DNA of 45,146 nt. It comes from Pseudoxanthobacter soli DSM 19599 (GTDB lineage: Bacteria > Pseudomonadota > Alphaproteobacteria > Rhizobiales > Segnochrobactraceae). The DNA is taken from the NCBI GenBank assembly GCA_943372725.1, contig CALRZT010000001.1, forward strand, positions 1 to 45,146, in the 5' to 3' direction. Shown in pieces: positions 1-45,146 of this stretch (positions within the stretch are counted from its first letter, which is position 1; the number at the start of each line of letters is the position of its first letter). The notes beneath the pieces are model-generated. The model saw only the letters and a program-made list of their open reading frames with translations, ran no database searches and was not told where the DNA came from. Made by a program: the position numbers and the translations under genes.

Positions 1-11
1 GGACCGGTTCG

Positions 12-260
12 ATGTTCAACCTGAGCTTGATCGCCGGACAGAGCCGGGGGTTCACGCTGATGATGCGGCCCGTTGGTTCCTCAGAACCTCGGCGCGGTCC
101 CGACAGGGCCGAAACCGCCGCAGCGGCGGCGACGCGGGACGACCTCGTCGCGGCGCTGCGCTTCCCGCTGTCGCCGAGCTTTATCCTGCAGCGGATACGC
201 CGGCCCCTGCCGAGCGTGCTGCCGCCGGCGGCCGCGCCGCAGCCGCGCGGCTGCGGGTGA
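12..260 (+). CDS. hypothetical protein (possibly the 3' end of a gene entering the window)
   Basis: Frame is open from the window edge to TGA at 258-260; no recognisable motif. Confidence 0.3.
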   Translation: MFNLSLIAGQSRGFTLMMRPVGSSEPRRGPDRAETAAAAATRDDLVAALRFPLSPSFILQRIRRPLPSVLPPAAAPQPRGCG

Positions 261-309
261 GGAGACGGACCGGAACCCCGTTTGGGTCCAAGCCGCCGAA
301 ACGAGCACG

Positions 310-508
310 ACGCGAACCCTCCCCCCTCGCGGGGGAGGGTAGGGAGGGGGGGCGCCGCCACGGGCTCGAGGGTTAAATGGAACGGGGCGGCGCAACGGCT
401 ATCGTCACCTCTCGCGGAGAGGGCGAGTTTTCTAGCCGCGCTCCCGCGCGGCACCCCCCTCCGGCCGGCTGCGCCGGCCACCTCCCCCACGAGGGGGAGG
501 GTTCGCGT
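310..508. repeat. REPIN/MITE-like palindromic intergenic element
   Basis: Terminal inverted repeats 310-340 (acgcgaaccctcccccctcgcgggggagggt) and 480-508 (reverse complement acgcgaaccctccccctcgtgggggaggt); each arm is self-palindromic; internal hairpin ggccggc-tgc-gccggcc at 463-479. Confidence 0.8.
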
Positions 509-566
509 GTAGAGACGGCGACACTCATCTTGACCACCCCGCGGCGCCGGGCGCACATCATCTGTA

Positions 567-1841
567 ATGAGCCAGACCCTCGACCCCGCCGCTCCAGCCC
601 GACGCGCCTTCCTGCTGGTGCTCGATTCCGTCGGCATCGGTGCCGCCGGCGACGCGGCCCGCTGGGGGACGGGTGACGCTGCCTCCGACACGCTCGGGCA
701 CGTCGCGGCGGCGTGCGCGCGGGGCGAGTGCGACGGCCGCGGGGCCTCTGACGGCGGGGGCGGCGCGACCGGGCCGCTTCGACTGCCCAACCTCGACCGT
801 CTCGGTCTCGGTGCGGCGGCCGCCGCCTCGACCGGGTCGGTGCCGGCGGGTCTGCGGGCGATCGTGGCGCCGGATGGGCTGTGGGGCTACGCCGCCGAGG
901 TGTCGCTCGGCAAGGACACGCCCTCCGGCCACTGGGAGATCACCGGTGTGCCGGTGCCGTTCGCGTGGACCTATTTCCCCGAGACGGTGCCGACCTTCCC
1001 GCAGGACCTTATCGCCGCGCTGGTGGCGGAGGCGGGGCTGCCCGGCATCCTCGGCGACTGCCATGCCTCCGGCACCGAGATCATCGAGCGCCTCGGCGCC
1101 GAGCACGTCCGGACGGGCCGGCCGATCTGCTACACCTCGGCCGATTCGGTGTTCCAGATCGCCGCCCACGAGGTGCACTTCGGCCTCGAGCGCCTCTACC
1201 GGGTCTGCGAGATCGCCCGCCGGCTGGTCGATCCGCTCGGCATCGGCCGCGTCATCGCCCGGCCCTTCGTGGGCGACGCCGCGACCGGCTTCACCCGCAC
1301 GGCGAACCGCCGCGACTACGCCGTGCCGCCGCCCGAGCCGACGCTGCTCGACCGCGCCGAGGCGGATGGGCGGGCCGTCATCGCCATCGGCAAGATCGGC
1401 GACATCTTCGCCCACCGCGGCATGACAGAGACGGTGAAGGCCGCCGGCAATGACGCGCTGTTCGACGCGACGCTTTCGGCCGTCGCCCGCGCCCCCGCCG
1501 GCGCGCTGGTGATGACGAACTTCGTCGACTTCGACACGCTGTTCGGTCACCGCCGCGACCCGGCCGGCTATGCCGCGGCGCTCGAGCATTTCGACCGCCG
1601 GCTGCCGGACCTCATCGCGGCGCTGCGGCCGGGCGATCTCGTCGTGCTGACGGCCGACCACGGCTGCGACCCGACGGCGGCGGGCTCAGACCACACCCGC
1701 GAGCACGTGCCGATCCTCGCCTTCGGGCCCGGCATCGCCAGCGGCACGGTCGGGCGGCGGGCGACGTTCGCCGACATCGGCGAGAGCGTCGCCGCCTGGC
1801 TCGGCCTCGCGCCGGGGCGGCACGGCACGTCCTTTCTCTGA
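567..1841 (+). CDS. deoB: phosphopentomutase
   Basis: Motifs [65 protein letters not shown]. Confidence 0.95.
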
Positions 1842-2121
1842 CGGGCTCGGCCGACGCGGCCCGCTCTGGCAGCCCTGCCGTTCATCGGTCGCCGCGGCGT
1901 CACCAAGGTCGTCTGCCGATCGGTCAGCCCTTCAGGCGAAATCGCTCCGCATCATCACGAGACATCACGACTTCGCGACCTCTTCGCGTGTCTTGGTGAT
2001 GCAGATGTGATCCCGACGACTCGATGGTGTCATCGTTTCCTGCTACTCTGTGCGCGTTGTTGATCCGGATATTTCATCCGCAAAAGCTTTCTGACACGAC
2101 CTCTATTGAGGCGAACATATC

Positions 2122-2406
2122 ATGGAAATATTCAATTCGATGATGGGCATCGTCGGTGCCCTTTGCTGCGTCGCCATGTACGCGGCGGTCAGCATTGGCC
2201 GCATCGCGGCCTCCGAGCCGGTGTTCTACGTCGTCAACGGTGTCGGCGCGTTGCTGGTGATGGCAAGCGCTGCCCAGGAGTTCGACGCTGGCGACCTCGG
2301 CACCATCGCGCAGGAACTGATCTGGGCGTTGGTCAGCGGGATCGGGGCGACCCGGGCCTGGCTGGTCTCGCGCAGGCGCGTCCCAGCCGCACCCGCCGAG
2401 GGGTAA
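2122..2406 (+). CDS. small membrane protein, CBU_0592-like family
   Basis: 94 aa with three hydrophobic segments; pattern G..GA..Y / Y...NGVGALL..S / QELIWAL.S.IG; GAGG RBS upstream. Confidence 0.6.
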   Translation: MEIFNSMMGIVGALCCVAMYAAVSIGRIAASEPVFYVVNGVGALLVMASAAQEFDAGDLGTIAQELIWALVSGIGATRAWLVSRRRVPAAPAEG

Positions 2407-2566
2407 GCGACGGCGGGTTCAGGGGGCGACGTCGGTCCAGGAGGCCCCGGATCCGCAGAGCGCGCGTCCGGCCGCGCGGAGCGTCGCCGGTCGGGACCGG
2501 CCCGGGCTCAGCCCTGCGGCACGGCAGCGGCTGTCACGCCCCGCCACGGACGATGCGCTTCTCGCC

Positions 2567-3241
2567 TCAGACGGCGCGCTTCTCGAAGCGCAGCAGCGTG
2601 TAGAGGTCGAGGGGCGGCACCGGACAGCGCTCGACCAGCGTCAGTTCGGGCCGGTTCAGCACACGGTCGACGGGCATGCCGGCGTCCCAGCCGAGCTTGG
2701 TGGTGAACGGCTCGGCGATGTGCTCGACGATCTTCCAGCCGCCGCGCTCGGAGCGGAAGTGGCTGACGATGATGATGGTACCGCCGGGGCGGACGACGCG
2801 CGACATCTCGGCGAGCGCCGCGTCCGGGTCGGGGACCGCGGTGATCACGTACATTGCCACCGCGACGTCGAAGCTCGCGTCGGCGAAGGCGAGACGGCCC
2901 GCGTCCATCACCGCGACCCCGGCGACGCGGGCCTTCAGGCGCTCGCGCTCGACGCGCTCGGCGGTCTTGACTAGCATCTCCGGCGAGATGTCGATGCCGG
3001 TGACCTCGACGGACGGTCCATAGCAGGGCAGCGCCATGCCGGTGCCGACGCCGACCTCCAGCACCCGGCCACCGATGGCGTTGACGCGGGCGACCGCCAT
3101 GTCGCGGCCCCACAGCGTCGGTCCCCAAAACACCGCGTCGTAGATCGGCGCCCAGCGGCTGTAGGCCGAGCGGACCATCGAGACCGTCAGGCCCTCTCCC
3201 CGCCGGCGGCCGACCACCGCTTCAGAGCTCTTGTCGGACAT
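2567..3241 (-). CDS. pmtA: class I SAM-dependent methyltransferase, probable phosphatidylethanolamine N-methyltransferase (PmtA-type)
   Basis: AYSRWAPIYDAVF, VLEVGVGTG SAM motif, MYVITAVPDP; directly downstream of mnmA. Confidence 0.75.
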   Translation of the reverse strand: MSDKSSEAVVGRRRGEGLTVSMVRSAYSRWAPIYDAVFWGPTLWGRDMAVARVNAIGGRVLEVGVGTGMALPCYGPSVEVTGIDISPEMLVKTAERVERERLKARVAGVAVMDAGRLAFADASFDVAVAMYVITAVPDPDAALAEMSRVVRPGGTIIIVSHFRSERGGWKIVEHIAEPFTTKLGWDAGMPVDRVLNRPELTLVERCPVPPLDLYTLLRFEKRAV

Positions 3242-3274
3242 CCGGTTCCTCGCACGGGAGGGGCTGGCGGGCCG

Positions 3275-4459
3275 TCAGGCGACGGCGGCGGGACGGCGAT
3301 CGCTGGCGGCGCCGCCGAGGGCGCGCAGACCGGAGGCGGCATCGATGAAGCCACCGCCGAGAACCCGCGCCCGCGGCTCGCCACTGTCGTAAAGCACGCA
3401 GGCCTGTCCGGGCGCAACGCCCGTCTCGCCGGCCGGCAGTTCGACGGCGACGCCGTCGCGGCCGACGCGCAGCGTCGCCGGGGCCGGCGCACGGGTCGAG
3501 CGGACGCGGGCGTAGACCTCGAGGCCGTCGAGGCGGGCGTCGAGCGGGCCGTCACCGAGCCAGTTCGGCTCGCGCAGAGCGAGACGGTGGACGGTCAGCG
3601 CCTCGCGCGGGCCGACGACGACGCGGCGCGACGCCGGGTCCAGCCTCACGACGTACAGCGGCTCGCCCAAGCCCCCGATGGCGAGGCCGCGGCGCTGGCC
3701 GATGGTGTAGTGGACGATGCCCTCGTGGCGGCCGAGCACGCGGCCGTCGACGTGGACGATGTCGCCGCTCTCGACCGCGCCCGGGCGCAGGCGCTCGATG
3801 ACGTCGGCGTAGCGGCCGGTCGGCACGAAGCAGATGTCCTGGCTGTCGGCCTTGTCGGCGACCGGCAGGCCGAAGCGGTGGGCGAGCGCCCGCGTCTCGG
3901 CCTTGCTCATGGCGCCGAGCGGGAAGCGCGCGAAGGCGAGCTGCTCGGCCGTTGTGGCGAACAGGAAGTAGCTCTGGTCGCGCTCGGCATCGACCGGACG
4001 GAACATCTGCCAGCGGCCGCCGACGCGGCGGGTCTCGATATAGTGGCCGGTGGCGAGAGCGGCGGCCCCAAGCTCGCGGGCAGTCGCCATCAGGTCGGAG
4101 AACTTGACCGTCTGGTTGCAGGCGATGCAGGGCACCGGCGTTTCGCCGGAGAGGTAGCTGTCGGCGAAGCTCTCGATGACGGCGGTGCGGAAGCGGTCCT
4201 CGAAGTCGAGGACGTAGTGGGGAATGCCGAGATGCTCGGCGACGCGGCGGGCATCGTGGATGTCGCGGCCGGCGCAGCAGGCACCGGAGCGGTGCGTCGC
4301 CTCGCCGTGGTCGTAGAGCTGCAGCGTCACGCCGACGACGTCGTAGCCGGCCTCGGCGAGAAGCGCCGCGACGACGGAGGAATCGACGCCCCCCGACATC
4401 GCGACCACGATGCGGGTGTCGGCGGGTGAGGCGTTCGGGGCGAAGCCGTCGAGGTTCAT
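3275..4459 (-). CDS. mnmA: tRNA-specific 2-thiouridylase
   Basis: [11 protein letters not shown]-loop, [41 protein letters not shown]; start placed at ATG 4459 with AGGA RBS. Confidence 0.97.
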
Positions 4460-4550
4460 CGTCCTGTCGCGTTCTGGGGCGCCACCCGCCGGCGCACGGG
4501 CAGTCGGTTCGGCGCAGTCGGCAGATGGGGTCCGCGGACCGGGTGGGCAA

Positions 4551-4588
4551 GTCGGGGTCGGCAGGCGACGTCGGGGTCGGCAGGCGGC
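4551..4588. repeat. 19-bp tandem direct repeat (gtcggggtcggcaggcg[a/g]c, two copies) with degenerate copies upstream
   Basis: Read directly at 4551-4569 and 4570-4588; related gtcgg/ggcag units from about 4500. Confidence 0.7.
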
Positions 4589-4644
4589 ACCGGTCGCGCG
4601 GCGCACCGCCGGGCAGGCTCCGCGTGGCCGTGCATTGCGGCGGC

Positions 4645-4674
4645 ACTATAGCGAACCCGGCGGGCGGCGTCCAA
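4645..4674 (-). promoter_or_regulatory. putative sigma70 promoter for mnmA
   Basis: Minus strand TTGGAC-N18-TATAGT. Confidence 0.5.
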
Positions 4675-4772
4675 GTTCCCGCCGCGGGCGCCCCCGGCCG
4701 GTCGAGGGTCCGTTGCCGCGCCGCCACGGCTGGTGTTGCCGTACTGCAACGCAGGGCGGACAGTCGTCGAAA

Positions 4773-4821
4773 GTAACCGTGTGTTAACCAAATCACCCCG
4801 GCGCGTTTAGCTCATTGTTAA
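4773..4821 (+). promoter_or_regulatory. two CtrA-binding boxes upstream of sciP
   Basis: GTAA-ccgtgtg-TTAAC (4773-4788) and TTAG-ctcattg-TTAA (4807-4821), each one mismatch from TTAA-N7-TTAA; sciP is a known CtrA target. Confidence 0.8.
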
Positions 4822-4875
4822 AGCCCGCAGACCTAGTGTCGACGCCGTGAAGACGCGGTGTTGTGTGAGCGTAGA

Positions 4876-5154
4876 ATGACCGAGCAGGTCCGACCCAGAG
4901 TGCGCTATGTCATCGGCCCTGACGGGAGCCCGCTGACGATTGCCGATCTGCCGCCGAGCAACGCGCAGCGCTGGGTGATCCGGCGCAAGGCGGAAGTGGT
5001 GGCGGCGGTGCGCGGGGGGCTCCTGTCGCTGGAAGAAGCCTGCAGCCGCTACACCCTGACTGTCGACGAATTCCTCTCCTGGCAGGCGCTGATCGACAAG
5101 CACGGCCTCGCCGGCCTGCGCGCCACCCGCGTCCAGGAATACCGCGAGCAGTAG
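4876..5154 (+). CDS. sciP: CtrA inhibitor SciP (DUF1153)
   Basis: YVIGPDGSPLTIADLPP...RWVIRRKAEVVAAVRGGLLSLEEAC.RY.LT.DEF..WQ..ID.HGL.GLR.TR.Q.YR. Confidence 0.95.
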   Translation: MTEQVRPRVRYVIGPDGSPLTIADLPPSNAQRWVIRRKAEVVAAVRGGLLSLEEACSRYTLTVDEFLSWQALIDKHGLAGLRATRVQEYREQ

Positions 5155-5275
5155 TCCGCCCCGCCGGCCGGCGACACGCCGGAGCGGGTGGCGCGTTCGG
5201 CGGTGACGCGGCGACGCCGGTCTGCTATGGCCGCGCCGTCCGGGCCCTCCACGCCCGTCAAGCACGAAGGTCGCC

Positions 5276-5911
5276 ATGCCAGAGCCCGGTCCGGTGCCGC
5301 CCGGAACGCCGACAGTCGCCGTTCCGCTCGACGGCATCGTCACGCTGCCGGACGGCGTGCTACCCGCCATCGTGACGTTCATGGAGATGCGCGCGCCGCC
5401 GCCGGCGGAGCCGGTCGCCGCGGCCCCGGCGACGCAGCGCCTGCGCCCGCACGAGGCCGAGCGTTTCCGCCGCCTGTTCCGGGCCGTCGGCGAGAAATGG
5501 CTGTGGGTCTCGCGGCTGCGGCACTCCGACGAGACGATCGCCGCGCGCATCGGCGACCCCGGCATCGCCACCCTCGCGGTGGTCGATGACGGGCGCGACA
5601 TCGGCCTCGTGGAGCTGGACCTGCGACGGCCGGGCGAAATGGAAATCGTGTTGTTCGGCCTCGTCCCCGAGGCCGTCGGTCGCGGGCTCGGACGAGGGCT
5701 GATGGCGGACATTCTGGCGCGCGCCTGGCGGCGCGAGGGCCTGCGCCGCGTCTGGCTGCACACCTGCACGCTCGACCATCCGGCGGCGGTGCGGTTCTAC
5801 AGTTCGTTCGGCTTCGTCGCCTACCGGCGGGCGGTGGAGATCGTTCCGGACCCGCGCCTCGACGGCTCGCTCGATGCCGCCGTGTCGCCGGACTGGCCGC
5901 CGGTCGGCTGA
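5276..5911 (+). CDS. GNAT family N-acetyltransferase
   Basis: FGLVPEAVGRGLGRGLM acetyl-CoA motif, RVWLHTCTLDHPAAVRFY..FGF. Confidence 0.9.
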   Translation: MPEPGPVPPGTPTVAVPLDGIVTLPDGVLPAIVTFMEMRAPPPAEPVAAAPATQRLRPHEAERFRRLFRAVGEKWLWVSRLRHSDETIAARIGDPGIATLAVVDDGRDIGLVELDLRRPGEMEIVLFGLVPEAVGRGLGRGLMADILARAWRREGLRRVWLHTCTLDHPAAVRFYSSFGFVAYRRAVEIVPDPRLDGSLDAAVSPDWPPVG

Positions 5912-6843
5912 GCGACCGCGCGCGGGATCGGCGCCTCGCCGCCGTGCAGGTCGACGATCGAGACGGTCTCGACCGTCATCGAGCGGTCGGCGACGCCGCG
6001 CTCTTCGAGACGGCAGGTCCAGGCGCCGGGCTCGCCACCGATCGTGAAGTGGTTGTAGCGGGCGGCCGGATTGCGGCCGTGCGGCATTGCCGAAGCCGAT
6101 GGCACGCCCACCACCGGCACGAGGCCGTCGCGGCCGTTCAGCCAGGCGATGCTCGGCTTGTGGGTGTGGCCGTGCAGGACGAGTTCGGCACCGCCCTCGT
6201 CGATCGCGGTCCGAAAGCGCGAGGCGCCGATCATCCGCTTGTGCCAGGCAGTCGCCTTGTGGTTCGGCGGATGGTGGATGAGAACGACGCGGAACAGCCC
6301 CCTGTGGCCCGCCGCCTGCAGCATCTCGGTGAGCAGCAACTGCTGGTGGGCGTCGAAGTGGCCGGTGGCGAGGAAGGGCGCCGTGGCGCGGGCGCTCGAG
6401 GCGCCGATGATCGCGACGTTGTCGCGCCGGCGGATGTAGGGGAAATGCGGCCGGCCGGGCGAGTGGTGGTCACCCGGATCGCCCGACAGGTGCGCCGCCC
6501 AGATGCGGCGGGCGCGCCCGAGGGCGCCCGGCACATAGGCGTCATGGTTGCCGGGGACGACCGACACCTCGGACGGCGGCCCGAGGGTGCCGAGCCACTT
6601 CGCCGCCGGCCCCATCTCGCCGGCGAGCGACAGGTTGACGAGGTCGCCGGTGACGACGATGTGGTTCGGGTCGCGGGCGTGGATGTCGTTGACGAGGGCG
6701 TCGAGCGCCGAGTTCGCCAGCTTCACCGCGCGGTTGCGGTGCCAGTTGACGTAGCCGACGACGCGCTTGGAGGCGAGTTCGAGGAACTGCGGATCGGGAA
6801 GGGGGCCGAGGTGCGGGTCGGACAGATGAGCGAGGGTGAACAT
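5821..6843 (-). CDS. metallophosphoesterase (Icc/CpdA-like, possible cyclic-nucleotide phosphodiesterase)
   Basis: AHLSDPH, VTGDLVN, PGNHD, IHHPP, LHGHTH motifs. Confidence 0.85.
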   Translation of the reverse strand: MFTLAHLSDPHLGPLPDPQFLELASKRVVGYVNWHRNRAVKLANSALDALVNDIHARDPNHIVVTGDLVNLSLAGEMGPAAKWLGTLGPPSEVSVVPGNHDAYVPGALGRARRIWAAHLSGDPGDHHSPGRPHFPYIRRRDNVAIIGASSARATAPFLATGHFDAHQQLLLTEMLQAAGHRGLFRVVLIHHPPNHKATAWHKRMIGASRFRTAIDEGGAELVLHGHTHKPSIAWLNGRDGLVPVVGVPSASAMPHGRNPAARYNHFTIGGEPGAWTCRLEERGVADRSMTVETVSIVDLHGGEAPIPRAVAQPTGGQSGDTAASSEPSRRGSGTISTARR

Positions 6844-7153
6844 CGCGCCCGCGGCCGTCGGCTCAGCGGCTGCGGAAGGTGGCGAGCGCCATGGCGACGC
6901 GACCGTGCGAGAAGTCGACGGCCGGCGACCAGACGAAGCGCCACCGGCGGGGCGAGAACAGGGACAGCATGAGACGGGAACTCTCGATCGACAAAAGGGT
7001 TCGGCCGGAGCACGCAGGGAGGGCGCACGACGACGGCACAGTCCCCGACCGTATAGCCGGCCGCGGCGACCGCTGCCAAGCGCGGCTTTCGCGGTGCGGC
7101 AGTTTCACCGACCCGACGCGACTTGCCCGTGGACGACCTGCGGGGCCGGGCCG

Positions 7154-7627
7154 ATGAGCCGCCTGATGCGCGCGGCGGCGCCGCCGGTGCGCCGCAGCCT
7201 GCGGATGTGGACGCGGCTGACGCGCTCGGTGACCCTCGGCGTGCGGGCAATGGTGCTCTCCGACGATGGCCGCGTCTTCCTCGTCCGGCATGGCTACGTC
7301 GACGGCTGGCACCTGCCCGGCGGCGCCGTCGATTCCGGCGAGACGGCCGTGGCGGCGGCGGTGCGCGAACTCGCCGAGGAGGGCAACATCGCAGCCACGG
7401 GTGACCCCGAACTCGCCGGGCTGTACCTCAACGCCGGGCTCGGCCGCGATCATGTCGCGCTCTATGTGGTGCGCCGCTTCGTCGTGCGCGGGCCGCCGCG
7501 GATCGGCCGCGAGATCGCCGCCGCCGGTTTCTTCGCCGCCGACGCGCCGCCGGCCGAGACGACGCCGGCAACGCTGCGGCGGCTCGCCGAGGTGGTCGAG
7601 GGCGTGCCGCCGGCGGCGACGTGGTGA
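7154..7627 (+). CDS. NUDIX hydrolase
   Basis: Nudix box GGAVDSGETAVAAAVRELAEEG; start chosen at ATG 7154. Confidence 0.9.
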   Translation: MSRLMRAAAPPVRRSLRMWTRLTRSVTLGVRAMVLSDDGRVFLVRHGYVDGWHLPGGAVDSGETAVAAAVRELAEEGNIAATGDPELAGLYLNAGLGRDHVALYVVRRFVVRGPPRIGREIAAAGFFAADAPPAETTPATLRRLAEVVEGVPPAATW

Positions 7628-7640
7628 GGGCCAGCCGCCC

Positions 7641-9167
7641 TCAGTTCTGCAGCCGCACGCGCCCTTCGACCGTCGGCGACACCGTGCCGGCGGCCGCGAC
7701 GGCGTCGATGACGACGGTCGCGAGCAACTTGCCGTCGCGCGGGCCGACGACGTAGTCGCCGCGGCGCAGCGCCACGTAGTCGTCACCGCCACGGGCCATG
7801 AAGTCGTTGGTGGCGACGGTGTAGATCTTGCCCGGATCGAGCGCCGCGCCGCCCACCTCGACCTCGACGATGCGGCTGCCGGCGGGCTTCGAGACGTCGG
7901 CGACGACCGTCAGGCCGGAGACGTGCGGAAAGCGGCCTGCGCCCTCCTCGACGGCGCTGACGCCGTTCTCGAGCGCCGCCTTCAGGTCGGCGCCGGAGAG
8001 CTTCACCACGACGACGACGTTGCCGAAGGGGAGTTCGGAGAGCACGTCGCGGCGCGTCAGCGTCGAGCCGGCGGCATAGAGCTTGTTCGCGCGGATGCCG
8101 CCGCCGTTCATCAGGGCGACGTCGGCGCCGGTGGAGGCGCGCATGGCGTCGGCGATCAGGTTGCCGATCGCCGCCTCGCCGCCGCGCACGGCCGCGCGCC
8201 GGCTGTCGAGCTCGGTGCCGTTCTTGCCGATCCCGACGTCGAGCTCGGCCGACAGCGTCTTCTCGAGCTCGGCGATCTTGGCAGCCATCGCCGGATCGGG
8301 CGTCACTTTGGCGGTGTCGATGATGCGGAAGGCCGGTGTCCAAGTGACCTTGCGCTTGCCGTCGACGGTCTCGGCGGTGACGTCGAGGGTGACGACCGGC
8401 AGGTACTCCGCCTGCTCGCGCGCCTCGGCGAGGATGGCGCGGCCGTCGTAGTTGACGAGCAGGTCGTGGGTGTCGCCGGAGAGCACCAGGTCGATCGCCC
8501 CGGCGTGCATTATCGCGAGATCCTGGCTGCGCATGGCGTGGGCGACGGCGACGACGATGTCGGCGCCATCGGCGCGGAGCGCCTTCGCCTGCGACAGAGC
8601 GGTGTCGACGGTGCCGGCGATCTTCAGGTCGCCCGGGCTCGAGACGGCGTAGGAGTGGTCGCCGGCGACACCGACGACGCCGACCTTGATGCCGTCGAAC
8701 TCCAGCATGGTGGTGTCGGCGAAGCCGGTGACCGGGCTGCCGTCGGGCATCCGGAGGTTCGCCGCGAGCTTGCGGCCGGCCTGGAGCTCGCCCATCCGCG
8801 CCAAGAACACGTCCTTGCCGAAGTCGAACTCGTGGTTGCCGGGCACGAACACGTCGAATTTCAGCATGTTGGTGAGGGCGATGATGTGGGCGCCCTGGTC
8901 GAAGCCCGAGAGCAGCGACGGCGAGATCGTGTCGCCGGCGTGGACGACGACGAGGTTGCCGCCCGCCGCGCGCTCCGCCGCGATGGCGCCTGCGAGACGG
9001 GCGAAGCCGCCGCGGCCCTCGTCGGCTTCGGCGCGGTCGATGTCGCTCGCGACGAGGAAGGTGATCTCGGCGGCACGGGCGGGGATAGCGGCGCCGAGGA
9101 GGGCGGCCGAAAACAGCGCGGCGACGGCGAGGCCGCGGCGGACGGGCTTCGACAGAACGGCGAGCAT
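7641..9167 (-). CDS. exported bifunctional metallophosphatase/5'-nucleotidase (UshA family)
   Basis: Signal peptide ending PARA; HAGDT, PGNHEFDFG, MNGGGIR, LPFGN, GRFPHVSG, NDFMARGGDDY. Confidence 0.9.
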   Translation of the reverse strand: MLAVLSKPVRRGLAVAALFSAALLGAAIPARAAEITFLVASDIDRAEADEGRGGFARLAGAIAAERAAGGNLVVVHAGDTISPSLLSGFDQGAHIIALTNMLKFDVFVPGNHEFDFGKDVFLARMGELQAGRKLAANLRMPDGSPVTGFADTTMLEFDGIKVGVVGVAGDHSYAVSSPGDLKIAGTVDTALSQAKALRADGADIVVAVAHAMRSQDLAIMHAGAIDLVLSGDTHDLLVNYDGRAILAEAREQAEYLPVVTLDVTAETVDGKRKVTWTPAFRIIDTAKVTPDPAMAAKIAELEKTLSAELDVGIGKNGTELDSRRAAVRGGEAAIGNLIADAMRASTGADVALMNGGGIRANKLYAAGSTLTRRDVLSELPFGNVVVVVKLSGADLKAALENGVSAVEEGAGRFPHVSGLTVVADVSKPAGSRIVEVEVGGAALDPGKIYTVATNDFMARGGDDYVALRRGDYVVGPRDGKLLATVVIDAVAAAGTVSPTVEGRVRLQN

Positions 9168-9470
9168 GACGATCTCCTCGAAGGGGCGGGATCGGTCGAC
9201 AGTGTCGCAATCCAACATGACGTTGGCGAGAGGGCGCGTGCGCCCGCCGCGGGCGGCGCCGCCCGACGGCGACCTTTCCGCGCAAGCATCGGGCGCTAGG
9301 TTCCGCCGTGTTGACGGGCTATGTCAGTCCAAACGGCCGCGCACCGGCCCCGTTGCCACCTCCTGACAGTCGCGAGACCGCTCTTGAGCACCGTCGAAGC
9401 CGCCGTGGCCGCCCCCCGGCCCGATCACCGCCCGTCCGCGAAACCCGCACCGGACGGCCATCACGCCCCG

Positions 9471-10502
9471 ATGCGCCTGCCCGCGGGCCATCCGCCGGTG
9501 CGCACCGGCGGCATCGGCGTGCTGATCGTCAATCTCGGCTCGCCGGACGGCACCGACTACTGGTCGATGCGGCGCTACCTGAAGGAATTCCTCTCCGACC
9601 GACGGGTGATCGAGGCGCCGCGGCTGCTCTGGTGGCCGCTGCTCAATCTCGTCATCCTGTCGCGCCGGCCCCAGCGCTCCGGCGCCGCCTATGCCTCGAT
9701 CTGGGACAAGGAGCGCAACGAGGCGCCGCTGAAGACGATCACGCGCTCGCAGTCCGACAAGCTCGGCGAGCTGCTCGCGACGATGGAGCCGCGTCCGATC
9801 GTCGATTGGGCGATGCGCTACGGCTCGCCGCCGATCGGCGAGCGGCTGCAGGCGCTGCAGGACGCCGGCTGCGACCGCATCCTGGTGGTGCCGCTCTATC
9901 CGCAGTACGCGGCGGCGACGACCGCGACCGTCAACGACATGGCCTTCAAGCAGCTCGCCAAGATGCGCTGGCAGCCGGCGGTGCGCACGGCGCCGCCCTG
10001 GCACGACGACCCGGTCTATATCGATGCGCTCGCCCGCTCGCTGGAGGGCCATCTCGCCAGCCTCGACTTCGAGCCGGAGGTGGTGCTCGCCTCCTTCCAC
10101 GGCGTGCCGAAGGAATATCTGGAAAAGGGCGACCCCTATCACTGCCAGTGCCACAAGACGGCGCGGCTGCTGCGCGAGCGGCTCGGCTGGCCGGCGGAGC
10201 GGCTCCGGATCACCTTCCAGTCGCGCTTCGGCCGTGCCGAATGGCTGAAGCCCTACACCGACGAGACGGTGATGGCGCTCGCCCGCGAGGGCGTGAAGCG
10301 GCTCGCCGTTGTGATGCCGGGCTTCGTCGCCGACTGCCTCGAGACGCTCGAAGAGATCGCCGAGGAGAACGGTCACTACTTCAAGGAAAACGGCGGCGAG
10401 CAGTTCGCGGCGATCCCCTGCCTGAACGATTCGCCCGAGGGGATGGACGTGATCGCCCACGTGGTGCGCCGCGAGCTGTCGGGCTGGGCCGTACAGGCCT
10501 GA
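9471..10502 (+). CDS. hemH: ferrochelatase
   Basis: GVLIVNLGSPD, YLKEFLSDRRVIE, WAMRYG.P, PLYPQY, SFHGVP, FQSRFG..EWL.PYT, DCLETLEEI; start uncertain (TTG 9384 possible). Confidence 0.95.
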   Translation: MRLPAGHPPVRTGGIGVLIVNLGSPDGTDYWSMRRYLKEFLSDRRVIEAPRLLWWPLLNLVILSRRPQRSGAAYASIWDKERNEAPLKTITRSQSDKLGELLATMEPRPIVDWAMRYGSPPIGERLQALQDAGCDRILVVPLYPQYAAATTATVNDMAFKQLAKMRWQPAVRTAPPWHDDPVYIDALARSLEGHLASLDFEPEVVLASFHGVPKEYLEKGDPYHCQCHKTARLLRERLGWPAERLRITFQSRFGRAEWLKPYTDETVMALAREGVKRLAVVMPGFVADCLETLEEIAEENGHYFKENGGEQFAAIPCLNDSPEGMDVIAHVVRRELSGWAVQA

Positions 10503-10588
10503 TGCGCGCGTGATCCGATCGCACCCTTGACCGTGACGGCGCGCGGGCCTTTGGTCGCCGGGCCTCTGCGGCCATCGGGAGCCCGTCC

Positions 10589-11602
10589 ATGAACGTCTCG
10601 CTCAGTGCCTTCGACGTCGTGCTGATCGCCCTCGTCGTGCTCGTCGTGATGATCGTCTTCGCCGGCGTGAAGACGGTGCCGCAGAGCTACAACTGGACCA
10701 TCGAGCGCTTCGGCAAGTACACGCGCTCGCTCCGCCCCGGCCTCAACCTGATCGTGCCGTTCATCGACCGCGTCGGCGTCAAGATGAGCATGAAGGAGCA
10801 GGTGCTCGACGTGCCCGAGCAGGAGGTGATCACCCGCGATAACGCCACGGTGACGGCGGACGGCATCACCTTCTACCAGGTCGTCGACGCGGCGCGGGCG
10901 GCCTACGAGGTGAGCGGGCTCGAGAACGCCATCCTCAACCTGACGATGACGAACATCCGGACGGTGATGGGCTCGATGGACCTCGACGAGCTTCTCTCCA
11001 ACCGCGACGAGATCAACCATCGCCTGCTGCGCGTCGTCGATGCCGCGGCAGAGCCGTGGGGCGTCAAGATCACCCGCATCGAGATCAAGAACATCAATCC
11101 GCCGCGCAACCTGGTCGACTCGATGGCGCGCCAGATGATGGCCGAGCGCGAGAAGCGGGCGGCGATCCTAGAGGCCGAGGGCGCCCGGCAGGCGCAGATC
11201 CTCAAGGCCGAGGGCCTGAAGCAGTCGCAGATCCTCGAGGCCGAGGGGCGGCGCGAGGCGGCCTTCCGCGACGCCGAGGCGCGCGAGCGCTCCGCCGAGG
11301 CCGAGGCGAAGGCGACGGAGCTCGTCTCGTCGGCGATCGCCGCCGGCGACGTGCAGGCGATCAACTATTTCGTCGCGCAGAAGTATGTCGAGGCGCTCGG
11401 CCAGTTCGCGACGTCGCCGAACCAGAAGACGCTGATCCTGCCGATGGAGGCCACCGCCGTCCTGGGGGCGCTGTCGGGTATCGGCGAGATCGCCCGCGAG
11501 GCGTTCGGCGGTGAGGGCCCGGCGACGCCCCGGCAGTCGCGGCGCGGCGCCGTGCCGGCGGCGGGTGGCGCGATGCCGCCTCCGGGCGGCGGAGCCGCCT
11601 GA
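10589..11602 (+). CDS. SPFH/band 7 (stomatin-like, QmcA/YbbK family) membrane protein
   Basis: N-terminal TM helix, ERFGKY...PGLNLIVPFID, QEVITRDN, RQMMAEREKRA coiled coil. Confidence 0.92.
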   Translation: MNVSLSAFDVVLIALVVLVVMIVFAGVKTVPQSYNWTIERFGKYTRSLRPGLNLIVPFIDRVGVKMSMKEQVLDVPEQEVITRDNATVTADGITFYQVVDAARAAYEVSGLENAILNLTMTNIRTVMGSMDLDELLSNRDEINHRLLRVVDAAAEPWGVKITRIEIKNINPPRNLVDSMARQMMAEREKRAAILEAEGARQAQILKAEGLKQSQILEAEGRREAAFRDAEARERSAEAEAKATELVSSAIAAGDVQAINYFVAQKYVEALGQFATSPNQKTLILPMEATAVLGALSGIGEIAREAFGGEGPATPRQSRRGAVPAAGGAMPPPGGGAA

Positions 11603-11603
11603 G

Positions 11604-12089
11604 ATGGGCGAGGGCTCGCTGGTGACGACGATGATGGCGGCGCTGGGCGGCTGGGCCTGGATGCTGCTCGGGCTGGTGCTGCTCGGCCTCGAGGTGGTGG
11701 TGCCCGGCACCTTCATGCTGTGGTTCGCCATCGCGGCGATCCTCACAGGCGTGGTGGCGCTCGCCGCCGACGCCGCCGGATGGACCGCGCTCACCTGGCA
11801 GGCGGAAGCGGGCCTGTTCGTCGTGCTCGCGATCGTCGCCGTGATCGCCGGGCGGGCGTGGATGCAGCGCCGGCGGCAGGAGCCGTCCGACGCGAGCGGC
11901 CTCAACGAGCGCGCCGCCCGCCACATTGGCCGCCGCGCGCAATTGACCGAGGCCCTCGTCGACGGCCGCGGCCGCGTCAACCTCGACGACACGGTGTGGC
12001 TGGTGTCGGGGCCCGACTTGCCGGCCGGGACGACGGTGAAGATCACCGGCGCCGACGGCGTGCGGCTGATCGTCGAGCGGGCGGGGTAG
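11604..12089 (+). CDS. NfeD family protein (YbbJ-like)
   Basis: W..LG..LL..E...PG.F.LW; C-terminal OB fold GRGRV.LDDT.W.V.GPDLPAG; standard partner of the upstream SPFH gene. Confidence 0.9.
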   Translation: MGEGSLVTTMMAALGGWAWMLLGLVLLGLEVVVPGTFMLWFAIAAILTGVVALAADAAGWTALTWQAEAGLFVVLAIVAVIAGRAWMQRRRQEPSDASGLNERAARHIGRRAQLTEALVDGRGRVNLDDTVWLVSGPDLPAGTTVKITGADGVRLIVERAG

Positions 12090-12092
12090 GGG

Positions 12093-12476
12093 TCAGCGGA
12101 TCAGGCGGACCTCGACGCCGAAGTCGTGCCGCGTCCACGATCGGTCGCCCGTGTAGGCGGGAAGGCCGAGACGGCGGGCGACCGCCAGGCAGGCGACGTC
12201 GCCGAGGGAGAGGCCGGCGCGCCGGGCGGCCGGGATCATCTCGCCGGCTTCGATGCCCATGCCGCCGTCGAAGGCGACGACCTGGACCGCCGTCTGGCCG
12301 ATGGCACGCAGCGCCGCGTCCCGTGGCTGGCCGAATTCCAGCAGCTTTCCCAGCACCTCCGCCAGATTGACGGAGGTGACGACGGCGTCCCCGACGATCG
12401 CGGCGACCGCCTCCGCTCCCGGCTCACCCTGCAGCAGTGCGAGCAGGGCCGAGGCGTCGAGGACGCTACTCGCCAC
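12093..12476 (-). CDS. vapC: VapC family PIN-domain toxin
   Basis: VLDASALLA, SVNLAEV, GLSLGD.ACLA, YTGD; overlaps the upstream antitoxin stop. Confidence 0.9.
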   Translation of the reverse strand: MASSVLDASALLALLQGEPGAEAVAAIVGDAVVTSVNLAEVLGKLLEFGQPRDAALRAIGQTAVQVVAFDGGMGIEAGEMIPAARRAGLSLGDVACLAVARRLGLPAYTGDRSWTRHDFGVEVRLIR

Positions 12477-12957
12477 GTCCGGCGTCTTTCGCCACCTCCT
12501 GCCGCCGATCGGCGATCAGGTCATCCGCCAGCGAGCGGCCGGTGGGGACGAACTCCTTCACCGACGCCTGTGCGCGCCGGATCGCCTCCTGCAGCGGATA
12601 TAGGTGGAACTCCGAGCCGACCATTTCACCGACGAGCACCGAGCCCGGCTGTGCCCGCAACGCGGCGAGGGCATCGGTGGGGAGCCTGACGCAGCCGGCG
12701 GCATCCACCGTCAGGCGGAAGGGAGCGCCCGGTAGGACGGTCGTCTCGATCGGAGTGCGGCCGGCGGACGGTTCCGAGCCGTTTGTCGCCTGACGCTCCA
12801 GTGCGGCCTCGTCCGCGACCAGGACGTTGCGGACGTGCTGGTAGCGGATGCCGAGGGCCTTGGCGATATCGGCGCGGCTGTGGCCCGCCGCTGCCAGCTT
12901 GCGGATCTTGCTCGACTTCGTGCCGGGCTCCCGCACCACCTCGTCCAGCGACCTCAT
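12466..12957 (-). CDS. antitoxin with an N-terminal HTH-like domain and a C-terminal AbrB/MazE-like domain
   Basis: TKSSKIRKLAAAGHSRADIAKALGIRYQHVRNVL, then LTVDAAGCVRLP..AL.AL..PG; SLADDLIADRRQE tail; GGAGGG RBS before ATG 12957. Confidence 0.75.
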   Translation of the reverse strand: MRSLDEVVREPGTKSSKIRKLAAAGHSRADIAKALGIRYQHVRNVLVADEAALERQATNGSEPSAGRTPIETTVLPGAPFRLTVDAAGCVRLPTDALAALRAQPGSVLVGEMVGSEFHLYPLQEAIRRAQASVKEFVPTGRSLADDLIADRRQEVAKDAGRGE

Positions 12958-12987
12958 CGCGCCCTCCATCGCCATTGCGACGAGGGC

Positions 12988-13034
12988 ATCTTGGCGCCAG
13001 ATAGGTCACTAGTCAATTGGTAGTTAGGTAGGTA
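12988..13034 (-). promoter_or_regulatory. putative sigma70 promoter and operator repeats of the TA operon
   Basis: Minus strand TTGACT (13016-13011)-N17-CAAGAT (12993-12988), preceded by TACC/TAAC repeats in an AT-rich patch. Confidence 0.55.
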
Positions 13035-13111
13035 CTATTTGGTTGCGGGCGACTGACGCTCGCGGATGTAGAGCATGCAGAGGAGCCTGCGGGTGTTGGC
13101 GGTCCAGCCGG

Positions 13112-13408
13112 TCAATAGGACTGCACGACGGCCGCGGGTTCAATGCAGTCGAAGCAGAAGAATACGTAGATTAGGCCGCAATCCGCAAAGATGAAGTCAT
13201 CGTTCACCGAGTCGAACTGTCCGACGAACGACGTCTGACGTCGGCATTGTCTGCATGTCGGCCACTCATCCGCCTGGATAAAATCCGGCGTTCCACCAAG
13301 CTTGTGGCGTGTTCCGACATCGGCCGGAGCAAACTTGAAGCCTGGCAGGCTTGCCGCCTCTTCAGTCAGCGGCTGGGGGACAAGTCGAAACTCGGGGATG
13401 CGCTTCAT
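13112..13408 (-). CDS. small Cys-rich protein, YwqG/DUF1963-like C-terminal domain
   Basis: HKLGGTPDFIQ..WPTCRQC...FVGQ..S...FADCGLIYVFFCFDC; GGGAGG RBS; codon usage less GC-biased than its neighbours. Confidence 0.65.
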   Translation of the reverse strand: MKRIPEFRLVPQPLTEEAASLPGFKFAPADVGTRHKLGGTPDFIQADEWPTCRQCRRQTSFVGQFDSVNDDFIFADCGLIYVFFCFDCIEPAAVVQSY

Positions 13409-13493
13409 CGGACCCTCCCGATTTGGCGGGAATGGCCGCGGGACCGGCGTCCAACTGAGCGGCTCGCCCGGTGCGAGAAGACGCCGCCCGCCG

Positions 13494-14525
13494 CTACGCC
13501 ACCCCCGACCGCAGCAGGTCGTGGAAGTGGAGGATGCCGACCGGCTTGCCGGCCTCGACGACGAACAGCGCGGTAATGCCGGAGGTGTTGATGATCTCCA
13601 GCGCCGCGGCGACAAGCGTGTCGGGCTTCACCGTCTTCGGCCGGGCGTTCATCACGACCTCGACGGTCTGCGAGAGCAGGTCGCCGGTGAGGTGACGGCG
13701 CAGGTCGCCGTCGGTGATGATGCCGACGAGACGGCCTCGGGCGTCGACGACGCCGAGGCAGCCGAAGCCCTTCGAGGTCATCAGCACGATCGCCTCGCTC
13801 ATCCGCGTGCCGAGCGGCGCGAGCGGGATGGCGTCGCCGGCGTGCATCAGGTCGCGGGCGAACTGCAGGCTGGCGCCGAGGCGGCCGCCGGGGTGGAAGA
13901 TGCGGAAGTCGTGGGGCGTGAAGCCGCGCGCCTCGAGCAGCGCAATCGCCAGCGCGTCGCCGATGGCGAGCTGCAGCACGGTGGAGGAGGTGGGGGCGAG
14001 GCCGTGCGGGCAGGCCTCGTCGACCTTGGGAAGCTTCAGGACGTGGTCGGCGGCGCGGCCGAGCGTCGAGCCGCCCTTCGAGGTGACGGCGATCAGCGGC
14101 ACGCGGAAGCGCTTGGCGTAGGCGATGATCGGGGCGAGCTCCTTCGTCTCGCCCGACCACGACATCGCCAGCACGGCGTCGTTCTCGGTGATCATGCCGA
14201 GGTCGCCGTGGCTCGCCTCGGCGGCGTGGACGAAGAAGGCCGGCGTGCCGGTGGAGGCCAGCGTCGCGGCGAGCTTGCAGCCGATGTGGCCGCTCTTGCC
14301 GACGCCGGTGACGATGACGCGGCCGCGGATGCCGCGCAGAAGCCCGACAGTGTCGCAGAAGGCGTCGCCGAGGCCGTGCGAGAGCGCCGCACGCAGCGCC
14401 TTCATGGCGGTGATCTCGATCTCGACGGTGCGGCGGCCGGAGGCGAGCCAGTCGAGCGGCGACGGCGCGCCCTCCAGGATGGGCAGCGCGTCGGCCGCTT
14501 CAGCGGCAACAGTCCTGTCGTCCAT
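13494..14525 (-). CDS. kdsD: arabinose-5-phosphate isomerase (KpsF/GutQ family)
   Basis: GVGKSGHIG.KLAATLASTGTP, EASHGDLG, SWSGET, APTSST, FHPGG.LG, two C-terminal CBS domains. Confidence 0.92.
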   Translation of the reverse strand: MDDRTVAAEAADALPILEGAPSPLDWLASGRRTVEIEITAMKALRAALSHGLGDAFCDTVGLLRGIRGRVIVTGVGKSGHIGCKLAATLASTGTPAFFVHAAEASHGDLGMITENDAVLAMSWSGETKELAPIIAYAKRFRVPLIAVTSKGGSTLGRAADHVLKLPKVDEACPHGLAPTSSTVLQLAIGDALAIALLEARGFTPHDFRIFHPGGRLGASLQFARDLMHAGDAIPLAPLGTRMSEAIVLMTSKGFGCLGVVDARGRLVGIITDGDLRRHLTGDLLSQTVEVVMNARPKTVKPDTLVAAALEIINTSGITALFVVEAGKPVGILHFHDLLRSGVA

Positions 14526-14640
14526 GCGTCTCTCGCAACTCACCGTCGGCACTGTCCGACCCGACTCAATATCACGGATTCGTGTCGGAGGGCAGCGGCC
14601 CGGGGCCGCGCCCGACGGGGGGAGCCGCGTCGGGTCAGTC

Positions 14641-14659
14641 GAAACCACGCGTTAACCAT
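14641..14659 (+). promoter_or_regulatory. possible CtrA half-site (TTAACCAT) in the divergent kdsD/transglycosylase intergenic region
   Basis: gaaa-ccacgcg-TTAACCAT; only the strong half-site matches. Confidence 0.4.
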
Positions 14660-14732
14660 GGCAGACTAGCCTGTGGGGTCTCTGGGGGGAGGCTCGGCGA
14701 CGCGCCGGGAAGACACGAGAGGAGGCGCGCCG

Positions 14733-15983
14733 ATGCCGTCACGCACCCGATCAGACCACCGTTCCATCCGCTTTGCTGTGGCCGCGCTTGCCCTATGCGC
14801 AGCGCTGAGCTTCGCAGGCCCGACCGAGGCCCGCGCGGACGCCGCGTTCCAGAGTTTCGTCACCGGTTTCTGGCCGCAGGCGAAGAAGGCCGGCATCAGC
14901 CGTGCCACCTTCGACCGCGCCTTCGCCGGCATCACCGAGCGCGACCCGGAGGTGCTGGAGAAGGCGAACTACCAGCCGGAATTCGTCAAGACGATCGGCG
15001 AGTACCTCGCCACCGCCGTCTCCGACGCGCGCGTCGAGACCGGCAAGGAGATGTTGGTCGCCTGGAAGCCGTGGCTCGACAAGATCGAGGCCCGCTCGGG
15101 CGTGCCGCGGCAGATCCTGGTGGCGATCTGGGGGATGGAATCCAACTACGGCAAGGTGCTCGACAACCCCGCCGTGGTGAAGAGCGTCATCCGCTCGCTG
15201 GCGACGCTCGCCTGCTGCGACCCGAAGCGCGGCAAGTTCGGCCGCTCGCAGCTGATCGCCGCGATGAAGATCCTGCAGCGCGGCGACGTGCCGTCCGCGC
15301 GCTTCACCGGCTCGTGGGCGGGTGCGATGGGCCACACCCAGTTCATCCCGACGAGCTACCTCGCCTTCTCGGCCGACGCAGACGGCGACGGCAAGGTGGA
15401 CATCTGGACCAACATCCCCGACGCCCTCGCCACCGCGGCGAACCTGCTCGCCAAAAACAAGTGGCGGACGGGCGAGACCTGGGGCTACGAGGTCGTGCTG
15501 CCGCAGGGCTTCAACTACGCCCGCGTCGACGAGAAGGCCGGGCGCACCCTCGCCGACTGGCAGAAGATGGGCGTGAAGCGGGCGACCGGCGCTGGTTTCC
15601 CGCGCCCAGACGACAAGGCGAAGCTGATCCTGCCGGCCGGCGCGCGCGGGCCGGCCTTCCTGATCCTGCCGAACTTCAACGTCATCAAGCGCTACAACAA
15701 CGCCACCTCCTATGCGCTCGGCGTCGGCATCCTGTCGGACCGCATCCTCGGCGCCCCGCCGATCGCCGCGACCTGGCCGGCCGACATGCGCCCGCTCTCC
15801 GGGGCGCAGATGGAGGAACTGCAGCGGCTGCTCGCCCAGAAGGGCTACGACCCCGGTGACATCGACGGCAAGGCGGGGCCGGGCACGCGCGAGGCGATCC
15901 GCGCCTACCAGTCCGACAAGGGCCTGCCGGCCGACGGTAACCCGTCGACGGCGATCCTCGACTTCCTGAAGAAGGGCGGATGA
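14733..15983 (+). CDS. lytic murein transglycosylase (MltB/SLT_2 family) with a C-terminal peptidoglycan-binding domain
   Basis: Signal peptide; AIWGMESNYG, GSWAGAMGHTQFIPTSY, DADGDGKVD EF-hand, NFNVIKRYNNA..YAL, DG..GP.TR.AI.AYQ. Confidence 0.92.
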   Translation: MPSRTRSDHRSIRFAVAALALCAALSFAGPTEARADAAFQSFVTGFWPQAKKAGISRATFDRAFAGITERDPEVLEKANYQPEFVKTIGEYLATAVSDARVETGKEMLVAWKPWLDKIEARSGVPRQILVAIWGMESNYGKVLDNPAVVKSVIRSLATLACCDPKRGKFGRSQLIAAMKILQRGDVPSARFTGSWAGAMGHTQFIPTSYLAFSADADGDGKVDIWTNIPDALATAANLLAKNKWRTGETWGYEVVLPQGFNYARVDEKAGRTLADWQKMGVKRATGAGFPRPDDKAKLILPAGARGPAFLILPNFNVIKRYNNATSYALGVGILSDRILGAPPIAATWPADMRPLSGAQMEELQRLLAQKGYDPGDIDGKAGPGTREAIRAYQSDKGLPADGNPSTAILDFLKKGG

Positions 15984-16008
15984 GCGGCGGGCCGCCGCGG
16001 CGGCAACA

Positions 16009-16647
16009 ATGACCGCCCGGCTCGACCACCTCGTCGTCGCGGCCCGTGACCTCGCCTCGGGCACCGCCTGGCTCGAGGCGCGGCTCGGCGTGCCGCTTTC
16101 GCCGGGCGGCGCGCACCCGCGCATGGGCACGCACAACCGCGTGCTCCGGCTCGGCGACGGCGTCTATCTGGAGGTCATCGCCATCGATCCCGACGCGCCG
16201 CCGCCGGGGCGGCCGCGCTGGTTCGGCCTCGACGAGCCGGCGCTCGCCGCGCGCCTCGCCGAGCGGCCGCGGCTCGTCGCCTTTGCGGCGAACACCGACG
16301 ACCTCGACGCGGCGACGGCGGCCTCGCCATTCCCGCACGGACCGATCCACGAGATGACCCGCGGCGACCTCGTCTGGCGCATCACCATCCCCGACGACGG
16401 CCGCGTGGTGGAAGGCGGCGCCGTGCCGACGCTGATCGAATGGCCGCTGGGTGTTCACCCGACGAACCGGATGCCGGCGTCCGGGTGCTCGCTGGAGCGG
16501 CTGACGATCCACCACCCGGACCCGGATCGCATCGTGGCGGCGTTCTCCGCGATCGGCCTGGACGAAGCGGCTCTGGACGTCGTTGCCGGTGGCCCGTCGC
16601 TCGCCGCCTCCCTCGTCACACCGGCCGGGCCCGTCATCGTTGATTGA
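16009..16647 (+). CDS. VOC/glyoxalase-like family protein
   Basis: LDHLVVAA.DL..G, GG.HPRMGTHN..L.LG...YLEVIAIDP, PTLIEW. Confidence 0.85.
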   Translation: MTARLDHLVVAARDLASGTAWLEARLGVPLSPGGAHPRMGTHNRVLRLGDGVYLEVIAIDPDAPPPGRPRWFGLDEPALAARLAERPRLVAFAANTDDLDAATAASPFPHGPIHEMTRGDLVWRITIPDDGRVVEGGAVPTLIEWPLGVHPTNRMPASGCSLERLTIHHPDPDRIVAAFSAIGLDEAALDVVAGGPSLAASLVTPAGPVIVD

Positions 16648-16689
16648 TCGCGGCCGTCGTGCGCGGCGTCCGCGGAGCGGCGCCGAGGC

Positions 16690-18921
16690 CTACTTCGTCA
16701 ACAGGTCATGGCTGCCGTCCCAGCCCTCCGGCAACGGCTGGCCGATCCGCTCGGCGATGCGCTCGCGGTAGATCGCGGCGACGCCGGCGAGGCGGCCGTC
16801 CGTCATCGCCTCGGCTTCGTCGAGCCGGTCCGAGGCGGCCGCGAAGTCGCCGCTCGCGTAGGCGGAGAGCATCGCGTCAGTCGCCGCGCGCAGCGCCCCG
16901 AAGGCCGGGTCGGCCAATGTCGCGCCATCGCCCCACAGCGCGTACAGCCGGACCGCCGTCGTCTTGCCCTTCACCCGCACGCGGTCGACCTCGAGGAAGG
17001 CGTGGCGGCGGGTGGCCGTGGCGACGGTCTCGCCGACCAGCACCGGCACGCCGTAGGCCTTCGTCTGGCCCTCGAGGCGAGAGGCGACGTTCACGCAGTC
17101 GCCGATCACCGAATAGTCGAAGCGCCGCTCCGAGCCGAGGTTGCCGACGCAGCAGTCGCCGCCGTTGAGGCCGATGCCGATGGCGACGTCGCGGTTCGGC
17201 CCCGGCACGCGCCCGGCGCGACGGTCATCGTTGAACTGCTCGATGGCGACGAGCATGGCGAGCGCGGAATCGCAGGCGTGCGCGGCATGGTCGGGGTCGT
17301 CGAGAGGGGCGTTCCAGAACGCCATGATGGCGTCGCCCATGTACTTGTCGATGGTGCCGCGGCGCTCGAGGATGACGTCGGTGAGCGGCGTCAGGAAGGC
17401 GTTCATGAAGCGCGTCAGGGTGTGCGCGTCCATGCCCTCCGAGATCGTCGTGAACGAGCGCATGTCGCAGAACAGGATGGTCATCGGGCGGATTTCGCCG
17501 CCGAGCTTCAGCCGCTCCGGATTGCGCGACAGTTCCTCGACGAAGGCCGGGGCGAGATAGCGGCCGAAGGCGTTGCGGATGCGCCGGCGCTCGACCTCCT
17601 CCCGGAGCGACACGAGGCCGATCGAGGCGGCGAGCGCGATGCCGGCGCCGAGCACCGGAAACGAGGCGTCGACCAGCATCTGCGAGCGGGTGAAGCCGAG
17701 CCAGCTTGTGGCGGCGAGCGAAGCGAGCACGGCGAGGCCGGTCGCGAGCGCCATGCGCACGGAGGCGAGCAGGGCTGCCGCCAGCGCCACGATCAGCGTG
17801 GCGGCGACGAAGGCGACGAGCTCGGCGCCCGCCGCCCAGTCGGGCCGCGTCAGGGCACCGCCGGCGATCATCTGCTCGATCGCCTGGGCGTGCACCTCGA
17901 CGCCGGGCACGGCGGATTCGAGCGGCGTCGCGCGCAGGTCGAACAGGCCGGGCGCGCTGGTGCCGATCAGCACGATGCGACCCTCGAGCAGGCCGGGTGC
18001 CATGGTGCCGTCGAGCACCTGCCAGGCCGGCACGTAGCGCTCCGCCGTCGAGGGCGTGAAGTGGATGCGCATCTCGCCGTTCGATTCCGTCGGCACGGTG
18101 ATGTCGCCGATGCGCACGGCATTGAGGCCGGTGAAGGCGCCCCAGGCGGTCTCGCCCGAAGCGTTGGAGGCGCGCAGCAGCATCGTCGAGGCGCCCTGGG
18201 CGACCCGCAGCGCCTCCGCCGACAGGCTAGGGAAGAAGCCGTCGCCGACGACGAAGACGAGCGGCACGGTGCGCACCACCTGGTCGATGTCGGGCAGCCA
18301 GTTGGTCGAGCCGAGACCGTGCGAGGCTTCGAGCAGGATCGGCAGCGGCGCCACCACGGCCGAGAAGTCCGGCAGGGCCGGGCGGGGATCGTCGCCGGAG
18401 ACGGCGAAGCCCGATTTCGCCGGCACCGCCGGACCATCGCCGTGGACGAGGATCGCGCCGGTGACGGAGTTGGAGGCGGCGAGCGCCGTCGCGAGCACGG
18501 TGTCGTTGGGCTCGCCGAGCTCGATGGCGCGCTCGAGCGCCCGCCGGGCCGGCGTGTCGGGCAGGGAGGCGATGATCTGCTCCGGCGAGGAACGATCGGG
18601 CTCGGCCAGCACGAGGTCGATCGCGATCGCCGCCGCCCCCGCCGCCGCGGTCGCCTCGATCAGGGCCGCCAGCCGGTCGCGCGGCCACGGCCACTGGCCA
18701 TAGCGGGCGAGCGAGGCGTCGTCGATGTCGACGATGCGCACGGGCAACTCGGCGTCGTAGGCGCGCGGGCGCAGGCGTTGGAACTGGTCGAAGACGAGGT
18801 TGCGCAGGCCGATCAGCGGCACCGGGTCGGCGAGGCGCAGCACGGTGCCGCCGGCGGCGATGAGGCCGGCCGTCAGCGCCACGGCGACGGCGGTGCGCAG
18901 GCGGATCGTATGGCGAAGCAC
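16690..18921 (-). CDS. CHASE2-domain class III adenylate cyclase
   Basis: IVDIDD.SL..YGQWPWPR (CHASE2), PGVEVHAQ, three TM helices, LFCDMRSFT, IDKYMGD, DYSVIGD.VNVASRLE with the ATP-specifying Lys intact. Confidence 0.93.
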   Translation of the reverse strand: MLRHTIRLRTAVAVALTAGLIAAGGTVLRLADPVPLIGLRNLVFDQFQRLRPRAYDAELPVRIVDIDDASLARYGQWPWPRDRLAALIEATAAAGAAAIAIDLVLAEPDRSSPEQIIASLPDTPARRALERAIELGEPNDTVLATALAASNSVTGAILVHGDGPAVPAKSGFAVSGDDPRPALPDFSAVVAPLPILLEASHGLGSTNWLPDIDQVVRTVPLVFVVGDGFFPSLSAEALRVAQGASTMLLRASNASGETAWGAFTGLNAVRIGDITVPTESNGEMRIHFTPSTAERYVPAWQVLDGTMAPGLLEGRIVLIGTSAPGLFDLRATPLESAVPGVEVHAQAIEQMIAGGALTRPDWAAGAELVAFVAATLIVALAAALLASVRMALATGLAVLASLAATSWLGFTRSQMLVDASFPVLGAGIALAASIGLVSLREEVERRRIRNAFGRYLAPAFVEELSRNPERLKLGGEIRPMTILFCDMRSFTTISEGMDAHTLTRFMNAFLTPLTDVILERRGTIDKYMGDAIMAFWNAPLDDPDHAAHACDSALAMLVAIEQFNDDRRAGRVPGPNRDVAIGIGLNGGDCCVGNLGSERRFDYSVIGDCVNVASRLEGQTKAYGVPVLVGETVATATRRHAFLEVDRVRVKGKTTAVRLYALWGDGATLADPAFGALRAATDAMLSAYASGDFAAASDRLDEAEAMTDGRLAGVAAIYRERIAERIGQPLPEGWDGSHDLLTK

Positions 18922-18962
18922 CGCGGCGGACCCCGGGGACTCTCGCGCCGGCTCTCAGGCTC

Positions 18963-20135
18963 TCAGAAGCGGGCGATCACCCGGCCGGTGACGACGTTGT
19001 TCGAGAAGGTGCGGCCGGGCGCGTTGGAGAGCTGGCGCTGGTAGGTGTAGTCGACCTTGAAGTCGGTCGCGTAGGTGATGAGGTTGGTGAAGGTGAGCGA
19101 GGCGCCGGGGGCGAAGTAGGTGTCCTCGCGGTCCGATCGCCCGGGCGCGGCAGACGCCGAGAACCAGCGCTCGTAGAGCCCGGCGTGGGCGCCGGCCACC
19201 AGCCAGTCGACGACCTGGACGTTGTAGTCGACGCGGGCGCCGAGCTCGATGTAGTTGCCGGGTTCGAACTGGGTGGGCACGACGTTGAGCGACGTGCCGT
19301 CGACGCCGCTCCAGCGCAGCCGCGGCCGGATGGCGAGGAGGTCGCGGTCGGCGATCAGGCCGGCGGTGGCGAAGTGGCCGGAGAGGTCGATCACCGGGCC
19401 GCTGTCGGAGGCCCAGCGGTCGCCGTAGCCGCGCCAGACGCCGCGCAGTTCCACCGCCTGCATGGCGCCGGCGAAGCGGCCCTCGAAGGTCAGGCTGGCG
19501 CCGGCCTCGCCATAGAGGAAGCTCTGGTCGAGCCATTCCAGCGCGCCGACGACGGCGGGGCGGATGGTGTAGCCGCTGTCGCCGACCGGCAGCACCGGGC
19601 CGACGCTCGCCGCCACGCCGGCGTTGTTGACGGTGTCGGCGTCCGGATACCAGATGCCGTAGCCCTGCACGTCGGTGCGCCAGCGCAGATCGCCGAGGCG
19701 GCGCTCGTCGCGCAGCCGGGCGGCGGCGAACAGCGAGGCGCTGTCCTCGTAGAAGCGCGGCTGCGACTGCTCGGTCGGGTTGCTCTCGTAGCCGACGCCG
19801 GCCTCCATCACGACCGTCGTCGAGGTGGGCTCGAGAAGGCGGCGGATGCGCCACAGGCCCTCGGAGGCTTCCGCCTGGCCGGGATCGAGCAGGAGCACGC
19901 GCTCGTATGTGGTCAGCGCCTTGCGCAGTTCGCCACGCGCCTCGGCGGCCCGCGCGTAGGCGAGGTTCGCCTCGACGTCGCGGGGGTTCGTCAGGATGCG
20001 CGCGTAGAGGACGTCGAGTTCGTCGGCGCTCGCCGGCGCGGGGACTGCGACGAGGCCCGCCGCCGCAAGGCACACGACCGCGAACGCGATCCGGATGATC
20101 GCGGTGGCGCCCGTCTCGCCGCCGTCGTCCAGCAT
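18963..20135 (-). CDS. TPR plus outer-membrane beta-barrel protein (NsrA/Slam-like architecture)
   Basis: Signal peptide (PAPASA), TPR NPRDVEANLAYA..AE..G....A...YERVL.LDP, GVGYESNP, alternating beta-strands, C-terminal Phe beta-signal; start could be 20171. Confidence 0.7.
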   Translation of the reverse strand: MLDDGGETGATAIIRIAFAVVCLAAAGLVAVPAPASADELDVLYARILTNPRDVEANLAYARAAEARGELRKALTTYERVLLLDPGQAEASEGLWRIRRLLEPTSTTVVMEAGVGYESNPTEQSQPRFYEDSASLFAAARLRDERRLGDLRWRTDVQGYGIWYPDADTVNNAGVAASVGPVLPVGDSGYTIRPAVVGALEWLDQSFLYGEAGASLTFEGRFAGAMQAVELRGVWRGYGDRWASDSGPVIDLSGHFATAGLIADRDLLAIRPRLRWSGVDGTSLNVVPTQFEPGNYIELGARVDYNVQVVDWLVAGAHAGLYERWFSASAAPGRSDREDTYFAPGASLTFTNLITYATDFKVDYTYQRQLSNAPGRTFSNNVVTGRVIARF

Positions 20136-20222
20136 GCCGTTACGCCCTGTCGCCGTCGCCCGAGCGACCACTCCCGGATCGCACGGTGGGCGATCGGGAC
20201 GTCCCCGTCAATTCGACGAAAC

Positions 20223-20238
20223 CGTGATCTCCGTCACA
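20223..20238. promoter_or_regulatory. Crp-type binding box
   Basis: CGTGA-tctccg-TCACA, 9/10 match to TGTGA-N6-TCACA; extra TCACA half-site at 20273-20277. Confidence 0.6.
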
Positions 20239-20423
20239 TCGGTCTTGGAGGCGTTCGATGATGATGTTTTCGTCACAGTTCGGGTCGCTCTTCTGCAGGG
20301 GTCGGGCGAACCGAGGGAGGTGACCCCGATCCGCGCGCCGGCCATTGCGCCAGGCGCGCGGATCGGTGATTTTTCGGCTGACGGGGCCGCAGCCACGGGC
20401 GCGGCAGATGACGGGCGGCCACC

Positions 20424-21215
20424 ATGCAGCGCGACACCATCACGGCGACAGGGATGCGAGGCGTGCGGGCGGCGGTGCTCGCCGGCGTCATGGCGGCCTC
20501 GTTCGCGGCGGGTGCGGCGGCGGAGGGCATCGGTATCGCCGCCGTGGTGGTGCGCGACGTCACCGGCTCGGCCGGCGGCGCGCCGCGGGTGCTCGGCGTC
20601 GGCACCGACGTCTTCCAGGACGAGACGATCTCCACCGCCCGGGAATCGAACGCGCAGCTGCTCTTCCTCGACCAGACCAGCCTGACGATCGGCCCGTCCT
20701 CCGACGTGGTGCTCGACCGCTTCGTCTTCGACGGCAATCGCCGCGCCAGCGACTTCGCCGTGCAGGCGACGCGCGGCGCGCTTCGCTTCGTCTCGGGCTC
20801 GTCGAAGTCTGAGTCCTACAAGGTGCGCACCCCGGTCGCGACGATCGGCGTGCGCGGCACTATCGTCGACGTGTTCGTGCGCCCGGGCGAGGCGATCGTC
20901 ATCCTCGAGGAGGGGGCGTCGGACGTCTGCATCGAGGGTGCCGGCTGCACCGGCCTCGTCCAGCCGGGCACCTATCTGGTCGTCCGCTCCGGCGGCCAGG
21001 TGGAAGGGCCGCGGGCGTGGGACGGCTCCATCCGCTCGGTGATCGGTCCGGTGTCGTTCCCGCTCTATGGCTGGCACCTCGACCTCGACCGTCGCCGCGA
21101 GTTCGTCGACACCGACCAGCCGAGCAACCTCGTCGACCAGCTCGACTCGCTGCCGAACGACGATTTCTGCGACTGCGATTTTGACGATCACGGCCACGAC
21201 AAGGGCCGCAAGTAG
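20424..21215 (+). CDS. exported FecR-domain protein
   Basis: Signal peptide; DVFQDETIST, LLFLDQTSLTIGPSS.V.LDRFVFD, GALRFVSG, TPVATIGVRGT, ILEEG. Confidence 0.88.
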   Translation: MQRDTITATGMRGVRAAVLAGVMAASFAAGAAAEGIGIAAVVVRDVTGSAGGAPRVLGVGTDVFQDETISTARESNAQLLFLDQTSLTIGPSSDVVLDRFVFDGNRRASDFAVQATRGALRFVSGSSKSESYKVRTPVATIGVRGTIVDVFVRPGEAIVILEEGASDVCIEGAGCTGLVQPGTYLVVRSGGQVEGPRAWDGSIRSVIGPVSFPLYGWHLDLDRRREFVDTDQPSNLVDQLDSLPNDDFCDCDFDDHGHDKGRK

Positions 21216-21400
21216 GCGGCGCCGCCGCTTTCCGGTCGCAAGCAGTTCATCCGGCAATCCGGTCGGAGAACCCGGCGAACTGGTCGGCGCCGGCGCTTGC
21301 CGTCGCCGCCCGGGCGTGAAGACTTCGGCGATGTTGGCGCGCCGCCGGACAGAAGGCCCTGAAGGGTCCGCGACGCGCGCCTGTCCGAGGAGACGCCGCG

Positions 21401-22108
21401 ATGCAGACCCCGAGGCCCTACCGGCCGGCGAGCGAGGACGACCCGCGCTCCGACTATGCCGGCTACAAGTCCACCGCGCTGCGCGCGCCGAAGCGGCCGC
21501 TGATTCCCATTCCCCAGACGCTGTCGGAGATCACCGGGCCGGTCTACGGCCATGAGATGATCCGCCCGACCGACCACGACCTCACCCGCCAGCACGCCGG
21601 CGAGGCGATCGGCGAGCGCATCATCGTCGCCGGCCGCGTGCTCGACGAGGACGGCCGGCCGGTACCGAACACGCTGGTCGAGATATGGCAGGCGAACGCC
21701 GCCGGCCGCTACGTTCACGCCCTCGACCAGCACCCGGCGCCGCTCGACCCGAACTTCTCCGGCGCCGGGCGGGTGGTGACGGACGAGGCGGGGCGCTACC
21801 GCTTCCTGTCGGTGAAGCCCGGCCCCTATCCCTGGCGCAACCACCACAACGCCTGGCGGCCGGCGCACATCCACTTCTCGCTGTTCGGCCCGTCGTTCCT
21901 GACGCGGCTCGTCACGCAGATGTATTTCCCGGGCGACCCCCTGTTCCCCTACGACCCGATCTTCCAGTCGGTCACCGACGAGAAGGCGCAACAGCGGATG
22001 ATCTCGCGCTTCGACATCGACCTCACCGAGCCCGAGTGGGCGACCGGCTACGTCTTCGACATCGTGCTGCGCGGCCGGGCGGCGACGCCGATGGAGGACC
22101 ACGCCTGA
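21401..22108 (+). CDS. pcaH: protocatechuate 3,4-dioxygenase beta subunit
   Basis: EIWQANAAGRY, PGPYPW, WRPAHIHFSLFG (Fe ligands Tyr, Tyr, His, His), TQMYFPGDP. Confidence 0.95.
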   Translation: MQTPRPYRPASEDDPRSDYAGYKSTALRAPKRPLIPIPQTLSEITGPVYGHEMIRPTDHDLTRQHAGEAIGERIIVAGRVLDEDGRPVPNTLVEIWQANAAGRYVHALDQHPAPLDPNFSGAGRVVTDEAGRYRFLSVKPGPYPWRNHHNAWRPAHIHFSLFGPSFLTRLVTQMYFPGDPLFPYDPIFQSVTDEKAQQRMISRFDIDLTEPEWATGYVFDIVLRGRAATPMEDHA

Positions 22109-22692
22109 TGGCCCGCACGATCACGCCCTCGCAGACCGTCGGCCCGTTCTTCCACGACGCCCTCGTGCCTTTCGACCGCGCCGGCATCGTCGCCGGCGAC
22201 GGCGTGCCGGGCGAGCGCATCGTCATCGAGGGCCGCGTGCTCGACGGCGAAGGCCAGCCCGTGCCGGACGCCATGATCGAGACCTGGCAGGCGGACGCCA
22301 GCGGCCGCTACGACCACCCCGAGGACGACCGCGCCGACGAGATGGGTACCCCCGGCTTCAAGGGCGCCGCGCGAGTGCCGACGGGCAGGGACGGCGCCTT
22401 CCGCATCGTCACCATCAAGCCGGGGCGGGTGCCGGGCCGCGGCAACGCCCTGCAGGCGCCGCACATCCTCGTCTCCGTGCTTGGCCGCGGGCTCCTGAAG
22501 CGGCTTGCGACCCGGCTCTACTTCTCCGACGAGCCGGCGGCGAACGACGAGGATGCCATCCTCGCGCTGGTGCCGGAGGATCGGCGGGCGACGCTGGTCG
22601 CGATTGCCGACGGCGCGGCGGCGGAGGGTCGCGTCTACCGCTTCGACATTCATCTGCAGGGCGACGCGGAGACGGTGTTCTTCGACGTGTGA
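22108..22692 (+). CDS. pcaG: protocatechuate 3,4-dioxygenase alpha subunit
   Basis: TPSQTVGPFF, WQAD..G.Y, QAPHI.V....RGLL..L.TR.YF, FDIHLQG..ETVFFDV; TGATG coupling to pcaH. Confidence 0.95.
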   Translation: MARTITPSQTVGPFFHDALVPFDRAGIVAGDGVPGERIVIEGRVLDGEGQPVPDAMIETWQADASGRYDHPEDDRADEMGTPGFKGAARVPTGRDGAFRIVTIKPGRVPGRGNALQAPHILVSVLGRGLLKRLATRLYFSDEPAANDEDAILALVPEDRRATLVAIADGAAAEGRVYRFDIHLQGDAETVFFDV

Positions 22693-22786
22693 AGGCGAGG
22701 CGCGTCCGAGCGGACGGCCCCTCGCTGAACCGCTCGACGGCGGGGCTGCTTGACGACGGGGCCGCTTGGCCGGACTTTCGGTCCCC

Positions 22787-23914
22787 ATGGGACGGACGCC
22801 GATTCGCGCGCCGATGCTCGCCGCCCTCGCGGCGCTTCTGGCCGCACCGCTCGCAAGCCCGGCCGCGACCGCGGCGGTGCCGCTGCCGCCGGTGCGCCCG
22901 CCGCCGAGTTGGGCGAACCCCCCGCCGGGTGCAGCTCCACCGCCGGCCGTCGCCGCGCCGGCCGAGACCCCGTCTGCCCCCGACGCTCCACCGGCCGCCA
23001 CGGCACCGGCGCCCCCGGCCACGTCGGCCGACGCCGAGGACGCGATGCCAGCGGCGCCCGCCGCCCCGTCGACCGGCGGCCGCCCGCGCTTCACCATTCC
23101 GGTCACGGCGAGCGCGCCGGCGAAGGAGCTCTTCGGCAACGTCGGCGTGCCGGCCCCGCTCGCCGCCCGCGCCATCGGCTTCTACTCCCGCGGCTGTCTC
23201 GCCGGGGCGAAGGCGCTGCCGGTCGACGGCAAGACGTGGCAGGTGATGCGGCTGTCGCGCAACCGCAACTGGGGCCACCCGGCGCTGATCGCCTATCTCG
23301 AGAAGCTCGCCGCCGCCGCCCCCAGTCTCGGCTGGCGCGGCCTCCTCGTTGGCGACCTCGCGCAGCCGCGCGGCGGGCCGATGCTGACCGGCCACGCCAG
23401 CCACCAGATCGGCCTCGACGCCGACATCTGGCTGACGCCGATGCCGAACCGCACGCTGTCGGCGAAGGAGCGCGAGGACCTCAGCGCCCAGTCGATGCTG
23501 AAGGATAACGGCGTCGAGGTAGACCCGAAGCTGTGGACGGCGGCGCACGCCCGCCTGATCCGCCGCGCCGCCCAGGACCGCGAGGTCGAGCGCATCTTCG
23601 TCCACCCGGCGATCAAGCAGGCACTCTGCACCAGTGCTGGGTCCGACCGGGCGTGGTTGTCGAAGGTGCGGCCCTACTGGGGCCACCACTACCACTTCCA
23701 CGTCCGCCTCGACTGCCCGCCTGGCAGCGAGGGTTGCCGCCCGCAGGACCCGCCCGGCTCCGGCGATGGCTGCGGCGCCGAGGTGAAGGAATGGCTCGCC
23801 AAGGTCCGCCCCCGCCCCGAGCCGGCGACGCCGGCGAAGCCGGCGAAACCGAAGCCGCCGATGCCCTTGTCGGCGCTGCCGGCCGAATGCCGGACGGTGC
23901 TGTTGGCGGAGTGA
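22787..23914 (+). CDS. mepA: penicillin-insensitive murein endopeptidase
   Basis: [50 protein letters not shown]; Pro/Ala-rich N-terminal linker. Confidence 0.92.
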
Positions 23915-23931
23915 GGGGGGCGGTCGCCGCC

Positions 23932-23959
23932 TTGACCCCCGCCGCCCTGCCGCATAACT
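23932..23959 (+). promoter_or_regulatory. possible sigma70 promoter for glyQ
   Basis: TTGACC followed by GCATAACT; spacing slightly short. Confidence 0.35.
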
Positions 23960-24009
23960 GTCGCGACCCTTCGCCGGGGGCGCTTGGGCGTCCCGCCGGG
24001 AGACCGCAG

Positions 24010-24987
24010 ATGGCCGCCGCAGCAATCGCATCCGACACGTCCCGTCCCGCCGCGCTCGACCCGATGAGCCCCGCCCGCTCGTTCCAGGGGCTGATCCTGA
24101 CGCTGCAGCGGTTCTGGGCGGAGCGGGGCTGCGCGGTGCTGCAGCCCTATGACATGGAGGTCGGGGCCGGCACCTTCCATCCGGCGACGACGCTGCGCTC
24201 GCTCGGGCCGCGGCCGTGGAAGGCTGCCTACGTGCAGCCCTCGCGCCGGCCGAAGGACGGCCGCTACGGCGAGAACCCCAACCGCCTGCAGCACTATTAC
24301 CAGTTCCAGGTGATCCTGAAGCCTTCGCCGCCGGACCTGCAGGACCTCTATCTGCAGAGCCTCGCCGCCATCGGCATCGACCCGCTGCTGCACGACGTGC
24401 GCTTCGTCGAGGACGACTGGGAGAGCCCGACGCTCGGCGCCTGGGGGCTCGGCTGGGAGTGCTGGTGCGACGGCATGGAGGTGTCGCAGTTCACCTACTT
24501 CCAGCAGGTCGCCGGCTTCGAGTGCGCGCCGGTGTCCGGCGAGCTCACCTACGGCCTCGAGCGCCTCGCCATGTACGTGCAGGGGGTCGAGAACGTCTAC
24601 GACCTCAACTTCAACGGCCGCGAGGGCGCGGAGAAGATCAGCTACGGCGACGTCTTCCTGCAGGCCGAGCAGGAGTTCTCCCGCTACAATTTCGAGCATG
24701 CCGACACCGAGGCGCTCCTGAAGCACTTCCAGGACGCCGAGGCCGAGTGCGGCCGGCTTGTCGAGGCCGGCTGGAGCGACGAGGGCGCCGCGCGCCGCCA
24801 CCTCCTGGCGCTGCCGGCCTACGACCAGTGCATCAAGGCCTCGCACCTCTTCAACCTGCTCGACGCCCGCGGCGTCATCTCGGTGACCGAGCGGCAGAGC
24901 TACATCCTGCGTGTCCGCACCCTGGCGCGCGCCTGTGGCGAGGCGTGGCTGGCGACGGAGGCCGGCGGCGGGACGCAGGCGGCGTAG
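24010..24987 (+). CDS. glyQ: glycine--tRNA ligase alpha subunit
   Basis: [60 protein letters not shown]; start could be 24064. Confidence 0.97.
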
Positions 24988-25053
24988 CGGTCTTCCGTCC
25001 GGACGGGAGCTGCCTTATATACCTGACTGCCTCGCGAGGTAGAAAGGTATCCA

Positions 25054-25311
25054 ATGCCCCTCTCCATCAAGGACCCCGAAGCGGACCGCCTTGCGCGGGC
25101 TGTCGCGGCGAAGACCGGCGAAACCATCACGCAGGCCGTCGTCACGGCACTTCGCGAACGCCTCGCCCGCGAGGTTCGGAAGGGGGCGGACAACGACGAC
25201 CTGCTGGAGGAGGTGCTCGAAATCGGGAGGCACTGTGCCTCCTTGCCAGTCTTGGATAAGCGCTCCGACGAAGAGATTCTCGGTTACGACGAGCACGGAC
25301 TGCCCGGATGA
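25054..25311 (+). CDS. vapB: VapB family antitoxin (ribbon-helix-helix type)
   Basis: [29 protein letters not shown]; [10 protein letters not shown] tail; ATGA overlap with the toxin. Confidence 0.9.
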
Positions 25312-25700
25312 TCCTCGACACGTCGGCAATCATGGCCCTGCTTGGCCGTGAACCGGAGGCGGCGCGCATCGCCCGTGCCGTACTAGGTTCGGCCACCCGC
25401 CGTGTTTCGGCCGCGACCCTGGTCGAGGCGGGGATCGTCGTCCAGGCGCGGTTCGGTGACGACGGCGCGCGCGACCTCGACCTTCTCGTCGCCAAGCTCG
25501 CGCTCACGATCGAGCCGGTCACGCCCCGCCAGGCGGACCTCGCGCGGCGCGGCTTTCGCCGCTACGGCAAGGGTCGCCACCCGGCCGCATTGAACTTCGG
25601 CGACTGCTTCGCCTATGCCCTCGCCAGGGACACGGGGGAGCCACTGCTCTACAAGGGCGACGACTTTGCCCGGACCGACGTGACCGCCGCCCCGTATTGA
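25308..25700 (+). CDS. vapC: VapC family PIN-domain toxin
   Basis: [47 protein letters not shown]. Confidence 0.92.
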
Positions 25701-25739
25701 TCGGCTCCCTGCCGACCCCTCAGAGCTCCGACCGGTGCC

Positions 25740-27902
25740 ATGCCCGAACTCCTGCTCGAACTGTTCTCCGAAGAAATCCCGGCGCGCATGCAGCGGCGGG
25801 CGGCGGCCGACCTGAAGGCGCTGGTGACCGACGGCCTCGTCGCCGCCGGCCTCGCCTACGAGAACGCCGTCGCCTACGCCACGCCGCGCCGGCTCGCCCT
25901 GCGCGTCACCGGCGTGCCGGTGCGGTCGAAGGACGTCGAGGAGGAGCGCAAGGGGCCGCGCGTCGGTGCGCCGGAACAGGCGGTTGCAGGCTTCCTGAAG
26001 GCGGCGGGGCTCACCTCGCTCGACCAGGCCGAGATCGTCGCGGACGCCAAGAAGGGCGAGTTCTACGTCGCCCGCACAAGCAAGCCCGGCCGCGAGGCGA
26101 CGGACGTCCTGGCCGAGATCGTTCCCTCGGTGGTGCGCGCCTTCCCGTGGCCGAAGTCGATGCGCTGGGGCGCCGCCTCGGCGGAAGCCGGCGCGCTGCG
26201 CTGGGTGCGGCCGCTGCACTCGATCCTCTGCACCTTCGGCCCGGAGACCGAGGAGCCGGACGTGGTGATCGTCGACGTGTCCGGCGTCGCCTCGGGCAAC
26301 ACGACGCATGGCCATCGCTTCCATGCGCCGGCCGCGATCACGGTCCGCCGCTTCGACGACTACGTCGACAAGCTCGACAAGGCGCACGTCGTGCTCGATG
26401 CCGACCGCCGCAAGGACATCATCCTGCACGATGCCCGCGACCGCGCCTTCGCGCTGGGGCTGGAACTCGTCGAGGACGAGGGGCTGCTGGAAGAGGTCGC
26501 CGGCCTCGTCGAGTGGCCGGTGGTGCTGGTCGGCTCCTTCGACAAGGCGTTCCTTCGGATCCCCGACGCGGTGATCCGCTCGACCATCCGGGCGAACCAG
26601 AAGTGCTTCGTGCTGCGCGATCCGGCCACCGGCCGGCTCGCCGAGCGCTTCGTGCTGACGGCCAACATCGAGGCGAAGGACGGCGGCAAGGCGATCGTCG
26701 CCGGCAACGAGCGCGTCGTCCGCGCGCGGCTGTCGGACGCCCGCTTCTTCTACGAGACCGACCTGAAGCTGCCGCTCGAGACGCGGCTCGAGAAGCTGAA
26801 GTCCGTCACCTTCCACGAGAAGCTCGGCACGCAGTTCGAGCGCGTCGAGCGCATCGCCCGGTTGGCGCGCGAGCTCGCGCCGCTGGTCGGCGCCGATCCC
26901 GACAAGGCCGAGCGCGCCGCCCGCCTCGCCAAGGCGGACCTCGCCACCGAGATGGTCGGCGAGTTCCCCGAGTTGCAGGGCCACATGGGCCGGCACTACG
27001 CCGAAAAGCAGGGCGAGGACCCGGAGGTCGCGGCGGCGATCGAGGAGCACTACAAGCCGCAGGGGCCGTCCGACTCCGTTCCGACGGCGCCGGTCTCGGT
27101 GGCGGTGGCGCTCGCCGACAAGCTCGACATGCTCGTCGGCTTCTGGGCGATCGACGAGAAGCCGACGGGCAGCAAGGACCCGTATGCGCTCCGGCGGGCG
27201 GCGCTGGGTGTGGTGCGGATCGTGCTCACCGGCGCTCACCGGCTGGGCCTTCTCGCGACCCTCTCCCCCGTCATAGCCCGGCTTGACCGGGCCATCCATT
27301 CTGGCGACGACAGGCGTGAGGCACTCGGGATGGATCGCCCGGTCAAGCCGGGCGATGACGGCGTGGGGGGACTGGCGACGGACCTCCTCGCCTTCCTCGC
27401 CGACCGCCTGAAGGTCCAGCTCCGCGAGCAGGGCGCGCGGCACGATCTCGTCGATGCCGTGTTCGCGCTGCCGGGGCAGGACGACCTCGTGCTCGTGGTC
27501 AAGCGGGTCGAGGCGCTCGGAAAATTCCTCGAGACGGAGGATGGCAAGAACCTGCTCGCGGGCACGCGGCGGGCCGCGAACATCCTGCGCATCGAGGAGA
27601 AGAAGGACGGCCGCGCCTTCGACGGCCCGGTCGACCCGGCCCGGCTCGTCGAGCCGGCGGAGAAGTCGCTCTATGAGGCGATCGTCGCGGCCAAGGCGAC
27701 GGCGGCCGACGCCGTGGCGCGCGAGGACTTCGCCGCCGCGATGGCCGCGCTCGCGAGCCTGCGGGCGCCGGTCGACACGTTCTTCGACGCCATCCTCGTC
27801 AACGCCGACGACAAGGCCGTGCGCGAGAACCGGCTGACGCTCCTGAACGAAATTCGCGCCGCGACGCTGACGGTGGCCGACTTCTCCAAGATCGCCGGCT
27901 GA
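25740..27902 (+). CDS. glyS: glycine--tRNA ligase beta subunit (carries an in-frame palindromic insertion)
   Basis: [71 protein letters not shown]. Confidence 0.97.
27268..27361. repeat. CGTC-type REP doublet inside the glyS coding sequence
   Basis: Arms ccgtcatagcccggcttgaccgggccatcca (27268-27298) and tggatcgcccggtcaagccgggcgatgacgg (27331-27361) are complementary at 29 of 31 positions; each contains the hairpin gcccgg-N5-ccgggc. Confidence 0.9.
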
Positions 27903-28071
27903 GGCGGCGCCGAGGGCGTTCGCGCGGCGACGGTCGCGCGAGCGGGCGCCCTCCCAAACGCATCCGATGGGGGCGCCGCACCGCCATCACCCGAACATGA
28001 TTCGACTTTCGTCGAGCCCCGCTCCATGTCGCGTCTAGCGGATGGTCCGCGGGAGTCGGGGGACTCGCATC

Positions 28072-28782
28072 ATGAAGAAGCCTCTCGCCGAGTTCATCGG
28101 CACGTTCACGCTCGTCCTCTTTGGCTGCGGTGCGGCCGTCATCGCGGGCATGGGCACCGGGCCGACGTCGATCGACGTGCTCGGCATCGCCTTCGCCTTC
28201 GGCCTCGCCATCGTCGCCATGGCCTATGGCATCGGCCCGGTCTCGGGCTGCCATGTCAATCCGGCCGTCTCCTTCGGCGTGCTGCTCGCCGGCCGCATGT
28301 CGGTCGGCGACTTCGTGCAGTACGTCATCGCCCAGGTGCTCGGCGCCATCGCCGGCGCGGTGGTGCTCTACGTCATCCTGTCGGGCAAGGCGTCGGGCTG
28401 GGCGGGCGGGCTCGGCCAGAACGGCTGGGGCGCGGGCTATCTCGGCGAGTACAACGTCGTCTCCGCCTTCGTCTTCGAGGTGGTGGCGACCTTCCTGTTC
28501 CTCGTCTGCATCCTCGGCGTGACGCAGAAGGGCAACTCTCAGCACATCACCGGGCTCGCCGGCATCGCTATCGGCCTGACGCTGGTCGTCATCCACATCG
28601 TCGGCATCAACGTCACCGGCGTGTCGGTGAACCCGGCCCGCTCGCTCGGCCCGGCGATCGTCGGCGTTGCCAGCAACCCCGGCGCGCTCGGGCAGATCTG
28701 GCTGTTCATCGTAGCGCCGCTGATCGGAGCCGGCGTGGCCGGCATCCTGTTCGGCTCCGGCCTGCTCGAAGCCGACACCTGA
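28072..28782 (+). CDS. aqpZ: aquaporin Z
   Basis: AEFIGTF.LVLFGCG, SGCHVNPAVS and SVNPARS (two NPA motifs), QNGWG. Confidence 0.9.
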   Translation: MKKPLAEFIGTFTLVLFGCGAAVIAGMGTGPTSIDVLGIAFAFGLAIVAMAYGIGPVSGCHVNPAVSFGVLLAGRMSVGDFVQYVIAQVLGAIAGAVVLYVILSGKASGWAGGLGQNGWGAGYLGEYNVVSAFVFEVVATFLFLVCILGVTQKGNSQHITGLAGIAIGLTLVVIHIVGINVTGVSVNPARSLGPAIVGVASNPGALGQIWLFIVAPLIGAGVAGILFGSGLLEADT

Positions 28783-28800
28783 GCAATCGCACTGGCAAAC

Positions 28801-28827
28801 CGGCGGCGCGGCCCCCTCGCGCCGCCG
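28801..28827. terminator. GC-rich hairpin between convergent genes (probable bidirectional terminator)
   Basis: cggcggcgcg-gccccct-cgcgccgccg, a perfect 10-bp stem; weak U-tract. Confidence 0.55.
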
Positions 28828-28839
28828 CGTTGCGCGGCC

Positions 28840-29499
28840 TTACTTCAGCTTCGCTTCGATCAGCTTGGCGATGGCGAAGGCGCGCTGCTCGTAGAGCACC
28901 GGCACCTCGCAGACATAGGTGAGCGAGCGCTCGCGCTCCTCGTAGATGCGCATGTCCCAGTCGAGCGCCACCTCGGCGTCCTCGATGCGGTCGAGGACCG
29001 GGTTGGAGCCGTCGCTGGTGCGCTTCATTTCGCCGATCTTCAGGCTCTCGTCGCCGATCTTGGCGGCGAGCGCCTGCTGGCGCTTCGAATAGCGCTCGAT
29101 GCCGGCGACGACCGAGGAGCGGTCGCGGTCGATGATCTCGAAGGTGGCGGCGAACAGCATCGCCAGACGATGCGCCTTGTCGGCGGCGGCGCTGCTGGCG
29201 AATTCGTCGATCAGCGGCCCGGCCTCCTCGACCGGCAGGCGGCGCGAGGCGAGCTTCGGGGCGAGCTCGCGGATCGCCGCGTCGCCGCTCCAGACCCCGC
29301 CCTCGACGAGCGGACCGCTCCACATCTGGCCGATCGACAGCCGCGGCACCTTGCGCTGCACGCAGGGCCAGTCGCCGCCGGTGGCCGCGGCCGCGGGGCG
29401 CGGACCCACCGTGAACGACGCCGCGACGAGGGCGGCGAGTGCGATCGCCGCCAGCCGGCCGGACCGCCGGGGACGATCGCCGGACTGCGCGCTGTGCAT
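28840..29499 (-). CDS. exported protein of PQQ/lanthanide ABC clusters (LutG-like by position)
   Basis: Signal peptide; DWPCVQRKVP and YVCEVPV..EQR Cys pair; last gene after the permease. Confidence 0.6.
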   Translation of the reverse strand: MHSAQSGDRPRRSGRLAAIALAALVAASFTVGPRPAAAATGGDWPCVQRKVPRLSIGQMWSGPLVEGGVWSGDAAIRELAPKLASRRLPVEEAGPLIDEFASSAAADKAHRLAMLFAATFEIIDRDRSSVVAGIERYSKRQQALAAKIGDESLKIGEMKRTSDGSNPVLDRIEDAEVALDWDMRIYEERERSLTYVCEVPVLYEQRAFAIAKLIEAKLK

Positions 29500-29543
29500 G
29501 CTTCCTCCAGTGTTGTTCTCGTGGCGTCGCTGCCCACCAGCCT

Positions 29544-30380
29544 TCAGCCTGCGCCGCCGCCGCGCCTCATCATCATGCCGCGCGAGGGATCATAGGCGAC
29601 GATGGCGATGGTGAGGAACAGCGCCGCCGTTCCCGCCACGACGGCGAAGGCGAAGGGGTTGAACTGCCCGTAGAGGGCGAAGCGGATGAGGTCGACGGCG
29701 TAGGTGAACGGGTTGAAGCGGCAGATGTCGTAGAGGAGCACGCTGCCCTCGCGCACCCGCCACAGCGGATAGAGCGCCGAGGAGGCGAAGAACATCGGGA
29801 AGATGACGAAGTTCATCACGCCGGCGAAGTTCTCGAGCTGCTTGATCAGCGACGACAGGACGAGCCCGAGGGCGCCGAGCATCAGCCCCGACAGCACCAG
29901 CGCCGGCAGCACCGTCAGGTAGCCGATCCACGGCGGCCGGATCTCCCAGAACCAGGCGATCGCCAGGAACGCGTAGACCTGGAAGATCGAGACGACGACG
30001 CCGGCGGTGAGCTTCGACGCGAGCAGGTACCAGCGCGGGTAGGGGCTGACGAGCAGCGTACGCATCGTGCCGGTCTCGCGGTCGTAGACCATCGACAGCG
30101 ACGACTGCATGCCGTTGAAGAGCTGGATCATCGCGACGAGGCCGGGCGTCACGTAGACCTCGTAGAGCACGTAGGTCTGGTAGGGCGGCTCGATCGACAC
30201 GCCGAGCACGGCGCGGAAGCCGGCGGCGAAGATGAACAGCCAGACGAGAGGGCGCACCAGCGCCGACAGGAAGCGCTCCTTCTGGTGGACGAAGCGGAGC
30301 GCCTCGCGCCAGACGATGCCGCCGAGGCAGACGAGCCAGCCGCCGATGCCGCGCCCGCCGGCCGGGACGAAGCCGCTCAT
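29544..30380 (-). CDS. ABC-2 permease of the PQQ alcohol-dehydrogenase system (PedC/LutF-like)
   Basis: SALVRPLVWL, PPYQTYVLYEVY.TPGL, FNGMQSSLSMVYDRE.G.MR, QLENFAGVMNFVIFP. Confidence 0.85.
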   Translation of the reverse strand: MSGFVPAGGRGIGGWLVCLGGIVWREALRFVHQKERFLSALVRPLVWLFIFAAGFRAVLGVSIEPPYQTYVLYEVYVTPGLVAMIQLFNGMQSSLSMVYDRETGTMRTLLVSPYPRWYLLASKLTAGVVVSIFQVYAFLAIAWFWEIRPPWIGYLTVLPALVLSGLMLGALGLVLSSLIKQLENFAGVMNFVIFPMFFASSALYPLWRVREGSVLLYDICRFNPFTYAVDLIRFALYGQFNPFAFAVVAGTAALFLTIAIVAYDPSRGMMMRRGGGAG

Positions 30381-30390
30381 CGTGCCGTCC

Positions 30391-31164
30391 TCATGCCGCC
30401 GCCTCCCGTTCCGCCACCGGCCGCTCGCCGGTGAGCGCCACGAAGGCGTCGCGGATGGTGGCGACACCGGCGCGCGCGACAATCGCGGCGGCGCTGTCCT
30501 CGGCCAGCACGACGCCCTTGTGGAGGACGACGACGCGGTCGTCCGGCTCCACCTCGTCCATCAGGTGCGTTGCCCACAGGACGCCGAGGCCGTCCTCGGC
30601 GACCAGCGTCCGCACGGCGGTGAGGATCGCCTGGCGGGCACCGACGTCGAGGCCGACCGTCGGCTCATCGAGGAGGAGCAGTTCCGGCCCGTGCAGCATG
30701 GCGCGGACGATCTCGACGCGGCGCAACTGCCCGCCCGACAGCGTGCGGGCGCGGTCCTTCGCGCGGTCGGCGAGGCCGGTGCGCTCCAGCATCTGCATCG
30801 CCCGCGCCCGCGCCTGCCAGCCACCGATGCCGTGCAGGGCGGCGTGGTAGGCGAGGTTTTCCATCACCGTCAGATCGGAATCGATCGCCCGGCTCTGGAA
30901 GACGACGCCGAGCCGGGCGAGCGCCGGCCGCGGCGTCCGCCGCACGTCGTAGCCGCAGACGCGGATCGCGCCGGAGACGTTGCCGTAAAGGCGCGTCACC
31001 AGCGAGAACAGCGTCGTCTTGCCGGCGCCGTTGAGGCCGAGCAGCACCGTGAAGCGGCCGCGCGGCACGGTGAGAGACACGTCCGTCAGCACCTTGCGGG
31101 CGCCGAAGGCGTGGCTCACTCCCTCGACGACGAGGGCGGGACTGTCGCTGGCCGGTGTCGTCAT
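30391..31164 (-). CDS. ABC ATP-binding protein (PedB/LutE-like)
   Basis: GLNGAGKTT Walker A, LSGGQ signature, LLLDEPTVGLD, WATHL. Confidence 0.88.
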   Translation of the reverse strand: MTTPASDSPALVVEGVSHAFGARKVLTDVSLTVPRGRFTVLLGLNGAGKTTLFSLVTRLYGNVSGAIRVCGYDVRRTPRPALARLGVVFQSRAIDSDLTVMENLAYHAALHGIGGWQARARAMQMLERTGLADRAKDRARTLSGGQLRRVEIVRAMLHGPELLLLDEPTVGLDVGARQAILTAVRTLVAEDGLGVLWATHLMDEVEPDDRVVVLHKGVVLAEDSAAAIVARAGVATIRDAFVALTGERPVAEREAAA

Positions 31165-31215
31165 GGCGCTAGGCTACCCGAAACACGCGGCCGCGTCCGA
31201 CGGCGGCGACGATCC

Positions 31216-32196
31216 TCAATCCGGCGAGACGACGACGCCCCACGGCAGGCCGCCGACCGGGATCGACTTCGTCACCTCCATCGTCTCCATGTCGATCACC
31301 GACACGTCGTTGGAGTTGCCGTTGGTGGAGAAGCCGAGCTTGCCGTCCGGCGTATAGGCGAGCTGCCAGACGCGCTGGCCGACGAGCAGGTACTTCTCGA
31401 CCTGCTTGGAGGCGACGTCGACGACGGCGACGCGGTTCGAGGGGCCGAGGGCGACAAGCGCCTTCTTGCCGTCCTTGGAGACGCGCACGCCGACCGGCTG
31501 GATGGCGTCCTTGGCGACGCCCGCGATCTCGAACTCGATCTTGGTGGAGATCTGGCGGGTCGCCATGTCGATCACCGACACCGTGCCGCCGATCTCCGAG
31601 CTCACCCACAGCTCCTTGCCGTCGGGGGTGAACTCGGCGAAGCGTGGGCGGGAATCGACCAGCACGTTCTCGACGATCTCGTGGGTGGCCGTGTCGATGA
31701 TGTGGGCCATGTTGGTCGTCTCGGAGGTGTTGACGACGAACTTGCCGTCCGGGCTGACGCCCATGCCCTCCGGCTCGACGCCGACCGGGATCTCGGCCAC
31801 CATCTTGCGGCTCTCGACGTCGACGACGGTGACGAGCGCGTCGTCCTCGTTGGCGATGTAGAGGTGCTTGCCGTCGGGGGCGAGCACGAACAGCTCCGGA
31901 TCCGGGCCGGACGGCAGGTCGTAGAGCAGCTCCATGGTCTTCGCGTCATAGACCTGCACGGTGTCGTCGTCGCTCGTGCAGACGAACAACTGCTTGCCGT
32001 CGAGCGAGAGGGTGATGCCGCGCGGCCGGTTGCCGACGTCGACCGTCTTGATCACTTCGAGGGTGGCCGTGTCGATCAGCGTGACGGTGTTGTCCTTCTC
32101 GTTCGACACATAGACCGTGTAGGCGCCGGCCGGGCCGGCGAGCATCGTCGCGGCGAGGAGGGCGGTGGCGGCATACGTCGCGAGGCGTGTCGTCAT
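31216..32196 (-). CDS. PQQ-catabolism-associated YVTN beta-propeller (PedA2/LutB-like)
   Basis: Signal peptide, YVSNEKDNT, G.RPRGI, PSGPDPE.F, GVEPEGM, TSETTNMAH, LVGQRVWQ. Confidence 0.85.
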   Translation of the reverse strand: MTTRLATYAATALLAATMLAGPAGAYTVYVSNEKDNTVTLIDTATLEVIKTVDVGNRPRGITLSLDGKQLFVCTSDDDTVQVYDAKTMELLYDLPSGPDPELFVLAPDGKHLYIANEDDALVTVVDVESRKMVAEIPVGVEPEGMGVSPDGKFVVNTSETTNMAHIIDTATHEIVENVLVDSRPRFAEFTPDGKELWVSSEIGGTVSVIDMATRQISTKIEFEIAGVAKDAIQPVGVRVSKDGKKALVALGPSNRVAVVDVASKQVEKYLLVGQRVWQLAYTPDGKLGFSTNGNSNDVSVIDMETMEVTKSIPVGGLPWGVVVSPD

Positions 32197-32271
32197 CGGT
32201 CGGATCCTCCCTGAAATCTCGTTCGCTCGGCCGTCGCGGACGGCCGGTGTGGTTTGGTGGCCATCCCGGGA

Positions 32272-33558
32272 TCAGAGCTTGCAGGCACTCTCCGGCTGGT
32301 CGTAGCCCAGGGTGTCGAGCTCGGTGACCTTGTGCAGGTAGCCCTCCTGCGGCGAGACGGTGACCGGCAGCTTCGACGTGCCGAGGATCACCGGCTGGCG
32401 CAACTGGCCGTCCCAGGGCCGGAAGGTCAGGGCCTGGCCCTTGAAGGCCGCGAGGTTGAAGTCGGGCCCCTTGATGTAGTCGCGGACCGGGGCGTACTCC
32501 GCCGACTTGGAGCGCGTGGCCGCCTCGCCGATGGTGCGCACCGCCATCCACGCCTGGTAGTCGAGCGGGCGCATGGTGCGGTTGTTCTTCTTGACGAAGC
32601 GGTTCTGCAGCTGCGTCGCGCCCCACTGCTCGTGGGCGGGGTGCCAGGACGCCGGCACGAGGCCGGCCGAGCCGACGACGAGGCTCGGCTCCCAGGTGCG
32701 GTAGGGCAGGTACTCGCCGAAGATCTCGCTCTCGTCGGCGACGACGATGACGTCGTGCTCCTCGGCGCGCTGGGTGAACACCGGGATCTGCTTCTGCACC
32801 TGGACGTGGCCGGTGTCGGTGCGCCGCGAGCCGCCGGTGTCCTCGTAGACCCGCTCTTCGACCACCTTCGCCCCGAAGCGCGTCGCCGCCCGCTGCAGCG
32901 CCGCCGCCCAGAGCTCGTCGTTCGGATGGCTGCCGCGGATCAGGAACCACTCGTCCCAGCGCTTCCACATCATGAACTGCGCCAGCGCGTCGGCGAGCAT
33001 GGCGCGCGACGGGCCGAGGTGCAGCACGTTGGCGCGGCAGTCCTCGCCGCGCAGGCGGTCGTCCGGCGCGCCGGCATTGAGGATGAGGGCCTCGTCGCCG
33101 GCGGCGTCGGCGAGCGCCAGCACCGTTTCGGCCGGCGCGAGGGTGACGATGAAATGGACGTCTTGCGCCAGTAGGTCCTTCAGCGCCGCCACCGCGTCGC
33201 CGCCGACCGGCACCTCGACCTCGACGATGTCGAAGTGCTGCTTCATGAAGCGGCCGGTGGTGTTGTTGTCCTCGGCGGCGAGGCGGGCGCCGGAGAAGCC
33301 GTCGTCGGCGGGCGGGATGTCGAGGAGCGACAGCGGCTCGGGGGCGTCCACCAGTTGCTTGAGGACCGCGATCTTGACGTTGGCGACCTCGGCGGCGGGC
33401 TTGGTCGCTGCGGGAGGCGTCGCGGGGGCTGCATCCTGGGCGCCTGCCGGCAGTGTCACCGACGCCAGCGCCAACGCGACGAGGGCGGCGCCGATGCGCG
33501 CCGTCCCGGTCGAGCGTGTCGCGGGCCGGAACTTCTCCTGCCGCATTGACCACTCCAT
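32272..33558 (-). CDS. ABC substrate-binding protein of the PQQ alcohol-dehydrogenase system (PedA1/LutA-like)
   Basis: DNNTTGRF, PSRAMLADALAQ, VADE...FG.YLPY, HEQWGATQLQNRF, SPQEGYLH...LDTLG.D.PES.C. Confidence 0.85.
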   Translation of the reverse strand: MEWSMRQEKFRPATRSTGTARIGAALVALALASVTLPAGAQDAAPATPPAATKPAAEVANVKIAVLKQLVDAPEPLSLLDIPPADDGFSGARLAAEDNNTTGRFMKQHFDIVEVEVPVGGDAVAALKDLLAQDVHFIVTLAPAETVLALADAAGDEALILNAGAPDDRLRGEDCRANVLHLGPSRAMLADALAQFMMWKRWDEWFLIRGSHPNDELWAAALQRAATRFGAKVVEERVYEDTGGSRRTDTGHVQVQKQIPVFTQRAEEHDVIVVADESEIFGEYLPYRTWEPSLVVGSAGLVPASWHPAHEQWGATQLQNRFVKKNNRTMRPLDYQAWMAVRTIGEAATRSKSAEYAPVRDYIKGPDFNLAAFKGQALTFRPWDGQLRQPVILGTSKLPVTVSPQEGYLHKVTELDTLGYDQPESACKL

Positions 33559-33744
33559 GCCGCCTGCCTCCCGATTGAACTTTTCCCGACATCTAGCATG
33601 TATGGTCCAGCGATCAAGTTTCCAAAGATATTAAGAAGCTAATAAGCGAGATTGTCTTTGCTTTTCAGAATTCATCTTTCTATGTCTTTTGGGCAAAAGT
33701 TCCCGAACGGGACGGTGCGCGATGCGCGCAAAGGGAGGTCGGCG
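33559..33744. promoter_or_regulatory. AT-rich divergent control region
   Basis: Most AT-rich stretch of the window by eye; palindrome cttttg-gg-caaaag (33686-33699); inverted pair gaacttttccc (33577-33587) and gggcaaaagttc (33691-33702). Confidence 0.55.
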
Positions 33745-34368
33745 GTGAGGGCAGGGCGCAGGCAGCGGGTGCAGGCGGGCGCAGCGGCGCTTCCGGCGGA
33801 CCGGGCGACGGGTGCGCACGCGCTCCTCATCGCCGCTCTCGTCTTGACGGCCCTCGTCTTCGCTGTGCTCGCCGCCGCACCGCTGTCCGCCGCCCAGGAC
33901 CCGGCGACGGCGCCCATCAAGGTGGTGGTCTTCCCGTTCGAGCTGGTCGACACCAGCCAGGAGGGCGAGAGGGACGGCGCCCGCGCCGACCAGGAGGCGC
34001 GCCTCGACCGTCTGGCCACCGACCTGAAGGCGCAACTCGCCGCCTCCGGCCGCTACGAGATCGTCGAACTCACGCCGCCGGTCGAGGCCGAGTATGCGCG
34101 CCTCGCGCCGATGCGCGGCTGCAACGGCTGCGACATCGACCTCGCCAAGGCGGTCGGCGCCACGCAAGGCATGGTCGGCATCGTCCAGAAGGTGTCGAAC
34201 CTCATCCTCGACGTCGCCATCTACGTGCGCGATGTCGAGACCGGCCGCGTCCTCCAGGTCGCCAAGACCTCGATCCGCGGCAACACCGACGAATCCTGGC
34301 AGCGCGGCCTGCGCTTCCTGGTCGACAACAGGCTGCTCGCCGCCCCGCCCGGCGGCGCGCCGAACTGA
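33745..34368 (+). CDS. DUF3280/DUF2380-like exported protein
   Basis: GTG start with GGGAGG RBS; signal peptide; FPFELVDTS, CNGC, VQKVSNLIL, IRGNTDESWQRG. Confidence 0.75.
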   Translation: MRAGRRQRVQAGAAALPADRATGAHALLIAALVLTALVFAVLAAAPLSAAQDPATAPIKVVVFPFELVDTSQEGERDGARADQEARLDRLATDLKAQLAASGRYEIVELTPPVEAEYARLAPMRGCNGCDIDLAKAVGATQGMVGIVQKVSNLILDVAIYVRDVETGRVLQVAKTSIRGNTDESWQRGLRFLVDNRLLAAPPGGAPN

Positions 34369-34421
34369 CGCCGATGCCGGCGGTGCGCCGGTTGCGAAGA
34401 ACGAACAGGGAGATTTGTCCG

Positions 34422-35441
34422 ATGCTTGGTTCCCTTGCGCGGTCGCTGGCGCGACCCGTCGCATCCGCTCGCACCGCCGTGGTGGCCGTGGCGATGCTGC
34501 TCGCGTTCGCCGTCGGCGCCGACCGCGCCAATGCGGCTGACGCCATCCGCGTCGCGGTCTTGAAGTTCGGCACCGTCAACTGGCTGATGGACGTCATCAA
34601 GACGAACGGCCTCGACGCCAAGAACGGCTACGCCCTCGAGCTCGTCGAGCTCGCCGGTCGCGACGCCACCACTGTGGCCCTGCAGGCGGGCGACGTCGAC
34701 CTCATCACCGCCGACTGGTTCTGGGCGCTGCGCGCCCGCGGCGAGGGCGAGGACATGATGTTCGCGCCTTACTCTGCGGCGCTCGGCGCCGTGATTGTGC
34801 GCGGCGACAGCGACATCAAGGGCGTCAAGGACCTCGTCGGCAAGAAGATCGGCGTCGCCGGCGGCCCGCTCGACAAGAGCTGGCTGCTGCTGCGCGGCTA
34901 CGGCGAGAAGGAGGCCGGGGTCGACCTCGCCACCGCCGCCGAGCCGGTGTTCGGCGCGCCGCCGCTCCTCAACGAGCAGCTGAAGAACGGCAGCCTCGAC
35001 GCGGTGCTGACCTACTGGCACTTCGCCGCCCGCCTCGAGGGCTCGGGCCTGAAGCAGGTCATCGGCGTTCCGGAGATGATGGACGCGCTCGAGATCGAGC
35101 CGAACCCGCCGCTCGTCGGCTTCGTCTGGCGCTCCTCGAAGCTCGGCGACCGCGGCGCCGCCGTGGCCGGCTTCATGAAGTCGGTCGTCGAGGCGAACCG
35201 CCTGCTCGCGACCTCCGACGCCGAGTGGGACCGCCTGCGGCCGCTGATGCAGGTCGACAGCGACGCCGAGTTCGCGGCGCTGAAGACGCGCTACCGCGAG
35301 GGCATGGTGGAAGGCTGGTCGGCCGCCTATACCAACTCCGCCGACAAGCTCTACGAGACGCTGGAGCAGCTCGGCGGCGAGACTCTGGTCGGCCCGAAGT
35401 CGACGTTCGAGCCCTCGGTGTTCTGGATGCCGTCGTCCTGA
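34422..35441 (+). CDS. NitT/TauT-family ABC substrate-binding protein (PqqT-like candidate)
   Basis: Signal peptide; KFGTVNW, DWFW, PYS.ALG, GVAGGPLDKSW, FGAPPLL, YWHFAARL. Confidence 0.75.
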   Translation: MLGSLARSLARPVASARTAVVAVAMLLAFAVGADRANAADAIRVAVLKFGTVNWLMDVIKTNGLDAKNGYALELVELAGRDATTVALQAGDVDLITADWFWALRARGEGEDMMFAPYSAALGAVIVRGDSDIKGVKDLVGKKIGVAGGPLDKSWLLLRGYGEKEAGVDLATAAEPVFGAPPLLNEQLKNGSLDAVLTYWHFAARLEGSGLKQVIGVPEMMDALEIEPNPPLVGFVWRSSKLGDRGAAVAGFMKSVVEANRLLATSDAEWDRLRPLMQVDSDAEFAALKTRYREGMVEGWSAAYTNSADKLYETLEQLGGETLVGPKSTFEPSVFWMPSS

Positions 35442-35481
35442 CGACGGATCGCGGGGCGGACTTGCGGGCGGGGCGGCGACG

Positions 35482-36252
35482 GTGGCGACGGGATCGGGCG
35501 TGTCATCGACGCTGTCGCGCATCGGCTGGACGCTCGTCTCGCTCGCCGCGCTGGTGGCGGTCTGGGCCGTCGCTGCCGCCCTGATCGACAGCCGGGTGCT
35601 GCCAAGTCCCGCCGCCGTGCTGGCGGCGGCGGTCCGCGACAGCGCCACCGGCGAACTCCCCTACAACGTCGCCATTACGCTCGGCCGCGTGGTGGTGTCG
35701 TTCTCGCTGGCGATGGTCATCGGCGGCGCCATCGGCCTCGCCCTTGGGCGTTCGCCGCGTGCCGACCGCTTCTTCGACGGCTGGCTGATCGTCCTCCTCA
35801 ACATCCCGGCGCTGGTCGTCATCATCCTCTGCTACGTCTGGTTCGGCCTGACCGAGGTTGCCGCGATCTCGGCGGTGGCGATCAACAAGATCCCGAACGT
35901 CGCGGTCACCGTGCGCGAGGGTGCCCGCGCCCTGTCGCGCGACCTCGACGAGATGGCGACCGTCTACCGCTTCTCATGGCGACGGCGCCTTCGCCACGTG
36001 GTGATGCCGCAGCTCGCGCCGTTCCTCGCCGCCTCGGCCCGCTCCGGGCTCGCGCTGGTCTGGAAGATCGTTCTGGTGGTGGAGTTGCTCGGCCGCTCGA
36101 ACGGCGTCGGTTTCCAGTTGCATCTCTACTTTCAACTGTTCGACGTCGCCTCTATCCTCGCCTATGCGATCGCCTTCATCCTCGTCGTCCAGGCGATCGA
36201 GATCCTGATCCTGCAGCCCTGGGAGCGCGCGGCGAACCGATGGCGTCGATGA
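35482..36252 (+). CDS. NitT/TauT-family ABC permease
   Basis: Multiple TM helices, EAA-like REGARAL...LDEMA, WKIVLVVELLGRSNGVG. Confidence 0.88.
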   Translation: MATGSGVSSTLSRIGWTLVSLAALVAVWAVAAALIDSRVLPSPAAVLAAAVRDSATGELPYNVAITLGRVVVSFSLAMVIGGAIGLALGRSPRADRFFDGWLIVLLNIPALVVIILCYVWFGLTEVAAISAVAINKIPNVAVTVREGARALSRDLDEMATVYRFSWRRRLRHVVMPQLAPFLAASARSGLALVWKIVLVVELLGRSNGVGFQLHLYFQLFDVASILAYAIAFILVVQAIEILILQPWERAANRWRR

Positions 36253-37052
36253 GCGGCCTCGACATCGCGATCGATCGCAAGGCCTTCCCGGCCGTCGGCA
36301 CGACCGCCGAGCGGCTGCTCTACCGCGACTTCCGGCTTTCGGTGGAGCCGGGCTCCTTCGTCGCGCTGATCGGCCCGTCCGGCTGCGGCAAGACCACCCT
36401 TCTCAACATGGTCGCCGGGCTCGACCGCGACTTTGTCGGCCAGGTGCGCACCGTCGGCGGTGCGGGCCCCGGCGAGGCGCCACCGTCGCCGCGCTTCGCC
36501 TATGTCTTCCAGAACCCGCGGCTGCTGCCGTGGCGGACCGTTCGCGAGAATGTCGCCCTGGCGCTTGATGCAGACCAGTTGGCGCGCGGTCTCGTCGACC
36601 GTTTCGTCGACCTCGTCGGCCTCACCGAGGCGGCGGACCAGCACCCGGAGCGGCTGTCGGTCGGCATGCAGCGGCGTGCCGCCCTCGCCCGCGCCTTCGC
36701 CACCGAACCCGACGTGCTGTTGATGGACGAGCCTTTCGTGTCGCTCGACGAGGCGACCGCCGAGCGGCTGCGGCTGCTCCTCCTCGACCTCCTCGCCGTG
36801 CGGCCGGCCACCGTCCTGTTCGTCACCCACGACACCCGCGAGACGGTGATGCTGGCGGACCGGCTGATCGAGGTCGCCGGCAACCCGGTCGCGATCGTCC
36901 GCGACGTCCGCATCGGCCTCGACGCGAGCGGCCGCCGTGACGCCACAGCGCGTGCCGCCGTGCATGCCCGCCTGTTCACCGAGGGTCATCCCGTGCTCGT
37001 GCCCGTCGGCGGCGACCGTCCGGCCGGGGGTGCGCTGGAGGGACGGCGGTGA
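36249..37052 (+). CDS. NitT/TauT-family ABC ATP-binding protein
   Basis: GPSGCGKTT, FQNPRLLPW, LSVGMQRR, MDEPF, FVTHD; ATGA overlap with the permease. Confidence 0.9.
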   Translation: MSGLDIAIDRKAFPAVGTTAERLLYRDFRLSVEPGSFVALIGPSGCGKTTLLNMVAGLDRDFVGQVRTVGGAGPGEAPPSPRFAYVFQNPRLLPWRTVRENVALALDADQLARGLVDRFVDLVGLTEAADQHPERLSVGMQRRAALARAFATEPDVLLMDEPFVSLDEATAERLRLLLLDLLAVRPATVLFVTHDTRETVMLADRLIEVAGNPVAIVRDVRIGLDASGRRDATARAAVHARLFTEGHPVLVPVGGDRPAGGALEGRR

Positions 37053-37765
37053 GGCCCGGCGGTCCGACGCGGCTGCTCGTCAGCGCCCGCGACGCCGAGG
37101 AGGCCCTGGTCGCGCTCGCGGCCGGTGCCGACGTCATCGACCTCAAGGAGCCGCGCGAGGGCGCGCTCGGCATGGTGGCGGTGGACGAGATCCGCCGCGC
37201 TGTCGCTGCCGTCGGCCGGCGCCGCCCGGTCAGCGCCACCACCGGCGACGGCACGCCGGACGATCCCGCCGCCGTGCTCGCCGCCGCCGCCGCGGTCGCC
37301 GAGACGGGGGTGGACTTCGTCAAGGTCGGGCTGTTTCCCGGCGAGGGCCGGCGAGCGCTGATCGAGACGCTGGGCCTCGGCCTCGCCTCGGAGACGCGGC
37401 TCGTCGCGGTGCTGTTCGCCGACCACGGCTTCGACGCCGGCCTGATCGAACCGCTGGCCGATGCCGGTTTCCACGGCCTCGTGGTCGACACCGCCGGCAA
37501 GCGCAGCGGCCGGCTCCTCGATCACCTCGCGCCGGCCGACCTCGAGGCGGTGGTGGCGGCATGCCGCGCCGCCGGTCTGTTCTGCGGCCTCGCCGGCTCC
37601 GTGCGCCTCGATGACATTCCCGCGCTCGCGGCCCTGTCGCCCGAGCTCATCGGGGTGCGTGGCGCCGCCACAGCCGGGCCGGATCGCACGGCGCCGCTCG
37701 ATGGCGGCCGCGTCGCCGCCCTCGTCGCGGCGCTGGCAGCCGCCGCCCGTCCCCATGCCGCCTGA
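37049..37765 (+). CDS. mfnB: (5-formylfuran-3-yl)methyl phosphate synthase-like (DUF556/Orf22), methanofuran/methylofuran biosynthesis
   Basis: LLVS....EEA..A...GADVIDLKEP..GALG, FVKVG, DTAGK, GLAGS, GVRGA; GTGA overlap. Confidence 0.85.
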   Translation: MRPGGPTRLLVSARDAEEALVALAAGADVIDLKEPREGALGMVAVDEIRRAVAAVGRRRPVSATTGDGTPDDPAAVLAAAAAVAETGVDFVKVGLFPGEGRRALIETLGLGLASETRLVAVLFADHGFDAGLIEPLADAGFHGLVVDTAGKRSGRLLDHLAPADLEAVVAACRAAGLFCGLAGSVRLDDIPALAALSPELIGVRGAATAGPDRTAPLDGGRVAALVAALAAAARPHAA

Positions 37766-37839
37766 TTGCGCCCGGCCGGCGGGCGTGGCACGGCAACAGC
37801 GTCGTCCTCGACCTGTTCCGCGCCGCACCGGAGAGCCTC

Positions 37840-38457
37840 ATGCCTGATCCCGCGCCCCCGTCGTCCGCCGCGGATGAGGCCGCCTCGAGCCTTCCGGCGA
37901 AGGCGCCGCGCAAGCGCTCGACGGGCCTCGTGCTGCCGCGCCTCGCCTGGGCGCTCACCGGCTCCGGCCACTACTTCACCGAGACGCTGGAACTGGTCGC
38001 CGCGGCCGGCGAGGTCGACCTGTTCGTCTCCAAGGCGGCCGCCGAGGTCGTCAGCATGTACAAGCAGCGCCTCGACACGCTGCCGCCGTCCGTGCGCGTC
38101 ATCAAGGACAGTACCGCCAGCGCCGCGCCGATCGGGCGCTTCTATTATGGCGACTACCACACCGCGATCATCGGCCCGGCCACCTCCAACACGGTGGCGA
38201 AGTGCGTCTACGGCATCTCCGATACGCTGGCGACCAACGTCTTCGCCCACGCCGGCAAGTGCCGGGTGCCGACGATCGTGTTCGCCTGCGACACCGCGCC
38301 GGAGATGGACACGATGGCGCCGAAGGGGATGGTGAAGGTCTATCCGCGCCGCGTCGACCTCGACAACGTCGAGCGACTGCGCACCTTCGAGGCGACCGAG
38401 GTGGTCGAGACGCTGGACGAGCTGACGGCGGCGATGCGGCGCCGGAAGCTCGCCTGA
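37840..38457 (+). CDS. dmrB: AfpA/DmrB-type flavoprotein, dihydromethanopterin reductase
   Basis: AWALTGSGH, D.TAS..PIG..Y.G.YHT.II.PATSNTVAKC.YGISDTL.TN.FA.AGK, FACDT; closely resembles Burkholderia-type DmrB as recalled. Confidence 0.8.
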   Translation: MPDPAPPSSAADEAASSLPAKAPRKRSTGLVLPRLAWALTGSGHYFTETLELVAAAGEVDLFVSKAAAEVVSMYKQRLDTLPPSVRVIKDSTASAAPIGRFYYGDYHTAIIGPATSNTVAKCVYGISDTLATNVFAHAGKCRVPTIVFACDTAPEMDTMAPKGMVKVYPRRVDLDNVERLRTFEATEVVETLDELTAAMRRRKLA

Positions 38458-38465
38458 CCGTCGCG

Positions 38466-39869
38466 ATGGCGGACCACCTCGTCTTCGTCACCGGCCACCT
38501 CGCCCGCCCGCGGCTGGAGCGGACGATGGAGGCGATCGGGCGCGAGGCCTTCGACTGGACCATCCTCGACGCCGGCGTGAAGGTCGCCGCGCTGATGACC
38601 GAGGAGATCCTCAACCGCCGCCTGCAGCTCCCCGAGGGTGCGAGCCGGGTCATCCTGCCGGGACGCGCCCGCGTCGACCTCGCGGCGCTGACGGGGCGCT
38701 TCGGCGTGCCGTTCGAGCGCGGGCCGGAGGAGATCGCCGACCTGCCGCGCTGGCTCGGGCGCGGCGGCCAGCCGCCGGACCTCTCGCGCCACGACCTTCG
38801 GCTGTTCGTCGAACTCGTCGAGGCGACGTCGATGCCCGTCGATGCGATCCTCGCCCGCGCCGTCCGAGACCGCGACGCCGGCGGTGACGTCGTCGACATC
38901 GGCTGCCTGCCCGGCACGCCCTTTCCCCATCTCGAGGAGACGGTGCGGGCCCTGAAGGCGGCGGGCTTCCGGGTCAGCGTCGATTCCGGCGATCCGGCTG
39001 ACCTCGTGCGCGGTGCGAAGGCCGGTTGCGACTTCGTGCTCAGCCTCAGCGAGGCGACGCTCTCCCACCTCGACGAGATCGCCGCAACGCCGGTGCTGAT
39101 CCCGGCCGAACCTGGCGACCTTCCCTCGCTGCTCCGCGCCGCCGACCAGCTGTCGGCGGCGGGGCGTCCCTTCCTCGCCGACCCTGTGCTCGACCCGATC
39201 CACTTCGGCTTCACCGCCTCCATCGAGCGCTACGCCGCCTTCCGCCGCGCCCGGCCGGAGGTCGAGATGCTGATGGGCACCGGCAACCTCACCGAGCTCA
39301 CCGAGGCCGACACCACGGGCATCACGGCAATCCTGCTCGGCATCGCCTCGGAGCTTTCAATCCGCAACGCGCTGATCGTGCAGGTGAGCCCGCACACGCG
39401 CACCACGGTGGCCGAGCACGACGCCGCCCGCCGCATCCTCTATGCCGCCCACCGCGACGCGGCGCTGCCGAAGGGGTATGGCGAGATGCTTCTCGGCCTG
39501 CACGACCGGCTGCCGTTCGCGAGTACGCCCGCCGAGATCGACGCGCTCGCCGGGGCCGTGCGCGACCGCAACTACCGCATCGAAGTGGCGGAGGATGGCA
39601 TCCACGTCTTCAACAAGGACGGCCACCACGTCGTCACCGACGCCTTCGACGCTTTCCCGAAGCTCGGCGTCGAGGCGGACGGGGCGCACGCCTTCTATCT
39701 CGGCGCCGAACTCGCCCGCGCCGAGATCGCCTGGCGGCTCGGCAAGCGCTACGCCCAGGACGAGGGGCTCGACTTCGGCGTCGCCGCCCCGCCACGCCCG
39801 CGCGGCGACGAGACGCGCCTGCAGGAGGCCGGCCACACCTTGCGCGCCGGCCGCGAGCGGAGAGAGTGA
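38466..39869 (+). CDS. dihydropteroate synthase-like Orf20 (DUF6513), methanopterin biosynthesis
   Basis: FVTGHLA..RL, VKVAALMT, GPEE..DLP, DIGCLP.TPF.HLE, DPIHFGF, GNLTELT.AD, HAFYLG.EL.RA.IA..LGKRY.QDE. Confidence 0.85.
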   Translation: MADHLVFVTGHLARPRLERTMEAIGREAFDWTILDAGVKVAALMTEEILNRRLQLPEGASRVILPGRARVDLAALTGRFGVPFERGPEEIADLPRWLGRGGQPPDLSRHDLRLFVELVEATSMPVDAILARAVRDRDAGGDVVDIGCLPGTPFPHLEETVRALKAAGFRVSVDSGDPADLVRGAKAGCDFVLSLSEATLSHLDEIAATPVLIPAEPGDLPSLLRAADQLSAAGRPFLADPVLDPIHFGFTASIERYAAFRRARPEVEMLMGTGNLTELTEADTTGITAILLGIASELSIRNALIVQVSPHTRTTVAEHDAARRILYAAHRDAALPKGYGEMLLGLHDRLPFASTPAEIDALAGAVRDRNYRIEVAEDGIHVFNKDGHHVVTDAFDAFPKLGVEADGAHAFYLGAELARAEIAWRLGKRYAQDEGLDFGVAAPPRPRGDETRLQEAGHTLRAGRERRE

Positions 39870-39873
39870 GGCG

Positions 39874-40461
39874 ATGGCCTTCATCCTCGAAACGGTCGTC
39901 GTCACCACCGATGCGGCCGGCACCGCGCACATCGCTCCCTACGGGCTGATCGCCGCCGGCGACGGCTGGGTGCTCGCGCCGTTTCGCCCGTCGCCGGCGA
40001 TCGCCAACCTCGCCGAGAACCCGTTCGCCGTCGCCTCGTCGCCGCGCGACGTGCGCATCATAGCCGGCTGCGTCACCGGGCGGCGCGACTGGGCGACCGA
40101 GCCCGCGACCCACGTGCCGGGCCGGCGGCTGTCGAGCGACCACGTCCACGCCCACCTCGAACTCGCGGTCGAGAGCGTCGAGGAGGACGCCCAGCGACCC
40201 CGTTTCCGCTGCCGGGTGGTCGAGACGGTCGCGGTGACGGCGTGGCCGGGCTACAACCGCGCCCAGAACGCGGTGCTGGAGGCGGCGATCCTGTCGACGC
40301 GTCTCTCCATGCTGCCGCCGGAGAAGATCGAACGGGAGATCGCCTACCTCGCGATCGCCATCGAGAAGACCGCCGGTCCGGCCGAGCGCGAGGCGTGGGG
40401 CTGGATCATCGACCGCATCGAGGCGCACAAGACCGTCGCCCCCAACAATGCCGCCGGCTGA
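39874..40461 (+). CDS. DUF447 family protein (Orf19 of H4MPT clusters)
   Basis: ILETVVVT, HIAP.G, APFRPS, NRAQ.AVLEAAIL.TRL, IEKTAG..E.EAW. Confidence 0.85.
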   Translation: MAFILETVVVTTDAAGTAHIAPYGLIAAGDGWVLAPFRPSPAIANLAENPFAVASSPRDVRIIAGCVTGRRDWATEPATHVPGRRLSSDHVHAHLELAVESVEEDAQRPRFRCRVVETVAVTAWPGYNRAQNAVLEAAILSTRLSMLPPEKIEREIAYLAIAIEKTAGPAEREAWGWIIDRIEAHKTVAPNNAAG

Positions 40462-40497
40462 ACCGGCGCTGCCCTGAACAACCCGAGGAGACGACCG

Positions 40498-41046
40498 ATG
40501 TTGAAGAGCCTGTTCGCCGTCGCACTTGCGGCCATCGTCGCCGCGCCGCTGCTCGCCCCGCCCGCCGAAGCGCATGGCCCGACGCGCAAGAAGGTCACCG
40601 AGACGATCGAGATCAACGCCCCGCCGGAAAAGGTGTGGGCCGCGATCGGCAACTTCCAGGACATGTCCTGGCACCCCGCGGTGGTGAAGCAGGACGGCCA
40701 GAACGGCAACGCCATCGACGCCACCCGTCGCCTGACGCTGCCGAACGACGGCACCATCGACGAGGTGCTGGTCAAGTACGACGCCACCAAGATGTCCTAC
40801 TCGTACCGGATCACCGCCGTCGACGTGAAGGTGCTGCCGGTGACGAACTACTCCTCGACGATCACCGTGCTGCCCGGCCCGGACGGCAAGACCTCGACGG
40901 TGGAGTGGCGTGGCGCCTTCTATCGCGGCTATCCGAACAACGATCCGCCGGCCGAGCTCAACGACGATGCGGCAATCGCCGCCGTCACCGGCGTCTACAA
41001 GGGCGGCCTCGAGGCCCTGAAGAAGAAGATCGAATCGGGCAGCTGA
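40498..41046 (+). CDS. exported SRPBCC family protein (MxaD-like)
   Basis: Signal peptide then AHGPTRKKV, VW..IG.F..M.WHP, LPVTNYSS, W.GAFYRGYPNNDPP. Confidence 0.8.
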   Translation: MLKSLFAVALAAIVAAPLLAPPAEAHGPTRKKVTETIEINAPPEKVWAAIGNFQDMSWHPAVVKQDGQNGNAIDATRRLTLPNDGTIDEVLVKYDATKMSYSYRITAVDVKVLPVTNYSSTITVLPGPDGKTSTVEWRGAFYRGYPNNDPPAELNDDAAIAAVTGVYKGGLEALKKKIESGS

Positions 41047-42020
41047 TGGCGGCAGTGACGATCCGGATGCAGGGGATCGCCGCGATCCTGCGCGCCGCCA
41101 CCGTGGCGGCGCTGATCGGCTCGTGCCCCGCCGTCGCCGACGAGGCCTTCGTCACCAACCAGGAGAGCGAGGACGTCAGCGTCGTCGATCTCGCTGCGGC
41201 CAAGGTGGTGGCGACGATCCCGATCGGCGGCCGGCCGGCCGGCATCGCGGTCGCACGCGACGGTGCGCGCGCCTACGTGACGAGCCCGGAGGGCAAGTAC
41301 CTCTCCGTGCTCGACACGGCGGCGCGCACGGTGGTGCGGCGGGTCGCCCTCGACGGTGGCCCGCTCGGTGTCGCCGTGCATCCGTCCGGCGCACCGGCCT
41401 ACGTCGCCGACTGGTACGGCGCGCGGCTGTGGGTGGTCGACCCCGAGACGGGCGCGATCACGGCGACGGTTCCGGTCGGCGCCTCGCCGTCGGGCGTCGC
41501 CGTCACCCCGAACGGAAGCCTGATCCTGACCGCCGACCGGGACTCGGACCAGGTTTCCATCATCGATGCGGCGAGCCTCGCCGTGGTCGCGACGGTGAAG
41601 GTCGGCATCCGGCCGTTCGGCGTGACGATCGATGCCGATGGCGGACGCGCCTATACGGCCAATGTCGGCTCCAACGACGTCACGGTCATCGACATCGCGG
41701 AGCGCCGGGCGATCGGCACGGTGAAGGTCGGCGAGCGGCCCTATGCGGTGGCGCTGTCCGGCGGCCGCGGATTCTCCAGCGACCAGTACGCCGAGACGGT
41801 GACGGCCTTCGACCTCGCCACCCTCGCGCCCCTCGGTGCGATCGGTGTGGGCGAGTACCCGGAAGGCATCGAGACGGCGAGCGACGGCCGGCTCGTCGTC
41901 GCCAACTGGTTCTCCAACGCCCTGTCGGTGATCGACCCGGCGACACTGGAGGTCGTGGCGGAGGTGCGCGTCGGCGACGGCCCGCGCGCCTTCGGGACGT
42001 TCCTGCGGCGCAGCCGGTGA
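41046..42020 (+). CDS. YVTN beta-propeller repeat protein (MxaE-like)
   Basis: AFVTNQ.S..VSV.D, repeated VG..P.GV motifs, final GPRAFG; TGATG coupling. Confidence 0.82.
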   Translation: MAAVTIRMQGIAAILRAATVAALIGSCPAVADEAFVTNQESEDVSVVDLAAAKVVATIPIGGRPAGIAVARDGARAYVTSPEGKYLSVLDTAARTVVRRVALDGGPLGVAVHPSGAPAYVADWYGARLWVVDPETGAITATVPVGASPSGVAVTPNGSLILTADRDSDQVSIIDAASLAVVATVKVGIRPFGVTIDADGGRAYTANVGSNDVTVIDIAERRAIGTVKVGERPYAVALSGGRGFSSDQYAETVTAFDLATLAPLGAIGVGEYPEGIETASDGRLVVANWFSNALSVIDPATLEVVAEVRVGDGPRAFGTFLRRSR

Positions 42021-43963
42021 GCGGGGACCGGTCTCTCGGAGGGGCCGGGTCGCCGCTGCGGTGGACGCAGTCGCTGCGCATCCATCTCGCCGTGCTCATC
42101 GTCGGGCTGCTGCTGGCGGTGGCGACGCCGCTCGTGCTGCTCGCCTACGGCCAGGGGCAGGAGACGGCGCTCGACGGCGCCCGCCGGCAGATGCAGCTGC
42201 TCGCCGAGCGGGTCTCCGACCGCCTGTCAGACCTCGTCGCCGGCAGTCTCGCCCCGGTGACGCTGGCGAGCGCCGCGGCGCAGTTCGCTGCACCCGCCGA
42301 CGCCGATCTGGCGGCCAAGCAGGCGATGCTGCAGCGGATGCTGAACGCGTCTCCCGAGATCGACACGGCCCACGTCGGCTATCCGGATGGCGGCTTCCTG
42401 CAGGCGGTGAAGCTCGACGATGACGGCTGGCGGCGGGCCTCCGGGGCGCCGGACGCGGCCGTCACCGCCCTCAGGCTGGTGCTGCGCGCCGCCAGCGATG
42501 CCGCCACCGAGAGCTGGACCTATTTCGACGGCAGCGGCGCGCGCCTCGGCGCGTCGCCGCCACGCCCGACCCGATACGATCCCCGCGGCCGGCCGTGGTA
42601 TCGCGCGGCGGTGGCCGCGGCACCGGGACCGGCCCTCAGCGGCCCCTACGCCATGGCGACGACCGGCTCCGTCGGCATCAGCCTGTCGCGGGTCGGGTCG
42701 GACCCCGCCGGTGGCATCGTCTCGGTCGACGTGCTGCTCGACACCATCGGCGCCTTCCTCGTCGATGCCCGCCTGTCGCGCCACGCCGAAGCCTTCGTCT
42801 TCGACCGCAACGGCCGGCTCGTCGTGCATTCGAACCGCCACATCGCCGAGCAGCTTCCCGACGCGATCGGCTCGCGCGACGGCATGAGCGAACTTCGGGC
42901 CCTGCCGGAGGCCGGCCTCGTCCAGGTCGCCCAGGCGATGCTGCGCGACCGGCAGCCGGGCGAGACGCTGCTGCATACCTTCCCGTACAAGGGACAGGCC
43001 TGGCTGATCCATTTGTCGGGCGGCGGAACCGGCACCCTCGCCGAAGGGGCGACCGTCGTCGTCGCGGCGCCGGAATCCGACTTCACCGCCGACACCATCG
43101 CGCTCCTGCAGCAGGGTGTGACGATCGCCGCCGGCGTGTTGTTCGCCGGCATCCTGGCGGCCCTCCTCGTCGCCATCGCCATCAGCCGCTCGCTCGCCGC
43201 CCTGACCCGGCAGGCGCAGCGCTTCGAGGCGCTCGACCTCGAGCCGGGCCCGCCGATCAATTCGCGCATCAGCGAGGTGATGGCGCTCGCCAGCGCCATG
43301 ACGGCGGCGCGCAACGCCGTGCGCTCCTTCGCCCTCTACGTGCCGAGCGAGGTGGTGCGCCTCCTCGTCGGCGGCGGCCGCTTCAGCGGACGGGTGGCGG
43401 AGCGGCGCGAGGTGACGGTGATGTTCACCGACATCCGCGACTTCACGACGATCTGCGAGACCCACGAGCCCGAGGCGGTGGTGGCGATGCTGTCGGCCTA
43501 TTTCGACGTGATGAGCGGCTGCATCCGCGACCACGGCGGCGCCATCATCCAGTTCCTCGGCGACTCCGTCTACGCGATGTGGAACGCGCCGATCGAGGAC
43601 GAGCGCCACGTCGACCATGCGCTCGCCTGCGCGCTCGCGCTCGCCGCCCGCATCGACGCCTACAACGTCGAGCAGGCGGCGCTCGGCAAGCCGGTGCTGG
43701 TCACCCGCTTCGGCCTGCACACCGGCACCGCCGTCGTCGGCAGCATGGGCGCGGCCGACCGCCTGCAGTACACGGCGATCGGCGACACGGTGAACGTCGC
43801 TTCGCGGCTGGAAGGCATCAACAAGGCGTTCGGCACGACGATCCTGGCGAGCCGGCAGGTGAAGGACCACGCTACCGGCGGCGTCGGCTTCCGCCCGCTC
43901 GGCGAAGTCCAGGCGAAGGGCCGGGCCGAGCCGATCGAGATCTACGAGGTTTGTGCGGGATAG
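42017..43963 (+). CDS. membrane class III nucleotide cyclase with a Cache-like periplasmic domain and HAMP
   Basis: TM-periplasmic (YDPRGRPWY, GPY)-TM-HAMP-catalytic domain: MFTDIRDFT, IIQFLGD, RFGLHTG, YTAIGDTVNVASRLE; GTGA overlap with the upstream stop. Confidence 0.88.
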   Translation: MSGDRSLGGAGSPLRWTQSLRIHLAVLIVGLLLAVATPLVLLAYGQGQETALDGARRQMQLLAERVSDRLSDLVAGSLAPVTLASAAAQFAAPADADLAAKQAMLQRMLNASPEIDTAHVGYPDGGFLQAVKLDDDGWRRASGAPDAAVTALRLVLRAASDAATESWTYFDGSGARLGASPPRPTRYDPRGRPWYRAAVAAAPGPALSGPYAMATTGSVGISLSRVGSDPAGGIVSVDVLLDTIGAFLVDARLSRHAEAFVFDRNGRLVVHSNRHIAEQLPDAIGSRDGMSELRALPEAGLVQVAQAMLRDRQPGETLLHTFPYKGQAWLIHLSGGGTGTLAEGATVVVAAPESDFTADTIALLQQGVTIAAGVLFAGILAALLVAIAISRSLAALTRQAQRFEALDLEPGPPINSRISEVMALASAMTAARNAVRSFALYVPSEVVRLLVGGGRFSGRVAERREVTVMFTDIRDFTTICETHEPEAVVAMLSAYFDVMSGCIRDHGGAIIQFLGDSVYAMWNAPIEDERHVDHALACALALAARIDAYNVEQAALGKPVLVTRFGLHTGTAVVGSMGAADRLQYTAIGDTVNVASRLEGINKAFGTTILASRQVKDHATGGVGFRPLGEVQAKGRAEPIEIYEVCAG

Positions 43964-45009
43964 GGGGGCTGCGGCGCGGCGGCGAGCAGGGCGACCGCCA
44001 CGGCCGGGGCGGCTCGGCTGGCCCATTCGGCCGCCTCTAGGTCGACCGACAGGAGCCCGGCGAACGGCACGACCGGCCTCTGCAGCCGGGCCGCCAGCCG
44101 ATCAGCCAGGAAGGCGCCGATCCCGGCCGTCACGACCGGAGCCTCGCCCGGCACCGGCGTGCGCGACAGCACCTGAGCAGCGGCGTCGTGCAGGGCACGG
44201 AGCTGCAACTCGGCGAGATGCCGCGCCACGCCGAGCCATTCCGCCTCCGACGCGTCTTCCGTGTCGCGGCCGAGCAGGCGGGCGAGGCGGGCGCGGCTCT
44301 CGGCGACGGACTGGCCACGGCCGTCGGCGGTGGCGTGCTGGTCGACGCCCTCCGGCAGGGCACCGGTGAGGCGGTGGACGTCGGCGATGGTGGCGAAGTG
44401 CTCGTTCATCAGCGGCTGCCAGAGGCCGGCGAACGGCACGCGGTCGGCCACCGCCATCAGCGAGGTGCGCGTCGCGCCGGTGTAGACGAGCTCCCCCTCG
44501 GCCAGTCGTTCGGCGTCGGAATAGCCGGCGGCGGCGACCGCGCCGGCGCGGATGGGCACGAGGTCGGCCGTCGTCGAGCCGATGTCGACGAGGAGGGCGT
44601 TCGGCAGCGCGCTCGCCACGACGCTTGCGGTCGCGTGCCAGTTCGCCGAGGCGACGTCGCGGACGTGGTCGACCGCCTCGGCCAGCGGCACAAGGCCGGC
44701 CGGACCGGCGTAGAGGGAGACGTCCACGTCGCTGAACGCCTCGCCGATCCGCCGCGCGACCTGTGCGACGCCGTCGCGGCGGCTTTCGAAGGTGTCGGCG
44801 AGCTCGGCGGTGACGACGACGCCGATGCGGTCTACGGCGCCGACAAACGCCCGCGCCTCGGCAAGTGCGGCGTCCAGCCGGCCGATGCCCTGCCAGAGCG
44901 GCGAGGCGATCTGGGTCACCGCGACGACGCGGCCGGCCTCGATCCGCGCCGCCTTGACGTGGGCGCCGCCGACGTCCAGACCGGCGACGGCCGTCCGAGT
45001 GGCCTGCAA
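43942..45009 (-). CDS. hydantoinase/oxoprolinase-like Orf9 (MfnF-like), H4MPT-linked C1 transfer pathway protein
   Basis: GLDVGGAHVK, PLWQG, TAELAD.F..R..GV, ASANW.AT, DIGSTT.D, GELVYTG..RT, NE.FAT.AD; TTG start with GGGAGGAG RBS. Confidence 0.85.
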   Translation of the reverse strand: MQATRTAVAGLDVGGAHVKAARIEAGRVVAVTQIASPLWQGIGRLDAALAEARAFVGAVDRIGVVVTAELADTFESRRDGVAQVARRIGEAFSDVDVSLYAGPAGLVPLAEAVDHVRDVASANWHATASVVASALPNALLVDIGSTTADLVPIRAGAVAAAGYSDAERLAEGELVYTGATRTSLMAVADRVPFAGLWQPLMNEHFATIADVHRLTGALPEGVDQHATADGRGQSVAESRARLARLLGRDTEDASEAEWLGVARHLAELQLRALHDAAAQVLSRTPVPGEAPVVTAGIGAFLADRLAARLQRPVVPFAGLLSVDLEAAEWASRAAPAVAVALLAAAPQPPYPAQTS

Positions 45010-45024
45010 GGGGTAGCTCCTCCC

Positions 45025-45146
45025 GTGTTCACCGTCGTTCCGGTCGTCGACATCCGCAACGGCATCGCCGTGCAGGCCCGCGCCGGTGATCGCGCGAACT
45101 ATGCGCCGCTGTCGAGCCCCCTGGTGACGACGCCCGAGCCGGTGAC
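45025..45146 (+). CDS. HisA/HisF-related TIM-barrel Orf17 of H4MPT clusters (5' part, truncated by the window; absent from the ORF track)
   Basis: GTG start gives MFTVVPVVDIRNGIAVQARAGDRANYAPLSSPL, matching the IPV.D...G..V.A..G.R..Y.P N-terminus; adjacent to orf9. Confidence 0.7.
   Translation, partial: MFTVVPVVDIRNGIAVQARAGDRANYAPLSSPLVTTPEPV

What the first reader, a model, noticed from the sequence alone, without database searches (positions are those of the whole stretch)
27261..27371. Palindromic REP doublet inserted in frame and translated inside the essential glyS gene
Seen: a 94-bp element with 31-bp arms (29/31 complementary, CGTC-tagged, each with its own hairpin) lies in the coding frame without a stop. 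It encodes about residues 510-541, [32 protein letters not shown], and uses codons rare in this gene (ATA, CTT, TCT, AGG, GCA). The antisense strand gives nearly the same peptide ([10 protein letters not shown]...[11 protein letters not shown]). It sits between the [11 protein letters not shown] helix and the [10 protein letters not shown] segment. Established: CGTC-family REPs are normally intergenic, and Rickettsia palindromic elements are the precedent for repeats creating new peptide in housekeeping proteins. Inference: selfish DNA generating de novo protein sequence in a permissive loop, possibly a family whose reading frames are stop-free and so tolerate coding insertion. The long mRNA hairpin might also pause ribosomes or direct processing.
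Basis: partly seen in the sequence, partly recalled or inferred. Interest (0 to 1): 0.8.

Follow-up and report, generated by a model that had tools for sequence, protein, structure and literature searches.

The report
Repeat pair fills swappable GlyRS segment
A known type of palindromic DNA repeat pair sits in frame inside the glycyl-tRNA synthetase beta gene, where it likely supplies part of a helix, at a spot that close relatives fill with completely unrelated sequences and that distant relatives have filled with the same repeat type in the same reading frame.

Summary
The element is real: a head-to-head CGTC-3 REP dimer (27269-27360) in frame in the only glyS found in this genome. Its kind is published. 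Di Nocera 2013 lists in-frame CGTC-3 dimers in other genes and other REPs in glyS, and this scan noted REP-in-glyS in five other genomes.

The 'stop-free family' idea fails: 1 of 18 dimers is coding, and 43 of 108 frames are open versus 52.6 in shuffles.

What is new is the site. The segment between two conserved motifs spans 43-176 aa across the order. Among the 18 closest proteins (95-99% identical), 9 carry the repeat and 9 carry 7 unrelated segments; two of those have relatives only in distant GlyS proteins. The same repeat type occupies this segment in several other lineages (monophyly rejected), at four codon positions, always in one frame. In that frame the left arm is predicted to complete an amphipathic helix. 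The arms here are this genus's own variant, and the spacer matches intergenic copies better than an orthologue, which points to ongoing conversion. The likely mobiliser is an Ssn-like GIY-YIG nuclease, not a transposase. Translation of the insert is untested.

The parts
25740..27902 (+). glyS, glycyl-tRNA synthetase beta subunit, 720 aa; the only full-length match in G000 (genome 89.7% complete)
   Evidence: Foldseek top hits are GlyRS structures
27210..27380 (+). Hypervariable, replaceable segment of GlyS (about residues 491-547) between the [11 protein letters not shown] and [10 protein letters not shown] motifs
27258..27268 (+). C-rich left flank typical of the repeat family, probably element-derived (codons 507-510)
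   Evidence: flank consensus of 33 dimers
27269..27298 (+). Left REP arm: CGTC tag, 9-bp stem, 5-nt loop, CCA tail; encodes [10 protein letters not shown], predicted in helix 504-520
27299..27330 (+). 32-nt spacer, closer to intergenic dimers (z 7.6, 6.8, 5.7) than to the orthologous G003 glyS spacer (z 1.8)
27331..27360 (-). Right REP arm, identical to the commonest arm in the genome (13 exact copies including this one); on the sense strand it encodes [10 protein letters not shown], predicted as a low-confidence loop
27361..27371 (+). G-rich right flank typical of the repeat family

Best explanation
A head-to-head CGTC-3 REP dimer from this genus's own repeat pool occupies, in frame, a replaceable segment of GlyRS beta, and is likely translated and tolerated because in this frame its left arm is predicted to complete an amphipathic helix while the rest forms a loose loop. 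Shown: identity of the repeat, open frame, genus-specific arm variant, hypervariability of the segment, and recurrence in other lineages in one frame. Inferred: (1) the dimer likely arrived in an ancestor of the genus through an Ssn-like ssDNA-nuclease-assisted event; (2) it is likely refreshed by gene conversion with intergenic dimers, using the arms as homology; (3) it is one allele of a cassette that is likely swapped between glyS genes of different lineages by recombination in the conserved flanking motifs; (4) selection likely keeps only insertions whose frame gives the helix-compatible peptide.
For: Arm anatomy and peptides match CGTC-3. The genus arm variant has 17, 31 and 16 copies in G000, G001 and G003, and 0-1 in the 11 other genomes searched. 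Two arm variants found in other lineages' glyS have 0 copies in those three genomes. The spacer matches intergenic dimers better than the orthologue. Repeat-bearing GlyS is not one clade (p-AU 2e-6, 20 vs 30 rows). All 15 loci of a frame-blind right-arm scan and all 12 of a frame-blind left-arm scan use one frame; the tag sits 93, 99, 102 or 105 nt from the DPY motif. AlphaFold with alignment gives helix 504-520 (pLDDT 78 then 66) and a loop at 529-542. Hydrophobic moment is 0.66 in the used frame versus 0.08 and 0.21 in the other two. Nine of the 18 closest proteins carry 7 unrelated segments. In G001 the segment is 50% GC and carries recoded flanking motifs; its only convincing relatives among 1.84 billion proteins are two GlyS fragments 60-62% identical in the C-terminal part. 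REP-GIY-YIG-REP units with CGTC-3 arms occur in G063, G064 and G065.
Against: There are no protein or ribosome data. RNA-library contigs of a relative run through the element, but that library covers the whole region with mixed organisms, so transcription is not shown. The only Ssn-like gene in G000 and G001 is flanked by a different long-loop CGTC family, and G003 has none found. The arms do not match the published SRM pattern. The two frame-blind sets overlap, and 11 of the 12 share one position, so the number of independent insertions may be as low as 4-6. Helix confidence over the arm is only moderate (66). No high-identity empty site exists, so insertion boundaries and any target duplication cannot be read. 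The tree was a quick LG+G4 tree with redundancy removed (158 of 307 rows), and the repeat-positive rows were enriched by the query.
Confidence: 0.68

Rival explanations
1. One ancient insertion, inherited vertically in Hyphomicrobiales and lost or replaced many times, with arms kept current by conversion.
For: 11 of 12 carriers in family f41 share tag position 102 and an upstream His-x-x-Val. Their pre-tag DNA is more diverged (58%) than the backbone (80%), so that allele was not recently transferred. Within genus g1 the repeat allele is spread over the clade.
Against: There are four different positions and lineage-specific arm variants. Only 12 of 401 genomes in f41 carry it, and 0 of 101 more distant GlyS hits, so very many losses would be needed.
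Confidence: 0.15
2. A purely neutral passenger in a floppy surface loop, with the frame uniformity due to shared ancestry or a fixed target nucleotide rather than to helix formation.
For: The segment accepts 14-149 aa of unrelated sequence. Both G000 and G003 arms carry non-synonymous changes. Decayed versions exist (P0116, P0120). Residues 521-542 are low-confidence.
Against: The same frame is used at four positions, although the alternative frames are open and are used in other genes. The predicted helix replaces the E. coli helix aligned to this spot.
Confidence: 0.3
3. The dimer is kept for a DNA- or RNA-level role: an Ssn cut site that promotes cassette exchange, or an mRNA hairpin that pauses ribosomes or directs processing.
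For: Arms stay near-identical at synonymous sites while flanking DNA is much diverged. The hairpin is strong. SsnA cuts ssDNA just upstream of CGTC repeats and modulates recombination in Neisseria (PMC11893778).
Against: Conversion alone explains the arm identity. Segment swapping is as intense among Microvirga-named proteins, where no repeat allele was seen. No cognate nuclease unit was found in G000.
Confidence: 0.12
4. The repeat family is pre-adapted for coding insertion by being stop-free.
For: Each arm has two of three frames open.
Against: 43 of 108 frames are open versus 52.6 in shuffles, with 3% of shuffles as low. Only 1 of 18 dimers is inside a gene-like frame.
Confidence: 0.03

Closest known systems
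Intragenic CGTC-3 REP dimers (Di Nocera, De Gregorio & Rocco 2013, PMC3733652, Additional file 3)
   Same: Same tag, stem and loop lengths, head-to-head heterodimer layout and nearly the same peptides, listed in frame in R. palustris DNA polymerase I, DnaE2 and CobN, X. autotrophicus UvrC and S. novella genes.
   Different: No CGTC-3 entry for glyS in the rows seen. The paper says REPs in genes of one category are mostly at different sites, whereas here one segment is hit repeatedly in one frame.
REP insertions in glyS of Erythrobacter litoralis (CGTC-1 dimer, residues 398-423) and Xanthomonas oryzae (GTAG-1, 601-607), same paper
   Same: Same gene, in frame.
   Different: Different repeat families and, by residue number, different sites. 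I did not align those proteins.
Ssn nucleases and SRM/NTS repeats (Chenal et al. 2025, PMC11893778)
   Same: CGTC-tagged hairpins flank about 95-aa single-domain GIY-YIG genes in repeat-gene-repeat units. Seven such loci with CGTC-3 arms were seen in G063-G065.
   Different: These arms fail the published SRM pattern. Mobilisation by Ssn is only a hypothesis in that paper. G000's own unit uses another arm family.
Rickettsia palindromic elements (RPE-1, RPE-4, RPE-6; as described in PMC3733652)
   Same: Palindromic repeats translated inside housekeeping proteins.
   Different: RPEs are intragenic at many loci of one genome. Here only 1 of 18 dimers is.

Membership tests
CGTC-3 REP | Unpaired CGTC tag at one end | tested here: met
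CGTC-3 REP | 9-bp stem starting with AT, 5-nt loop, CCA tail | tested here: met
   Arm sequence against the text definition; the left arm has one stem mismatch
CGTC-3 REP | Mostly head-to-head heterodimers with 20-100 bp spacers, dispersed and mainly intergenic | tested here: met
   18 dimers with spacers of 20-100 nt, 17 outside gene-like frames
CGTC-3 REP | Match to the Figure 2 consensus | not testable with these tools
   Figure not held; encoded peptides match the CGTC-3 rows of Additional file 3
SRM / Ssn system | Match to the degenerate SRM pattern | tested here: not met
   No match in either arm; the pattern also matched in only 2 of 11 GIY-YIG loci tested
SRM / Ssn system | Same arm type flanks a small GIY-YIG gene in the same genome | tested here: inconclusive
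   Met in G063, G064 and G065; not met in G000, G001 or G003; G000 is 89.7% complete
SRM / Ssn system | GIY-YIG gene belongs to cd10448 and cuts the repeat as ssDNA | not testable with these tools
   Only PF01541 membership and size were checked
GTAG REP / RAYT system | GTAG tag and a linked Y1 transposase | tested here: not met
   The tag is CGTC; no PF01797 match in G000
MITE | Target-site duplication and a cognate DDE transposase | tested here: inconclusive
   Flanks are complementary rather than direct repeats; no high-identity empty site; DDE transposases not searched

The most novel reading that the evidence does not exclude
The end of the GlyRS beta HD domain in Hyphomicrobiales is a true exchangeable cassette under diversifying pressure, for example from phage or toxin proteins that bind the synthetase. 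It is swapped between distant lineages faster than the rest of the gene changes by 1%. The REP dimer is a self-renewing default allele: its Ssn cut sites prime exchange, and its de novo peptide has been recruited several times independently to build a structural helix of an essential enzyme.
Probability: 0.2. Interest if true: 0.8.

Novelty: new variant of a known kind. Interest (0 to 1): 0.45.

Why it matters
The single insertion is ordinary. The site offers a natural replicate experiment: the same non-coding repeat type has become protein sequence at one place in an essential enzyme several times, always in one frame, so one can test whether helix compatibility decides which insertions survive. 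It also exposes a segment of GlyRS that is replaced by unrelated, often low-GC sequence between proteins that are 99% identical elsewhere. I found no description of this in three literature searches, and its driver is unexplained. Finally, it links CGTC-3 repeats, for which the 2013 survey found no transposase, to Ssn-like nucleases.

Tried and rejected
Stop-free family: rejected.

Y1/RAYT transposase: none in G000. No remnant of a second Ssn-like gene in G000 by tblastn. The SRM pattern does not match.

Single-sequence AlphaFold was useless (pLDDT 39.5); the alignment-based model was used instead.

The order-wide pattern scan (0 of 401) missed G000 itself because my pattern was wrong. It is discarded; the corrected pattern passed its controls.

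RNA evidence: X15/X16 contigs cover the whole 19-kb region with mixed organisms, so they cannot show transcription. The joint skipping 27226-27374 with 42 letters between lies on a contig with about 15% differences and is another organism's short allele, not splicing. Sequencing runs with small shares were not used for habitat.

Pfam found no domain in the insert or in six long foreign segments. The Atlas look-up of the G001 segment was unavailable. The third hit (P0234, 24 residues of a repeat protein) was taken as chance.

Recent horizontal spread of the position-102 allele: not supported. PMC11602168 had no passage on in-frame elements.

Full report
Observation. The element is as described. 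Two 31-nt arms at 27269-27299 and 27330-27360 are 29/31 complementary and enclose a short spacer. They lie in the 720-codon glyS frame, starting at residue 510. The RNA fold is far more stable than shuffles (z = -6.5). glyS has one full-length match in G000, which is 89.7% complete.

What the repeat is. G000 holds 37 arms within 6 mismatches, as 18 head-to-head dimers and one single, against none in a reversed-genome control. Each arm has a CGTC tag, a 9-bp stem, a 5-nt loop and a CCA tail, which fits CGTC-3 in Di Nocera et al. 2013 (PMC3733652; I read parts 1-5 of 8 of the text, and parts 2-3 of 3 of Additional file 3; Figure 2 and the other supplements were not seen). That table already lists CGTC-3 dimers in frame in DNA polymerase I, DnaE2, CobN and UvrC with nearly the same peptides. 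It also lists other REP families in glyS of E. litoralis and X. oryzae. The scan itself noted REPs in glyS in five other genomes (unchecked AI notes). The basic event is therefore known.

The stop-free idea. Only the glyS copy of the 18 dimers has coding-like codons on both sides in one open frame. The dimers have 43 of 108 frames open against a mean of 52.6 in 200 shuffles. The family is not pre-adapted for coding insertion.

The site. Between the two conserved motifs the distance is 43-176 aa in most loci from across the order (5 of 50 loci gave no anchor and one was mis-anchored). A search with residues 150-490, blind to the insert, returned 18 proteins at 95-99% identity. Nine carry the dimer and nine carry 7 mutually unrelated segments. 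The closest proteins, at 99%, lack the repeat. In G001 the segment is 149 aa at 50% GC, and the foreign DNA begins inside the conserved upstream motif with recoded codons. Its only convincing relatives among 1.84 billion representative proteins are two GlyS fragments whose C-terminal parts are only 60-62% identical to G001's. The P0122 segment likewise resembles that of P0165, 63% identical in the C-terminal part. I infer that the segment is exchanged between glyS genes by recombination in the flanking motifs. Three paper searches (listings only) showed no description of it.

Recurrence. A search with the insert region returned repeat-derived peptides at this site in 116 of the best 120 proteins. 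Many are near-duplicates of one lineage, and the query favours them. A frame-blind DNA scan of 185,579 genomes for the right arm plus the downstream motif gave 15 loci (two from one assembly), titled Alsobacter, Bosea, Beijerinckiaceae, Methyloceanibacter, Rhodoplanes, Pseudolabrys, Afipia, Bradyrhizobium, Xanthobacteraceae and one Rhizobium bin; all 15 use the same frame. A frame-blind left-arm scan found 12 of 401 genomes in family f41, in 8 of 54 genera, again all in that frame; these sets overlap. The tag lies 93, 99, 102 or 105 nt from the upstream motif. On a tree of the upstream backbone (158 of 307 rows kept after removing redundancy, 50 repeat-positive), the state changes 27 times against 42.7 for shuffled labels. 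Holding 20 repeat-positive rows together against 30 others is rejected (p-AU 2e-6). Against over-counting: 11 of the 12 f41 carriers share position 102, and their pre-tag DNA is more diverged than the backbone (58% vs 80%), so that allele may be a single old one.

Local origin and refreshment. The arm variant in this glyS has 17, 31 and 16 exact-pattern copies in G000, G001 and G003, and 0-1 in 11 other genomes. Two variants found in other lineages' glyS are absent from those three genomes. The G000 spacer is much closer to intergenic dimers (z 7.6, 6.8, 5.7) than to the orthologous spacer in G003 (z 1.8), although the flanks are nearly identical. Conversion from intergenic copies, or re-insertion at the same base, is the likely cause.

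Protein consequence. An alignment-based AlphaFold model (mean pLDDT 88.7) places the left-arm residues in helix 504-520 (pLDDT 78 falling to 66) and the right-arm residues in a loop with pLDDT near 50. The E. coli sequence has its own short segment aligned here. The hydrophobic moment of the left arm is 0.66 in the used frame and 0.08 or 0.21 in the others. The alternative open frames are used in other genes, so helix compatibility is a plausible filter. This is a prediction. Translation is untested, and the RNA libraries available could not show transcription.

Mobiliser. G000 has no Y1 transposase match. Among 21 small GIY-YIG loci fetched from 11 genomes, 9 have a CGTC hairpin within about 60 bp, 7 of them of CGTC-3 type. 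In G064 the arms around such a gene share an inner extension with the arms in its glyS. This is the repeat-gene-repeat layout of Ssn nucleases, which cut ssDNA a few bases upstream of such repeats (PMC11893778; I read the abstract, passages and sections 8 and 12; supplements not seen). That paper proposes, but does not show, that these units spread the repeats. Against a direct link here, the single Ssn-like gene of G000 and G001 is flanked by a different long-loop family, G003 has none found, and the arms fail the SRM pattern.

Verdict. A real, known kind of element at a site with unreported behaviour: repeated occupation in one frame, predicted helix recruitment, conversion with intergenic copies and wholesale swapping with foreign segments. 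I rate it a new variant of a known kind, interest 0.45.

Noticed in passing
window 25054-25700: A small antitoxin-like ORF (85 aa) and a PIN-domain gene (130 aa, PF01850) sit between glyQ and glyS: a VapBC-type pair inside the operon.
   Followed up: no
L031 (G001 glyS), P0008, P0125, P0142, L036; equivalent to window about 27470: A second insertion site after the [10 protein letters not shown] motif carries 30-80 aa extras, several with PSPLAGEG / PLTPTLSP-type peptides of another palindromic repeat family. It is empty in G000.
   Followed up: partly
L066 (G000:C306) and L068 (G001:C48): A 95-aa GIY-YIG (Ssn-like) gene among long-loop CGTC dimers; that arm has 23 BLAST matches in G000.
   Followed up: partly
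L074-L095 (G063): One Pseudolabrys-titled assembly has 10 small GIY-YIG genes, several tightly flanked by different CGTC arm types. Most CGTC-3 arms are missed by the published SRM pattern, so Ssn-repeat links may be undercounted.
   Followed up: partly
L051 and L059: One Beijerinckiaceae assembly has two glyS contigs, both with a decaying dimer at this site; possibly mixed strains.
   Followed up: no
P0032: A GlyS protein with an N-terminal DUF559 fragment and the repeat peptide; fusion or mis-called start not checked.
   Followed up: no
G000:C34 6260-6418 and C106 11011-11170: Two long dimers with identical arms and 99-100 nt spacers; similar long forms occur in G001 and G003.
   Followed up: no
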